NCBI GenBank assembly: GCA_003971905.1
Contig: RSEE01000116.1
Span: 62,001 to 126,000 of the forward strand
Length of the DNA stretch: 64,000 nt
From: Moniliella sp. 'wahieum'
Lineage: Eukaryota
Direction: 5' to 3'
Positions 1 to 64,000 of this stretch are shown one piece after another. Below the pieces are notes generated by a model. The model ran no database searches. It worked only from the letters and a program-made list of their open reading frames with translations, and was not told the DNA's origin. The first letter of the stretch is position 1; each line of letters begins with the position of its first letter. The translations under genes and the position numbers were made by a program.

Positions 1-1056
1 CTATACCTTCTGTGGGTATCTGGACCCAAGCCACTGAGTACCCCGTACTCGGTACTCACTCCACACGGACCTTGCCTCCCCTCTTGCGCCTTCTTTGTCT
101 CTCCCTAGTCCTTGTATATTTCTGCAACGGGTCGTCCTTCGCTCGCCCGTTGGGCTAGTAGGTTGGCTTTTGATCACGGTGATTTACGATACCCCCTACA
201 CTGATACTACTAGCCGCATTGTAAGCACTTCAAGTGTGAGCACGTGAGCACACAATCAAATGCGAAAACACTGTACTCACACTCGTTTGCTTCTTTCCTC
301 TCTGGTGCCCAGCCTGCGAGAGGAGCCTCGCATGTCCCTGATAGATCCTACACCGATTGAATCCCCTGTTATCATGTTGGTAATTGGGTGGCACTGTGGG
401 TTGGAATTTGGACTGAGTTGAGTACTGAGAGGAGCTCCTGGCCCTCTCGGTGCAGTGTCCCATTGCATTTTTTTGTAAAAAGGGAGATATGGCATACTAG
501 ATCACAGCGATGTAGCAGCGGTCAAGTGGTATCCCTCCTGCTCGTGGAGGCGGAGGAGGTGGGGGGCACGGTGGGCCGGTCCGAGAAAACAAAAGGACAA
601 AACGCGATCGAGGGGAGAGACGGAGAAGTGCACCAGAAAGATTGGGCATCGAGACGAACGAGCAGAGCGACCGAGAGAACAAGTCAAGGTTCGACGTTCA
701 CGCTTCAAGCGAGACACGATCCAAGCAAGAGGACAAGAGAGACAATTGGAGGAGCTACGGATAAGGAGTGGCGAGTGACGGAAGGAAGGAAGGAAGGAGA
801 ATATGGAAATGGTCGTGTGTTGGGACAAGGAACATCAGGAACGACATTGAGTCTAACTCCGCAGAGATCCAGCATCAAGCTTGAACCGTCGAGAGAGAGG
901 AGAGATCAGAGGAGAGAGGGGGAGGGGGGGGGGAGGGGGTGCAATTGAATTGGTGTACGAAGAGCCGTGCGAGAGTAGCGCGTGTTGGAGACCGATCCGA
1001 AGGGAATTCAATCCATCAACGTACGAACATATACTTCAGTTGCTTGAATTGTGCAC

Positions 1057-3907
1057 CTAGCTCGACCCTGACGAAGGCGGGATCGGGTTGGGCAACCAGA
1101 GTCCATTGGGTGCCGGGGCAAAGCCCAAGGGGGGAACGGGCTTGTTGACCAACTCCAACGCGCCCTGCAACGTATTGGTTTCCACCCGGTTGCCCCACCA
1201 GAGGTTTTCGCCGTTGAACGCATTGTCAACCGCGAGCTTGTTCGTGTTGGGCAACTCGAGACAAATGTCAATCAAAAACGACATAAGGGAGCTACCGGCG
1301 GTAAAGCCAGCGGACAAGACGTAATTGTAATCGGTCCAAAACTCAAAGTAATGCCGACGCAAAAAGTACTGGAAAAACCATCCGACCAAGAACCACGACG
1401 TAAAGTTGATCCCTGTCGCGGGGGGCATCATGCCCGTCGCACCAAAGAAGACGGGCCAGTTGATGAACCGCACCCACGAGTTGGGGTACTTTCTAGCCAA
1501 AAGCCAAGTAGGGATCGGGATCAAGGCTCCCACAATGAACATGATGTTCAGCGCACCGTAGGTTTCCCCCACGGCAAACGTGCGCCCTGGGCCAATTAGG
1601 CCCCAGATGATACTCGCTGCAGGGGTCAAAACGCGGGATCCAGTCAGTGAGAGTTCTCACAAGGGAGAGAAAGAAGAAGAAGAAGGCCGAAGGGTTAAAA
1701 GGGAGACGAACCTGAGTAAAATGTTTTCTGTGAGGCACAGGTAAAGTGGGCCGGACTGATTTTCTGGTTGGGGTCAACGCCACAGAGGTTGTGGGTCGAC
1801 TTGAAGAGGAACGCAGTCACGCCCACCTGGACAAAGCAGGCCCAGATGGTGGAGACGATCTGGGCCCAGAACATGTCCCGAGGCGGAACTTTCATATAAT
1901 GCCCCAGCTTCAGGTCTTGGAGAAACGTGACGGATTGGACCATGGTGATGTACCCAAACGTTTTGAAAATCATCATTGCAATCGGTCGCCCTGGGAGCGC
2001 ATAGCCCACAATCAACTCACTAATCACGTTGAGCCCAGGAGTGTTGGACGTGACGGCGGTAATGATGCCGATCGGGACGGTGTACACGGCACTCATCACC
2101 AAGGCCACCACCAACATCCAAATGGGCAATTGCGTCTTGTACACGTACACGGACGGCACTGCCATCCCAAACGAAATCAAAAACAGTACCCCATACCACC
2201 AGTACGGCACCTCTTTGTACCGCGACATGAGGCGGGCGTGGATGTCGGGTTCCTCATGCAACGACCGCTTGACTTGCCGCACAATGTCGCCCCAGTAAAA
2301 CAGAGCGACTTGGCTCAGGGTGGAAGTGATGACACCAAAGCCAACGCCATAGCTGATCATAAATGTCTGCACAAGCACAGGATACGAAATAAAAGGGGTC
2401 AGTGGTGTCCTGATCATCAACAGCTAGCCACAATTCGACCCGGCCGTTTTTGGGTTTCCAAAAGGTAAAGGTGGAAGAGGGGGTAGGGGGGATCATGCGA
2501 GGCGACGTACGGCGCTAAGGTATTCCTTGGAATAGGACATGTACTTGTCGAGGTCCAGCTCGTAGTTTTCATTCACCACAAAATCCACCGAGTACGACTG
2601 ACCAAAGCGGTCGTAGATACCATTGTTGCTGAAACTGAGGTAGCCCGTGTAGCGCGCATTGGTGGCCCACAGGATGGGCGCCACAAACCCAATGATCAAC
2701 ACGTACCCCACAATCGTATTGAGAATCGCAAACCACGGTACATACATGGGCGAACCCAAGGCACTGGTGACTTGCATCCAATCGAGCGAGATCATGTTGA
2801 ACCCGATCCCGCCCGAACCACCAAAGACAATGTTGACGCCCTTGTTTTTGGGTGCGGCCCAGGTAGGCCAGGAAAAGACAGACAGACCAGTAAACAGGTA
2901 GGAGGGCACAACTTGCCACAGAAACAGCGTGACACCTCCCACGGTAAACATCTTGAACCGGGACCAGCCACGGAAACTGCCCACTTTTTTGTTTTCGTGC
3001 ATCGAGGTAAGGAAGGCCGTGTTGGTCAGGTTGATGGGCCAGATCATCGACGCGGGCCAAACAAGGATCTGGCGACAAAATCCTGCGTAGGAAAATCCAA
3101 TCATCTGCGTGGCCAGCGTGAGCATGATCATGTACCCCGCCGTCATGTGCTGGCCATAAAACGCGTGCTGCGAGATGAAGATGTCGGTACTGTAGGGGTA
3201 CCGACACCGACGGTGGCCATCACCGAGATCATGGTGTGTTCCTTGATGTTGAACGGACCCGGGTTGATCCAGCCGGGCAGCGGCCAGGTTTGCGGGTAGG
3301 GAATTTTGGCCATGGCCACCGATGGGGTAGGCAAACAGTTGCACTGCGATCGACGGGAAGGTAATCACGGGCCACTGGGTTGGCGCGCGGTAAGATGGTG
3401 TGGGAGGGGGGGGGGTTAGAGAAGAGGAGGGCGAGAGGACGGTTAGAAAAAAAAAACAAAAAATATTTATCCAACAAAGAAGAGAGTGACGAGGAGAAGA
3501 GAGAGAACATACCTGGGCGGAGAAGTACATGTTGATGCCACTGAGGACGGTGCAGGCAATCATGCCGATGAACCAGGCGCGGAAGGTGTTGGCCTTCATG
3601 GTGGGATCATCGAGGTTGCTGACGGCGGCACGGACCTCGGGGTAGATCGAGTCGTCTTCAATCACATCCTCCAGGCGCATCTCGGCCTTCTGGTCGCCCT
3701 TGGTCAGCGCACGGTCCGCCTCGCGCAGCAAGGCGGGATCGAGGTTGGGGTCGTTGAGGCGGCCATCGACGATTTCGTGGCGAATGTCGCGCTCGATGGA
3801 GCCAAAGGCAGCCTCATGGTCCAGCTGGTAGGGAGCGGAAGGTGGAGGAAGCCTTCGGTGAGGGCGTCCTTGGACTCGTCCTTGTCGGCGTGGTATGCGG
3901 GCTGCAT
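1057..3907 (-). CDS. OPT-family oligopeptide transporter (Isp4/Opt-like), 4 exons, with apparent frameshifts
   Basis: Motifs EDDSIYPEVRAAVSNLDDP, TFRAWFIG, NPGPFNIKEH, LVWPASMIWP, DIHARLMSRYKEVPYWWY, FLQDLKLGHYMKVPPR and YNYVLSAG. GT-AG introns at about 3375-3512, 2367-2510 and 1617-1711. Frameshifts near 3850 and 3200-3320. Start codon uncertain. Confidence 0.93.
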
Positions 3908-4519
3908 GGCGCGGGGGGCACACGAGCGGACGCAAGAAGCGCAGGGGACGGCGCGGGGGGTTATATACCATGGGCGATGGGCGGGGGTGGTGGTGGCGCG
4001 GAGTGGCGTGGCGTGGAGTACGGATGGGGTGGTGGGCAGAGACATGGCATGCGCTCGCATTCGCTGCCTGCGCTCTGCTGCTGCAGGGGGAGCACTGCCT
4101 CGCACCCCAGCGCTCGCCCACTAGCTCGCACTGCCCCACACTGCCTCGCACCGCCTCGCACTGCCCGTCTCGCCTCCGCAAATGGCCGCACACTGCCCCG
4201 AAGGGCGAGCGCGCGCTGCACTGGCGCCGTGCCTGCGCTGCCCGCAGAGTGCAGGTGGTGCGCCCCCGTACGGCGCCAGCCCCGACATAGCCCCCTGGCC
4301 ATGCACGGGGCAGCTGGCGCGTGCTGCGGTCGCTCTGCGGGCGGTGCATGTGCCTCCCTGCCTCCCTGCAGCCCACCTCGTGCGCCCCCCACGGCCCCAC
4401 CCTCACGCGCACGCCCATGTCCATGCTGCTGGCCAACACGTGCCCGCCCCTCCCACCCACCACCACCATCCGCATCCTCAGGCAACCTTAACCCCACACC
4501 CCCCTCCGTAGTCGGATTG

Positions 4520-5780
4520 TAGGCACCGTCACGAGGATGTGCAAATCGCATTCAGTTATTGCCGACAGGCGCAAACATCCAACGACCATGATGACCAGTG
4601 CTTAATACCAATAGTGTACCGCCGGTGTATTATACCCCATCCCGGAGACGCCTCCAAGTCAATGCTCTGTGCCCAACGACGACAATCCGCGAGAGACACG
4701 TACGCACGGCGTTCGCCGTGTATGAATCTTCTCCAACGCCGCTGTCCGGCGAAGGCAGTGCTGGGCATCCGTACTACTACCCGTGGTCGACTCCGCTCAC
4801 CATGTATAATGTAGAGGGAAGCAAGGCGTATTTGACACTGCAAACAGTCTATATAGTAACCCAGTTTGGACTCTCATTCTGCGAGGAAGAGGACAACTAA
4901 TGGTCCGTGCACGTCCCTTGCGGCCAGCACGATACCCGTGGCATACTGCATCAGGCCAGAACGTCTCGTTAATTGTCTCGATCTTCCGCACTGCTTCCTC
5001 TTGGGCCACACTTTTTTGTCCGTCGAATGCCACATGCCACCAGAAGTCGCGAGAAGGAGAAGTATCGAGATTCTCATCAATCCTCGTCCTCTGCCCTGTG
5101 ACTAGTGATGTGACTCTCTTCTATAACAGGGGCGCGGGCACGGACTTGCTCTCTGCCCCGCCACATGGCCTCTTTCTCCTGTGGCACTGCATCCCACTCC
5201 TTGGGCCGAGACGCTACTAAGAGTAGGACCTTACAATCGTCAAAGATTTTCCCATTTGCCCTACTACTACTATTACTCCCAGCGTTTCCTTTCGCGTTGG
5301 GCAGACGTCTAGTACCCAGGGTGCCCCCCCCCGACACCATCTCCTCTGCCGTTGGTACCAATATGATCTCTGCCGATCTGATTTCTGTTGTGGTTACATA
5401 AAACGACCCGACCCTCTGGCTTGGTTCGTGCGGTTCTTCAACTAAGTCGAAGTCAGTCGCATTGCAGTCAGCATGGGTTCCGTCTTCGAGCGTCAATCTT
5501 CTTGCGCCCGGTTCGTGCGTTTATAACGAGGATCTTCGCACCATCTGTCATGCTCGGCTGGGATCGTACATGTGACACCTCCGTCTGCCGTGCCGCGTTC
5601 GCTACCGAGGGAGCAGTATGTGACCCGTTTTGTCGCATATACACGCACTATAGCCTTCTACGACCGACACTTTCCCTTCTCGCTCCTCCCTACCGTTGCA
5701 TCGCGATCCCAGTGGCACTGCAAGCGCCTGGGATCGTCTGGTCATAGTGCACATACTCTACTAGAGCCGACTTGAATTGC
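4520..5780 (-). mobile_element. Possible highly degenerate LTR-retrotransposon (Ty1/copia-like) relic
   Basis: Composition differs from the flanking genes (lower GC, no low-complexity tracts). Broken minus-strand peptides HWDRDATVGRSEKG / DLVEEP / EIILVPTAEEMV loosely resemble copia RNase H motifs. No intact ORF or LTR pair seen. Confidence 0.25.
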
Positions 5781-5983
5781 ATCTGCATCCGATCCGCCTC
5801 GCCGCTCGCTCCGGGGCACCGGTTGGCGGCGGGGAACCTTCCTAGCTTGCCTACGCGTTCCCTTTACGCCTTTAGCCTTAGCCTTCAGCCTAAGCCTGAG
5901 GCTGAGGCTTAGCTGTCTGTCCCTTTAGGCTTAGCGGTACGCCCTAAGCCTGGACGGGGGCCTTGGTGGTACCTGCGCTGTTG

Positions 5984-7936
5984 CTAGCGTGCGCCAGCAC
6001 CCGTACGCTCTTCCGCAACAAGCGCAGCAACACGAGCGGATCGCTCGCCCGTCACACGCCGCACCAGCACCAGCACCGCAGTGAGCAGGAGTGTGACACT
6101 GAGCGTGTCGAGCGCCACGCGCGCGGCGAGGTACGCCAAAGCCAACCCGATGCGTACCGGGCGCAGAGAGCAGCACGTTCCCCAGCGCATGACCGACAGT
6201 GGGTGTATGCGTGGACGTGTGTGGCTGCGTAACGTCCACCCCCACCCCCATGCCATGCCCAAGTCTCTTCCGTCCCCGTCGCGCGACAGACCCAGGACAA
6301 CTCGCATATCTTGCGCGGCGTTCCACAGCGCGCGGCGTAGGGGGACCAGTGCGCCAGCTGGGCTCGACGTTCCCACCCACCAGAACGGAGTCCCCCTGCC
6401 CCTCCCCTCCGGCCCCCATCCCGGTTCCCATTGGGCCTTCTAGAGCCGCGCGCTGCTCTACGCGCGTCATGCGGTCGTGCAGCCCAAGCAAACTCGCTTG
6501 GATCCGCTCCAGCGCCACGTCACCGCATCCGCGCGCGTCGACCCGAGCCTCACCGAGCCGGGGTGCGATCCCACATCAGAAATCCGAGGTAGACGAGCTT
6601 CTGCCTCACCTTGCGCGTGCGCGTGCGGGTATGCTTGCGTTTGTGCTTGGCTTGTCTGGGCCGAACCAGCGCCGAGCCACTACGGCCTCCGACCGACGAA
6701 GCAGCGTAGGTTGACGATCCGCCCCGGGCCGCACCGGACGGTACAGTCCCGCAGTTGGATGCGCCAAGGGCCCGGCCGGTTGACCTGACACGCTCTGCGG
6801 CCCCGCGGGGGGCGGGTAGCGGCCCGACCAGGCGTGGGACAGACCGCTTTCGGACCCAGGCTGTTGCCACTGCGATTGCGATTGCGCGTGCGATTGCGCG
6901 TGCGGGTGCACGTGTGGTTGTGGCGGTGGCGGGTGGGGGTCGGGACCTGGGTCGAGGACGAACCCAGCTCGTCCCGGTCCCTAACCCTCCTTCCTGGTGG
7001 GAGGGGGTGCGCAGCAGCACGTCCGAAGCGGGGTAGTGCGGCTTGGTGGTGGCGCTAGCACTGGCGCGGGATGCTGATGTCACCGACTCGCACCCGGCCG
7101 GCTGAGGCGCTGCGAACCCCATCGGAAGTGGGTAGGACGAAGTTAGTGGTAGTTGTGGTAGTGTGGTGGTGGGGGGGGGAAGGCTGCCATACCACCTCCC
7201 GTCTTACTAGAGAGCGAGGGGGGCGGGGAGGCCAAGGTAGAGCTAGAGGTTGGGTGGTGGTGTCGGGCTGCGCGCGGTGCCGATCCGGACGCACCAGTCG
7301 TCTCCCCTCCTTCGTCGCCTCGCCTCGCCATCGTCATAGTATCTTGGCTGCGGGGGGAAGCGCGGGAGCACCGGACGGGACGCGCGGGTGCGAGTCGGAT
7401 TGCGAATGCGATTGCGAATGCGAATGCGAATATGAATGCGAATGCGAATGCGGATGGGAGGGGGAAGGGAATCCTCCTCCTCCTCCTCCTCCTCCTCCTC
7501 CTCATCGTCGTACTCGTCATACTGGCTGCCTTCGCCGGTAGCGTCCGAGTCGGTATAGTCCTCATCAGTAGTGACCAGGTAGAGTCCATGACCTGTTCCG
7601 CGATCTGGTCCGAAAAGTTCTCCAACTCGTCAATCACGCCATGGCCTGGGGCCGATCGCGGTAGCGGCGCAAGGTGCGCAGCATAGCGCCATCAAAGCTG
7701 CTTTGCGTCGCGGGCACGGAGGCCGCGTCGCGCAGCCCCACCATCCCACTTGGGCGCGCCCGAGCATGAGAGCGCCGGGGCCGCGGCGCACTGACATCCT
7801 CGGTCCTTGCTTGTAGAGGCTGTACAGCGCCAGCTTTTCCTCGTACGACGTCTGGATCGGCGGCCGGCGGCGGCAGCGATTGCGCAATGGCCACCGTGTG
7901 GCTGAACAGCGCGTCGATCACATCGTCGCTGCTCAT
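5984..7936 (-). CDS. Acyl-CoA-binding domain protein with coiled coil and C-terminal membrane anchor (ACBD5/Atg37-like), frameshifted
   Basis: N-terminal MSSDDVIDALFSHTVAIAQSLP and IQTSYEEKLALYSLYKQ (ACBP signature KLxLYxLYKQ). Coiled coil ALERIQASLLGLHDRMTRVEQR. Hydrophobic segment IGLALAYLAARVALDTLSVTLLLTAVLVLVRR near the C-terminus. Confidence 0.75.
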
Positions 7937-8227
7937 CGCGGCGGGCGCAGGGCTTGGGGCGATGGGAGAGCGCAGCGATGGCAGCGCAGCCGACGCCGAT
8001 GGCCACCGGCGCTGGGGTGGTGGGCGCGCCGGGCTGGACGCGGGCGGGGCATTCCGCCCAGCGGGCACGGGGGCAGTGTGCCGGTGCTCATGCAGGCGGC
8101 GCGGGGCGCTGCGAGAGGGTTAAATGTAACCCCACCACACACGCTTCGATCCTACGGTGTAACCCCCCTCCCGACACCACCATCACCAGGTGGGAACGAA
8201 GCCAGGGATTAACAAGGGAACGAATTC

Positions 8228-8295
8228 CATCCATCTATCCATCTATCCATCTACCCATCCACCCATCCACTAATCTATCCATCCACCCATCCATC
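8228..8295 (+). repeat. (CCAT/CTAT)n microsatellite
   Basis: Directly visible tetranucleotide repeat in intergenic DNA. Confidence 0.85.
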
Positions 8296-8411
8296 AATCA
8301 AAGCAGCCAGTGAAGTGCGAAAGTGTCAAGTGGAAGTGGGAAGTGGGAAGGGGAGTGTGAGGAAGCGTGCGGGGTAAGCTACAACCACTGCAGGACGGAC
8401 GACGACGACAG

Positions 8412-11292
8412 TTAGCTCGACGTGGCAGTCACCGTGCTCTCGGGCGCAGGAGAGGCCTTGGTCTCCTTTTGCTTTTCCGTTTCCTTCTCCTCCTTCTTGC
8501 TTTCGGCCTTGGGTTCGACCTTCGTCTCAGGTTTCACCTCGGGCTTCACCTCAGGTTTGGTCTCCGGCTTGGGTTCAACCTTCGCCTCGGGCTTCACCTC
8601 GGGCTTGGCCTCAGGCTTGGCCTCGGGCTTGGACTTGGGGGCATTGTTGGCGTCGGACTTGGACTTGGTCTCCGAGGTAGGATCGGGAGTAGGCTCCACC
8701 TTGGTTTCCACCTTGGGTTCCGACTTGAGTTCCTTGCCACTGGGCGCACTCTTGCCCTCGCCAGCTTTCTTGTCCTTGCCCGAGTCCTTGCCCGAGTCCT
8801 TGCCGGAGTCCTTGCCCGTGTCCACCGCCTTGGAGCTGTCCTTGCCTTTGCCAGGGGGGTCCTGCCCCGCGCGTTTGTCCTCGCCCTTCTTCTTGCCCTT
8901 GCCGCGCGCACGACGGTCACGCTCATCGGCCGTGTCGGGATCGGTACCCTGGACGGAAACGACTGATCCCGTCTTCTTCCTCTCCTCCTTCTTGCTGTCC
9001 TTCGTGTCTCTCTTGCTCCCCCCTTCTTTTTTGGGACCGGTAGGATTGCTGTTACTGTTACTGTTGCTGTTGCTGTTGTTGCTGTTATTGTTGTTGGTGT
9101 TGTTGGTGGAGGGAGGATCAGGCTTCTTACGCTCGCGAGCTTGGTCAGACGAGGCAGTGCGTCCATCGCGTTTAGGCCGGAAAGCACGTTGCAACGTCGG
9201 GCGTACACGTCCTACCTTCGCGCGTAGTCAACACGGCCCTCGTCGCACCCAATTGCAACGCTTCCTGCACCGCCGCCTCCGACGCAAACGTCACGTGTGC
9301 AAACCCTTTTTGAGCCCCAGTCGCACCAGCACTAGCACCACGAGCATCCGAGTCCGTGTCTCCCCCTCCGCCACCTCGACTACCCCCACGCGGGTTGTGC
9401 GTGGGGATGGTAATGTCCGTAATCTGCTTGGCCAGCGCAGGTGGGAAGTAACTTTGGATCGCCAATGGCGTCACGGGCAACGCACTGCCCAACCCGGCCA
9501 TGTGGAGCGTCAACACTGGTTCCCCACTCTGACCAGTCCCAGACCCAGTCCCAGCCCCGGTCCCAGTCCCCGACGCCGACGCCGAGGCAGAACCGCGAGC
9601 AGCGGCACTAGGTCCGCCGCTGGCCTGAGCGGGGACGTGCCGGACCGACCGCCGGCACCGGCACCGGTACCGGGCCCGGCGGACGCAGCAAGGGCGGTAC
9701 GGTCCCACGGCGCAGGGCCGCGCGCGGGCGGGGGGGGTTGTTTCGGAAGACTGGCCGGGGCAGGCGGGAGCGAAGCGGGTTTGAGAGCGGAAGCGGAAGC
9801 GGGGGCGGGTGCTGCTGCTGCTGCAGTGGCGGCGGCGGGTGTGGTCTGGTTCGGAGCTGGACCTGACGCTGGAACTGGTGCCGAAGCGGGAGCAGGGGCG
9901 AGAGCGGGTGCTGGGTTGGGAGCTGGAAGCTTGGAAGGAGCCGCATGGCCCGCGCGGCGGTAGGCAAAGTTGAATCCTTGCGACTTGGTCGTGGCTGAGA
10001 TACGGCCTTGGTGAACATCGAGGGTGAGGGAGCCGTGGGCGGCATCGGGCAAGTTCCAGTTCCAAATGTTTTTCCAGGTTGCCTCTTCGGCAGCCGAGGG
10101 GTGGGGGCCGCGCCGCCGCCTGCTTGGGACGGGGTGGGTCCGGCAGGAATGCGGTTAATGACGGCCAACGCGTTGCGGAGGAGCACACGTTGGTGATCGT
10201 CAATCACTTCTTCCACCTTGGTCTTGACTGTGTCCCATACCTCGTAAAAGGCGTTGCGGGAAGCGATGAGCTTGGCACGGAAGTTTTCCGGGTCGTGCTG
10301 GACGTTGAACTCATTGTAGGATACAGCGTAGCGGAAGTGCAAGCCGGCCGAGATGGTCAGGTCGGCACGCAACGCAATGGCCAGCAGCGCCAACAAGCCT
10401 TCCCGCCCTGGCGCGACATGGGTCAAGAGCAAGCGCGTCTCGGATGCATCGTACACTTTTGTGCTGTATCGATCAGCTCGCCAATCTGCAACAACGTTGT
10501 CCACATCGTTCCTTGACCCCCGGCAATCGTCGCGTTGCCCAGTCCATTGTCAAACAACTTGTGCATCACCACCGTTCCGCCCAGGCCGAGCAAGCGCAAG
10601 CGCACGCCACCCACCTCGATTGCCCGTGTCGTAGCCTCGTCGAGGACATGGAGATTGTGCACGCTGTACTCGCCCGTGCGGAACTTCTCGAGGACCTCGA
10701 CGTCTTCACAGGCGCCCCAGACGGTGAACACGGGCACCTGCAGCGTCAGCTGGCCCGAGAGCAATTGGGGGAACTCGGAGAGAAGCTGGGCGGTGCCCTG
10801 GTGGGCGACGGCGGTGCGCAGCGCGGCGTTGGCCACGGGACCCGAGCCGCCCTCGAGCGACAGCAGACGGGAGCGCTCGTGCTCGGGCACAAGGGGCGAG
10901 TACTGGATGAGGTGGCGCAGGGTGCGGTCCGAGATGCGCTCGAGGCTCGACTGCTCGTAAAACGCAAAGTCGCCCGTGTGGATGACGGCGTCGGCCTGGG
11001 TCTCGGCCGCGAGCTGGTTGAGGAGCGCGAGCTTGCCTGCGGGATAGGGTTGGTCAGCGAGTGTGGCAGGAGAAGACAGATGGTAGGGAGGGCGGGGGGA
11101 GTACGCACCACGCACATCGGCAATGCACAGGATGCGGCCATGGGGGCCGTCGATGACGTGGACGCCGTCGCTGACGGCGGAGGGCGTGAGCTGGAGGGCG
11201 GGGGCGGGGGCGTGTGGGTGCGGGTGGGGGTGTGGCGGGGGCTGCTTGTGTGTGGGGGCGGCGGCCGCGGCGGCGGGGGCGGGCGTGGCCAT
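8412..11292 (-). CDS. Fungal metallophosphoesterase-like protein (DUF2433-type) with a downstream RRM and a K/E/P-rich repeat tail
   Basis: RILCIADVRG, AVIHTGDFAFY, FTVWGACED, LLLTH and TISAGLH follow the calcineurin-like fold motif order. RNP1-like KGFAHVTF lies near 9290-9310. Tail has DSGK and KPE(A/V/T) repeats. Intron 11037-11108. Frameshifts near 10460, 10000 and 9200-9500. Confidence 0.8.
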
Positions 11293-12251
11293 GGCGGGGG
11301 TGCGGGTGGTGGGGAGGCAGAGGGGCGGATGGAGGCCGAGGCCGAGGGGCGGATGGATGCGCTTTCGCTTTGGGCGGCCGGCGTGGCGCATCCCGCCCAC
11401 ACAGGCGCCGTGCCCGCCCCCTCAACCCTACTGTGCCCGCGCGCGCCCCTTGCAGTTGGAGGTAACCTGAAATGGTCACGTCGGAATCAGCACTTCCGCC
11501 CGCTGGATGGGTTCATCACGAATCACTAATCACTACCGGCGATGATGGATGAAGCGACGCTTGGACGATGCGCAAGCGGCGTCGCAGGCACCGCCCATCC
11601 GTGCGTGGCCCAGCCGCCGTCCGATGCAGATGACCAATCCGGCCCAGACCGAGCACGGAAGCAAGGCAGCAAAGATACACAGAAATGACGAGGATCGATG
11701 AGCGAGATGACCGGTGACCGGTGACCCCAGGCGCGTGTGGCTCGTGCGGTCAGCGTGCTGAGTGGTGCTGAGCAGGGCAGGTGCGTAACTCAGCGTTGAG
11801 ATTGAGTGAGGTTGAGGGTGAGGCCGAGGTTGAGCGGGGCACTCAGTCGCACTGCGGCCTCAGACCGAAGGAGGACGTCCGGACGAGGGGCGCTGGGGCG
11901 GCCGCGCGCGAGTGTGCCCCCGTGCGGCCCCTTCAAAGTTTGGACCGGCCAGCAGGGGGCGTGTGTCCTCGGGCCTCTGCACCAGCCCAGTCTCCCGCCG
12001 CGTGGCTGCGTCGCCAGTGTGATATTTTTCCAAGTTCAGTGAGTCCTACGCAGTGAGTCCTCCGTTGAGCACCCGCTGTGTCTGCGCTTGCCTTGGGGCG
12101 AGCAAGAGGCTGCTGGGGTGCTTCGATATCGTATCGATGGGGGCCTCCTAGATCGCACGTCGTAACTGGCACCTGGCAGCCCCCACGGGTGCCTGTCTCC
12201 TGTTCCCCGTTGCTCTCTCCCTCCTCCTTCCCTCTGCCACCACCGGCTGCC

Positions 12252-14048
12252 ATGTCTGTTCTCCTCCGGCCCCTTCGTCTCGGCCCCCCGGCGCGTCTTT
12301 CTTCCCGTCTTGGCCTTGGCCCGCGCAACAGTGCCGGTGTCCGTGTCGGCCGCTCCGTCCTGCTCGGCGGGCTGAGCGTGGCCGCCGCCCCCTGCCCCAC
12401 CGGCACGCTCTTGCGTACGCTGAGTAGCTCGTCGCGCGTGCTCGAGGCGCCCCCGCCCTTGTCGCCCACCCCGGCCGCACTCAAGATGACCGGCGACGAG
12501 TTTGGGGAGGACGCGTTGGCGCTGAACCAACTGCTGCACCAAGTGCGGCAAGGCACGGCGCCCATCCCGATTCCGACGCGCATGGCGCCGATGCACACGT
12601 GGGCGGAGGAACGGCGTCGGATGGGTCTGCCGTCCGAGACGGGCCAGGCTGAGCTGCGCGCCGCCGTCGAGGCATTTGAAGCGTTGCCTCTGACGCCGAA
12701 AAAGATGGCGGATTCCTTGGTCGAACTGCAGCTCAACTTTACCGAGTCGAGCAAGTTGGTGGAAGACTACATTGCCACCTCGGGTCTTATCCGCCTGGGC
12801 AAGATCTGGGAAGATTTGGATGGCATGGCGGCCGCGGTGAGTTACCTCCATGCTATGGGCCGTTTGCCTTCCAACCAAGATCAAGGGTCCCCCGTGTTTA
12901 CCGTCACGGCCTCGGTGGATCGGTTGGAACTGTTGCGGCCGTTGCGACCGCAGTGCAATTACCACCTGATCGGCATCACCATCTACGTTGGGTCCTCCTC
13001 GATGGAAGTCTTGACGGCCATTGAGGAAATCACGCCCGAGGGCCAGCGCGAAATCATCATGACGGGCATGTACGTTGTTGAGCTTCCTTCTCCTTTGTTT
13101 TTTGTGGAGATTTGATTGGGGTGGACAAAAGGAAAACTAAGGTGTGTGTTCTTGGCATGAGAACGGATTTCTGACCTATGTTTCCCATTCCCTTGCCTTT
13201 TTTTCCTTTTGCCTTCCGTTAGTTTCACCATGGCCTCGCGTAACGCGTTGACCCAACGTGCGCAGCGTGTTGCACCCTTGGCCTTGAACACCCCCGCGGA
13301 GAAACAATTGTCGGCGCTGGGGCGGGCGCACAAGGAGCGCAAGATGGCTTTATCGAAGCGGTCGTTGGAACGGCAGCCTCCGACGCAGGAAGAAGCACAA
13401 GTACTGCACGCTGAGTTTTTGCGCGACCGCGATTCGCTGCAAGCGTCCATGGCGCATACTTTGGCCAGTGCCGGTGGTCCGTTAGGCCCGCCCACGAGCG
13501 CGTACGAACCGAGTCATGGGCCTGAAACGGAACAGGTGGTGGATATCTCCACCACCACCATCTCTAGCGTGCACCACATTCATCCCCAATCGAGCAACTT
13601 TCACCTGTTCACCTTTGGTGGGACTCTGATCCGGTTTGCATACGAGTTGGCATGGATGAATGCGGCCATGTTCGCCAATGCCTACGTCACCTTCCTCTCC
13701 CTCGACACACTCATCTTCCACACCCCCGTGCCTATTGGCTCGCTGCTCAACCTCTCCTCCTCCATCACCTACACTTCTCAGCGCAAAGACCAACGCGACG
13801 GCGTCACGGACCAACCTGTCCGGGCGGCCGTGGCGGTGTGGGTGGAAATTGTGGATATGGTCACGGGCGTCCGCACTAGGTCCAACACGTTTTACTTTAC
13901 GTTTGCCATTGGCTCTACCAAGCGCCGCGTCGCGCCCTACACCTACCCCGAGGCCATCGAGTGGATCGAGTCCAGGCGCCGCATCGCCCTTGGCGACGCG
14001 TTCCGCGCTCGCAGAGATACTTTCTTGCTGCCGTCCAAGGAAAAGTAA
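12252..14048 (+). CDS. Mitochondrial double-hotdog acyl-CoA thioesterase (ACOT9-like)
   Basis: Arg-rich N-terminal presequence. Motifs SGLIRLGKIWEDLDGMAAAVSYLH, FTVTASVDRLEL, YVGSSSMEV, NFHLFTFGGTLIRFAYELA and FHTPVPIGSLL. Intron 13070-13222 restores the frame (IIMTGI|FTMASR). Confidence 0.9.
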
Positions 14049-14954
14049 CTTGGTACATAACGCATCGATGGTCCTCTCTTCGGGGCGGTACACCCCCCCC
14101 GGTCCCCTCTCTGGGACGACTCGTCTCACCTGGAGGGGTGGTACCCCGTCAAACTGCGCTCCTCCTTGCTCGTGGTAGGGGTGAGACGACTCGGATGCGA
14201 GGCGAGACGAGGCGAGACGATGCACGCACGGTTTGGCTATTTTTTCATCCATTCAACTCATCACATGCAGTACTCACCCCCACTATCCCATCGCCGCCTT
14301 GGACTGCTGCCTAGATTTTTTGTTCTGCGTCACTGTGAGATTCAGTCCCTATCCCGCATGTACCTAGAACGTGGACTGAGGGGCGTGGAGAATTTGGGAA
14401 TAGTTTGGTAGACTTGTGCGAGAGTGAAAGGATGGCAGGAAGGAAGGAAGACAGGACGCGCAGAGAGAACAGAGGTGCATCCTCGTATAGACTCTCACCC
14501 CTCTTTGAGCCAAGGTCTTTATGCTCGCTTCGTGCGCGACCGTCTGGCCGTGGTACGTGGGACGTTGGGAGAAGGTGGTACATGGTGCAGCAGTGGTAAT
14601 GCCCTGGCTGCCTTCCCAACGACAGTCGTACCGTACAATCCCGTCCCAGTTCCGGTACATGCCCACTTCCTCCCCGGGGACACTTTGGGATACACCAAGC
14701 ACCCACATTTACCGCCCCCCTCTGCCTCCGCATCTACCTAACGATCTACCGATTCGCCCCTCGGCGCGGTGAGTGCTGGCATGCATGCAGTAGCGGGGTT
14801 CAAGGACAGCTTGGGGTTGCGCTGCTGCCTGGGATTTCGTTGGCCGCTAAATTTCGCGCCGGTGCAGTGGCAGTGGTAGTGGCCGTGGTGGCAGTTGCAC
14901 GGGAAGATGTAGGCTTTTAGGTTTTTAGGCATTTTAGGCATTTTATGCTTAGGC

Positions 14955-16850
14955 TTAGGCCAGTGGCGCTGGCTGTACGTCGCGCACTTTTCGTGCGATC
15001 CACATGTGAGGTTCGTACTCGTACTGAAGCAAAGTCCTACCTTGTCCTGGGCCGGTGTAAGTTTGTGGTGGCAAGCGGCGTTGTTCGAGCAATTCGAATC
15101 CGAGTGCCGGGAGCAAGTCCATTACTTCGTCCAGCATCAACTCCACTCCGCCAGCGGCTTGGGCAGGGTCGTGCGGGTCCGACGTCAAGGGTAGCGTTGA
15201 TGGCGGTCTGTGCCACAGTAGTGGCCCGACGTTGATCCATACCCCGCCCACACGTAGCGCTTGGTTGATCGTCTCTAGGTACCGGATCACGTTGGTTGCC
15301 GTGTCGAGAAAGTAGACGGTCGTCACGGCGTCCCATTGACCTGCTTCGTCCGGTTTAGTGTACACTTCGACAAACTGCAGTGTACCGTACAGCGCGCCAA
15401 GTCAGCAACAACAATAACATCATCGTCAGTATCGTCATCGTCATCGTCATCGACATCTCCGCCTCCATCTCCACTCCTGCCTCGTCCGCCTTGACGTTCC
15501 ACCCTGGGGCGCGAGAAAAGGAGATGCGAGGGTCAACGTACCTCACCAGCAACCATGCTGAACTGGGCGTCGGGAGGCAACTGTTCGGCGGGGGCGACGT
15601 CGGGTACGCGAATGGGCTGAAGCATGTCCTTGGCCGAGGGCCAATTATTAGCGGAATGCACAAACGGGTAGAGGGTAAACAAGTGTGGTTCCGAAGCAAC
15701 GTTGAGCACCAAATGCGATGCTAGCAACATGTAAAAACTAAATTCGTTTCCTTGACTCGCATACCCACGCGCTGCAATCTCATAGGCCAACCGTCCAAGA
15801 CCTGCGCCGGGAACTAACACGTTCACTCGTCCAGAGGGCCCACGTCCCCCCACCCGCGGATCGGGAAAGTACTGATCCAAAGCGTCCAGTACCGGCTCGT
15901 ATGCTCCTTTTCGTTCACTCGCGCCTTCGCTACTCCAGTCCCGCACGAATTGCTTCAACGTACTGATCACCTTGCCCACATCTTCGCCCCCGGTTAGAGG
16001 ACCGGCATCAAACTCATCCGAAGAAGGCGAATGGGCATGGCCATGGGCATGGCCATGGCCATGCCCATGGCCGTGCGAGTGATCATGCTCATGCGAGTGA
16101 TCATGTCCATGGGAGTGGTCATGCTGATGCGAATGACCATGCTCACCATGCTCATGGGAGTGGTCATGGCCATGTGAGTGACCATGCTCACCATGCTCAT
16201 GGGAGTGGTCATGGCCATGTGAGTGACCATGCTCACCATGCTCATGCGAGTGACCATGCTCACCATGTCCATGGGAATGACCATGCTCACCCTGCTCATG
16301 ACCATGGCCATGAGCATGGCCATGCAGGTGCGAAGCGTCCGGAGCATCGGTGGGATCAGTCATCAAGCCCAAAAACCCGCGTGCTTGGGAAGCAATCAAG
16401 CTGGTCACATCGGCATTGCGTCGGATACGATCGTCCATCTCCTTCAAGCGGGCCAAGACGCCGTGCGACGGCACGAGTTGAGGATCGGTGCCTTCGGGCA
16501 AGGGCACCGCACCGCCCACGCGCCCTAGCAACGTTTGGTGCTCCCGCAGCGCAAGAAAGGCACGACGACGCACGGCGTTACCTCCCAACTGACCCCGGTG
16601 GCGACCCATGAACCCATGCGTTCAGCAAGTACACAAGAAGAAAACCAAAGCAAACATCCAAATAGCAAGCAAGTGTTAGTGTGAGAAGAACACGTCACAG
16701 CTCCCGCCGACGCAAGAGTGCCCGAGAAGCGAGGCGTACCGAGTAGGACAGGTAGGCCTCAAACGCTCGCACGACAGCCAGCATCGTCTCGGCCTCGGCG
16801 GCCTGGTCGGCGGCGGTGGGGGCGTAGTCGGGCTTGGGCTCGATGGACAT
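14955..16850 (-). CDS. Carnosine/histidine N-methyltransferase (N2227-like, CARNMT1/YNL092W family) with a His-rich insertion
   Basis: KVISTLKQFVRDWSSEGASER, SAM-binding VLVPGAGLGRLAYEIA, QGNEFSFYML, WDAVTTVYFLDTA and GGVWINVGPLLWH. Introns 16589-16739 and 15375-15541. Confidence 0.93.
16027..16330 (-). repeat. Coding His-rich tandem repeat (HGEHGHSHGHDHSHE units)
   Basis: Two exact 45-nt copies at 16137-16226 plus degenerate copies, all in frame within the methyltransferase. Confidence 0.95.
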
Positions 16851-17143
16851 GGGCGCAGCGGAGCGAGGTGGGGTGGAGGTGGAGGTGCGGACGGAAAGCG
16901 GCTGGCAGGGACTAGCGATGGGCGATCGTCGATCGATGGGGGGGGCTGGAATACCAACCCTAGCAGCAACCCTACTGGTGCGGGCGGAGCACGGATGGGG
17001 AGTGGAGCTGTGGGGGTGCGTCCTATGTGGGTGTAGCATATAGTAGGAGTAGTATCTCCGATTCGTGTGGTTTGTCTGCGGCAAAGTCGATCCCAAGACG
17101 GGCTTTTGATCGTTCAGGCGATGGGCAGCAGCCTCTTCCATCA

Positions 17144-18080
17144 TCAATCATCGTCGCCACCAGCACAGCCACCGCCACAGCGCGCACCACCACCCCCACC
17201 ACCCGGAACGCTCGTCCCGCTCCCCCTGCCACCCCTGCCTCGGCTCGAACGACACCCACGCCTGGCCCGCCGGAAGACGCAGGAGAGCACCGTTGGGCCC
17301 ATCGGCTCTGCCCTCCTCGCTTGCTGCGCCCGCCTCGCCTCGCCTGCCTCGCCTGCCTCGCACACACCAAGGTCCATGTCCACCACGCGGTACGCACGCG
17401 GCACATAGCTGGCAGGAATATGGGCGAGCAGCGAACGTAGGTACCCGTTGTCCACGTCCGCTCGCACCGACCAGATGCGGACCTGGCTTGCTTGGTTCGT
17501 CGAGTCGGGGTCGGGTTTGCCCTCGGGCTCGCACTTGGGATCAGGTTCGGGATCGGGATCGTGGTGACGTGTCTGGTCTGAGTCGAAGGAGAGGGCATGA
17601 GGAACCAAACCAATGCCGACCAACAGTTCCACCAGCTTTGCTCCACCCCTTCTGGACCCGACTCGATCAGCACCGCATCGTCCACTTGCCACCGACAGGT
17701 AAACCCCTTTGCTCTGTCCTGGCCTTTACCCTTACCCTTACCCTTGCCCTGGCCTAGTTGGAGCAGGAACAAGACCCGCACGCTGCCCAACCAGCGCGTC
17801 ACGCCCACGTACTGGCCCCAGTCATGTTGGAACTGGCGCAGACGGTGTGTGCGTGCGAGGGCGAAGGGTCAAACGAGGCGTGCTGCAATGCGGAACGGTA
17901 GCGCGCTTGTCGTCGCGCCTGGACCTTGGCATGGTACGCGCGCCGCGCTTCGGCTTGCAGGTGCGTCGTGTCCGTAGGTGATAGGTTCAGTTCCGGCGCC
18001 GCCGGTCCCATCGCCGTCCCGCTCTCTAGCGCCGCAAGGCACATTTGCTTGTACGCTTCGCGCGAGCGGGCGAGCGACAT
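17144..18080 (-). CDS. Hypothetical protein, frameshifted
   Basis: Coding-like segments MSLARSREAYKQMCLAALES..., GVTRWLGSVRVLFLLQLG...RWQVDDAVLIESG and VRIWSVRADVDNGYLRSLLAHIP join across frameshifts. No family recognised. Confidence 0.45.
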
Positions 18081-18342
18081 GCGGGGCAAGCGTAGTGGCG
18101 ATACTGACTCGAGAGGGGGGATAGGTGGAGGAACAAATGAATGGTCGTACCGATTGGGAAGTGGGGATTGTCGATTGGGGATTGGGGATTGCCTCTTCCT
18201 TGCGCGTAGGTCCAATTGAAATTACGCCTCTGATCAAATCGACTATCGCCTACGTTAAACCTCTTTCGTTTCTATTCGACCTCAAGCCGGCCTTAGGCCA
18301 TACCTCTCCGATTCTCAACATCTCGTCTCGTAGCTCATGCAG

Positions 18343-20103
18343 TTACTGCAGCTTGTGCGCACTGACCCGCGCTCCATCCGCCGCATGGGCCACCACCGTG
18401 TGCAGCAGCGTGCGCTTCGCCTCGCCCGCATCGTCCGCCGCGAGCTCGGCATACGTCGCCGCATTGAACACGAGTGCCGTTGCGCCTGCCGTGGCACGCG
18501 CCGGGGGCGACAAGTCCGGTTCCCTCTCTGCTGAAACGGATGGTGCAAACGATGGTGCGAGCGATGGTGCAGACGAGACATCCGACAACAATTGCCATGC
18601 TTCCGCCGCTGCCATGCCGAGGTGACCAAGGAGGAAGGCAGACGTACTCGCGTTGGCTGCCACGCCCCTTTGTTCCGCTTGGCTGTCGACGTCGGTCCCG
18701 GTTTCAGTGCTGGACAGGACGCGACGTACGCTCGTGAGCAAACTGCGCCCGCCCGCCGCATCGCCCCGTGCGACAAGGACCAACGCATGCGTCGCATCCA
18801 CACGCGCGAAGGCGAAGGAGACGCCGCTGCGCGGGATCGGGAGTGGGTGGGTTGTCTTGCGTGGCTGGGGATGGTGATGGGAAGGGGGAGGGGGACTGCA
18901 TTTTCTCTTTTTCTTTTTCTTCTTGTTCTTCTTCTTGGTGCTGGAGTACATGTCGGGCTTGGAGACAGAGCTGTTCTGCCTGCCCCACCAGACCTAGCAC
19001 AATGTACATCCGCGCCGCTAGACACAACAACCACCCGTCCTTCGTCCCCTTCGCTGCCGGCCCTTGTACCGTCTCGTCCAACATGGCCAGCGCCGCACGC
19101 GGATCCCGGCTTTCCAACAACAACCCCACCAATACTAACCGCAACCGCTGCGCTCGATCCGACCAGGTGGCACGCACCACCTCCCTCGCCCTCGCGGCCT
19201 CCGTCTGGCTCTTGGCAGTCGTCGTCGCCGCCGTGCCGGATTCGGATTCGGATTCGGGGTTGGCGTTGGCGTTGGTGTTGGTGGGGGCAGCAGTAGGGGT
19301 GGGAGTGAGGGTAGGATCGGCGTCTTGCGACACACGATTCGCTTGCTCCAGCGTCCAGCGGTGCAGGTCGGCCACACGCACCAGCGCTTTGGGCAAGTCC
19401 CCGGCAAAGCGGGGACAGCGCGCATGCAACACCCGTAGCGAAAAGGGAACCAACGGCGACGCGGCCAATGGATACGACGATTCCTTTCCGGCCGCATCAG
19501 ATTCAGCCCCAGCAGGTAACGCCACGCGCCATAGCACCGACCACAGATGGTGATCCTCCGTCACAATCAGCGACGGCGACCGCAGCCGAATCAGCGCAGC
19601 CAGACGCACATGCCACCACTCCAACATGGCCACCAGCGTGCCTGCCATCCCGGGAGGTTCCGCGGACGTCCCGGGCGTCGTCCTGGGCGTCGTCCTGGGC
19701 GTTGTGATGGTCGCACGCTGCGCCAAGCGCTCAATCTCCCCTCGCGCCGTCGCGGCCAGCGCCCGGAACTTGCCCTGCCACGCGGCCTGGGGTGCGGGGG
19801 GCAGCGAGGCGAGCCAGGCCTCGGCACGCGTTCCCCCGGTGGGCCATCGGGCACGGGCGCACTGAGTGCAGGCGCAGGGTCCAGGTGCGCTTGGGCCAAC
19901 GTGCCCAGCGCATCCACCCGCGGCACATCGGTAAACATTGTGGCGCCCCCAGCTGTGCTAGCCACGCCGCGGACGCGGTGCTGCTGCTGCTGCTCATGGT
20001 GGGCGGATGGGCAGGAGGGAGGTCCTGGTGGTGGTGGTGGTGGAGGCAATCGGCCGGTTGGTTCAGAACCTGGCGAGGGCTGGGAGCCACCAGCAACAGG
20101 CAA
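18343..20103 (-). CDS. TRAPP complex subunit 12-like TPR protein, frameshifted; start uncertain
   Basis: LEWWHVRLAALIRLR, VPFSLRVLHAR (TRAPPC12 has VPFSMRILHAEL), ARMYIVLGLVGQAEQLC and C-terminal LVFNAATYAEL. Confidence 0.7.
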
Positions 20104-20149
20104 GGTTTGGTTGTCACTGGCGATGGTTCTTGCGCGGCTACGACAGCGC

Positions 20150-20216
20150 GACGATTACTACGACTACGACTACGACTACGACTATTACGAGTGCTACGAC
20201 TACGACGATTACGACT
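20150..20216 (+). repeat. (CGACTA)n hexanucleotide repeat in the divergent promoter of the TRAPPC12-like gene and HUT1
   Basis: Visible tandem gactac/gattac units. Confidence 0.8.
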
Positions 20217-20479
20217 GGTCCGAATTAAGGGCAAGCGTGAGAGTTGCAACACTGAATATTGCACGCACCACCACCAGCGCAACACGTGTCACATCCGACG
20301 CAAGTGGATTCCCGCGTGTGGCAGATCACCTCGCTTTTCCGCCACTTCTTTTTTTTCCGCGGCACCGCCCACGTGGCCAGCAGCACCACCACCACACCAC
20401 CACCACCACCACCTCCTCCTCCTCCTCCTCCTCCTCCTCCCCGCCCCATCTTCCCTTCGCCCCGGGTGCTGTCGCCGCC

Positions 20480-21805
20480 ATGTCGCTCGCTGCGCTGGGC
20501 GTGTGCCGGCGCCATCTACACCTTCTTTCTCGCCTGGGGTCTTCTCCAGGAACGCATCGGCACCTACCGCTACCCCACCTACACCGACCCCGCCGTCACC
20601 GCACGCTTCCCCACCCCGCCTTTCTCAATGCCATCCAGTGCGTGGCCTGCGCCCTGTTCGCCGCCGTCTACCTCCTCCTCTTCCCGCCCCCGCTGCCCTC
20701 CCCACCGCCCGCCCCCCGCTCCCGCCGCGTCCTGCGCATCTTGGGCCTCTCCGCCCTCACCCACCAGGGCGCAGCCGACGCACGCAAACCCTCCCCCGGC
20801 ACCAGCACCAACAACAGCACCAGCACCAGCACCGCCAAGTCGCTCGACGACGACGCGCAAAAGACACGTCGCCGTGGCTTGCCACCGCTGCTGGTGCGCT
20901 ACCTCGCCATCAGCCTGTTGCAGTCGGTCGCGAGTCAACTTGCATTTGGTGCGTTGGCATGGGGCGTGTCCTACCCGATGCTGACGCTGGCCAAGAGTTG
21001 CAAGTTGGTGCCGGTGATGCTGATGAACGTGCTACTCTACCGCCGTCGGTTTGCGCCATCCAAGTACTTGGTAGTGGGCCTGGTGACCAGTGGGATCTGT
21101 CTGTTCATGCTCGGTGCGCCGCCCAAGCGGGCGTCCTCGACGTCGGCGGCTGGGTCGGGAAGTAAGGTCCCAAGCAGCTCGGTGGTGGGACTGGTCTGTT
21201 TGCTCGCGAATTTGGCCATTGACGGCGTGACCAACTCGACGCAGGACGAAGTGTTTGCGCGCTACGCCGTGTCGGGTCCACAGATGATGTTGGTGATGAA
21301 CGCCATTGGCGCCGCATTGCAACTTGTCACGCTCTTGCTCCCGTCGCCGCGCGCGGTCCTAACGGCCGCCACTGCCGCTCTGTCGTCGCCATCACTATCA
21401 TCATCATCGTCCTTGTCGTTATTGTCATGGTCGTCGATACGGGCGACGCTGACGAGCGGACTGGCGAGTTCCGAGATGGGTGTAGCGCTCCAGTTTGTCC
21501 GGGATCACCGCGACATTGGGCGGGACGTGGTGGGGTACGCGCTGGCCGGATCGCTGGGACAAGTGGCGATCTTTGAGACGCTGCATCGATTTGGCAGTCT
21601 CACCTTGGTCAGCATCACGGTGACGCGCAAGTTGTTTACAATGTTGCTGAGCGTGGTGTGGTACGGTCACCGGCTCACGCTGCTCCAATGGTTCGGCGCA
21701 GCAGTGGTGTTTGTCGGGATTGGGATTGAGGCACAGCACAAACGCTCTGAAGCGCGTGCTAAAGCTGCCGCGACCAACTGCGCCACCGCGAAGAAGGTCA
21801 AGTAG
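20480..21805 (+). CDS. HUT1: UDP-galactose/nucleotide-sugar transporter (Hut1/SLC35B1)
   Basis: AIYTFFLAWGLLQERI, SYPMLTLAKSCKLVPVM, DGVTNSTQD, FGSLTLVSITVTRKLFTMLLSV and a C-terminal KKVK ER-retrieval motif. Frameshifts near 20500 and 20610. Confidence 0.92.
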   Translation: MSLAALGVCRRHLHLLSRLGSSPGTHRHLPLPHLHRPRRHRTLPHPAFLNAIQCVACALFAAVYLLLFPPPLPSPPPAPRSRRVLRILGLSALTHQGAADARKPSPGTSTNNSTSTSTAKSLDDDAQKTRRRGLPPLLVRYLAISLLQSVASQLAFGALAWGVSYPMLTLAKSCKLVPVMLMNVLLYRRRFAPSKYLVVGLVTSGICLFMLGAPPKRASSTSAAGSGSKVPSSSVVGLVCLLANLAIDGVTNSTQDEVFARYAVSGPQMMLVMNAIGAALQLVTLLLPSPRAVLTAATAALSSPSLSSSSSLSLLSWSSIRATLTSGLASSEMGVALQFVRDHRDIGRDVVGYALAGSLGQVAIFETLHRFGSLTLVSITVTRKLFTMLLSVVWYGHRLTLLQWFGAAVVFVGIGIEAQHKRSEARAKAAATNCATAKKVK

Positions 21806-22173
21806 GTTCTAACCCCCCCCCCGCTTCCTCACTCTTATATTCCCCTCGCGACCTGGGGTCGATCGATTTCGTGTGTCGTTGGTAGGGATGCGGGGCGGTG
21901 GTTGTGCCCCATCGCAAGGTATAGTAAAGCAGGACAACAAAGGGAGACAGGAGACAGGAGACAGGAGGTGAACGTAGGAGAACACAGAAAACGTTATCTA
22001 ACTCCCATGTGTCCGAACGTACTACTAGAAAGTAGAAAAGGCAACCTACGTCTTAGCCATGCTCACCGGCCAAGCAAAGGAAAGAGGAAGTGAAGTTTGT
22101 CGTCTGCTCCGGTAGGTCAGTTTCATCGCTCAATCCACGCACGACAACCCCCTCGATCCCCATTTCCTTCTAT

Positions 22174-22245
22174 CCCATCCCATCCCATCCCATCCCATCC
22201 CATCCCATCCCATCTCATCCCCATCCTATCCAGTCCCATCCAGTC
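22174..22245 (+). repeat. (CCCAT)n microsatellite
   Basis: Directly visible pentanucleotide repeat. Confidence 0.85.
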
Positions 22246-22448
22246 CCACCAACCAAGAACTTCGACATGACCACTGGTACAGCATATGCATATGTCCATT
22301 AACCCCTCTTCCCTCCATCGGTTCCTTTCTTTTTCTTGCTGTAGTATACACGCACTTGCAATGCAACCGCTCTTCCTTTCCCTGATCTTGTTCGGCCTTG
22401 GCCTTCGTGCTTGGTGCTTGGGGCTTGTTACTTGAGGGGGGGGACAAA

Positions 22449-25400
22449 TTAGTCGGCGTTAGCCACAAACAACTTGGGCCGCGGGACCAACGTCGCAGCC
22501 GGCTGGGCATGATGGTGATGATGATGAAGATGGTGTGCTCGGCTTGAACCGGTACCTTTTCTCCTTCCACTCCCACTGGCACTAGCGCTTGTCCGGGGTG
22601 TTGTGCGTTGTTGTTGTCCCCGCTTAGATCGGCGGGCCGGGATGGACGACACCGGTCCCGGTACCATTTCCCCTTCTCCCGCCGCGCGCGTACGGTCCAC
22701 GCGACTGCCACCTTCACCTTCGTGGTCGCCACCGTCGTCACCAAGGTCGTATCGATACGTCGCTTCCGCATATGGGTCCTCCTCGTCCTCGTATTCGTCG
22801 TTGTGGCTGTGGTTGATGGGGTTGAGGTTGAGGTTATGTTGGTCGGCTTGGATCGGGTCGGCAAAGGGATCTGACGGCTCGGGTCTTGGTCCTGTACCTG
22901 CCGCTCGCCCAGCCGGGCCTGGGGGCAGGCCGAGTGATCGCGAGGCGTTCCGTGTGAGTCTGGCGCGCGCCTGGGACTGGGAAGAAGTACGAGCCAAGGA
23001 GGCCGAGTAGGACGAAGGACTTGGAGGAGGAACCCCTTGGTTTGGCATCCACCGATGGGACGTTGGGATCGGTCCGTGCGCGCCCCAAGCAGCAGAGCGG
23101 GCGGAGCGAGAGGAGCGAGAAGATGGGTAAGATCGTGACGAGCGGGAGGAACGAGAAGAACGTGAGGAACGAGATGGCATGCGATAGGCCACGTCCATGT
23201 CCCCATCCGTTCCAATGCCGAACTCGAAGCGGTCCCAGCAGTGTAGCGATGCTCCCTTCGCCCCCGGATCGGCGCGGACGAGGATGCAGACGCAAGGAAG
23301 CACTAGGCCCAGGGGGGCGAACGCGGTGGAGAAACAAGTGGAAGAGAAGCTGAAACCACAGGTTCGTCCACCCATTCACCTTCTTCTTCCGCTACCGGTT
23401 CCCCGATCGAGCCAAGGTCCAAGGTGCTCGAGATGCCCGAGACTGCGCGGCTGCAGGTGCAGGCAGTGGCACTGACCCCGACGGCGGAGACGGCGCCGCC
23501 CACAAGGCCGAGGGGGGCGCTGGATCACGAATGGGCGTGGCGGCCGACGGCGTGGGCACGTACCGCGCGTCCGTGGGGACGACGTCGACTGTCGTCCTTG
23601 TCGGGCTAGAGGGGCTGCGCGACCCCATGCACCCCGCCACCCATGCGCCACCATCGCCACCGTATGCACCACCGGCAGGGAAAGCGCTACCGTACGCGCC
23701 GCCAGCGGAGGAAGAGGAGGAAGAGGTGAGAGGTGCGCCCAGCGCGGCCGAGGTGCCGGGTAAGGGCAAGGGGGTAGGATCGGATTTGAGGCGGTGCCAC
23801 CACGTGCTACCGGACGAAGCATCGAGGTACGTCGACTGGGCTCATCGGGCGTCGCGATCGGCGCAAAGCCCAGGACGAGCGGGGGCGGAGGCGGTGGGGA
23901 CGAGTTGTTGTGCAGGCCAGCGTCGGATGACAGGGGACGGTAGCCGTGCGAGGCGGCGGAGGAGTGTTCACCGTCGCCCTCGCCCTCGTCCGCGTCTGCA
24001 TCCGCGTCGTGCTGGCCATCGTGGGGCTTGTCGTGCGAATGGGAATGGGAGTGGGACTGGGAGTGGGACTGGGAGTTGGAATGGGAGTGAGAATGGGACT
24101 GGGAATGGGAATGGGAATGGGACCCGTCGAGGGAGTGGGGAAGGGGCGGTAAAAGCGCCTTCAGCGTCGTTTTGCCCCTCGAGCACGCTGTCGAGGAACG
24201 GATCTTCGTCCACGTCGTCATCCTCATCCGCCACATATCGCTCCGCCGACGCGCTCCCACGCCCACGCCGTACGTACGGCTGCCACCACGCAAGCGCCCT
24301 CGCATCTTGCTGATCGCGCGCGGCCGCGCAGCCGTACCCGCGACCGAAGCCAGCGAACCGCACCAAACGCTCCGTCGCGGCGTGCATGCGCATGCGCATG
24401 CGCAGCGTCGCGGTCGCGCTGCGAGGAGAGGAGGACAGAAGCGGGAGGCGGATCGTACCGCCCATCGGCACCGGGAAGCGGATGGTCGTGTGCAGAGCCC
24501 CGTGGTGACGAGGAGGGAGAGGCAGAGGAGGAGGACGGGGTGTGGGTCGTGGTGGACGAAGAGACCAAGTAGGGCTGGTCCAACAGCGGAGCGTACCCTC
24601 TCTCTCTTCCTCTTGCTCCAGCAGCAGCACCAGTACCAATGCCAAGCCCCGCCATGCCTGCCTTGGACGCGAACAAAAACGGGCTAGAGTGGGTCGTTGC
24701 TCCAGCCCTTCCGTCGTCTCGCTTTCCATCAACGCACCATCGTCCGCATCGCCATCCATATCCGGAGGAGGCTTCTGCTCCGCGACATACGAGTAGGCAC
24801 CCAACGCCCACGCACGTTGGTGGCGTTTGCGCAAGCGGTACTGCCGATACACCACCACGCCCGCCGCGCCGACCAGCGCAACCGCCACCAACGATCCCAC
24901 CACTGCACCGGCCACAGCACCCTTGTCCATCCCCCCACTGGGCGGGTTGAGCTGCCCAGGTCCGCTATCGGATGAGCCGTCGCTCGAGCTCGACCCGCCT
25001 GAGGGGTGCGAAGAGTGGTGGGGGGAGCCGTGCGAACCAGGGCGAGTGGTGTCCTGATCCAGACCCGGACGCGGAGTTGGAGGCAGAGGAGTACTTCCCC
25101 CGGGCGGAGTGGTGGGATCGGGCGAGTAACTGGGTCCACCATCTTGCCAGCCTGGACTGGCCGTCGGCCTCGTGGACTCACAGTGGGATTCGCAGTGGGA
25201 TTCGTAGTGGCCGTCGCGCCGCCGCTGGCTCCGGAACGCCCGACTTGGTCCCACTGCCTCCGCTCCACCTCCGGTCCCACTGCCCTTGGTCCCGCTGCCC
25301 CTCCGGCGCTTGCGCTCGCGGACGGACCAGCTGCACTTGACCCGCCCACTGTTCCGATCGACGGAGCCACGCCGGACGAGCCCGAACCTGGAGAACCAGG

Positions 25401-26915
25401 AGAACCAGGAGAAGAACCAGAAGGAGAAGGAGCATTCCCCGCTGAGGCTTGGGAGGTTCCCCCGGTTCCTGCTCCGCCGGTTCCTGCATCCGATCCTGAT
25501 CCGATCCCGATCCCGATCCCGGTGCGTTTCCTGCTCCAAGCGCGCCGGCCAGATCAAATACGAACCACTGGAGCGGGTTGGCCGGCTGTTCACCTTCCCA
25601 TCCCAGACCGAGCAACACTTGCGTGCCTACGCCAACGGCGGTATGGGCGTACCGCGCCGACGGTCCCGAGGCAGGGTTCGGGTACCGCTGCCACCCAGCG
25701 CCGCTGGTTGGGGATAAGATAAGACCCACGTATCCCCCTCTGCTGTACCGTCGGTCGTGCCGCCGTGGAGAAAGATGTGTCGATGGGGCAAGGCGGCCGT
25801 CGCGGCGAGTTGGCGCGGGGCAGGTGCGGGACCTGGCACGGTGAGCGAGGTCCAGGTCCAGCTACGGCCTTGTGGTGGGTTGGGTTTTGTCGTGGACTAG
25901 GTCGGAGGGCAAGTGGGCGCGGACGTGGGCGCGGGAAGAAGAAGAAGAGAGGTGGAAGACGTGGTGCGTAAGGTAGACGGTCGACATGTCGGCCCACGTC
26001 CCCTCGGCCGTCTGACCACCCAGCAAAACCGCCTCGGTCTCCGACATACCAACCAGGGCACCACCTACAATTCCTGCCTGGTGGCGGCGGTGGGACCACG
26101 TCAAATCCCAAGTCGGCCAGGGCCGGAGTTGTCCCCGAACTCGACGTCGTACTGGTATTGGTGGTGGTGGTGGTAGAACCAAAGCACCAGGAGGCGTTGG
26201 ATGCGATGTTGGAGCCATCGGGCCGTTGTCCGCCTACGAGTACACTGGTCGTGCCCACCGCGAGTTGGCGGCCATCGCCACGCGGGCCGGTTGGAGCGCG
26301 GGCCAAGGCAGGGCCCTCAGCTTGGAACCCGAGGGGGAAGACGTGGAAGGAGGAAAGGTAAGGAGAACAGCGGAATCGTTGGCGGATTGGGTGGGGGAGA
26401 GCGGGTCGGGGAGGCCGCCAACGATGAGGGCCTGGTGGGGTTGGAATGGAAGGGGAGATGAGGATGAGGAGCTGGCGAGGGGGACGGGGAGCAAGGCATG
26501 GAAGGCAGTGGCGGGCACCGCCGCCGTGCTGCTATCGGACGCGGGCGCGACCAACTTGAATGGCGGCGCGTCTAAGCCAAAGGGGCGGGTAAGGTCCAGC
26601 GCCCAGAGCTGTGGGCTGAGCGGGCCAGAGCTGAAGGTGAAGCCGCCGGCGCCCGAGGAGGCAGGCGCGGTGCGGCCGCCGTGGAGGTAGAGGGTGTTGT
26701 TGAGCACGAGGCTTGCCGCGCCCCAGCTAGCACCAGTCCAAAGAGAGAGGGGGGGTGTCAGTGTGTGGGGGCGCGGGGGGGAAAATGGGGACATACCGTG
26801 CGGCGGTGAAGGAGCTGCTGGCGGCGGCGGCGGTGGAGAAGGCGAGGAGGCGAAGAGGCTGGCGAGCAGCGCGGGCGCGCTGCTGCCGCGCCGTCTGCTC
26901 TTCCCGCGCAGACAT
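22449..26915 (-). CDS. Kelch-repeat type I membrane protein with a long disordered cytoplasmic tail, frameshifted
   Basis: Kelch blades NNTLYLHGGRT...LWALDL, VLLGGQT, HIFLHGG...GDTWVL and PSARYAHTAVGVGTQVLLGLGW. S/P/G-rich stalk. TM segment GAVAGAVVGSLVAVALVGAAGVVVY followed by RQYRLRKRH. Ends KLFVANAD*. Intron 26727-26796. Confidence 0.75.
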
Positions 26916-27179
26916 GGCGGGTAGGAATGCGGTGGTGCTGGCGAGGCGGAGGAGGATGGCGTCGAGGCGGCCGGGATGGGGGGAAAGCAACCGCCGCCGC
27001 GGCGTCGACTTCGACTGACTTGTGACTTGGTGGAGACAAATCTACGCGGCGTGCTACACGACTATCTACACACTCGCCCCGTGCCCACACCCCACCCACT
27101 AGCGTTCGGCCAGCCCACGAGCGCTGTCCACACTGCCCCCGCGCCACGCACACGGGACACTGGGCTCAAATGCCAAATT

Positions 27180-30083
27180 TCAATGCACAGCCATACCCAT
27201 TGCGAGTGCGTTACAAAGATGCTGAACCGCCATCCACCAGGCATCCGACGCGCCTCGTCTCCCTTCTCGTCGCCACCAACTGCCTCCTTCGCGCCGCCGT
27301 CGCCGTCGTCGTGCTCCTGCACCCCCCGCGCCACCGCCCCCGTTGCAGGCGCAGGTGTAGGCGCAGTGGCACGTGTAGGCGCAGGCGCAGGCGCAGGTGT
27401 AGGCACAGATGTAGGCACAGGCGCAGGCGGAAGCGGGCGCTGCGGCCGCGGCCGATGGGACCGAAAGCGACGCCTCCTTCGAGCGGAGGGTGGAAGACGA
27501 AGTGTGCCTCGACAGGGCGCGCCGGAACTTGGTGACGGCATGGACCACAGCAAAGACGCCCTGGACGGACACGATGGAGTTTTGAAGATCCTCTTCGGTC
27601 AGTTGGTCGTCCTGCACCACCGTCTTGACATTCTCCGCCTTGGACGGGAACGCCTCCTTGCCGTCCTGGGTCAACCACGGGTCGGACCGAAGCGCATCAA
27701 GCGTTGTCCGTTCCGATCCCTGTTTGCGCAACAACCCTTGCAGCAACTGCGTGCACCCGCTCGGCAAGTGGCTGGGTAAGTGGGTTCGTCCTGCCGGATC
27801 GAGGTGTAGAGGTCGAGCAGGCTGGTCTGCCGAAACGGAAGCCGTCCGACCACCATACAGTAAAACGTCACCCCCATGCTCCACAGGTCGTCTTGAAACC
27901 CATGAAACGCGCGCCGCTCCGGGACCCACTCGTACCCGACCCAGAGGCCGATGCCGAGCCCGTAGGCGAAGGAGACGAAGAAGACGAAGCCGGAGAAGAC
28001 GAAGAAGGATGGATAGGCGCAGTCGTCGTAGTCGTACTAGTAGAAACCTGGACCAGTTCAGGCGACATGAACGCCGGGGAGCCAGCGCCATGGAACAAGG
28101 CATCGTCCTCGCCCTTGACGAACATTTCCGACACGCCAAAATCGACAATTTTGCATGTCTGGCGATCGCGGGTAAGCAAGATGTTTTCGGGCTTAAGGTC
28201 GCGATGGGCAATCTGGTTCGAATGAAGGTACTCGACGCCCATCACGATCTGACGCATATACTGTCGTGCAACCTCGGGGTCCAACGGCGGCACAGTTTGG
28301 TCGACCTGCACCTCAATCACCCGGCCTCCAGGGCAAAACTCAAACACCATAAACAAACTGTCGCCGCCCGTTTGGTTCAGCACCTCGTACAGCCGAACCA
28401 CATTGGGATGGTGTAGTTTTTCAAAATGGCCAGTTCACGCCGAATCAAATGCAACGGATCTTTCCGACTTTGCTCCTCTTCCAAGCGAAGCCACTGCGAA
28501 CGTTGCCGTCGCGCCGCTTCCAGAGTCGTCGCTTCCGTCGAAATCTCCTCCGTCCGGCTCCCAGAACCTGACGCAGCAGTGGCCGATCCCGATCCAACTC
28601 CCGACACCGCGCCCGGTACGGATCCAGATCCGGGTGCCGAAGCCGAACCAGAGGGCGAGAGTGAGGGGGGGGGGCATGTGCAGGCGGGGGACGCGCGGGC
28701 GGACGACGTTGGAGCAAGGCGGCACGTTGGGTCCGTCGCAGCCGGGTCTTGCTAAACTCCTTGACGGCCTAGCTCGCGGGAAAGGCCGAATCAACAAGGG
28801 AAAAAAGAAAAGAAAAAATGCCCCACGAAGGACCCGCCCAGAACCAATGCCCAACCAGCAACGCCAACACCAAACCAGAACCGTAAAGCGAAAAAGAAAA
28901 AAGAAAAATGAGGTGAGTAAGCTGCAACCGATACCACCCACACATCCATACCCTCATCCACCGAGAAAGGGAAAGAGGACGAAAGAAGGAGGGGAGAGAG
29001 ACGTACAAATTCCACACTCGGATCGTCGGCCAAAGTAGCCCGATGAACTGTGCCATACGCGCCTTGGCCAATAATCTCGTAAATCCGGTACTGGTTCAAT
29101 TGTCGACTGCCATCGTCCAACTCGCGCGCGTGCGCATCCAACGTTTCCTTGTACCCTCCCTCATACGTCCCGTACCCGCGCGAAGACGAAGTCTCCTGCC
29201 GCCTCCTCGTCGCGGTCGAAGGCGGCGGCGACGACGAAGAGGAGGAAGCGGAAGGGGAAGGCGAGCGGGGAGAAGTAGATGAGGTGGGTAGGTGCGCGTG
29301 CGCGTGCGCTTGCGCTTGGATGTGGGATCCCATCGCACCATCCCGGTGTTCGCTCCCCTGCCTCCTTCGGTCGTCGCAGGGGTAGCTGTCGTAGGGGGGA
29401 AAAGTAACGTGCTGCACGGCGACGCGGACAGCCCACCTGCTCCCCCACCCTCCTCTCCCCACCCAAATCCATTCGTCTCATCCGACGGCGACGCGGTCAA
29501 TCCATCCGCCACGCCAGCCCCTGCCGCTACTCCCTCACCCAATCCAAACCCATTCACTTCTTCCGACGGCGACGCGGCCAAAACAGGGCCCGAGGTCAGG
29601 TCGCCTTCTGGGCCGCCTGCCGCTTCAGCGGAAGGAGAAGGAGGGGGAGGGGGAGACTGTCACAGGCACGGGCAAGAGCGAGGCGGAAGGGGAACACGAC
29701 AAGAGCATCGTTGAAGTGGGCGACGCTGATATCAGCGTCCCCGCCGCATCACCACCACGCTCCTCCTCCCCCGGCCGATGCGGGGGAGGAGGCCAGGGCA
29801 CGCGCGTCGGATGTATCCAGGTGCGTGGGCGTGCGGGGTGTAGAAGTAGCAGTCGTCGTAGGGGCAGCGCGGCCTGCTCGGTGGAGACCGCAGCGGGAGA
29901 CGGGAACGAGGGGGTGTCAGTGGTGGCGGAGGAAGGGGAAGCGACGAGCGGGGTATGCGGGGCAGGGGTCGCGGGGGAGGCGATGATGGTGGGCAGGGCG
30001 GGGGCGGGGGCGCGGAGGCGGGTGTGGAGCGGGGCGAGCGCGCGACGGCGTGGGTCGTCCGAGGGGGGCGATGCAGACGCCAT
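27180..30083 (-). CDS. CaMKK/Sak1-Elm1/Ssp1-family Ser/Thr kinase
   Basis: LNQYRIYEIIGQGAYGTV, AVKEFSK, IRRELAILK, HRDLKPENILL, KIVDFGVSEMF, AGSPAFMSPEL and DLWSMGVTFYC. Intron 28769-29006. Frameshifts near 28420 and 27890. Confidence 0.9.
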
Positions 30084-31363
30084 GGGAAGAGGGGGCGGTG
30101 GTGGTGGTGGAGATGGTGGTGGAGATGGTGGTGGTGACGGTGGTGGTGATGGTGGTGGAGATGGTGGTGGAGATGGTGGTGGTGCCAATGCGGCTGATGG
30201 TGGTGGAGGGCAGGCCAAGCACTGCCCCTGCCCCGCCCCATTCCCCCTCCTCCTGATGTGCTGCGGGGCGGAATCGGAAGGCACCCCCGTCTGACGTAAG
30301 CGGCCGTCAACTTCAACAGGATTGTCGCTCGAGAGAAAAAGGATCACTTTGCCTGTGCCAGCTCGTTGGTTTCTTTGGCCACAACATGTAACAGCTAATC
30401 GCTAACCGCTAACCACAGATCCAGGGCAGATGAGTGAAGCGACTCGTCCGCTCCACATTGGGAACCGGAATGGACACGAGGCCACAGAGAAGTGGAAAAC
30501 GTCAGAGGGGACGGATGGTTGATTGGTTGGACGGTTTCTCAACAAGGAACGGAGAGGCGAGCGTTTGGGTTCAGATCGGAGCTGCCCACAGGCATTGGGG
30601 AGCAAGATCGCTCGCCACGGCCAACCAGAGGAGAACGAAGTGCGCCCTCCATTGCCACGTGTGTCTGCATCATCATGGAGGGCATGCGCTTCTTCCCCTA
30701 TCGGGAGGAGAATGTCCCTTTCCATGGTCTTCGTTAATCAGTGAGGCACATTGCTAGAAGGAGAAGGGACTTAAGAAGTCGCTGGTCCCCACCCTCATTC
30801 CCCTAGTTCTGGGTTGAGCCATGATTGCCAATCAAGGGGGGGAGGCCAGGTGGTCGGAGCATATTCCGGTTTCGCTGGACCTGAGCTCGCACGGTGCGCC
30901 AATTTCGTGGCTACGGACATGAGCAGACGAAGGGTGCAGTAGACAAAATCCGGACGGTCGCAGCCCGTGGCTGTCATCAGTACTCTGACCGCCAGCATAT
31001 CATTGCGAAAACTGGTTTTTGGCCGGTCCCTATGAAAGCAGGGGGCGGCCCACTTGGTTTTTTTCCCGCGTTTCGAAATAGTTGTGTTGCACAACCAGCT
31101 GACCCGTGTGGGGGATCCCCTCTCCCAGCCGTCTGCACAAGGAACAGACTGCAATTCTTTTCGAGAACGGAGATTTGGCCGTTCCCTATGAAAACAAGGT
31201 GCAGTAGTATTTACATGTCGCTCAATCCATTGATACCTCCGGCTTGGGATGTTAAGAACACCGCAGCCAAAAGAGCCGAAGCAAATTATTCCTCCTGGGG
31301 CTCGTCTTTCGCATCCTCCATTTCCGTAAATACAGCAACATGGGTGAGTGCCAGTGACTCACT

Positions 31364-31545
31364 CAGTGGGAAGCACCGGGGACGAGGTCAGCTCGGCAGT
31401 TCATTGACTAACTTATAAGTGTGACCGCAAGAGTCTCTCTCAGTGGGAAGCACCGGATCACAGACGAGCTCGGCAGTACATTGACTAAGCAGGCGTGAGC
31501 ACAGTGGCTCTCTCTGTGCGAAGCACCTGCGAGCAGACCAGCGAT
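31364..31545 (+). repeat. Degenerate direct repeat, about 75-nt period, roughly 2.5 copies
   Basis: cagtgggaagcaccgg...agctcggcagtWcattgactaa at 31364 and 31441, with a partial ctgtgcgaagcacc at 31514. Confidence 0.7.
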
Positions 31546-32257
31546 TCATCCCACTGCCTGAGTGCTTTCGGACACCGCCAGTTTCGATATGCCCCCATCA
31601 GACCCGATGTGGATATTTTGATGACTGTATAGCCAGTGGCCTGGCGAGGCAACCAGACTGCATCCAGGACCAGCAGGACGACATCCGGGCGCCCCTCGGC
31701 CTTACGTTTGTTCACCTCTAAGCCGACTTGAATTCCAAGCCGCGGCCAGCGGCCTTTTTGGAGAGCATGGCGTGCCGGGCACGCCTATGTGGCATGGGAA
31801 GCTGCGGAGACATTGATGTCGGGGCTCCCGAGGACATGAATGCTATTGCTGGAGATTTATTACCCCTATGGTAACTCCACCTCAACGACACCCACGACGT
31901 CTAAGGCATCTTTGGTAGTGCTGTTACCGCCGGAATCTATGACATGAATCCCCTCATTGGTAGCATGGATATCCAAAAGGGGTCGGTGGACTATATCGCC
32001 CTGCCCATCGCCCGTCCCAGCACGCACCCCTCACCCACACTGCCCCCGTGCCGGCACCCCGGATGCAATGTTCAATGCGCAATTGCAATGTTCATATGCG
32101 TTGCAACGTTCAGTCCTGGCGGTGACTCTGAGCGATAGGTGATTGGCTGGCGGCTGTCTTTTTTTTTTCCGCCGGCTCTGCGGCTTTGGTTTTTTTTAGC
32201 CCGACCAGCAAGCCGTGTGTGAGGGTTACCCCCACCACCACCACCTCCGCCCCGACC

Positions 32258-33888
32258 ATGTCCGACTCCATCCACAGCCAGTACGACACGCTCCTCATCC
32301 TCGACTTTGGCTCGCAGTACAGCCACCTCATCACGCGCCGCTGCCGCGAGCTCAATGTGTACTGCGAGATGCTGCCCTGCACGCAGCGCATCAAGGACCT
32401 CGACTGGACCCCCAAGGGCATCATCCTTTCTGGCTCGCCCTACTCGGTGTACGACGAGGGAGCGCCGCGCGTCGACCCAGACGTGTTTACCCTCGGTGTG
32501 CCTGTGCTTGGCATCTGCTACGGCCTGCAGGAGATTGCGTGGAACCATGGCGGGCGGGTGGACCCATGCGACCACCGTGAATACGGCAGTGCCGATTTGG
32601 ACATTGTCGTGACGGGCAATGCGCACCTGGATGCGCTGTTTACCAATTTGGGACCTAAGATGACCGTGTGGATGTCGCACGGCGACCAGCTCAGTAAGTT
32701 GCCCGAGGACTTTGCTGTGATTGCCAAGACGCCCACGGCGCCCTATGCTGCGATTGCCCACAAGACCAAGCCCATCTACGGTGTCCAATTCCATGCCGAG
32801 GTCACCCACTCGCAGCAGGGCGACAAGATCTTTGATTCGTTTGTCACCATTTGCCAGTGCCGCCGCGACTGGACCATGTCGACGTTCATTGACAAGGAGA
32901 TTGCGCGCATTCGCGAGCTGGTCGGTCCCAAGGGCCGTGTGTTGGGCGCGATTTCCGGCGGCGTCGACTCGTCCGTCGCGGCCAAGTTGATGCACGAGGC
33001 AATTGGCGACCGCTTCCACGCTGTCATGGTCGACAATGGCGTGCTGCGTGCCAACGAGGCGGCGCAGGTGGAGCAGATGCTGAGCAAGGACTTGGGTGTC
33101 AACTTGACTGTCGTTGACGCCTCGGACCTGTTCCTGTCTCGCCTCGAGGGCGTCGAGGACCCCGAGAAGAAGCGCAAGATCATCGGTAACACCTTTATCA
33201 ACGTGTTCGAAGAGGAAGCGGCCAAGATTGAGGCCGAGGCAGACAAGGAGGAGGCTGCTGCTTTGGCCGCTGGCAAGGCGTCCGAAGCCAAAGGCAAATT
33301 TGAGTGGCTTCTCCAAGGCACGTTGTACCCGGACGTGATCGAGTCCATCTCCTTCAAGGGACCTTCCGCGACGATCAAGACGCACCACAATGTGGGTGGC
33401 CTGTTGGAGGACATGAAGCTCAAGCTGATTGAGCCGTTGCGTGAACTGTTCAAGGACGAAGTTCGTGCTCTAGGCCGCGTGATGGGCATTCCGGAGCACC
33501 TGGTCGGTCGGCACCCCTTCCCCGGCCCTGGTCTGGCCATCCGTATCCTCGGTCCCGTCACGCGGGAGCAGGTCAAAATCCTCCAACACGCCGACCAGAT
33601 CTACATTGACGAGATTCGCAAGGGCGGGTTCTACGACCAGATCAGCCAAGCGTTTGCTGTGCTGTACCCGTGCGTGCGGTCGGCGTGCAGGGGGACAAGC
33701 GGACGTACGACCAAGTGATTGCGCTCCGCGCTGCCCAGACCACCGACTTTATGACGGCCACCTGGTTCCCGTTCCCGTACGACTTCCTCTCCCGCGTGTC
33801 CAACCGCATCACCAACGAAGTCGCAGGCATCAACCGCGTCGTGCTCGACATCTCCTCCAAGCCTCCCGCTACCATCGAGTGGCTCTAG
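32258..33888 (+). CDS. GUA1: GMP synthase (glutamine-hydrolysing)
   Basis: [62 protein letters not shown] and [12 protein letters not shown]. One frameshift near 33668. Confidence 0.98.
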
Positions 33889-34777
33889 GCCCTAGGTTCT
33901 AGGTTCTAGGTTCTAGGCTCTAGGTCCCGGTGCGGTGGCGGGCCCAAATTACCGTACCCCCCCTCCCCCTCTCTCTCCTTTCTCCCCCTCACTATTCCAT
34001 CAACATGTACTTTTTTCTTCTTCTGTTTGCGGCCTGTCGGCCCTTCTCTCCCACCCACTCGGTAATGGTAACCTGCCTCTTCCCTCTCTCCTCGCCACCA
34101 ACCTACTTGGTGTGTTCGTGTGGTGGACCGACGGGAGCTATGAATAGACTCGGACATGGGCCAGTAGCCCCCCCCCCCCCCCCTGCAAGCGACAAACGCA
34201 CATCCAGACCAGATAAGACTCCTGCGTGCCATGCCATCCCCCAGCTTTTGCTAGGTATACTGGGACCTATGGCACCTACACCTCGAGCGTTGATGGGGAG
34301 CGTGCTTCGACGAACGCTCGTTTCACGTTATGTTGGGAGGAGGGGGACGGGGAGGGAGGCCCAGAGAGGCACATATGAACCTGGCTCTCTAGCTTGCCAT
34401 ATGACATGATGGCATGTGACGCGTGAGGGGGAGCGTTCTCAGAGGATCGGAATGCGAGGTAGGAATTCATTCGCTTGCCGGGCCGGTGCCGGTGCGGAGG
34501 ACCGAATCGAATTGGCGTATTGCGGGTGCAGCTCGGCCCGTGCGATGTGGATCACCATGAAACTGGCCTGGGAGAGCCGGCCCATGTTGCGACTGGTGAG
34601 GCCTGAGAATGATCGATGATCAATGGAACAGGCCAAGCAGATGGCTCGGAGCGGAAACGACGGCTTGGCGTGCCCTCTTGTCCGTGCCGGGGTAACAACA
34701 ACATGGGATGGACGCGGGGGGGGGGGGGGGGGGGGTAAGTAGAAGAAAAGGAGAACAAGGTGGAGGAGTCAGAAACC

Positions 34778-34830
34778 AGCCCAAGCCCAAGCCCAAGCCC
34801 AAGCCCAAGCCCAAAGCCCAAGACCAAGCC
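34778..34830 (+). repeat. (AAGCCC)n hexanucleotide repeat
   Basis: Visible tandem repeat just downstream of the CSN1 stop. Confidence 0.85.
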
Positions 34831-34853
34831 CGAGTCTGAGCAAGATGTTTCTT

Positions 34854-36841
34854 TCAAAAGCTGGTCAAAATCAGATCGTTCTCGAGCATCGCCTGCCCCA
34901 GCAACATGGCCTTCTGGGTCTGGGCACGTTCCTTGCTAAATTCGAGCACTTGCTGGTAGATCTGGGTGCGCTCATCGGGCGCTTGGATGGAAAATGTCTG
35001 GCGGAGCGAAACACAAAAAAAAAAGAACGAAAGGTGCATGCGTCAGTACAGTTTCCTTTTTTTGTGTGAGGTGTGTGACATGTGAGGTGAGAGTGGGGTG
35101 TGTGTTGCGGGGAGGGGGGTCACCGATCAGGGTGGCAAAAAAGGGGGGAAGGTACGCACGCGATTCACCATGTCGATGCGGACTTTGACTTGGTCCTTTT
35201 CCCACAGATCCTTGACCTTGTCCAGGACGAGCGCGGCGGGGAGGGACAAGGTGGTGGCCATATCGTCGATACGAACAAAGTTGTAAGACTGGAGCAAGTC
35301 GCGCACTGACTGGGTCACAATCACATCGGAGATGGCCGCAAACAAATGGGCGTGGCCCAGGTGGAGGTCGAGGGTTAAACGGGACGTGTCGGGGCTAGTG
35401 GCGTCACCGAGGATGGCACGGATAGGAGCAAACTCCCCTCGTAGTACTTCCACAACAAGTCGCGTGCATGTGGGTTGTACTCCAACAGACCTGTGATACC
35501 TTGTCCCGTCGCCGTGCCGCCTTCGGCATTGTTAGCGGCCGCACTGGCCACTTGGGTCGCCGCTTCCGACTGCGGTCCTTCGCGGCCCAGCAGGCGCAGC
35601 CCAATTTCTTTCCGCGACAACGCCACCACCGCACACAGCGACGCGTACATCGCCACACAGGCAGGGGACGACATGTAGTTCCAATACGCTGCCGAGCCGG
35701 ATCGACGCGGCTGAAATAGAGAGCGCAGCGAGGTACCGGCGCAAGCCCAACGTCGCAATCCCTCGTAGAACATTCAACTTGTCCCGGAACAAGCGCAGTT
35801 GTCGTGTCACCTGCGCTTTCTTTCCGGCTACCGCAGCGCTCGGTCCGCCATCGGCCGCCGCACCATGCGCTTGGTTGAAGCCGGTGCGACGGGGGAACGC
35901 ATCTTCCTCCTCTCCGGTCATCGCGGAACCACCAGCACGATAAAGATTCGCCAGCGCATTGTTCCCGCCCGCTGATGAGGTTGATGCCGAGGGGCGGTGA
36001 GCAGGGACCGTTTGTACCCCATCCCTCCGTTGCGGGTGAGACCGAGCGAAAGCGCCGCCCGAGCTTCGTCCAACTTGGTCTCGTCCGACTTGGTTACTGC
36101 CTCGGCTAAGCCAGCCACAATGCCCTCGGCCCGATCGACCAAGGTGAGGATCGTGCCGTACGCGAGCTCGTCCAGGGCTACCTCAGCCAAGCCCATGGTC
36201 GTCTCGAGCGTCTGCGCGACAGACGAGGCAAATTCGCGCGCCTCTTGGTACTGCACCTGCGCCGCACGGTTTTGCCCCGTGGCGCGGTAAAATTCAGCGA
36301 GATCCAAGTGGGCAATCTGGGAACAAACACACACACAAAATGATAGCGGAGGTGAGCACGAGGGTCGGTTCACAGAGCAGTACAATTGCATCGCATCGCA
36401 TCTCGGCAAGGCACGTACCCGGAGACTCTCCTTGATGCCATTGAAGCGAGCCTGGTTGAGCGCATGGGTCAGGTGGTCGGCATCGCGCTTGTTCTGCTCG
36501 ACGGTTGCGTCGATCCAAGCCTGGTCTGGGGCGAAGGCGGGTGCGTGGGGCGTGGTGGCGCGCAAGCGAGCCACTTTTTGGTACAGTGCCGCATTGGACG
36601 TTTGGCGGAGGAGGTCGAGTGCCGCTTCGCTGCAGGGCGCGCGTAACGATGGCACGCGCCTGGCGAGCTGAATAAGACGGGCCACCTTCGTCGCGCCCTG
36701 GTACGCGTCCATGTGGGTGTGCCAGTCCCACTCGCGTTCGTCGAGCGGCACGGCGGGCTGGAGGAGCAGGTCCAGGTCCGGGTCTACGTCGGTGTTAGGG
36801 TCGAGGGCCGGGTCGAGGTCGAGGCGCTCGGCACTGGCCAT
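34854..36841 (-). CDS. CSN1: COP9 signalosome subunit 1 (PCI domain)
   Basis: YQGATKVARL, DQAWID, NGIKESLR|IAHLDLAEFYRATG, AMYASLCAVVALSRKEI and the PCI end SYNFVRIDDMATTL...VKVRIDMVN. Introns 36317-36418 and 34998-35159. Several frameshifts. Confidence 0.82.
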
Positions 36842-37226
36842 CGCCGCGTCGGCCGCGCCGACGTCGGGCAGGGGGAGGCGCGGCCAGGCGGGCTGAGCGG
36901 CGAGGCGGCGCGGCTGGGCGCGTCGGGCGTGCTGGGCGTCGAGTCGGACGGCATTGGCGGCGGCGGTGAGCGTACGCCCGCTGGCCCGAGCGGGTGGCTA
37001 AGGCTAAGGCTAAAGTGCAACGCCTAACGACCGCCTGGCGCCTGCTGAGCTAAGCACCGCACTAGGGTTGCCCTTTGCCTGCCCTCATTAATCATTGCTT
37101 CTACAAGACAATTAAGGTACTACCTCCAGAGCCCCACAGGAAATATTGGTAAGTCGCATTGCATAGAGCGGGCACACCCGCGATGAAAGACAGTCGTGAT
37201 TGGGAGGGGGGGGAGAAAAGGGCTGA

Positions 37227-39088
37227 TTAGTGCAACGCCGTCTTGACGTCCAACTCCTCCCACGCCGGATCGTAGTTGCTGGTAAACACGAGCGGCAGCA
37301 GCAGGTAGCACACCAGCACCGCCACCGACCCGCCCAGCAAAGAGCGTGCCATGGTAATGTGCGTGGGCGTGGCAAACTTGTGCTGGCCCGTGCTGGGCGG
37401 CAGTGGTGGCCGGTCGCCCGGGTTGGTGGTGTTGGTGAGCCAGGGGTTGCGCTGGTTAAAGCCGTCGTAAAACAGACGCTGCAGCGACGAGTTGGCCGTG
37501 TACATGGCAAAGTCCATGTGGGTCGTGTTGGCGACGAAGTCGGCAGTGTGGTTGGCCGGCCATTGGCCCCCAAAGTCATTGGCCAGCGACTGGACAAAGT
37601 TGGCACCGCGGTCCAGATGGTTGGAGCCTTGCCACTGCGCCGCTGGCGCCGTGGTACCCGTACCAATGTCAAACAACGCCAATGCATACGACACGGTGCG
37701 GTTCCGGTACCGCTCCACCACTTCCAGTCCATTGTCGTGCATGGCATCCTTGCGTGCATACGAAGGCAGTTTGCTCGTGTTTTGGTGGATGCCGTACGGC
37801 CACGTGTCGTACGTTGCCTGGCTCGTCGTTGGTGTAGGGCCGTTTGGGCGAGAGCCAGCCCCAAGAACCTGGGTTGGCCACCCAATAGCGCACATTGCTA
37901 TCGTAGTACTTGGTCTTTTCAGCAGCGCGTACCTCTGTGCTCCCTGCCCGCCCAACGAGTGGCCCGCCACAACCACTTGGTTCAGGTTGGGGAAGGTGGA
38001 ATTGTCAAAGAGCGCGTCGAGGATGGCGTCGAGCGCCGAGTAGGCACTGATCTTGTGCTTCATCACGGGGTTGTGCGCCACAGCCCATTTGCCACAACGA
38101 CTTTTCAAAGCACAGCCAGCTGCTCAGACACGAACCGGCATTCATGTCGTCCATGTTGAGGAATGCAGGCGCAATGATGCCGACGGAATCGTTGGTGATG
38201 CCCCACTGGTTAAACGGAGGGAAGTTCTGGGTCGTGACGATGGTCCGGGCGTGTCCATGTAGGTGGCATACTTCCACACGTCGCGCGGCTTGCCTTGGAG
38301 CACAATGACAAACCGCTTGACCTTGGTCGGGTCGGTGTAGGACTGGTAAAAGGGCATGATGCCCGACTCGTTGTGGTACTTGTTCCACACCACCAAGCTG
38401 GTATTGGTGGTAAAGTTGGGCAGGTTGGGCAGCGTTTGCCAGCCCGTATCTTGGCTGCCGCCTACCTGGGCATTGACGGGGTTGGGCAGGTAGGCATTCC
38501 ACCAGTACTGGATGCCATCGTCCCGCACGCTTTGGCCAGGCACATTGGCCAAGTTGCCATGGGCGTCGTTTTTGACGCCGGGCAGGTTGTCGGCCAGCTG
38601 GGCCGCGGCCGCATACTTTTGGGCGGCAGCGTCGGCGAGGATGGGGGCCTGCTGGGCATCCGAGGGCGGGAAGCCGGCCAATTCGGGGTCGGTGGTGGCC
38701 GAGGGGAGGGGGCGGGGGGGGGGCGGGGGGGCGGGGGGGCGGAGGAGGAGGAGGAGGGGGGCAGGAGGTGGCGGGGACCAGGGGACGAGGACGGGGCCGG
38801 GGCCGGGGCCCAGGTGGACGAGGACGGGGCCGGGGGGCGGACCCAGGCGGAAGAAGAGGCCGGGGAGCTGCCGCTGCCGCCGTCGCCACCACTGCCGGAG
38901 CCGGAGCCCGAGTCAGAGCCCGAGTCGGAGCCTGAGCCCGAGTCGGAGCCGGAGCCAGCGGCCTGGCGCCTGGAGGCGGGAGGATGCGGAAGGAGCTGGG
39001 ATAACGAGCGTGGACCGAGGCGACGGCGAGGGTGGCCAGGGCGGTGAGCGCGAGCAGACGCGCAGGGCGCCGGCCGGCAGACACGCAT
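37227..39088 (-). CDS. Secreted or membrane-anchored alpha/beta-hydrolase-like protein, frameshifted; start uncertain
   Basis: Signal-like LLALTALATLAVASVHA, a GS-rich linker, FVIVLQGKPRDVWKY, IIAPAFLN, nucleophile elbow VVVAGHSLGGQ, YWVANPGS, THMDFAM and a C-terminal TM segment (LLGGSVAVLVCYLLLPLVF). Confidence 0.75.
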
Positions 39089-39903
39089 GGAGGTGGCGCT
39101 GGGGGGGGAAGCCGCTGGCGATGGCGCGCGGTGGGGTGGGTGCGGCCTGGGTCCACTTGCACATGCGCCGCCTGCGGTGCTGAGCGCTGCACTCAGGCTA
39201 AGCGCTAACCAACACGCCCACACGAGGGCTGCCGGGCGGGGGGCAGCTTGTGCACAGTGGCCTGCTGCTGCCTGCATCCGGTGGGCGCGGGGCCAGTGTG
39301 TGGGCCTGCCCTGGCGGCCGAACATCGCGGCGGCCGGGCAGGCACCACACCGCACCTGCCGCGCGGCACGCAGCGCACAGCCCCTGTGCGGGCCGGCCAC
39401 GCACCCGCCGACGCAGCCAAGACGGCACAGACGGCCGCCGCGGTCGATCCAGGCGGCAGACGCGGGGCGTGGTGCCTGCCGGGTGCGGGCACTGGGCGGC
39501 TGCGGAGTGGTGCGTCTTGGCCGGCGCAGGGGGGGTGCTTGGCATTGGCCTGGGCGCGTGCCTGGCGCAGTGTGTGCATTGCATAGTGCAGCCTGCATTG
39601 CATGTTGCATTGCATATTGCATGGCATCCGCCCCGCTGCCCCCCGCCCAGCTGTCGTCTTTCCCCGCCCCACCGGCCATCCGCAGTATGCCCCGCCCCAC
39701 GGCGCCTGTCGTCTGCCGCACATCACACGCCGCATGTCACCCATGTCACATGTGATGTGCAAATCCCCTTCCCGAGGCAGGCGCACCAACCCTACCTCTG
39801 CCACGTCATCGCTCCTTCTGGTGTGGGCGTGCATTCCGCCCCACGCGTTCCGCCGCAGGCCTGCTCGCTTCCCGCCGCCGCCGCTCGCTCCCCACCCCCA
39901 ACC

Positions 39904-40387
39904 ATGGCCGCCCTCCCGCCCGGCGCCACCGCCGCGCAGGAAAAGCTGGTCGAGCTGAGCCGCGAGTTCAAGAAACAGCAGGCTGGTGCGTGCTTTGCCC
40001 GGCGTGCGTCTGCCCCCCGCGCGCCCTCGACTGACCTTGATGCCTGACGCAGAGCTCGCGGTCCTCATCGATGCCCGCCAGCGGCTCGAGATGCAGGCCA
40101 CCGAGAACGAAGGCGTCGAGACCCAGCTGCGCGCCCTCGCCGAGCACGACGTGGTGTACAAGCGCCTGGGCCCGGCGCCGCCCACCCCGGCCGACGAGGC
40201 ACGCGACATGTGGCGAGCGCCTGGGCCTGATCCGCAGCGAGCTGGAACGCACCGAGGCAAGATCGCCGCCGGGGACAAGGCACTGGCCGCGCAGCAGACG
40301 GCGATTGCCACGGTGCAGCAGCAGGTGATTGCGGCGCTGACGGACGAGGGGAGGTGTTGCCCGCGGGGCGTAGGCGGCGGCGAGTGA
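39904..40387 (+). CDS. Prefoldin beta subunit 6 (Yke2/Gim1-like)
   Basis: ARQRLEMQATENEGV, VVYKRLGP and ERLGLIRSELERTE. Intron 39986-40052. Frameshifts near 40210 and 40255. Confidence 0.82.
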
Positions 40388-40782
40388 TGCTATGAGGATG
40401 CAGACGCGTGTGCGTATGCGTGTGTTTGGCTGGCTGGAAAAGGTAGGCATGGGGGACGGGAGATAGAGGGTGGTGAGCATGGGCATGGGCAGGACATGGG
40501 CATGGGAATGGACATGGCGATGGCGATGACGATGGACACGGACATGCCCATGGAATGGCGCCCTTAGTATGGCAGACGACAGGCAGTGGTTTGGGCTGCG
40601 CTGTGCTCTGGGCCGCTCGGCCCGGAGCAGGGCAGTGTGCTGGGGGCGGCACGGGGCCAGTGTGGCGGCTGGACAATGTGGCGCGCATCAGCCTCTGCGC
40701 GCATTCGCATTCACCCCGCCAGCCAGCAGCCCTGCGCGCCACCACCACCACCACCACCACCACCACCACCACCACCATAACC

Positions 40783-43700
40783 ATGCCTGCTGGCGCTCCC
40801 GGTGCCGCCTGGACCCCCTCGGCGCAGGCGGCGTGCGCGGCGTCGGCGTGCTCGCCTACGCGCCTGGCCCCGACGCCCCGCCCACGCCGCCCTGCAGGTC
40901 GGCGACGAGGTGTACGCCATCGAGTCCCACCCGGCCGGCTGGCTGCGCGCCTTTGTCGCCCTGCCCCCCGCCGCCACCGCCACCGCCGCCTCACGCCCCG
41001 CCCCAGTCGTCCTCGGCGTCCTGCCGGCCTCCACGTCCACCTCCGCCCGGCCTCCGCCCCCGCCGCCCCGCGCGCCCACGCCGTCGCTCCCGCTCGCGCT
41101 GCCCCTGCCCACGCTCGGCGCCTCCGACGCGACAGCCGCCAGGAGCCCCTGGTCGACGAGATCGCGGCCCGCGTGCGCGATGGCGCTCCTTCTCTACGCC
41201 TACATGGACGCCCGCGAGTACTCCCTCTTCACCACCGTCAACACCCACATCACTGCACTCCTTCATATCCGCCGCCAGCTGCTCGCCCACACCCTCGCTC
41301 CCCACGAGCTCGCTCCTCGCGCCGCACCGCTGTCTGGCGTCTGGTGCGTGCCAACATGGCCCAAGCACTCGATGTGATTGCGCGCCATCCGGCCACCGGC
41401 CAGCTCATTGATGTTGCCCGGCAAGCACAGCCGCCCCCGCCCCCGCGCCTCTTGGCCCGTTCTCCCCATTCGGCTGGTAGCATTGCTTCTCCAGCCGCCG
41501 AGCCGGACGCTGCCTCGGTCGCTGCTGCTGCCGTGCCCTCTTACATCTCTGGCGTCCGACTCTTCTCGCTCAAGCCGCCCTTGCCTATGCCGATCAAGAC
41601 GAGGCTGGCGCGGCCGAATCGGTGGAACTGCTCGAAGCCTCCGCCCTCCTCCTGGTGGCGGCGGTGCCTTTGGCTCTGCCCCGCAGGGCACGCCTGGATA
41701 TGCATCCGCACTTAGCCCCTGGACCAGCCCGCCGACGACGGCAGCTTCGGCGGCTGCGTCCACCACGCTTCCTCCCCTCCCGTTCCATCTCCATGGCCGC
41801 TGGACGAGGTATGGGAAGCCATCGAAACTCACTCGTCCCCGTTTCTCGTCCCTCTGGCCTGCTCCCTTCGAGCTCGGCACCCACAGCCTCTACGCCCAGC
41901 AGCACGGGCCCCCTAGCCGGCGGCTCCGTCTCGGTGGTGCAGCGAACCCAGCGACGGCGGGTGCTGCGTCGGATTCAGGATCCGCCTCCTCGGCCCAGGC
42001 GCAGTATTTCCATGTTTACATGGACGTTCGCACTTTTCGGCCTCGCTTGCGGCCCCCGGCGAACTGGTCGAGCTGTACTTTAGTTGTACAACCGCGCCGA
42101 GGCACCTTTTTGACGGAGGAATACGTCATCATCCTCGACCACACTGGCGTGCCTCTAACGTCGCCTCTGACGGCAAACGACTCAGTTCACCACGACGGCG
42201 GCCATGCGCCCCCGCCGAGTCTGGCCCCGGGTGGGTCGGGCGGTGGGATGAAGGTTCTGTTTACCGATCTCAGTCCCAACGATCTGTCGGATCTCAACTT
42301 GGTCTGTCGCATCGTTCGCTGTGGTGCTCTGCGCAACTCGCCCGGAGACGTCCGCACGCCTCTCACTGGTGCGTCATCGACACATCGTCCCCCCACTCGC
42401 ACCATTCCTTGTTGGGCGGGACGTCGGGCGAAGCTTCTGCCCACCCTACCGTGGCAGAACAGCGTGCCCGCTTGACCACATGACTGCACCCAACGTCTTC
42501 CGTCGGCCCTTTGGTGCTGCAGTGCTCGAGTTGGGTCCTACCATCAATTCTCTCTCGACGCTAGCACCTCGTCCCCCTTGCGGGACCATACCATGCCGAT
42601 CTTGTGCCCCGCGCACGAGTCGGGCTTTGCCCACTTGCACAAGGACATCATCGCTTCTCGCACCAAGTTGCTCGAGAGCTCCTCGCGCGCCGACAATGTG
42701 CAAGTCCAGATCAAAGTCCTGTATGGGGACGTGCCCTCTCTCGTCCGCTCTCACTCGGCCCTCCTGGCGGATGCGACCCGTGCTGCGCGTCTGGGCTTCC
42801 CTGACGTCGTCTTCCCGGGCGACCAGCGCAACGAAGCGTACCTTACGCTCTGTGCGGGCGAGTTTGCCGCTGCGTTGAGCGCCTCGGGCGGCATGACTTC
42901 GCTTCCTACGCGCAACATTCAGGTCTCGTGGAAGTGCGGGACCGGGTAGGAAAGCGGATTGAGGGTGCCATCTCTCGCGGCGCAGGCGCACCCGCCGTCT
43001 CGATCTACGATTCGCTCGTGCTCCCTTCCAATGGCGCTCCCGTCTGGGACGAGCTGGTCAAGCTGGACTTGCCCGACGACCGTATGGAGCAGTGCCATCT
43101 ATTCTTTACCGTGCGCAACCGGTCGCCTGGCCATGAGAGAGCAAGGAGGAGGACGCAATTGCGTATGGGTTCCTTCCGCTCTTTGAAAAGTCCAAAGCGT
43201 TCATTGCCGATGGCGCACCATCTCACCCTCTTCCGTTCTACCCGGCACGGCGCCTCGCTCAGCCCCGAACTCTACTTCCACGTCACGCCAGTCTTGCCAC
43301 CTGCGCTCCTGCCCCCGGGTACGGCTCCCGTCGGCGCGGCTGGACCCACCTCGGCGCCAGCGACCACAGACCTCGTCCGCCGCACATCCAATCCGTCCTT
43401 GTGCCCCTCGCTGCCGCCGGGCCCCACCCTCGCTCCCACCCGTCCGAGACGGAAGCCGGGGTGGTGGTGGGCGACCGCGACACGCTCGTGGTCAAAACGT
43501 TCCTTGTCTCCACACGCTACACGCAAAACGAGTGGGTGCTCAAGCTGATTCATTGGAACACGGAGCTGGACAATACCCAAGTCGAAGCACAGCTGCGGCA
43601 AGTGTTGCCCAATTTGCGTTTGTGGGCGAAGTGGAATTGTCAAGTTTTTACGAGACATTTTCGATGCGTTGTTTGCCATCCTTGTGTCCTCGTTGAACGT

Positions 43701-46700
43701 CGGCGGTGGCTTTGATCCCATCCTGTTTAATGCGCTGGTTACCGTGCTGGGTATCGTACAGGACCGAAGGGTACGTTCTTGCATTGTTGACCTTACTGTT
43801 TGCCATTCGCTCCCCCCCCCCCCCGCCGCCATCGCGCGGATGAGACGGTACTGATTTCTGTTCTTTTTTTGGTTTTTTGCCCACAGTTTATGAACTTTCG
43901 TGCTACGCTCGACGTGTATGTCGAACAGCACTTCCGCTTCACCAACGTGCATGTGCGCCTTATTAGCTCGCTGCTCGCTTGCTCCATGACCCTGGGCAAG
44001 CCGCCACGTCAAAGGACTTGCGGGCGTCAATCAAGGTGTGGCCCTACCTGTTCCGGTTCATTGTCCAGTCGCGTGAGAACCAAAAAGTGTCCGCCTCCTG
44101 TCAGATTGGCGCTGGCGCCGTCAACGAACACCTCGAGGCCAACTTTAAGCACGACCTCCGCCAGGTGCTCACCGGCATCAACCGTCTCATGTCGACGACC
44201 AAGCCGACGGCCATTATTGGTACCCAGACATTAGCCTTGCAACACTTTGCTGGCTCGTACCCTGATCTCCTCCGCGTTTTACCCTTGACGAGATGGTCCA
44301 GATCGCCACGTCGTTCACCGACGCAGCGTTCATAACCAAGGGCAAGATGGCGATCTGGAAGCTGCTCCACATTCTCCAGTTGGTCTCTGGGGTGCTCTTT
44401 GACCACCCCGTCTCACGAGCCGCGTTGATCCCCTCTGTCGTACGTGGATTCCCCTCATTTGGGCACGTTTGAGCCCCCTCCACCGGGCGGGCCTGAGACG
44501 GAGCAGACCCAGGCGGCTTGCGACGGTGCGCGCGTGATTTGGCTCGAATCCGCCACACTCGCCGTCAGCGTCTTGGCTGTCATCTCGACCGTCTTCATGT
44601 CCAGATCGCATCTCTGCGCGCCGAGCCTTCCGAGTCGGCGCACAGCCACTTGCCTTCGGCACCTACCTCGGCTTCGGCCGTGGCAGAGTTACGGCAGGAA
44701 CTGGATAACATTGATTACCTCTTGTCGTCGTTACCGCCGTTACTGCAGACGTACCAGGAGTTGGCTTCACCCGACACGGCACGCACGTTTGAGCGGCACC
44801 GAACGCCGAGCACCGTACCTTCCTCCACGCCGATCATCTTCCTTCTTCCTACCCCTTTGCCCTGGTGGCCCGCCTGCCCATCGTGCAGCACGTCCCTTCG
44901 GCCGCACGCGCCGCGCACCGCCACCGCTCCACCTCCATCGCCTCGGCGCGCGACATGCGCGACGAGCTGGCGCCTGCCCAGCCCTACCTCAATTGCGGCT
45001 TGGGCTCCATGGCAGCCGTGATGAACGTGCTGTTGGTCCTGAGCCCAACGCGGCACATTGCCCAGTTCTTGGAAGAACAGTGGACGTCTCGGGCGCCGGC
45101 AGTAACGATGCTGATCAAAGAGTACTGTGCGGTAGCCCACTCGTTGCTGTCGCACCAGGCTTCCCTTCCACGTGGCTCAACGTGACCATCTTGACGCACC
45201 AGATGGTGTTGAAGATGCTTGGCCCGCTGTCGGAACTGTTGTTGGATCGGTTTGTGCCCTTGCCACCGCACGGAAAGCCTGAGGAGTTTGATGCGTCGCT
45301 CTGGTCGGCGGTGCTTTCGCTGCTGATGAAACTGTTGGCGTCGCCGTTGTTGGCCCGGAACGGTTCGCACCCCAGCGACGCCGCGTCATCATCCAGTTGG
45401 CAGGCGACCTGCGCACAAGGTGGGGCTCTCCTGTTCCGTCTGTGGAATGCGCTGGCTGCTTCGCCGTCCCCGCCGACGCTCGGGTCGGGATCAGCTTTGC
45501 GCGACGCTGCCCACCTTCGCGCACGCAGGACGAAACGTGGCAACGGGCGGATTCCAAGTGCAGTTCATTCCTTCCCTCGTCGAGCCCGTGGTGGAACTGT
45601 GCTTGTCGGCGCACGACGCGTTACGGACGTGCGCGGTGCGCATCTTGGCCACCATGATCACGTCCCAATGGCACTTTGAAGGGTCGTTCAGTGTGATTGT
45701 GGACCCCGTGATCGACAAGCTGGATGCCGTGTTCATGTCGGCTTCGGCGCCGCCGCTGGCGGAAGAAGAGGATGCGACGGACCTCGTGCCGTTCCTCGCG
45801 GAACTGCGCACGCTGTTTGATGGCGGCGAGGTGGATCCGGCGTTGCGCCAAGCAGTGCAGGAATCGCTCACGTCCGTGACCCAGTTTGTTGCGCTGATGG
45901 TTGCCGTGCGTGCTGTGCCGCCCGGCCCGGGGTTCGAGGACGAGCACATTGCGCCATGTTCAACTTGCTTGGCTTTTTGGAGCGGGCCAAGCGCCCTGCG
46001 GCCTTTGCCACGCACGTGCTCCACCTCGTCAACCTCCATCTCGCGCGCCAGTCCTGGACCGAGGCGGCGCTGACGCTCAAGCTGTATGCGGACCAATTGG
46101 AATGGTCGCCGAGCGTGCCCGTTGCCGCTGCGCCCGAGCTGGGGCTGCCGGCGCAGACCAGCTTTGCACGCAAAGAGACGCTGTGCTCTCATTCTCGACT
46201 ACCTCAACCGTGCCCAGGCATGGGAAATCGCCACGGACATTTGTCGCGAGCTGGCGGCGCAGTACGAGTACACATCGATCAACTATGCACGTCTGTCGGG
46301 TCTGCTGGTGTACCAAGCCGGTCTGTTCACCCGCATCGCCACGGCCGAACGCTCGTTCCCATCGTACTTTTTGGTGGGCTACGTGGGTGCCTCGTGGCCC
46401 ATGTCGCTCCGCGGCCAGTTCTTCGTGTACCGCGGCGGCACGGGAGCGGGCGCATGGGACACCCTGCCCTCCTTTAGCGAGGCCATGCAACAGGCCCATC
46501 CGCGCGTACTGTGGTGCGCACCGCCGATCCTTTTGCCCCCGTGCGTACGAGCGACGAGCGGACGCTGCTCATCACCACGCTCGAACCCGAACCGGATCGG
46601 TCCCAGCCCATGTTTACCTCGGCCGAGGCACCGGCGCTGGCGCGTGCCTACCGCGAACATTCCGCTACCGACACGTTCTCCTTTACCCCGTCCCCTGCGT

Positions 46701-48102
46701 TCTCCCCGCCCGGCCGACCCGCAGGCCAGCTCCGACTCGGAGGGCGGCGCGACGCCCAAGGTTCGCCCGGGGCTCGACGCGACGGAAACGTGGATGGAAA
46801 AGACGTTTGTGCGGTGCGAGGATGCGTTGCCCACGGTGCTGCGTCGCTCCTTGGTGGAGCATACCGAGACGATTGTCATTTCTCCGCTGGAGAATGCGCT
46901 GGGCGACATGACGCGCAAGACGACCGAGTTGGAGACCTTGGTCAACAAGTACGAAACCAAACCGTTGCCAAGCCCACGACCAACCGATTGGCCATGGAAC
47001 TCAATGCAGCCGTCGATGCGCCTGTCAATGGTGGTATTCCGTACGTGTGCTACTGCCCCCCCCCCCTTCTTCTCGCTTGCGAGGCGTGTTCCTGCTTGGA
47101 CGCGAGTACTGACCCACCCGCAGAATGTACAAGCGCACGTTCTTCTCCGCCGACTATATCGCTGCGAATCCAGACAAGGCGCTTCAGCTCCAAGCGCTGC
47201 ACGAGGCGATTGACCGCCAAGCCATGGTTCTGTATCGCGGCATCCGTATCCACTCGGTGCTCTGTCCGCCCGAGATGCGTCCGTTCCACCAACGCTCGAA
47301 CGCTTCTTCCGCCAAAACTTTGCTGAGGAGTTGACACGCCTTGGCCTGGACCTGGACTTGGCCCCGCTCAGCCTATCCGCACTGGGCACCAACGCGTCCG
47401 ATTCGACGGGCTCGCTACCGAGCGCACGTGCGCGCAACCTGCACGGTCGCGACGGCGACTTGCCACTGGCGACGCGCGCGCTGGGATCGACGCCATCGCC
47501 ACTACAAGTGCACACGGACCATTTGCTTCGCGACATTCAGTACCGTGGTGGTGTGATTTTCTCTGCCGTGCCCGCCATGGACTCTACCACGCTTGTCCCC
47601 AGCACAGTGGATGACGCGACGACCATGGGCAGTTCCACCCAACTGCTCGAATCCTCTGCGCCCACCACAGTGTCCGCCTCGGTGCCCAGCTCGAGCCAAC
47701 GTGCTGGCCCACGCACCACGCGCGGCGCCACGTTTGGCTCGTCGATCGTGTCCGTGTCGGCCAAAGGCGCGGCGGCACCAAACAGTTCCCACCAACGTGC
47801 CGCGTCGATGCGTGCTCGGCCCGGCCCAGCGCGCTGGTTCAACCCACACCACGGGTACCGGCACCAGTTTCGATGCGCTCTCTGCGGGCGGGAGCACGAT
47901 TGAAGAAGCACCGTCTCCGCCGGCGTCGGGGCGGGGTGGCACTGGCGAAAATGGGTACGCAGTCGCCCCGGGCGACGGGGCAGGGGGAAACGCGTACGGG
48001 TACCCGGCACCGGTCCGACCGCCTCCCGCGGCCTCGTCCAAGTTGTGGGCAGGGCCGTCGAATCGGTTGTCGAAGCTGATGATGGGCCGGGCCAAGAAAT
48101 GA
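40783..48102 (+). CDS. DOCK-family Rac/Cdc42 GEF (Dck1-like: SH3, C2/DHR-1, DHR-2), multiply frameshifted
   Basis: SH3 LQVGDEVYAIE..GWLR, FRRPFGAAVLEL, RLGFPDVVFPGDQRNEAYLTL, VSTRYTQN, WTEAALTLKLYAD, ISPLENAL and ELNAAVDAPVNGGI. Introns 43771-43886 and 47041-47123. Confidence 0.9.
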
Positions 48103-49781
48103 GGACGGATTTCGTGCCCATGTTTCCCACGCGGCGCGTGATGCCTGGTACGTCGCTTGTGCCCTCTTGTTGGTGCTGGGCATGGCCGTCGGTGTCCATC
48201 CCATCCCACCCAGCGCATGTGGCAGAGAGCGAAGAAGATGTGCGAGACGTTCCCGGTGCCCGTTGCTTTGCTTTGCTCTGCTGTGCTCGTCTCTGCCTGC
48301 TCTGCTCTCTGCTCTCTGTTTCCCCTCGCCCTCCTCTCCGTTCCTCCCGCCTCGCCTCTGTATCCTCCCTTGGCTCTGTTTCGCTCCTTTTTCCCAACCC
48401 ATCTTTCCTTGGCTTCTTCCCTTTTCCCCTGGCATACCCTTCCTTTTTCCCCTGCCCCCCCTGTGCCCCTGCAATCCGATCGATCGTCTGGGGCCTCAGC
48501 CAAGCGTCTGAGCGGGTGCACAGAGGGCGTGTGGGGACGCCAAGTGGGTAGTAGACGCGACAATAACGCGTAAGGAGCAGTAGATCGGATTCCTTGCCCG
48601 CCAGACGTAGCTGACCGATGCAGGCCCAGGGCGGCGCACACCAGGATGGGATAGGATGGCCAGGAAGGGCAGGATGGACAGGAGGCGAAGATCCCAACCC
48701 GTCCTCGCCTATCTCGCCTCTCGCAGCGGATGGGTCGATGTGCGCGCCATAGGCTACGCCTGCTACAGCACCTGCGCCGCCGCGCGCCCATCCGGCTCGG
48801 TGCACTTCTCTATCCTGCTCTCGTGCCGGCCAGTCGCCACGCCATCGACACCATCCGCGACGAATGCGAATCACATGGATCCCCACATCTTGATCATAGC
48901 TCTCCACTGTACAATTCCAAGTCGTTCCCCTCACCGGCGCCATCAGCGCACCAGCCCCGGCGGAGCGGAGGCTACAGCGTCCCCTCTCGTCTCATCCACG
49001 GGTCGCGGCACAACGCTCCTGCCGCAGTCCCGATGATTGTAACGCCGCCGACGGCCATGACCACGACAAGGAGGAGGAAGCTGCTGCCCCTGGCGTTCCT
49101 CGACACAGCGGCCGCCTACATTTCTACCAGCCAGTCCCGCGAGTCCGTTGGTTTTTTTCCCCTTCGCACGTTGGCCTACGCTGCACGGCTGACCTACCTG
49201 TTCCTCCTTGGTTCCTAGGACTGTGCTTCTTTGTGCCAAGAAGCACTCTCGTTTCGATTGCCTCTTCCCCGGCAAGCACAGAGATCGGGCAAGCCTTGAA
49301 CGGCTAGGCAGGATCCCAGCAACGCTGCCTACAACGTTTCCATCCCGTCACCCCCCTCTCACCGTTTCTGTCGCCCTGCGCTGGCCACGCCAAGCGCCAC
49401 TCTGGCTTTCTCCCCGATCGCTCGAACCCATCCGGGATGTAGATCCTGCTAGTGGGCCAGCGGGGTTGGTATTGTCAGTACGCCGGCAAGGCGCGAATGC
49501 AAGCTTTGCATTTTTAGATAGAGGGCCGTCGGCCCAAGTTGCCAACCACGTCCCAGCCTTTCTCTAGCACATCCGCCACTGCATCCACCGCCACCAGGGA
49601 GGCTGCCAAACCGTGGTGGCGCACATAGGCGCCTGCGCCTTGGAGACGGTGGCCAGCCGAGGCGGCGGCTAGGTAGGTGGTGTGGGCGAGGGAGAGGGAC
49701 TGGTCTCTCCATCGCGTTGTGGGCGGGGATGTCCACCAAGGTTGGCTTGCCAGACGGTGGCCGGCATACGACCCCCAGACG

Positions 49782-51305
49782 TCAGTTGCGATCCAGGTGC
49801 GTCCCGGTGGGGTGGGGTGCGGGCGGCACCAGGCTACTTTCCCTCGACGGGTCGGGCGTGGTGGGACGCACGAGCGGGTCCGTGCCGCCAACGGGCAGAG
49901 TGAGCGCGCGAGCGTCAGCGACGAGGAAACTGTACCAGATGAGCGTGATGGGGATGGTGGCGCCATGCCAGAGAGCGTGCGCATCCAACACACGCCACAG
50001 CGCGGGAAAGTCCAGCAGTTCGAGCGAGCTGGCAGCGACCATGGCCACGGCCAGGAGGTAGAGCGTGCGTCTGCGGCGCGGCAGCGGCGTTGTCTCTGGT
50101 TGGCTCGGCCAAGAGGCGGGGAAAGCGGACTTGGCCGAGGCCGAGGAGTCGCAGGGGGGAGCGACGCCTGTCGGGTGAGCCCGCGGACCGTCGTCCGGCT
50201 CAAAGGCAGAGGTGTGGCCGTGGACAGGGCGGAGACCCATCTCAAACTGCTGCGGTTCCTCGTGCAGAGGCACGCTGGAGGGAAGCGGGAGATGCGCACG
50301 GCCGGCTTCCCACCCGCCCGGGTAGAGCGAGGGGCGAATGGCGTAGGCCAACAGCGCCAAGATCTGCGCCAGGGCCACCACAACATTGGCCGTCATGTTT
50401 GTACTGGTAGTCGAACCGGCCCAAGGAGAGGTAAGAGACGTGCAGGATGTAGGCAGCACGCACACGAGGGCCAGTTGGTAGTACTCCGTTGCGGTCGGCC
50501 GTCGACCGTGTCGGTGGCGGGGGAGGAGGTGGCGGGGCGGGCGGACCAGCGCAAGAGGCGCACGATGGTGAAAGAAGAGGTGCAGGACGGCGGCGCCGGC
50601 CGAGAAGTAGTCCATCTTCTCGGTCCAGGCCTTGTCGCGCGTGTGGAAGACGGCGGACCAGGTCCAGGCATTGAGGTTGACCAGCGCGTGGCCGAGGTGA
50701 GGGCTTGAGCGGGAAGGCGTCGGGGACCTCGGTCCAGACGCGCTGCAGCCGTACAGGTGGACGGCCCAGTTGCCCAGGCTAAACAGGACGCTCATCGGCT
50801 CTTGGGCGCCGGCGAGACGGACAAAGACCCTTGCCGTGGTACTGCACCATCTCCTTCTGGATCAACGGCAGGCCGGCCAAGGAGGCAGTCACCAGCTCGT
50901 CCTCTCTGCTGCGTGCGGCGGGGTCGGCCGGGCGGCGGCCGGGCGGCACAGCGCCGGCGCCGCCGAGGAGGGCGAGCCGATGCGGACCTGGGCGCGGATG
51001 TTGGCGACGCGGCTCTCGGCCTCGTTGGTGATCTGGTGCATGCAGTGGTACTCGAGTCCTCCTCGCTCGCATGTCCACCCGGTCAGGCGGAGGAAGAAGG
51101 GGAGCGGCGGGGGTGTTTGGCGAAGCGGCCGGTGCGGCCATCGTCAACGCCGTCGGGGCCACAGACGTCGGCGATGCGGGAGGCGACGCAGCGCTGGAAC
51201 TCGTCGGAGCGGTCGCCGAGGGAGGCGAGGCGGAGGCGGCGCAGAAGAGGAGGGCGAGGAGGAAGAGGAGGGGCGGGCGGCGGAACGCAGCGTGGTCGGG
51301 GCCAT
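49782..51305 (-). CDS. PER1: GPI lipid-remodelling protein Per1/PGAP3 (CREST superfamily)
   Basis: ASLGDRSDEFQRCV, YHCMH, MVQYHGK, QEPMSVLFSLGN, NAWTWSAVFHTRD..TEKMDYFSA and LELLDFP..LDAHALWH. Several frameshifts. Confidence 0.92.
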
Positions 51306-51713
51306 GGCGGGGGCGCCGGGCGGAGGCGGAGGCGGGGCGGGGGCGGAGCGCTGGCGACGGCGGACACGGCGATGGCGGTGGCGCTGGCGATGGCGGGAGC
51401 GGGCGGGAGCGGGCGGGAGCCAGCGGGAGCAGCCGGAGTCTCCACGTCACTCGTCACTTGTCACTTGCAATCGCCCGTGGATCTTCTGGGGCTGTCGAGA
51501 GTTCCATTTGACGACGGATGGTAATCCGAATGACGCAAGCGGCCAAGTGCCGGCTGAGATCAGGCGAGATAGTCTAGTCGGCCGACGGTCCCTGCCGACC
51601 GGGGTTGATAAACGAGTCTCCGCCTCCGCCTCCCTCCATCTCCGCCTCCATCTCCTCTCCGCCTCCATCTCCATCTCCATCTCCTTCTCCCCCATCCCCC
51701 CACCCCATCCCCC

Positions 51714-53826
51714 CTGGCCGCCCGCCGCCCCGGACGTCTGGCCATCATCGGCGCCGGCAGCGCCGGCCTGAGCGCCATCAAGGAGGCGCTCGAAGTCGGA
51801 GGTGCGTCCAGCCGTCGTGCTCTCCCCTCGCCCCGCTAACCTCCCCGCTGCCTCCCCGCCAGGCTTCCAGATCACCGTGTACGAGCGCCGCGCCAAGACC
51901 GGCGGCCTGTGGGACCTGGACCGCCTCGAGCTGCTCCCCCCCAGCCCGGTGCGCCCGCGAGCGAGGAGCGTTTCCCCGCCACGCTCGTGTTTGACAAGTA
52001 CGGTGCGCCGCTCATCACCTGGTCCCGCGCCGCCGCTGCGCCGCCCGGGGCGAGACGATTGCGCCGGGCCAGGCCGAGGCTGAGGAGGCAGCTCGCCGTC
52101 CCCCCTCGGCCATCTACGAGGGCCTGCGTACCAACATCCCTTCTGACCTGATGAGTTTCCGCGACGATCCGTTCCCCGATGACGCAGCCCTCTTCCCCCA
52201 GCGCACCCAAGTCTTGGCCTACCCCAAGCCCTCGCCCGCAAGCTGGGCCTCGAGCCGCCGTCTGGAGAGCAAGCGACTGCTGCTGCTACCGCGGCCACGG
52301 CGGCAGCGGCCGATGCTGCGGTGCAGCACCTGAACCCCGAGCAGGTCGACGTGCGTTTCCTCACCCGCGTCAAGACCCTCTACCGGTCCGTCCAAGGCCG
52401 AGGACCAGACAATGTGGATGGGCTCAAGCCCGGGACCAAATGGAATCGTAAGTGAGACGGTGGCGCCGACCGAAGAAAAGACGGCAGCGCCGCCCCCTCT
52501 CCTCCGACCGAGCGGTGGACGAGTTTGATCAGGTGATTGTCGCGTCGGGGCGGTGCAATACGCCGGCGCTGCCCTTTATCCCAGGGCTGTGGAACTTTCG
52601 GGGAAAAGTGTTGCATTCGGCGTGGTACCGCCACCCCTATGCGTTTTGCCCACCTGAACGTGTTGTGGTGGGCAATGCTTCGTCGGGCTTTGACATTGCC
52701 GTGAAATGGTGGGCAAGGTAGCTCGCACTTTGCCCCTGCCTGAGCCATGGGAGAAAAACGCGTCGCCCTTCTCGGCCTCGCTCTTGGACACGGCCTCCCC
52801 CGAGGCAGCGACGGCCGCTTGGGTGGCCGGGTGTGGCAGCGAAGCGTACGGGGGAAGAGTGGTGCAGTCCGTGTTAGATTACGACCGCCCCCCCGGTCTT
52901 GACTTTGATCCGCGTGACCCGGCGTCGCCAGCGTGGGCACGGCGCATCCGCGTCGTGCCTCGCATCGACCACATTGATCCTCCACGAAGGCGGTGGACGC
53001 AGTACTGGCAATCTACTTTGCCGACGGCCGCTGTCTGGAGGATGTAGACGTGATTATCTTTGCCACGGGGTACTACTACGAGTTCCCCTTTTTGGACCAG
53101 ACCAGGCCCCCTTCGCCAAGCGCCCGTTGCTGCCGCCGCCGCCGCCCAAGACAGCGATGGTGGAGGACGGGATTGGCGATGGACATTTTGCCCATGAAGC
53201 CCACGGCGGATACAAGAACGCGGTTTCGCCCAAGGCCATCCAGCAGCTGGCTGGCTACATCCAAGAGCGCCAGAACGGCCGTCCTTTCCACCGGTTGTGG
53301 CCGACGGTAGCCGGACTGCAGAACATGGATGAATGGCAGCTGTTTTACCGGTACGACGAGTCGCTGGCGTTTCTGGGCATGCCACTGCGCATTGTGCCCT
53401 TCCCACTGACGCAGGTGCAGAGCCGGTACATCATCCAGTACTGGGCGGGCCTCTCTCCGCGCCTGACCAAGCTCAACCCCAACACGCCCCCGACCGATAT
53501 CAATCGATGGGCCTACCGCCCGGCGCCCATTCCTCGTCCGGGCGAGAGCTGGGCGCAGGCCGATGCCGCCGCACGCGCACGGATCCCCGATGCGCCGCCC
53601 AACAACTTGACCCAGCACGACATTGGCACCCCGAGCGACATTCGCTACAACCGACGGCTTGGTCCGCCACATCAATCCGTCTGCTGAACCCGTCCTGTCC
53701 GCCAGCAGCAATGGCATGGGCGATGGCGCAGTCCACCGCCCCGAGCGATGGGACCTCGTTCCGGTTTGGCGGCAGGAACGCCGCGCCCATGGCAAGTCCC
53801 TCCGTCGGCGCGAGCTGGGGTACTGA
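51714..53826 (+). CDS. Flavin-containing monooxygenase (class B FMO, Fmo1-like); start codon not visible
   Basis: FAD motif AIIGAGSAGL, VYERRAKTGGLW, IYEGLRTNIP, IVASG, FMO fingerprint FRGKVLHSAWYR, NADPH motif VVVGNASSGFDIA and IIFATGY. Frameshifted. Confidence 0.9.
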
Positions 53827-54082
53827 GGACGCTCGTCCCCACCGCCTTCCTCCACCGATTGGTGCGCTGGGACCGACCTGATATCGAGATTCTGCGACCG
53901 ACCTGCTCTGGATTGTGCTAGGATAATGTACCACACCTGCATCTACGCTGGTTCTTCTTTCCCTTAGCTAGAGAGACTTGGCCTGGCGGTGGCCTGCGCA
54001 GGAGGGGCACTAGGACAAAACGCGTGCTAGGCACAGGAGATGGATAATGGGGACAGGCAGGCAGGGAGAGGGAGGGTGGGGA

Positions 54083-54966
54083 CTAGGCATCGTCCGCCTG
54101 GAAGACCATACCATGGAACGCCGTCTCTGCCCGACCGAGATCGATGATACCCTCGTCGCGAAGACCTTGTTTTTTGTAGAAGCCCACCGCGGTCGGGACC
54201 GCATTGAGCAAGAGGGGATCCCCTTCTTTCCAGCCTGCACCACGCCAGCTGGCTTGTCCCCGTCCTGGGGCTGCGCCTCGAGCGCCTCGACCTTGGCCTG
54301 GGCAACAGTTTGGCGCCCACGCCCATTCCTTGGGCCGAGGGATCAACAACGAAAATGTTCACCACTGCGACAAAGCGGTCAGCAGTCAGCAGTCAGCAGT
54401 CAGCGTACCCAAAGGAAGGAGGTACAGAGAAGACTATGGCTCGGTACATGCGTCCGTTCCACGTCTTGCATCCCTGTATCATATCCTGAAACGCAGTACG
54501 ATTGAAGCCAGGCGGGTCGGGCCCAACGGGCGGCAAAAGCGCATCGCCTCGTCCAACTTTTTCTTGGCCTCCTCGTTTTGCGGACTGGGAGCAAGACTGT
54601 AGACCATCGCACCGACCAGACGGGTGGAGGCGTGCTGGAGCGCAGTGGCCTTCCACAAATACGTGCGGTACGGGCCGCGGAGCGCGAGCTGCGTGGGATC
54701 GGTCATGGCGAGGTAGGCGCGCTGCAGCACACGTTGTCGCCATGCGTACAGCTCGGCCTTGGGCGGCGGGCCGGCCGGGAAGTGGGCGGGGACCGAGGCG
54801 CCGAGGGCTGCAAGCGGGGAGCGGCGGGAAGGGATCGGGTCAGCGCAGTTCGCAGGGCACAGGCAGGGAATCGGACGCGTGCGCACCATCCTCAAAGATC
54901 TCGGCGAGACCAGGCAGGTCCGCCGCACGCGGGGCCGCAGACGACCTGAGATGGGGAGGAAGCCAT
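54083..54966 (-). CDS. GNAT-family N-acetyltransferase
   Basis: ADLPGLAEIF, RLVGAMVY, motif A IFVVDPSAQGMGVGAKLL and motif B LLNAVPTAVGFYKKQG. Probable intron at about 54365-54425. Frameshifts. Confidence 0.8.
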
Positions 54967-56294
54967 GGCACGTGCACGCGCAGCAGCAGGGCGAAGGCGA
55001 AGGAGATGGTGGTCGGGACAGACAAGCCCAGGACAGTGACGTGGGCAGAAATACTTGGTTTCCAGTAGCGCATGTCGAGTCACTCACTATAGTCGGGCCT
55101 CGGGCCTCAGGCGCAGGCCCGGTGGGCTCGGCGGCGATGCGCGGCACAAACCAATCTCCCAAGCGTCACTTCCCGGCGCGCTGGTCTGGCCTGAGCGCCC
55201 TGAGCGCTCAGCTGAGCCTGAGCCTGGCCGCTCGGAATCACACGAGTCATCCAACGCGTCCGCCAGATCCCAGACCAGGATCAGACGCAGCACCCACGCC
55301 CTCGCAGCTCCGAAATCTGCCATCGGACATACACTTCGTATCTCCGGCTCGAGCGTGGCCGCCGGGATGTACATCATGATGCTTCAAGCGTCATGACTTG
55401 AGCGCAGGCAGCAACACCTCAGCCGCTCCCCTCACCCCTCTCTCATCGCCTCATCCCATCCCATCGCTGGCACGACCCATCACTGCCTTCTCTCAGATCT
55501 CCGCGCCCACTGGGCACCAGGACCGCCGGCAAAGGTACAAACCAACCCGCATCCGCCCCCCAAGCTACTCTGGGTCTTCTAGAGGTGTTGGTGCCGCTGT
55601 GATGGGGCCGATGGCAGATGCACATGGCCATGGCTATGGAAATCACTACAGCAGAGGCAACCAGAAACCACAGTGGAGGGGAGCGGTAAACGTGTGGTAA
55701 ACCCCAACGCCCTGCTACACCAACATCGCAGCAGCTGGCCCATGCTCTGGGTGTTGGTGATCCATTACTAGTTACTGCTTGTCCGTACAAACACATTCGC
55801 ACGACCTATGGCGGAGACCCACTGGGATTCATGCATGATTCCAGCCACCGCGAGCCTACCTGGGCAGACCATCGCTCTCCACGACGAAGAACGACACGTT
55901 CGACAACAGAGGCTGAGGCGGAACATGGTGCACGATCGATCGCGCATGGTGGCCACTAGGAATGTCTGCCACCTACTCACCGCGCCTCCCCAGTGCTGTC
56001 ACCACGGCCGGCAGCAGTGGCTCGACGCTTCGTCTCCGGTTGCTGAGGTGGAGCAGGCTCGAGGTCGGGGGGCACACGGCGAACTACAATGGAGTAGCGG
56101 TCGGCCGGGACAGAGGAAGGGCGAGTAGGTTGGCCTGCCGTTCGTACCAAAACAACGATGGCCATGGTGTCAGGCAGGACGAAGACGGTGCGTGGCACTG
56201 CTGTGGCGCCCAGTGCGTAGGCGCTGGCACTTGGTCTTGCTTTGCTTTGCTCTGTCCGTACGGGACCCGACCATGGTGCAGACTATTGGTTGAG

Positions 56295-56983
56295 TCAGTC
56301 GTCGCGCTGGACCGGTTCGCCCTTGGTATAGATGATTGTATCCTGGGCCACAAAGCAGTAGTCGCCCGGGTGGGTGTCGATGAGCTTGAATGTGACGTGG
56401 CACAGGCCGCGGCGGACAGTGAACGTGTCACCCCGGTGGACAGGGCGGAAGCCTTCTTGGAAAAAGTAAGGCTGGAGAAACGTGTCGAGGAGGTCGTCGA
56501 GCTCATCATCTCCCATGCCCTCAACCGAGTCGGCCAAGGGCAGGACGTGGATGTACTCGCCGTACGGAACGTCGTTGCAGGCCGAGAGAAAAACCGGGCT
56601 GCCGAACTGGACGCGCAGGTTGCCACATGCGCCCGTGGTTAGGCCAATCTGGCTGTCCTCCATGCCGGGGTCAGACAAGACAAGCAACACCGTTGTCCGT
56701 TTCTCCTCGCCCTGGAGCAAGATGGTGTCCCCACGGGCCAACCCCAGCTCCCGCATCGTCGTTTCGGACAGGCAGGCGACCGAGTCGTCGTCGATCGTCG
56801 ACGCTTCGACAAAGAGTAGGTTGGCGGCTGGAATGCCAGCGGTGGGGGGTCAGATGCCCCGCACGGAATAGGAGGCGAGCGAGCCCGAGACAAGAGGCAC
56901 GTACCGCGCTGCTGGCGCACGGGCGCCGTCGCCGTCGGCTCGGCCGTGGCGGACTTTTCTGCGGGACTGGCGTCGCCGGTCAT
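56295..56983 (-). CDS. Stand-alone Cdc48/p97 N-domain protein (CDC48_N + CDC48_2 only), about 203 aa, 2 exons
   Basis: Exon 1 56983-56905, intron 56828-56904 (GTACGT...CTGAC...CAG), exon 2 56827-56295 in frame: NLLFVEASTIDDDSVACLSETTMRELGLARGDTILLQGEEKRTTVLLVL...NLRVQFG...IHVLPLADSVEG...LQPYF..GFRPVHRGDTFTVR...TFKLIDTHPGDYCFVAQDTIIYTKGEPVQRDD*. Confidence 0.9.
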
Positions 56984-57535
56984 CGTCACAGAGGGTGGGC
57001 AGGTGGGGGGCTGTAGCTGGGAGAGTGGGTGGCCGATGGGCGATGGAGCCCACCTAAGGCCTAGCCGCTGGCCAGGCGGGGGGGGTGAGCAGTGTGTGCA
57101 CCGGTGACCGGTTGTGCAGCTGCGCTGCCATCAACGTTGAAGTTGAGCTTGAACCCGAAGCGACCATCGAGCGTTCTGCTCCCACCGAACCGCCTTTGGG
57201 CAGGGCGAGGGGCGAATGGAGTGGGCCCCATGCCATCTACGCCAAGAAGTATACGGCTGTTGACTACCTCGATTCTGTCGCCGTCTTGACCGCCGTCTGG
57301 GGAGCGGGAAGAGGGCGGAAATGGGTGGTGCGGCCACTCTCTCCGCGTCGCCTGGTGCCAATGCGCGCTTCCTGGCCTGCTACAGGAGCTGCGCGGCAGC
57401 TACGCGCCATGTCCATGTGCCCTTCTTCCCGCCCGATGGGACGCAGGCCGTCTGGAGGAGGAGGAGGCGGCGGCGGCGCCCGAGGTTGCCGTCGTCTGTC
57501 CCGACATCTCCGCTGGCCCCAGCGCAATTCACCGC

Positions 57536-57543
57536 TCACGTGA
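57536..57543. promoter_or_regulatory. Palindromic E-box TCACGTGA in the divergent Cdc48-N/HAT1 promoter
   Basis: Perfect TCACGTGA about 100 nt upstream of the HAT1 ATG. Function is inferred. Confidence 0.4.
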
Positions 57544-57645
57544 CATGTGATACGCTGTGATGACATAAGCAGCGCGACGCGTGCGCATGCGATGCTCGCG
57601 GCGCGCCTCTCCTTCTTCGGGCCACCATCCGACCCATCTCCTGCA

Positions 57646-59124
57646 ATGGCCGACGACGACCGCGTCGACGAACGAGGCCACGACGCTTGCGCTCGTCGGC
57701 ACCCCCCACACCTTCGCCCCGATTCACCTACCCCATCTTTGGCGACGCCGAGGCCGTGTGGGGCTACCGCCACCCGCGCATCCGCCTCGCCCTCGGCTCC
57801 GCCAACCTGCGCACCCTCCTCCACGTCGACTGGCCGCACGCAACGACCAGGCAGGCAAGACGGTGGACGATGTGTCAGGGACGCTGCTGCCATTTCTTGC
57901 GCCTGACGCGCGCCTCGCCTCGTCCGACGAGGACTACCAACAGCTCTGTGCCGAACTCGAGTCCGAGCAGGCCGCCTTCCGCCCGCCGGGCGAGGTCATT
58001 GCCCAATTCACCACCGCGTAAAAAGGCAAGGCGCGCGCTGGGCTTTCCTCCCGTGGTGCGGGCGGGTCGGGCGCCGGGGCTGGGGCTGGAGCCTCGTCCG
58101 CCACCACCCCACCCCAAGACGGACGGAAGTTCGAGATTGTGCGCTGTACCTGGCAGACGCCTGGGTTTGCGCCGCTGTTTCTTCGTTGCGGGTACTGACG
58201 CTGCTCTTCATCGAGGGCGCGTCGTACTTTAGCCTGGACGAGCCTGGGTGGGAATTCTGCTGTTGTACGAGCGGGTGGGCGAGGCAGACTACGTGTTTTG
58301 CCGGGTTTACCTCGCTGTATCACTTTTGGGTGTTCCCGGCCACGTCGCGCGTGCGTCTGTCACAGTTCCTCATCCTTCCCCCGTTCCAGCACCAAGGCCT
58401 GGGCAGTCACCTGTACGCAGCGGTGCACAACCTTGTCCTCCGTGCTGGGCCAGAGACCTTTCCCGCCCGCGCCGGGGGTGGAGGTGAGTGTGGCCGAGTT
58501 GACGGTCGAAGATCCGTCCGAAGCATTTGATGCGCTCCGGGACCAAAACGATTTGCTCCGTCTGCTCCGGCCGGCCGAGGCAGCAGCGCTAGCGCCGATG
58601 GATGGCGTGCCCGTAGTGACCGAGGTGCGCGACGCGCTCGAGGCGGGCAAACTGGTGCCGCCGCTGGACGATGGCTGGGCGCGCCCAGCGCGCCACGCTC
58701 CGCCTCGCCGAGCGCCAGTGGGAACGGCTACTGGAAATGGTGTCGCTCATGGCGGTCGTGCGCGCCGGACGGAGGGAAGGGTGGCGCACGTACCGGCGCA
58801 TGGTCAAGCAGCGTCTCTACCGCAAGAACGCCGACCTGCTCGCGCAGCTGGACGCGACGACACGGCGGGTGAAGCTGCAGGAGACGTATGAGAATGTGGT
58901 GCGCGAGTATGGGGAGCGGGTGGGGGTGGCGGGGCGGAGGCGGAGCTGCGGGAGGGGCTGCCGGCGGACCTTGTGCCGGTGGAGGGGGGGAGGAGGAGGA
59001 GGAGGAGAGGAGGAGGAGGAGAGGAAGACGAAGACGAAACCCCGGCGTGGGTGACAAGCGGACGCTGGCGTGGCTGCAGCAGCAGCTGGGCGCCAACAAG
59101 CGCACTCGCCTCGACGAGCAATAA
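57646..59124 (+). CDS. HAT1: Histone acetyltransferase type B catalytic subunit
   Basis: FTYPIFGDAEAVWGY, FRPPGE, LLFIEGASY, RVRLSQFLILPPFQHQGLGSHLY, ELTVEDPSEAFDALRD and VKQRLYRKN. Frameshifts; the C-terminal end is uncertain. Confidence 0.92.
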
Positions 59125-59143
59125 ATAATGTGTGTGTGGCATG

Positions 59144-59151
59144 TCACGTGA
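59144..59151. promoter_or_regulatory. Palindromic E-box TCACGTGA upstream of ISWI
   Basis: Perfect TCACGTGA about 90 nt upstream of the ISWI ATG. Confidence 0.4.
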
Positions 59152-59239
59152 TGCAGCCCGTAGCTCTTACCCCTCATCCCTGCGTCATCTCAGATCTCGC
59201 CGACGCGTCCACCATCCGGCGTCGTCCCTAGTACCCCCC

Positions 59240-62200
59240 ATGCCGTCCCCGTCGCCGCCGCCGCCCGAGCACGCGCCCCCGCGCTCCGACGCCACCACCG
59301 ACACCGACGCCGACGTCGATGCCGACGACGACGTCGACGGTGCCCCCCCGACGCACCGCCCAAGCCGCCGACGGCCGAGGCCAGCGGCAAGCCGCCGAGT
59401 CGATGCGGCGGTTCAGCTACCTGCTCGGCCAGACCGACCTGTTCCAGCACTTTCTCCGCCTCAAGCAGCAGCGCGACCCTGCCTTTGCTGCCGCCGTCGC
59501 GCGTGCCTCTCCGCACCTCGCCGCGCCATCTGCCGCGGGCAGCGGAGACCACACGCGCCGCGCGCTTCCTGCCTCCTCGTCTTCCGCCCCCGCCGACGCA
59601 AGACCGAGAAGGAGGAGACGCGGAGCTGCTGCAGACCGAGGACGATGTGCATGTGTTTTCCGAGTCGCCGGCATACGTGCATGGCACTCTACGACCGTAC
59701 CATCGACGGGCTGAACTGGCTCGTCTCGCTCTACCACAACCACCTCAATGGCATTCTGGCCGACGAGATGGGTCTGGGCAAGACGTTACAGACGATTTCC
59801 TTCCTTGGCTACCTGAAGCACGTCGCCGGTCTGCCGCGCTACTACCTCGTGATCGTGCCCAAGTCCACGCTGGACAATTGGCGACGCGAATTCACCGCTG
59901 GGTACCCACGTTTGACACGCTCGTCTTGACTGGCACCAAGGAAGAACGCGCCGAGACGATTGCAACGCGCTTGGTGCCCGGTACATTTGATGTGCTGATC
60001 ACGACGTACGAAGTATGTCTGCGGGAAAAAGCTGCGTTGCACAAGATCACATGGGAGTACATTGTGATTGATGAGTGAGAGCGCACCCGGATCAAAAATG
60101 CCAGCTCGCAATTGGCCCAGATTGTCCGCTCTTTCCCCTCGCGCGGCCGGTTGCTGATTACGGGGACGCCGTTGCAAAAACTTGTTGGAACTCTGGGCGT
60201 TGCTCAACTTTCTCCTCCCGGACATTTTTGCCTCCGAAGCCGACTTTCACGAATGGTTTGCCGGTTCTGTTCCGGCTCGGGTTCCGGTTCCGGCTCGGAT
60301 GCTGGATCCGCCGCCCAAGAAGGGCTGTGCAGCAGTTGCACCAGGTGCTGCGGCCGTTTTTGCTGCGCCGGTCAAGGCGGATGTGGAGAAGAGTTTTGTT
60401 ACCGAAAAAGGAGGTGAATCTGTACGTGGGCATGACGGAGATGCAGCGGAAATGGTACAAGGCCTTGTTGGAAAAGGACATTGATGCTGTCAATGGTTTC
60501 GGTCGGCAGCAAGGAAGGCAAACGCGACTGCTGAACATTGGTGATGCAGCTGCGCAAGTGCTGCAACCATCCGTACCTGTTTGATGGCCGAGCCCGGACC
60601 GCCCTATACAACAGACGAACACCTGGTCCAGAACGCGGGCAAGATGCTGGTGCTGGACAAACTATTGCGCTACCTCAAGGCCAAGCAGTCTCGTGTCCTC
60701 ATCTTTCCCAAATGAGCCGCTGCTGGACATTCTAGAGGATTACTGTTACCTCCGCGTATGGTACGTCCCGCTCCTGTTTTTTATTTTGGCTGTTTGTTTT
60801 CTTTCTCTGTTCTTACCTTGCTCACCTGCCCCCTGTCCCCACCCAGAGTACTGCCGAATCGACGGCAGCACGCGCACGAGGACCGCGTGGCGGCGATTGA
60901 CGAGTACAATGGCCGGGCAGCAGCAAATTTGTGTTTTTGCTCACGACGCGCGCGGGCGGGTTGGGCATCAACCTGACGCGGCAGATGTGGTGTGCTGTTT
61001 TGATAGCGACTGGAACCCGCAGGCGGATTTGCAAGCGATGGACCGTGCCACCGGATCGGGCAGACGAAACAAGTGTACGTGTATCGGTGGTAACGGAGCA
61101 CGCGGTGGAGGAACGTGTGCTGGAACGGGCGCAGCAAAAGCTTGTTGGACCAGCTTGTGATCCAGCAGGGACGGACCGTACCCAAGGGACAGAGTAAAGC
61201 CGAGTTGGTGGATATGCTGCAGCATGGTGCCGAGCAGATCATCCGGAACGATGCGCCGCTCTTGGCTGACGAGCAATTGAGCGCATCATGCCGAGGGGAA
61301 GAGCGCACACAGGCGCTGCAAGCCAAGTATGCGCATTTGGGACTCGACGCACTCACGGCACACAGCGAGGGCGGGACGTACGAATGGGAAGGCAAGGATT
61401 TCCGTCCGGACGCGACTGGACCCAAGCGACTGTGGATCGAACCGGGCAAACGAGAACGTCATATCAACTACAACATTGATGGGTACTATCGTCAGATTTC
61501 CGGTGTGCCCGCGCGCCAAGCCCATCGGCCCCCGCGACCACATGGCCTGCTCGCGCTCAACGAGTGGCAGTTCTTCCCGCCCCGCCTCGCCGAGCTGCAG
61601 GAGAAGGAAGTGCTGGCGTTACCAAAAGCGTGGGGTACGTGCCGCCGGTGCGGGTCAATGGAGGGGGAAAGCGAGGCGGAGGCCGAGGCGGCGCAGCAGG
61701 CCGAGCAGGCGCAGATTGAGCAGGCAGAGGCGTTGACGGAGGAGGAGCAAGCAGAGAAGGCGCAGCTGGCCCAGCAGGGGTTCCCCACGTGGTCCAAGCG
61801 CGACCTGAGCTACTTTGTGCGCGGGTGCGAGAAGTACGGCCGCGGGGCGTACCGCGAGATGGCGGCCGACTGGCTCGACGGCGAGGGCGGCAAGACCGAG
61901 GCGGAGATCCGTGCGTATGCGCGTGTGTTTTTTGCGCGGGGCGCGGCGGAGCTGGAAGGATGGGACAAGTATGTGGCGCGGATCGAGGAGGCGGCCGGGC
62001 GGCGCAAGAAGGCGCAGGCGCAGGAGAAGGCGGCGGGCGTGGGTGGCGCAGTACGGCGGGCAGATGGGCGCGATGGAGCTGCCGTATGCGAGCGGCACGT
62101 CGGCGTACAGCGAGACGGAGGACAAGTTTCTGCTTGTGCGGCTCGCGCACACGGGCTGGGCGAGGGCGTGTACGACACGATCCGCCACGAGATCCTCGCC

Positions 62201-62419
62201 TCGCCGCTCTTCCGCTTCGACTGGTTCTTCAAGACGCGCGTGCCGGCCGAGCTGGCGCGGCGGGGCGCGTTCCTGCTGGGCATGCTCGACGGCAAGCGGC
62301 GGCGCGACGACAGCCGTGGGGGGACGCCGACGGGGGGGGGAAGCGGCGCGCCGGCGGTGAGGAAGGGGGGGAAATGTAAGGGATGGCATTGTAACCGGTG
62401 GATGGAGGGTAGATGGTAG
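59240..62419 (+). CDS. ISWI-family chromatin-remodelling ATPase (Isw1/Isw2-like)
   Basis: [96 protein letters not shown] and HAND-SANT-SLIDE ([17 protein letters not shown]). Intron 60761-60846. Many frameshifts. Confidence 0.95.
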
Positions 62420-62726
62420 ACAGAAGTACAATGTGCGATCGGAGATCAGAGATCGGAGAGCAGCGCCGCTTGCGCCGAAGCAGCACGGCGCGTGTGTTTT
62501 GCGTGTGTTTTGGAGCGGCGCGAACTTTCAGCCATCGTGTTTCGGCTGGGGGCTGTGCCGCCGTGGCGCTCCGAGTGCGCCGTCGGAGCTCGCCGTCCAG
62601 CAGGCACCCAGCACTTGTACTGCCCACAGGACGCAGCTCAAGCCATCTTTGTCCTGGCGTGCGCACTGACACTAGTCGCTGCCCTCCTCTCCCCCCAGTG
62701 CACCAGCAAACCAAGCCGCAGACCTG

Positions 62727-62734
62727 TATATAAA
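62727..62734 (+). promoter_or_regulatory. TATA box (TATATAAA)
   Basis: tatataaa about 55 nt upstream of the ATG at 62787, in otherwise GC-rich DNA. Confidence 0.55.
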
Positions 62735-62786
62735 CCCCGCCAGCCGCAGCACCCGCCCGCCGTCTTCTCGTTTCCCCCCCAACCCC

Positions 62787-63549
62787 ATGATGCTCGCCCA
62801 CCTCCTTCTCCCGCTCGCCGCGCTCCTCCTCCCGCTCGCCGGCGCCCTCGCCCCCTCCCCGCCCCCGCGCCCAGACAGACCTCGTGTCCAAGGCCTACAA
62901 CTCCTCGGGCACCCTCCACTTTGGCGACTTTGGCGACACGTGCGCACCCGGCATCTGCTGGAACGCCAGCTTTGGCTCCGTCCGCAACGCCAGTGGCCAC
63001 GTCGAGCTGGCCCTGCGCGACCACGGCGCGCTCATTGCCGGCGAGACGTTCAGTTTCTGGGAAGTCGTCTCCACCACCCGCGGCACCAAGCGCGGCGACG
63101 GCTACGGCGTGCTCCAGTCCGAGCGCGGCAACTGCATCTCGCTCTCGCGCATGCCCACCTCGACCTCGGACGTTGTGCCGTTCACCGCGGCGCCATGCAT
63201 TTGGGAGGACGAGATGACGCTGCAGATGTGGCACATGTTCGTCATGAACGAAAACGTCACCTACTTTGGCTTCTTTGGCGATAAGAAGGTCACTGGCACC
63301 GACACGCTCTATGGCTACACCAACTCCTCCGACAGCAAAGCGATCATGGGCATGTACCTCCTGACGGAGCAGTACCCGGCCACCAGTGGCTCTGGTACCG
63401 CAACACCACCAACTCGGCCTGAGGAGAGAACGGATTCCGATTCCTCATTCCTCCCCATCCGCCTCGCTTGCGTTCGTTGTTTGATCTTTTTCTTTTTCTT
63501 GGTTGGATGGGGGGTCGTTATTTGGGCCCCGTACCGCCCCACTGTTTGA
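62787..63549 (+). CDS. Small secreted protein of unknown function (3' end uncertain)
   Basis: Signal peptide MMLAHLLLPLAALLLPLAGALA. After a frameshift near 62880: SKAYNSSGTLHFGDFGDTCAPGICWNAS...GNCISLS...AAPCIWEDEMTLQMW, with 4 Cys and several N-glycosylation sequons. Possible intron from about 63396. Confidence 0.65.
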
Positions 63550-64000
63550 ACCTGGTCTTGTGCGGACAGTCGAGCGCACTGACTAGTGACTAGTGACTGC
63601 GCTCCCCGCGAATCGAATTGCAATCGCGATCGCAATTCCATCCCGTAGTCACTAGCCAGCCTCCCTGGGCCCATCCGTCCCGCCCACACCGTCGTGCTCC
63701 ATAGCCACTCACCAGGCTCAGGTCTCACGCCTCACGCCTCGCGACTGCCCAGCTTCCCGAGAACGAGCGGGGGCAGGTCCCCGGTGGGCTAGGTGGCGAC
63801 GTGCACACACAGTGGAGAGCAATGCAACAACCGACTAAATACTGAGTTAGCCAGCCCCCCGAGGACAGGTGGGCTGGAATTGCACAGGGCACCCCGACGA
63901 AGGTTTAGGTAAGCCCCCCCCCCAATTACTTTTTTCGCCTCGCCCCCCTCCGCGCTTGGGCTGGCTCGGCCCCCGAACGCCTCTGCTCGCAGCGCCTCCT

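Follow-up and report, generated by a model that had tools for sequence, protein, structure and literature searches.

A gene for a free-standing, strongly diverged Cdc48/p97-type N-domain in a smut-like basidiomycete

Cdc48 N-domains outside the hexamer

Cdc48/p97 is among the most conserved and most studied machines of eukaryotes, and its regulation is understood almost entirely as competition between cofactors for the six N-domains that a hexamer carries. Isolated N-domains are a standard laboratory reagent for cofactor binding, and the isolated N-domain of VAT has ATP-independent chaperone activity. The same two-barrel fold (a double-psi barrel plus a beta-barrel) is also found without an ATPase in the UT3 domain of the Cdc48 cofactor Ufd1, which acts by binding, including the binding of ubiquitin.

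Here we describe a gene encoding a Cdc48/p97-type N-domain only, located in a 64-kb stretch of DNA that is referred to as the window. Such N-only proteins are annotated in Aspergillus versicolor (OJI99273.1 / XP_040665036.1, 191 aa, 'CDC48 N-terminal subdomain domain-containing protein') and Penicillium crustosum (CAI7617193.1, 161 aa), with relatives P0108, P0109, P0118, P0124, P0138 and P0152. Linnemannia elongata contains proteins of 501 and 515 aa named 'CDC48 domain 2-like protein' (KAG0064075.1 / KAH7054818.1) that have no AAA domain, and one metagenome family consists of 181-aa N-only proteins. In the ESM Atlas, CDC48_N/CDC48_2 proteins of 157-199 aa form clusters from archaea, plants, giant viruses and Ascomycota; some of these proteins are perhaps fragments. 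No functional study of eukaryotic N-only Cdc48 proteins was found in the literature searched, and none of 12 matching passages of PMC5070193 mentions them. An earlier note on this DNA had suggested that the gene could belong to an undescribed layer of the Cdc48 system; this stands as far as function is concerned and does not stand for the architecture, which is annotated in the three genera named above. The protein described here, hereafter called the query, is a real further member of these catalogued, uncharacterised proteins.

The N-domain of Cdc48/p97/VCP (PF02359 and PF02933; PDB 3qc8, 5x4l, 1e32) shares its fold with the query over the full length of the latter. In Cdc48/p97 this domain is joined to the D1 and D2 AAA rings, whereas the query is free-standing and contains a four-residue acidic insertion. 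Compared with Ufd1 UT3 the query is much closer in sequence to Cdc48, and it lacks the UT6/SHP tail by which Ufd1 docks onto Cdc48. The proteins of the A. versicolor/P. crustosum group resemble the query in having CDC48_N and CDC48_2 without an ATPase and in evolving fast. They share 31-36% identity with it, and together with their relatives they have a non-aromatic residue at position 52 in seven of eight rows, where the query has Ala. The Eurotiales N-only clade, together with the canonical row P0016 next to it, has a support of 100/98; the query falls outside this clade, in a polytomy, which suggests that the two may be of separate origin. The L. elongata protein is likewise an ATPase-less fungal Cdc48 N-domain paralogue and is the second-best HMMER match (E 3.8e-49 over two stretches, 40% identity). 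It differs from the single-domain query in having two N-domains in tandem and a 150-aa tail without a Pfam match, and its two N-domain copies pair together (99/87), apart from the query.

Gene structure and absence of an ATPase motor

The N-only gene is located on the minus strand (56983..56295) and has two exons, which together give a CDS of 612 nt comprising 203 codons and a single terminal stop. The features of the gene and its flanks are:

Exon 1, 56905..56983, minus strand: 79 nt, ATG at 56983, 26 codons plus one base (MTGDASPAEKSATAEPTATAPVRQQR + G)
Intron, 56828..56904, minus strand: 77 nt, phase 1, with GTACGT donor, CTGAC branch site and CAG acceptor (read directly)
Exon 2, 56298..56827 plus the stop, minus strand: the entire N-domain of Cdc48/p97 (double-psi barrel Nn and beta-barrel Nc), corresponding to p97 residues 24-193
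TGA stop, 56295..56297, minus strand: inside the N-D1 linker, two residues past the equivalent of p97 R191
3' flank, 55073..56294, minus strand: about 1.2 kb, non-coding, down to the probable start of a GNAT-like minus-strand gene
Intergenic region with HAT1, 56984..57560, no strand assigned: HAT1 is divergent, on the plus strand, from about 57.6 kb

These splice signals, with the branch site about 25 nt upstream of the acceptor, and the single terminal stop agree with the earlier description of an intact spliced reading frame of about 203 aa with a canonical phase-1 intron. The translation of exon 1 is a low-complexity N-terminal lead-in, as is present ahead of the N-domain in Cdc48. Exon 1 is required for a complete domain, because the frame of exon 2 is closed by a stop just upstream (56850-56852) and has no ATG ahead of the domain start. 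The reading frame ends with ...KGEPVQRDD* at the N-D1 linker, as had been noted before, and the p97 counterpart reads ...EGEPIKRED. A second in-frame stop follows three codons past the TGA; since no homopolymer run of at least 3 adjoins the TGA, a length error at this position is unlikely.

An open frame by itself is weak evidence for a gene, because the window, with a GC content of 63%, has 296 stretches of 120 aa or more without a stop; it is homology that lifts the N-only gene far beyond chance. The GC content at the three codon positions is flat in the interval 56826-56975, which spans the intron and the greater part of exon 1 (0.74/0.70/0.72). It is 0.60/0.40/0.84 where exon 2 begins, and exon 2 as a whole has a GC3 of 0.81 and a GC2 of 0.39. 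This coding-type periodicity stops exactly at the TGA, and in every 150-nt window of the 3' flank the contrast between codon positions is at most 0.22, without the pattern of high GC3 and low GC2. As error-ridden neighbouring genes also retain coding-type GC3, the signal reflects past, and not necessarily present, coding use.

On the other side of the presumed bidirectional promoter that the N-only gene would share with HAT1 (56984..57560), Hat1_N matches are found in the plus-strand open reading frames 57564-58229 and 57569-58018, and an Acetyltransf_1 match in 57907-58527. The start of the GNAT-like gene near 55072 was read from the sequence by eye. The neighbours of the N-only gene also include a Per1 open reading frame. 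The earlier note had pointed to the lack of frameshifts, unlike most neighbours. Of the six breaks read in neighbouring genes, five change the length of a homopolymer run by a single base, for which assembly error is the simplest explanation, and so the intactness of the N-only gene relative to its neighbours is no sign of selection. HAT1, ISWI and the GNAT-like gene all contain such homopolymer indels, and the sixth break consists of an in-frame TGA plus six extra bases in the DEAH box of ISWI. Given such errors in the assembly, base-level details, including the exact C-terminus of the N-only protein, carry some risk.

When exon 2 (P0001, 176 aa) was compared with PDB by phmmer, residues 2-176 matched residues 24-193 of the human p97 N-domain with an E-value of 8.8e-44. 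This settles the homology even though the Pfam CDC48_N match (E 3.9e-8, profile positions 4-84 of 85) scores 33.8 bits, under the curated cut-off of 35.1. The CDC48_2 match (E 8.3e-5, profile positions 7-63 of 64) scores 22.6 bits with a cut-off of 22.4, and the query has no match to a UFD1 family at E <= 1. The AlphaFold2 model of the N-only protein has a pLDDT of 96.7 and a pTM of 0.90. Its best 50 Foldseek matches are all p97/Cdc48 N-domains (TM 0.87-0.94, rmsd 1.1-1.8 A), among them 3qc8_A, an N-domain of p97 in cofactor complexes (TM 0.93, rmsd 1.2 A). Both subdomains are thus present, and the predicted fold is that of a complete Cdc48/p97-type N-domain, as the earlier note had proposed; the HMM check that it had called for is part of these results.

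The window contains no trace of the motor to which this domain is joined in Cdc48. Patterns for Walker A, GYDDIGG and Walker B gave zero matches each in all six frames of the 64 kb, which extends an earlier observation on the 3' side of the gene to the whole window. A tblastn comparison of four Cdc48-type proteins with the window likewise detected neither D1 nor D2; the N-domain alone was matched (E 1e-31 to 6e-45), and all matches outside it had E >= 0.058. Three-frame translation of the 3' flank (55073..56294) yielded no D1-like sequence. The combination of D1, D2, Walker motifs and GYDDIGG that characterizes full-length members of the Cdc48/p97 AAA+ family is not present at this locus.

Sequence divergence and the cofactor cleft

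The identity of the query to canonical N-domains is about 43-46%, with a maximum of 46% over the full domain, and its terminal branch measures 0.91 changes per column, versus 0.05-0.3 in most canonical AAA-bearing rows. In both trees it stands alone on this long branch, within a polytomy. A HMMER search of 1.84 billion representatives gave 1328 hits, the best of which are canonical-type N-domains with 37-46% identity, and no orthologue was found among them. Word-based protein searches with the N-domain, at near and longer lengths, gave nothing at E <= 1e-3. A pattern scan of metagenome contigs with P0001 produced 337 matches, none of which was confirmed, and the same type of scan with P0126 detected two loci that cover residues 100-128 only, with 50% identity. 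P0131, which like the query carries additional residues in two loops, was considered as a distant orthologue and is at most a lead, as its identity is 36% and it does not group with the query.

In spite of this divergence, all 12 columns that are invariant in 20 canonical-type N-domains are kept in the query, as are 30 of the 41 columns conserved at 85% or more, and the alignment with p97 over 176 codons contains two in-frame indels only. Conservation of every invariant fold position on such a long branch, at an identity of at most 46%, argues for evolution under constraint in what is a strongly diverged Cdc48 paralogue. The strong divergence from Cdc48 reported previously is confirmed, and the pattern of conserved columns points to the long retention proposed with it. 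Two details of that divergence are also seen in the alignment with p97: GKKRRE is aligned with GEEKRT in the query, and an acidic insert of four residues (DDEL) follows the EG(M/I) turn. The possibility that this insert results from two compensating frameshift errors was rejected, as the other two frames, read by eye, do not contain canonical-like sequence.

The groove between the subdomains has changed as well. With respect to p97, the cleft carries the changes F52A, A142G and Y143F, and basic residues are lost at six positions (K62E, K63E, R83G, R86T, R89C and R95Q), whereas D35, V38, R53, Y110, Y138, R144 and R155 are kept. Phe52, which we take to be part of the inter-subdomain hydrophobic pocket that binds UBX, is present in 15 of 20 AAA-bearing rows; Phe or Tyr occupies this position in four of 13 N-only rows, and the query has Ala. 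The net charge of the query is -18, versus -13 to +3 in 20 canonical-type rows. The 141-145 loop reads QEGFRP in the query and EAYRP in p97 and is one residue longer; its spacer has five residues, and four in 124 of the 135 motif matches among the hits. Passages of PMC5389986 name Tyr110, Tyr143 and the 141-EAYRP-145 loop as elements of cofactor interaction, and describe VIM and VBM as basic helices that bind through ionic contacts. As judged from its residues, the query has neither the canonical loop nor the Phe52 expected of a cofactor-competent cleft.

The earlier note had suggested that the protein could be a decoy for canonical Cdc48 cofactors. The substitutions F52A and Y143F, the longer loop and the loss of the basic residues at positions 62, 63, 83, 86, 89 and 95 weaken that suggestion. 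Because of the remodelled cleft and the net charge, it is doubtful that the query would act as a simple decoy for canonical UBX cofactors.

Possible roles of the N-only protein

The explanation that we favour, and to which we give an even chance, is that the gene encodes a free-standing N-domain derived from a diverged Cdc48 paralogue and acting as a monomeric, ATP-independent binding module with an altered range of partners. A paralogue of the essential Cdc48 of the organism would have lost the AAA motor, or never gained it, and would then have evolved at about ten times the rate of most canonical N-domains, keeping the fold and rebuilding the surface. Lacking both an ATPase and the D1 contacts on which the Cdc48 hexamer depends, the N-only protein can act by binding only, most likely as a monomer and via the groove between its two subdomains. 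In view of the changed groove (F52A, Y143F and the longer 141-145 loop) and the strong acidity, an altered partner range is to be expected and not a faithful mimicry of Cdc48. Judging by charge and cleft residues, the most plausible partners would be helical motifs rich in arginine, as in VIM and VBM, or else a lineage-specific partner, and the N-only protein might buffer these or divert them away from Cdc48.

The intact, constrained fold with a canonical cofactor cleft that is not preserved would also fit a protein with a partner that is not a Cdc48 cofactor, for instance a binder of ubiquitin or ubiquitin-like proteins in the manner of Ufd1 UT3, or an ATP-independent holdase like the VAT N-domain. 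The tendency of N-only proteins to lose Phe52 fits this too, as do faint UFD1_N2 matches in the N-only proteins P0089 (E 0.0065) and P0004 (E 0.00026), both of which are below the cut-off. We nevertheless consider it improbable: the query lacks any UFD1 match at E <= 1, the sequences and structures closest to it all belong to Cdc48/p97 N-domains, and the cofactor-relevant cleft residues Y110, R53, D35 and R144 are still present. It is equally improbable, in our opinion, that the gene is a functionless relic. It would then have arisen by partial duplication of CDC48, or of a diverged paralogue resembling Cdc48, and would have gone out of use without acquiring a disabling lesion so far. Such a relic would account for the very long branch, the loss of key conserved surface residues and the lack of an orthologue in the protein and metagenome contig searches, and open frames are cheap at this GC content. 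However, drift to about 45% identity should not have spared all 12 invariant positions (under uniform loss, approximately 0.45^12, or about 7e-5), and it would have had to leave all three intron signals, the contrast between GC3 and GC2 and a 176-codon alignment with only two indels, both in frame. Neither is there a decayed D1 remnant downstream.

Since HAT1, ISWI and the GNAT-like gene contain homopolymer errors, one may ask whether the N-only gene really encodes a full-length ATPase of the Cdc48 type that has been deprived of its AAA part by misassembly, by a wrong base call at the stop or by unrecognised splicing to distant exons. This is very unlikely. No frameshift can restore an AAA domain, because AAA-like sequence is absent from every frame of the 64-kb window, and the coding periodicity ends at a stop that is one of two within four codons, away from any homopolymer. 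No plausible GT donor precedes this stop; the sole GT there, read by eye, is GTCCAG. In addition, an N-domain as diverged as this one cannot come from the 5' end of the canonical CDC48, and the complete N-only proteins P0126 and P0089 terminate at the same point.

Taken as a free N-domain with an altered partner range, the query allows a wider reading, which we put forward tentatively and regard as unlikely rather than probable: free-standing, fast-evolving Cdc48 N-domains would have arisen repeatedly in fungi (in this smut-like basidiomycete, in the Eurotiales, in Linnemannia and in at least one further clade) and would make up a so far overlooked class of proteins that modulate the Cdc48 network independently of ATP. 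In each copy the groove between the subdomains would have been re-tuned, here together with a strong surface acidity, so that the protein would capture a subset of cofactor motifs, such as the arginine-rich VIM/VBM helices, or new partners. The remodelled groove is at the same time a caution against assuming contact with the Cdc48 system. If the wider reading is true, free N-domains would set the amount of cofactor that reaches the Cdc48 hexamer, and a cell making loose N-domains would gain an extra, stoichiometric means to buffer or redirect Cdc48 cofactors. As the annotations of Aspergillus, Penicillium and Linnemannia contain similar genes that have escaped notice, the question can be tested in tractable fungi.

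Anatomy of the gene and frame breaks in its neighbours

The N-domain gene has two exons on the minus strand. Its exons, intron signals and stop were re-read in the sequence, and the coordinates and anatomy proposed in the earlier note are correct:

56983, minus strand: ATG, opening the 79-nt exon 1 (MTGDASPAEKSATAEPTATAPVRQQR plus one base)
56904..56828, minus strand: phase 1 intron of 77 nt, with a GTACGT donor, a CTGAC branch site about 25 nt from its 3' end and a CAG acceptor
56297..56295, minus strand: TGA closing the 533-nt exon 2

The spliced coding sequence of 612 nt contains 203 codons and a single terminal stop. Exon 1 is required, because a stop shortly upstream closes the exon 2 frame, whose earliest internal Met falls within the domain. 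The surrounding genes are:

57.56 to 58.5 kb, plus strand: HAT1 ORFs, upstream of and divergent from the N-domain gene, with Hat1_N and GNAT matches
59.1-62.4 kb: ISWI-type remodeller beyond HAT1, with SNF2, HAND and SLIDE domains
about 54.0-55.07 kb, minus strand: GNAT-like gene, downstream, with weak GNAT matches only (E 0.05-0.15)
49.8-50.9 kb (ORF 49785-50861), minus strand: Per1

Ustilaginomycotina (Sporisorium, Acaromyces, Parajaminaea, Kalmanozyma, Pseudozyma) supply the closest matches of the Per1 ORF, at only 35-40% identity. The DNA thus probably belongs to a smut-like basidiomycete that lacks a close relative in the protein collection. The remaining window holds ordinary housekeeping genes (OPT transporter, carnosine N-methyltransferase-like, GMP synthase, PCI/Rpn7-like, DOCK and others), and no known Cdc48 cofactor was found among them.

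It had been proposed that the gene is intact, unlike its frameshifted neighbours. Six frame breaks were read in three neighbouring genes (HAT1, ISWI and GNAT-like). These are not introns, because Pfam profile coordinates continue gap-free from one frame to the next: in ISWI, the stretches matching SNF2 positions 4-73 and 68-133 overlap at 59884-59902, and Hat1_N positions 28-70 and 76-125 are separated by 12 nt in HAT1. At the base level, five of the six alter the length of a homopolymer run by one base, with the expected sequence at each break deduced from translation continuity:

about 59893: ISWI, CCC to CC
about 60180: ISWI, extra A in an A-run
about 57838: HAT1, G or C run
about 54300: GNAT-like gene, GG to G
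about 54215: GNAT-like gene, C-run

These five are most simply explained by error-prone base calling and suggest an unpolished assembly rather than gene decay or pseudogenes. The sixth break, in the ISWI DEAH box, consists of an in-frame TGA (60076-60078) and six extra bases; it falls outside the homopolymer pattern and may reflect either true damage to the gene or an assembly error of a more complex kind. Helicase motif II (60070-60095) reads IDE*ERTRIKN here, where we take IDEAHRIKN to be the expected motif, and of the extra bases about five follow GAG and one lies in a C-run. The N-domain gene is indeed intact, but the contrast with its neighbours does not hold as a sign of selection: because their breaks mostly look like base-calling errors, it says nothing for selection that a gene of 612 nt is free of frameshifts.

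A Cdc48-type N-domain without an AAA motor

The 176-aa exon 2 product (P0001) matched isolated human p97 N-domain chains with an E value of 8.8e-44, its residues 2-176 corresponding to p97 24-193. Pfam CDC48_2 scored 22.6 bits in P0001 (cut-off 22.4), and CDC48_N 33.8 bits (E 3.9e-8), slightly under its cut-off of 35.1. The AlphaFold2 model, built from a 74-row alignment, has a mean pLDDT of 96.7 and a pTM of 0.90. All of the best 50 PDB matches of this model by Foldseek are N-domains of p97/Cdc48 (TM 0.87-0.94, rmsd 1.1-1.8 Å), many of them in complexes with UBX, SHP, VIM or VBM ligands. Alignment with p97 also bore out the details read from the sequence earlier, i.e., the change of GKKRRE to GEEKRT, an acidic insertion of four residues beyond the EG turn, and a C-terminus at KGEPVQRDD, whereas p97 runs on into the N-D1 linker.

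The absence of the motor, likewise claimed before, was upheld by a six-frame motif scan, tblastn and downstream translation. Searched with regular expressions, the 64-kb window showed no Walker A, GYDDIGG linker or Walker B motif in any of its six frames, and tblastn with four Cdc48-type proteins (628, 880, 812 and 299 aa) matched only the region 56298-56828, all else having E values of at least 0.058. The coding signature of this genome (GC3 about 0.8, GC2 about 0.4), seen in the Per1, ISWI and GNAT-like ORFs (GC3 0.78-0.80), spans exon 2 (GC3 0.81, GC2 0.39; contrast 0.38-0.44) and is gone at the stop; in the 1.3 kb beyond it the codon-position contrast is at most 0.22 and the coding pattern is absent. 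No D1-like sequence was seen on translating the region past the stop in three frames, and the single GT shortly before this stop reads GTCCAG, a poor donor. Because an ATPase is present in no reading frame anywhere in the window, the sequence errors of the neighbours matter little for this finding.

Divergence, constraint and the cofactor groove

Searched exhaustively with HMMER against 1.84 billion cluster representatives, the N-domain gave 1328 matches at E ≤ 1e-3, 22 of them at E ≤ 1e-30, and none was a close relative. Rows covering the full domain share 33-46% identity with the query. It stands alone within a polytomy both in a 98-row tree made by a quick method (branch length 0.78) and in a 32-row tree made by a careful one (0.91, versus 0.05-0.3 for most canonical-type rows). 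Nevertheless, of the columns in 20 canonical-type rows, the query retains all 12 that never vary and 30 of the 41 conserved at ≥85%; we chose these rows ourselves, and 16 contain AAA motifs, while P0008, P0009, P0012 and P0023 lack them yet have short branches among the canonical rows. Two in-frame indels suffice to align the query with p97, and by our own arithmetic the chance that uniform decay to about 45% identity leaves 12 of 12 invariant positions is about 7e-5. Because of this pattern of conservation, we conclude that the fold has probably been under purifying selection over most of the gene's history. That this solitary, long-branched gene is a relic is, next to the retained columns, less likely.

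Passages of a review on p97 cofactors (PMC5389986) describe UBX/UBXL domains and VIM/VBM helices as docking in the hydrophobic cleft between the two N subdomains, with Tyr110 and Tyr143 as key residues for UBX/UBXL, the 141-EAYRP-145 loop participating in such interactions, and the arginine-rich VIM/VBM motifs bound largely via ionic contacts. In p97 numbering, transferred via the alignment, the query keeps D35, V38, R53, D55, Y110, Y138, R144, R155 and R191, and carries the substitutions F52A, K62E, K63E, R83G, R86T, R89C, R95Q, A142G, Y143F and R159C. In p97, F52 lines the UBX pocket. There is one additional residue in the 141-145 loop, whose spacer has five residues in the query and four in 124 of the 135 motif occurrences counted in the search hits, and four acidic residues are inserted before the Nc helix. 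With a net charge of -18, the query is the most acidic of the 36 domains compared (canonical-type rows, -13 to +3). Judged from these residues, the groove is part kept and part rebuilt, which would argue against a faithful decoy for UBX cofactors and is compatible with an altered specificity, possibly for basic helices. A partner unrelated to the Cdc48 cofactor system is a less likely alternative.

Other stand-alone N-domains and the standing of the gene

Complete proteins consisting of the N-domain alone (N-only) occur in Aspergillus versicolor (OJI99273.1, 191 aa, named "CDC48 N-terminal subdomain domain-containing protein" in UniProt) and Penicillium crustosum (CAI7617193.1, 161 aa). Further N-only homologues are a group of 243-268-aa relatives and a 181-aa metagenome family (P0126) that likewise ends at the linker, and Linnemannia elongata KAG0064075.1/KAH7054818.1 contain a pair of N-domains and lack an ATPase. 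The careful tree unites the Aspergillus/Penicillium group and a canonical row in one clade (support 100/98) and pairs the two Linnemannia domains (99/87); the query lies outside both. This topology is consistent with several independent origins of N-only proteins, the query itself being in a polytomy. Position 52 is F or Y in 4 of 13 N-only rows, versus F in 15 of 20 AAA-bearing rows, so that F52 tends to be lost in N-only rows.

Several observations concern individual homologues. The Aspergillus/Penicillium clade comprises P0089, P0100, P0108, P0109, P0118, P0124, P0138 and P0152, of which P0108, P0124 and P0152 have a 57-68-aa tail with an EALI(P/T) motif at or ≤8 residues from the C-terminus. 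The tandem N-domains of the Linnemannia proteins (P0004/P0153) precede a 150-aa tail without a Pfam match, and the second copy aligns with a gap of about 14 residues in the psi-loop region of Nn. N-only P0131 (221 aa) has extra residues in both query loops (after the EG turn and in 141-145) and Cys at the R89 position; it shares just 36% identity with the query and does not group with it. Additional CDC48_N/CDC48_2 proteins of 157-199 aa form clusters in the ESM Atlas, which count as leads only. Nucleocytoviricota (giant viruses) are the commonest source of two ESM Atlas clusters of hypothetical proteins of 157-193 aa (feature score 0.92-0.93), in which a minority of members have CDC48_2 or CDC48_N; these may be viral stand-alone N-domains. 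P0058, whose cluster members come from Endozoicomonas spp. (WP_257287249.1 and others), is a 1172-aa bacterial AAA ATPase of marine-animal symbionts; its internal N-domain (residues 401-571) matches the query N-domain at E 1e-24 and is placed by the tree among rows from eukaryotes, so that this symbiont protein may be a eukaryote-like Cdc48.

No paper about N-only Cdc48 proteins of eukaryotes came up in full-text literature searching, and the passages of the Cdc48-family survey PMC5070193 displayed by term search do not mention them. The N-only kind is already catalogued in database annotation and unstudied, and the Moniliella gene is a further case. Most probably, the gene encodes a genuine Cdc48 N-domain protein that is under constraint, lacks a motor and works through binding. 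The cofactor-decoy mechanism specifically, which the earlier note had put forward beside a chaperone role, is possible but less plausible given the remodelled groove. An N-only Cdc48 gene merits attention in a tractable fungus.
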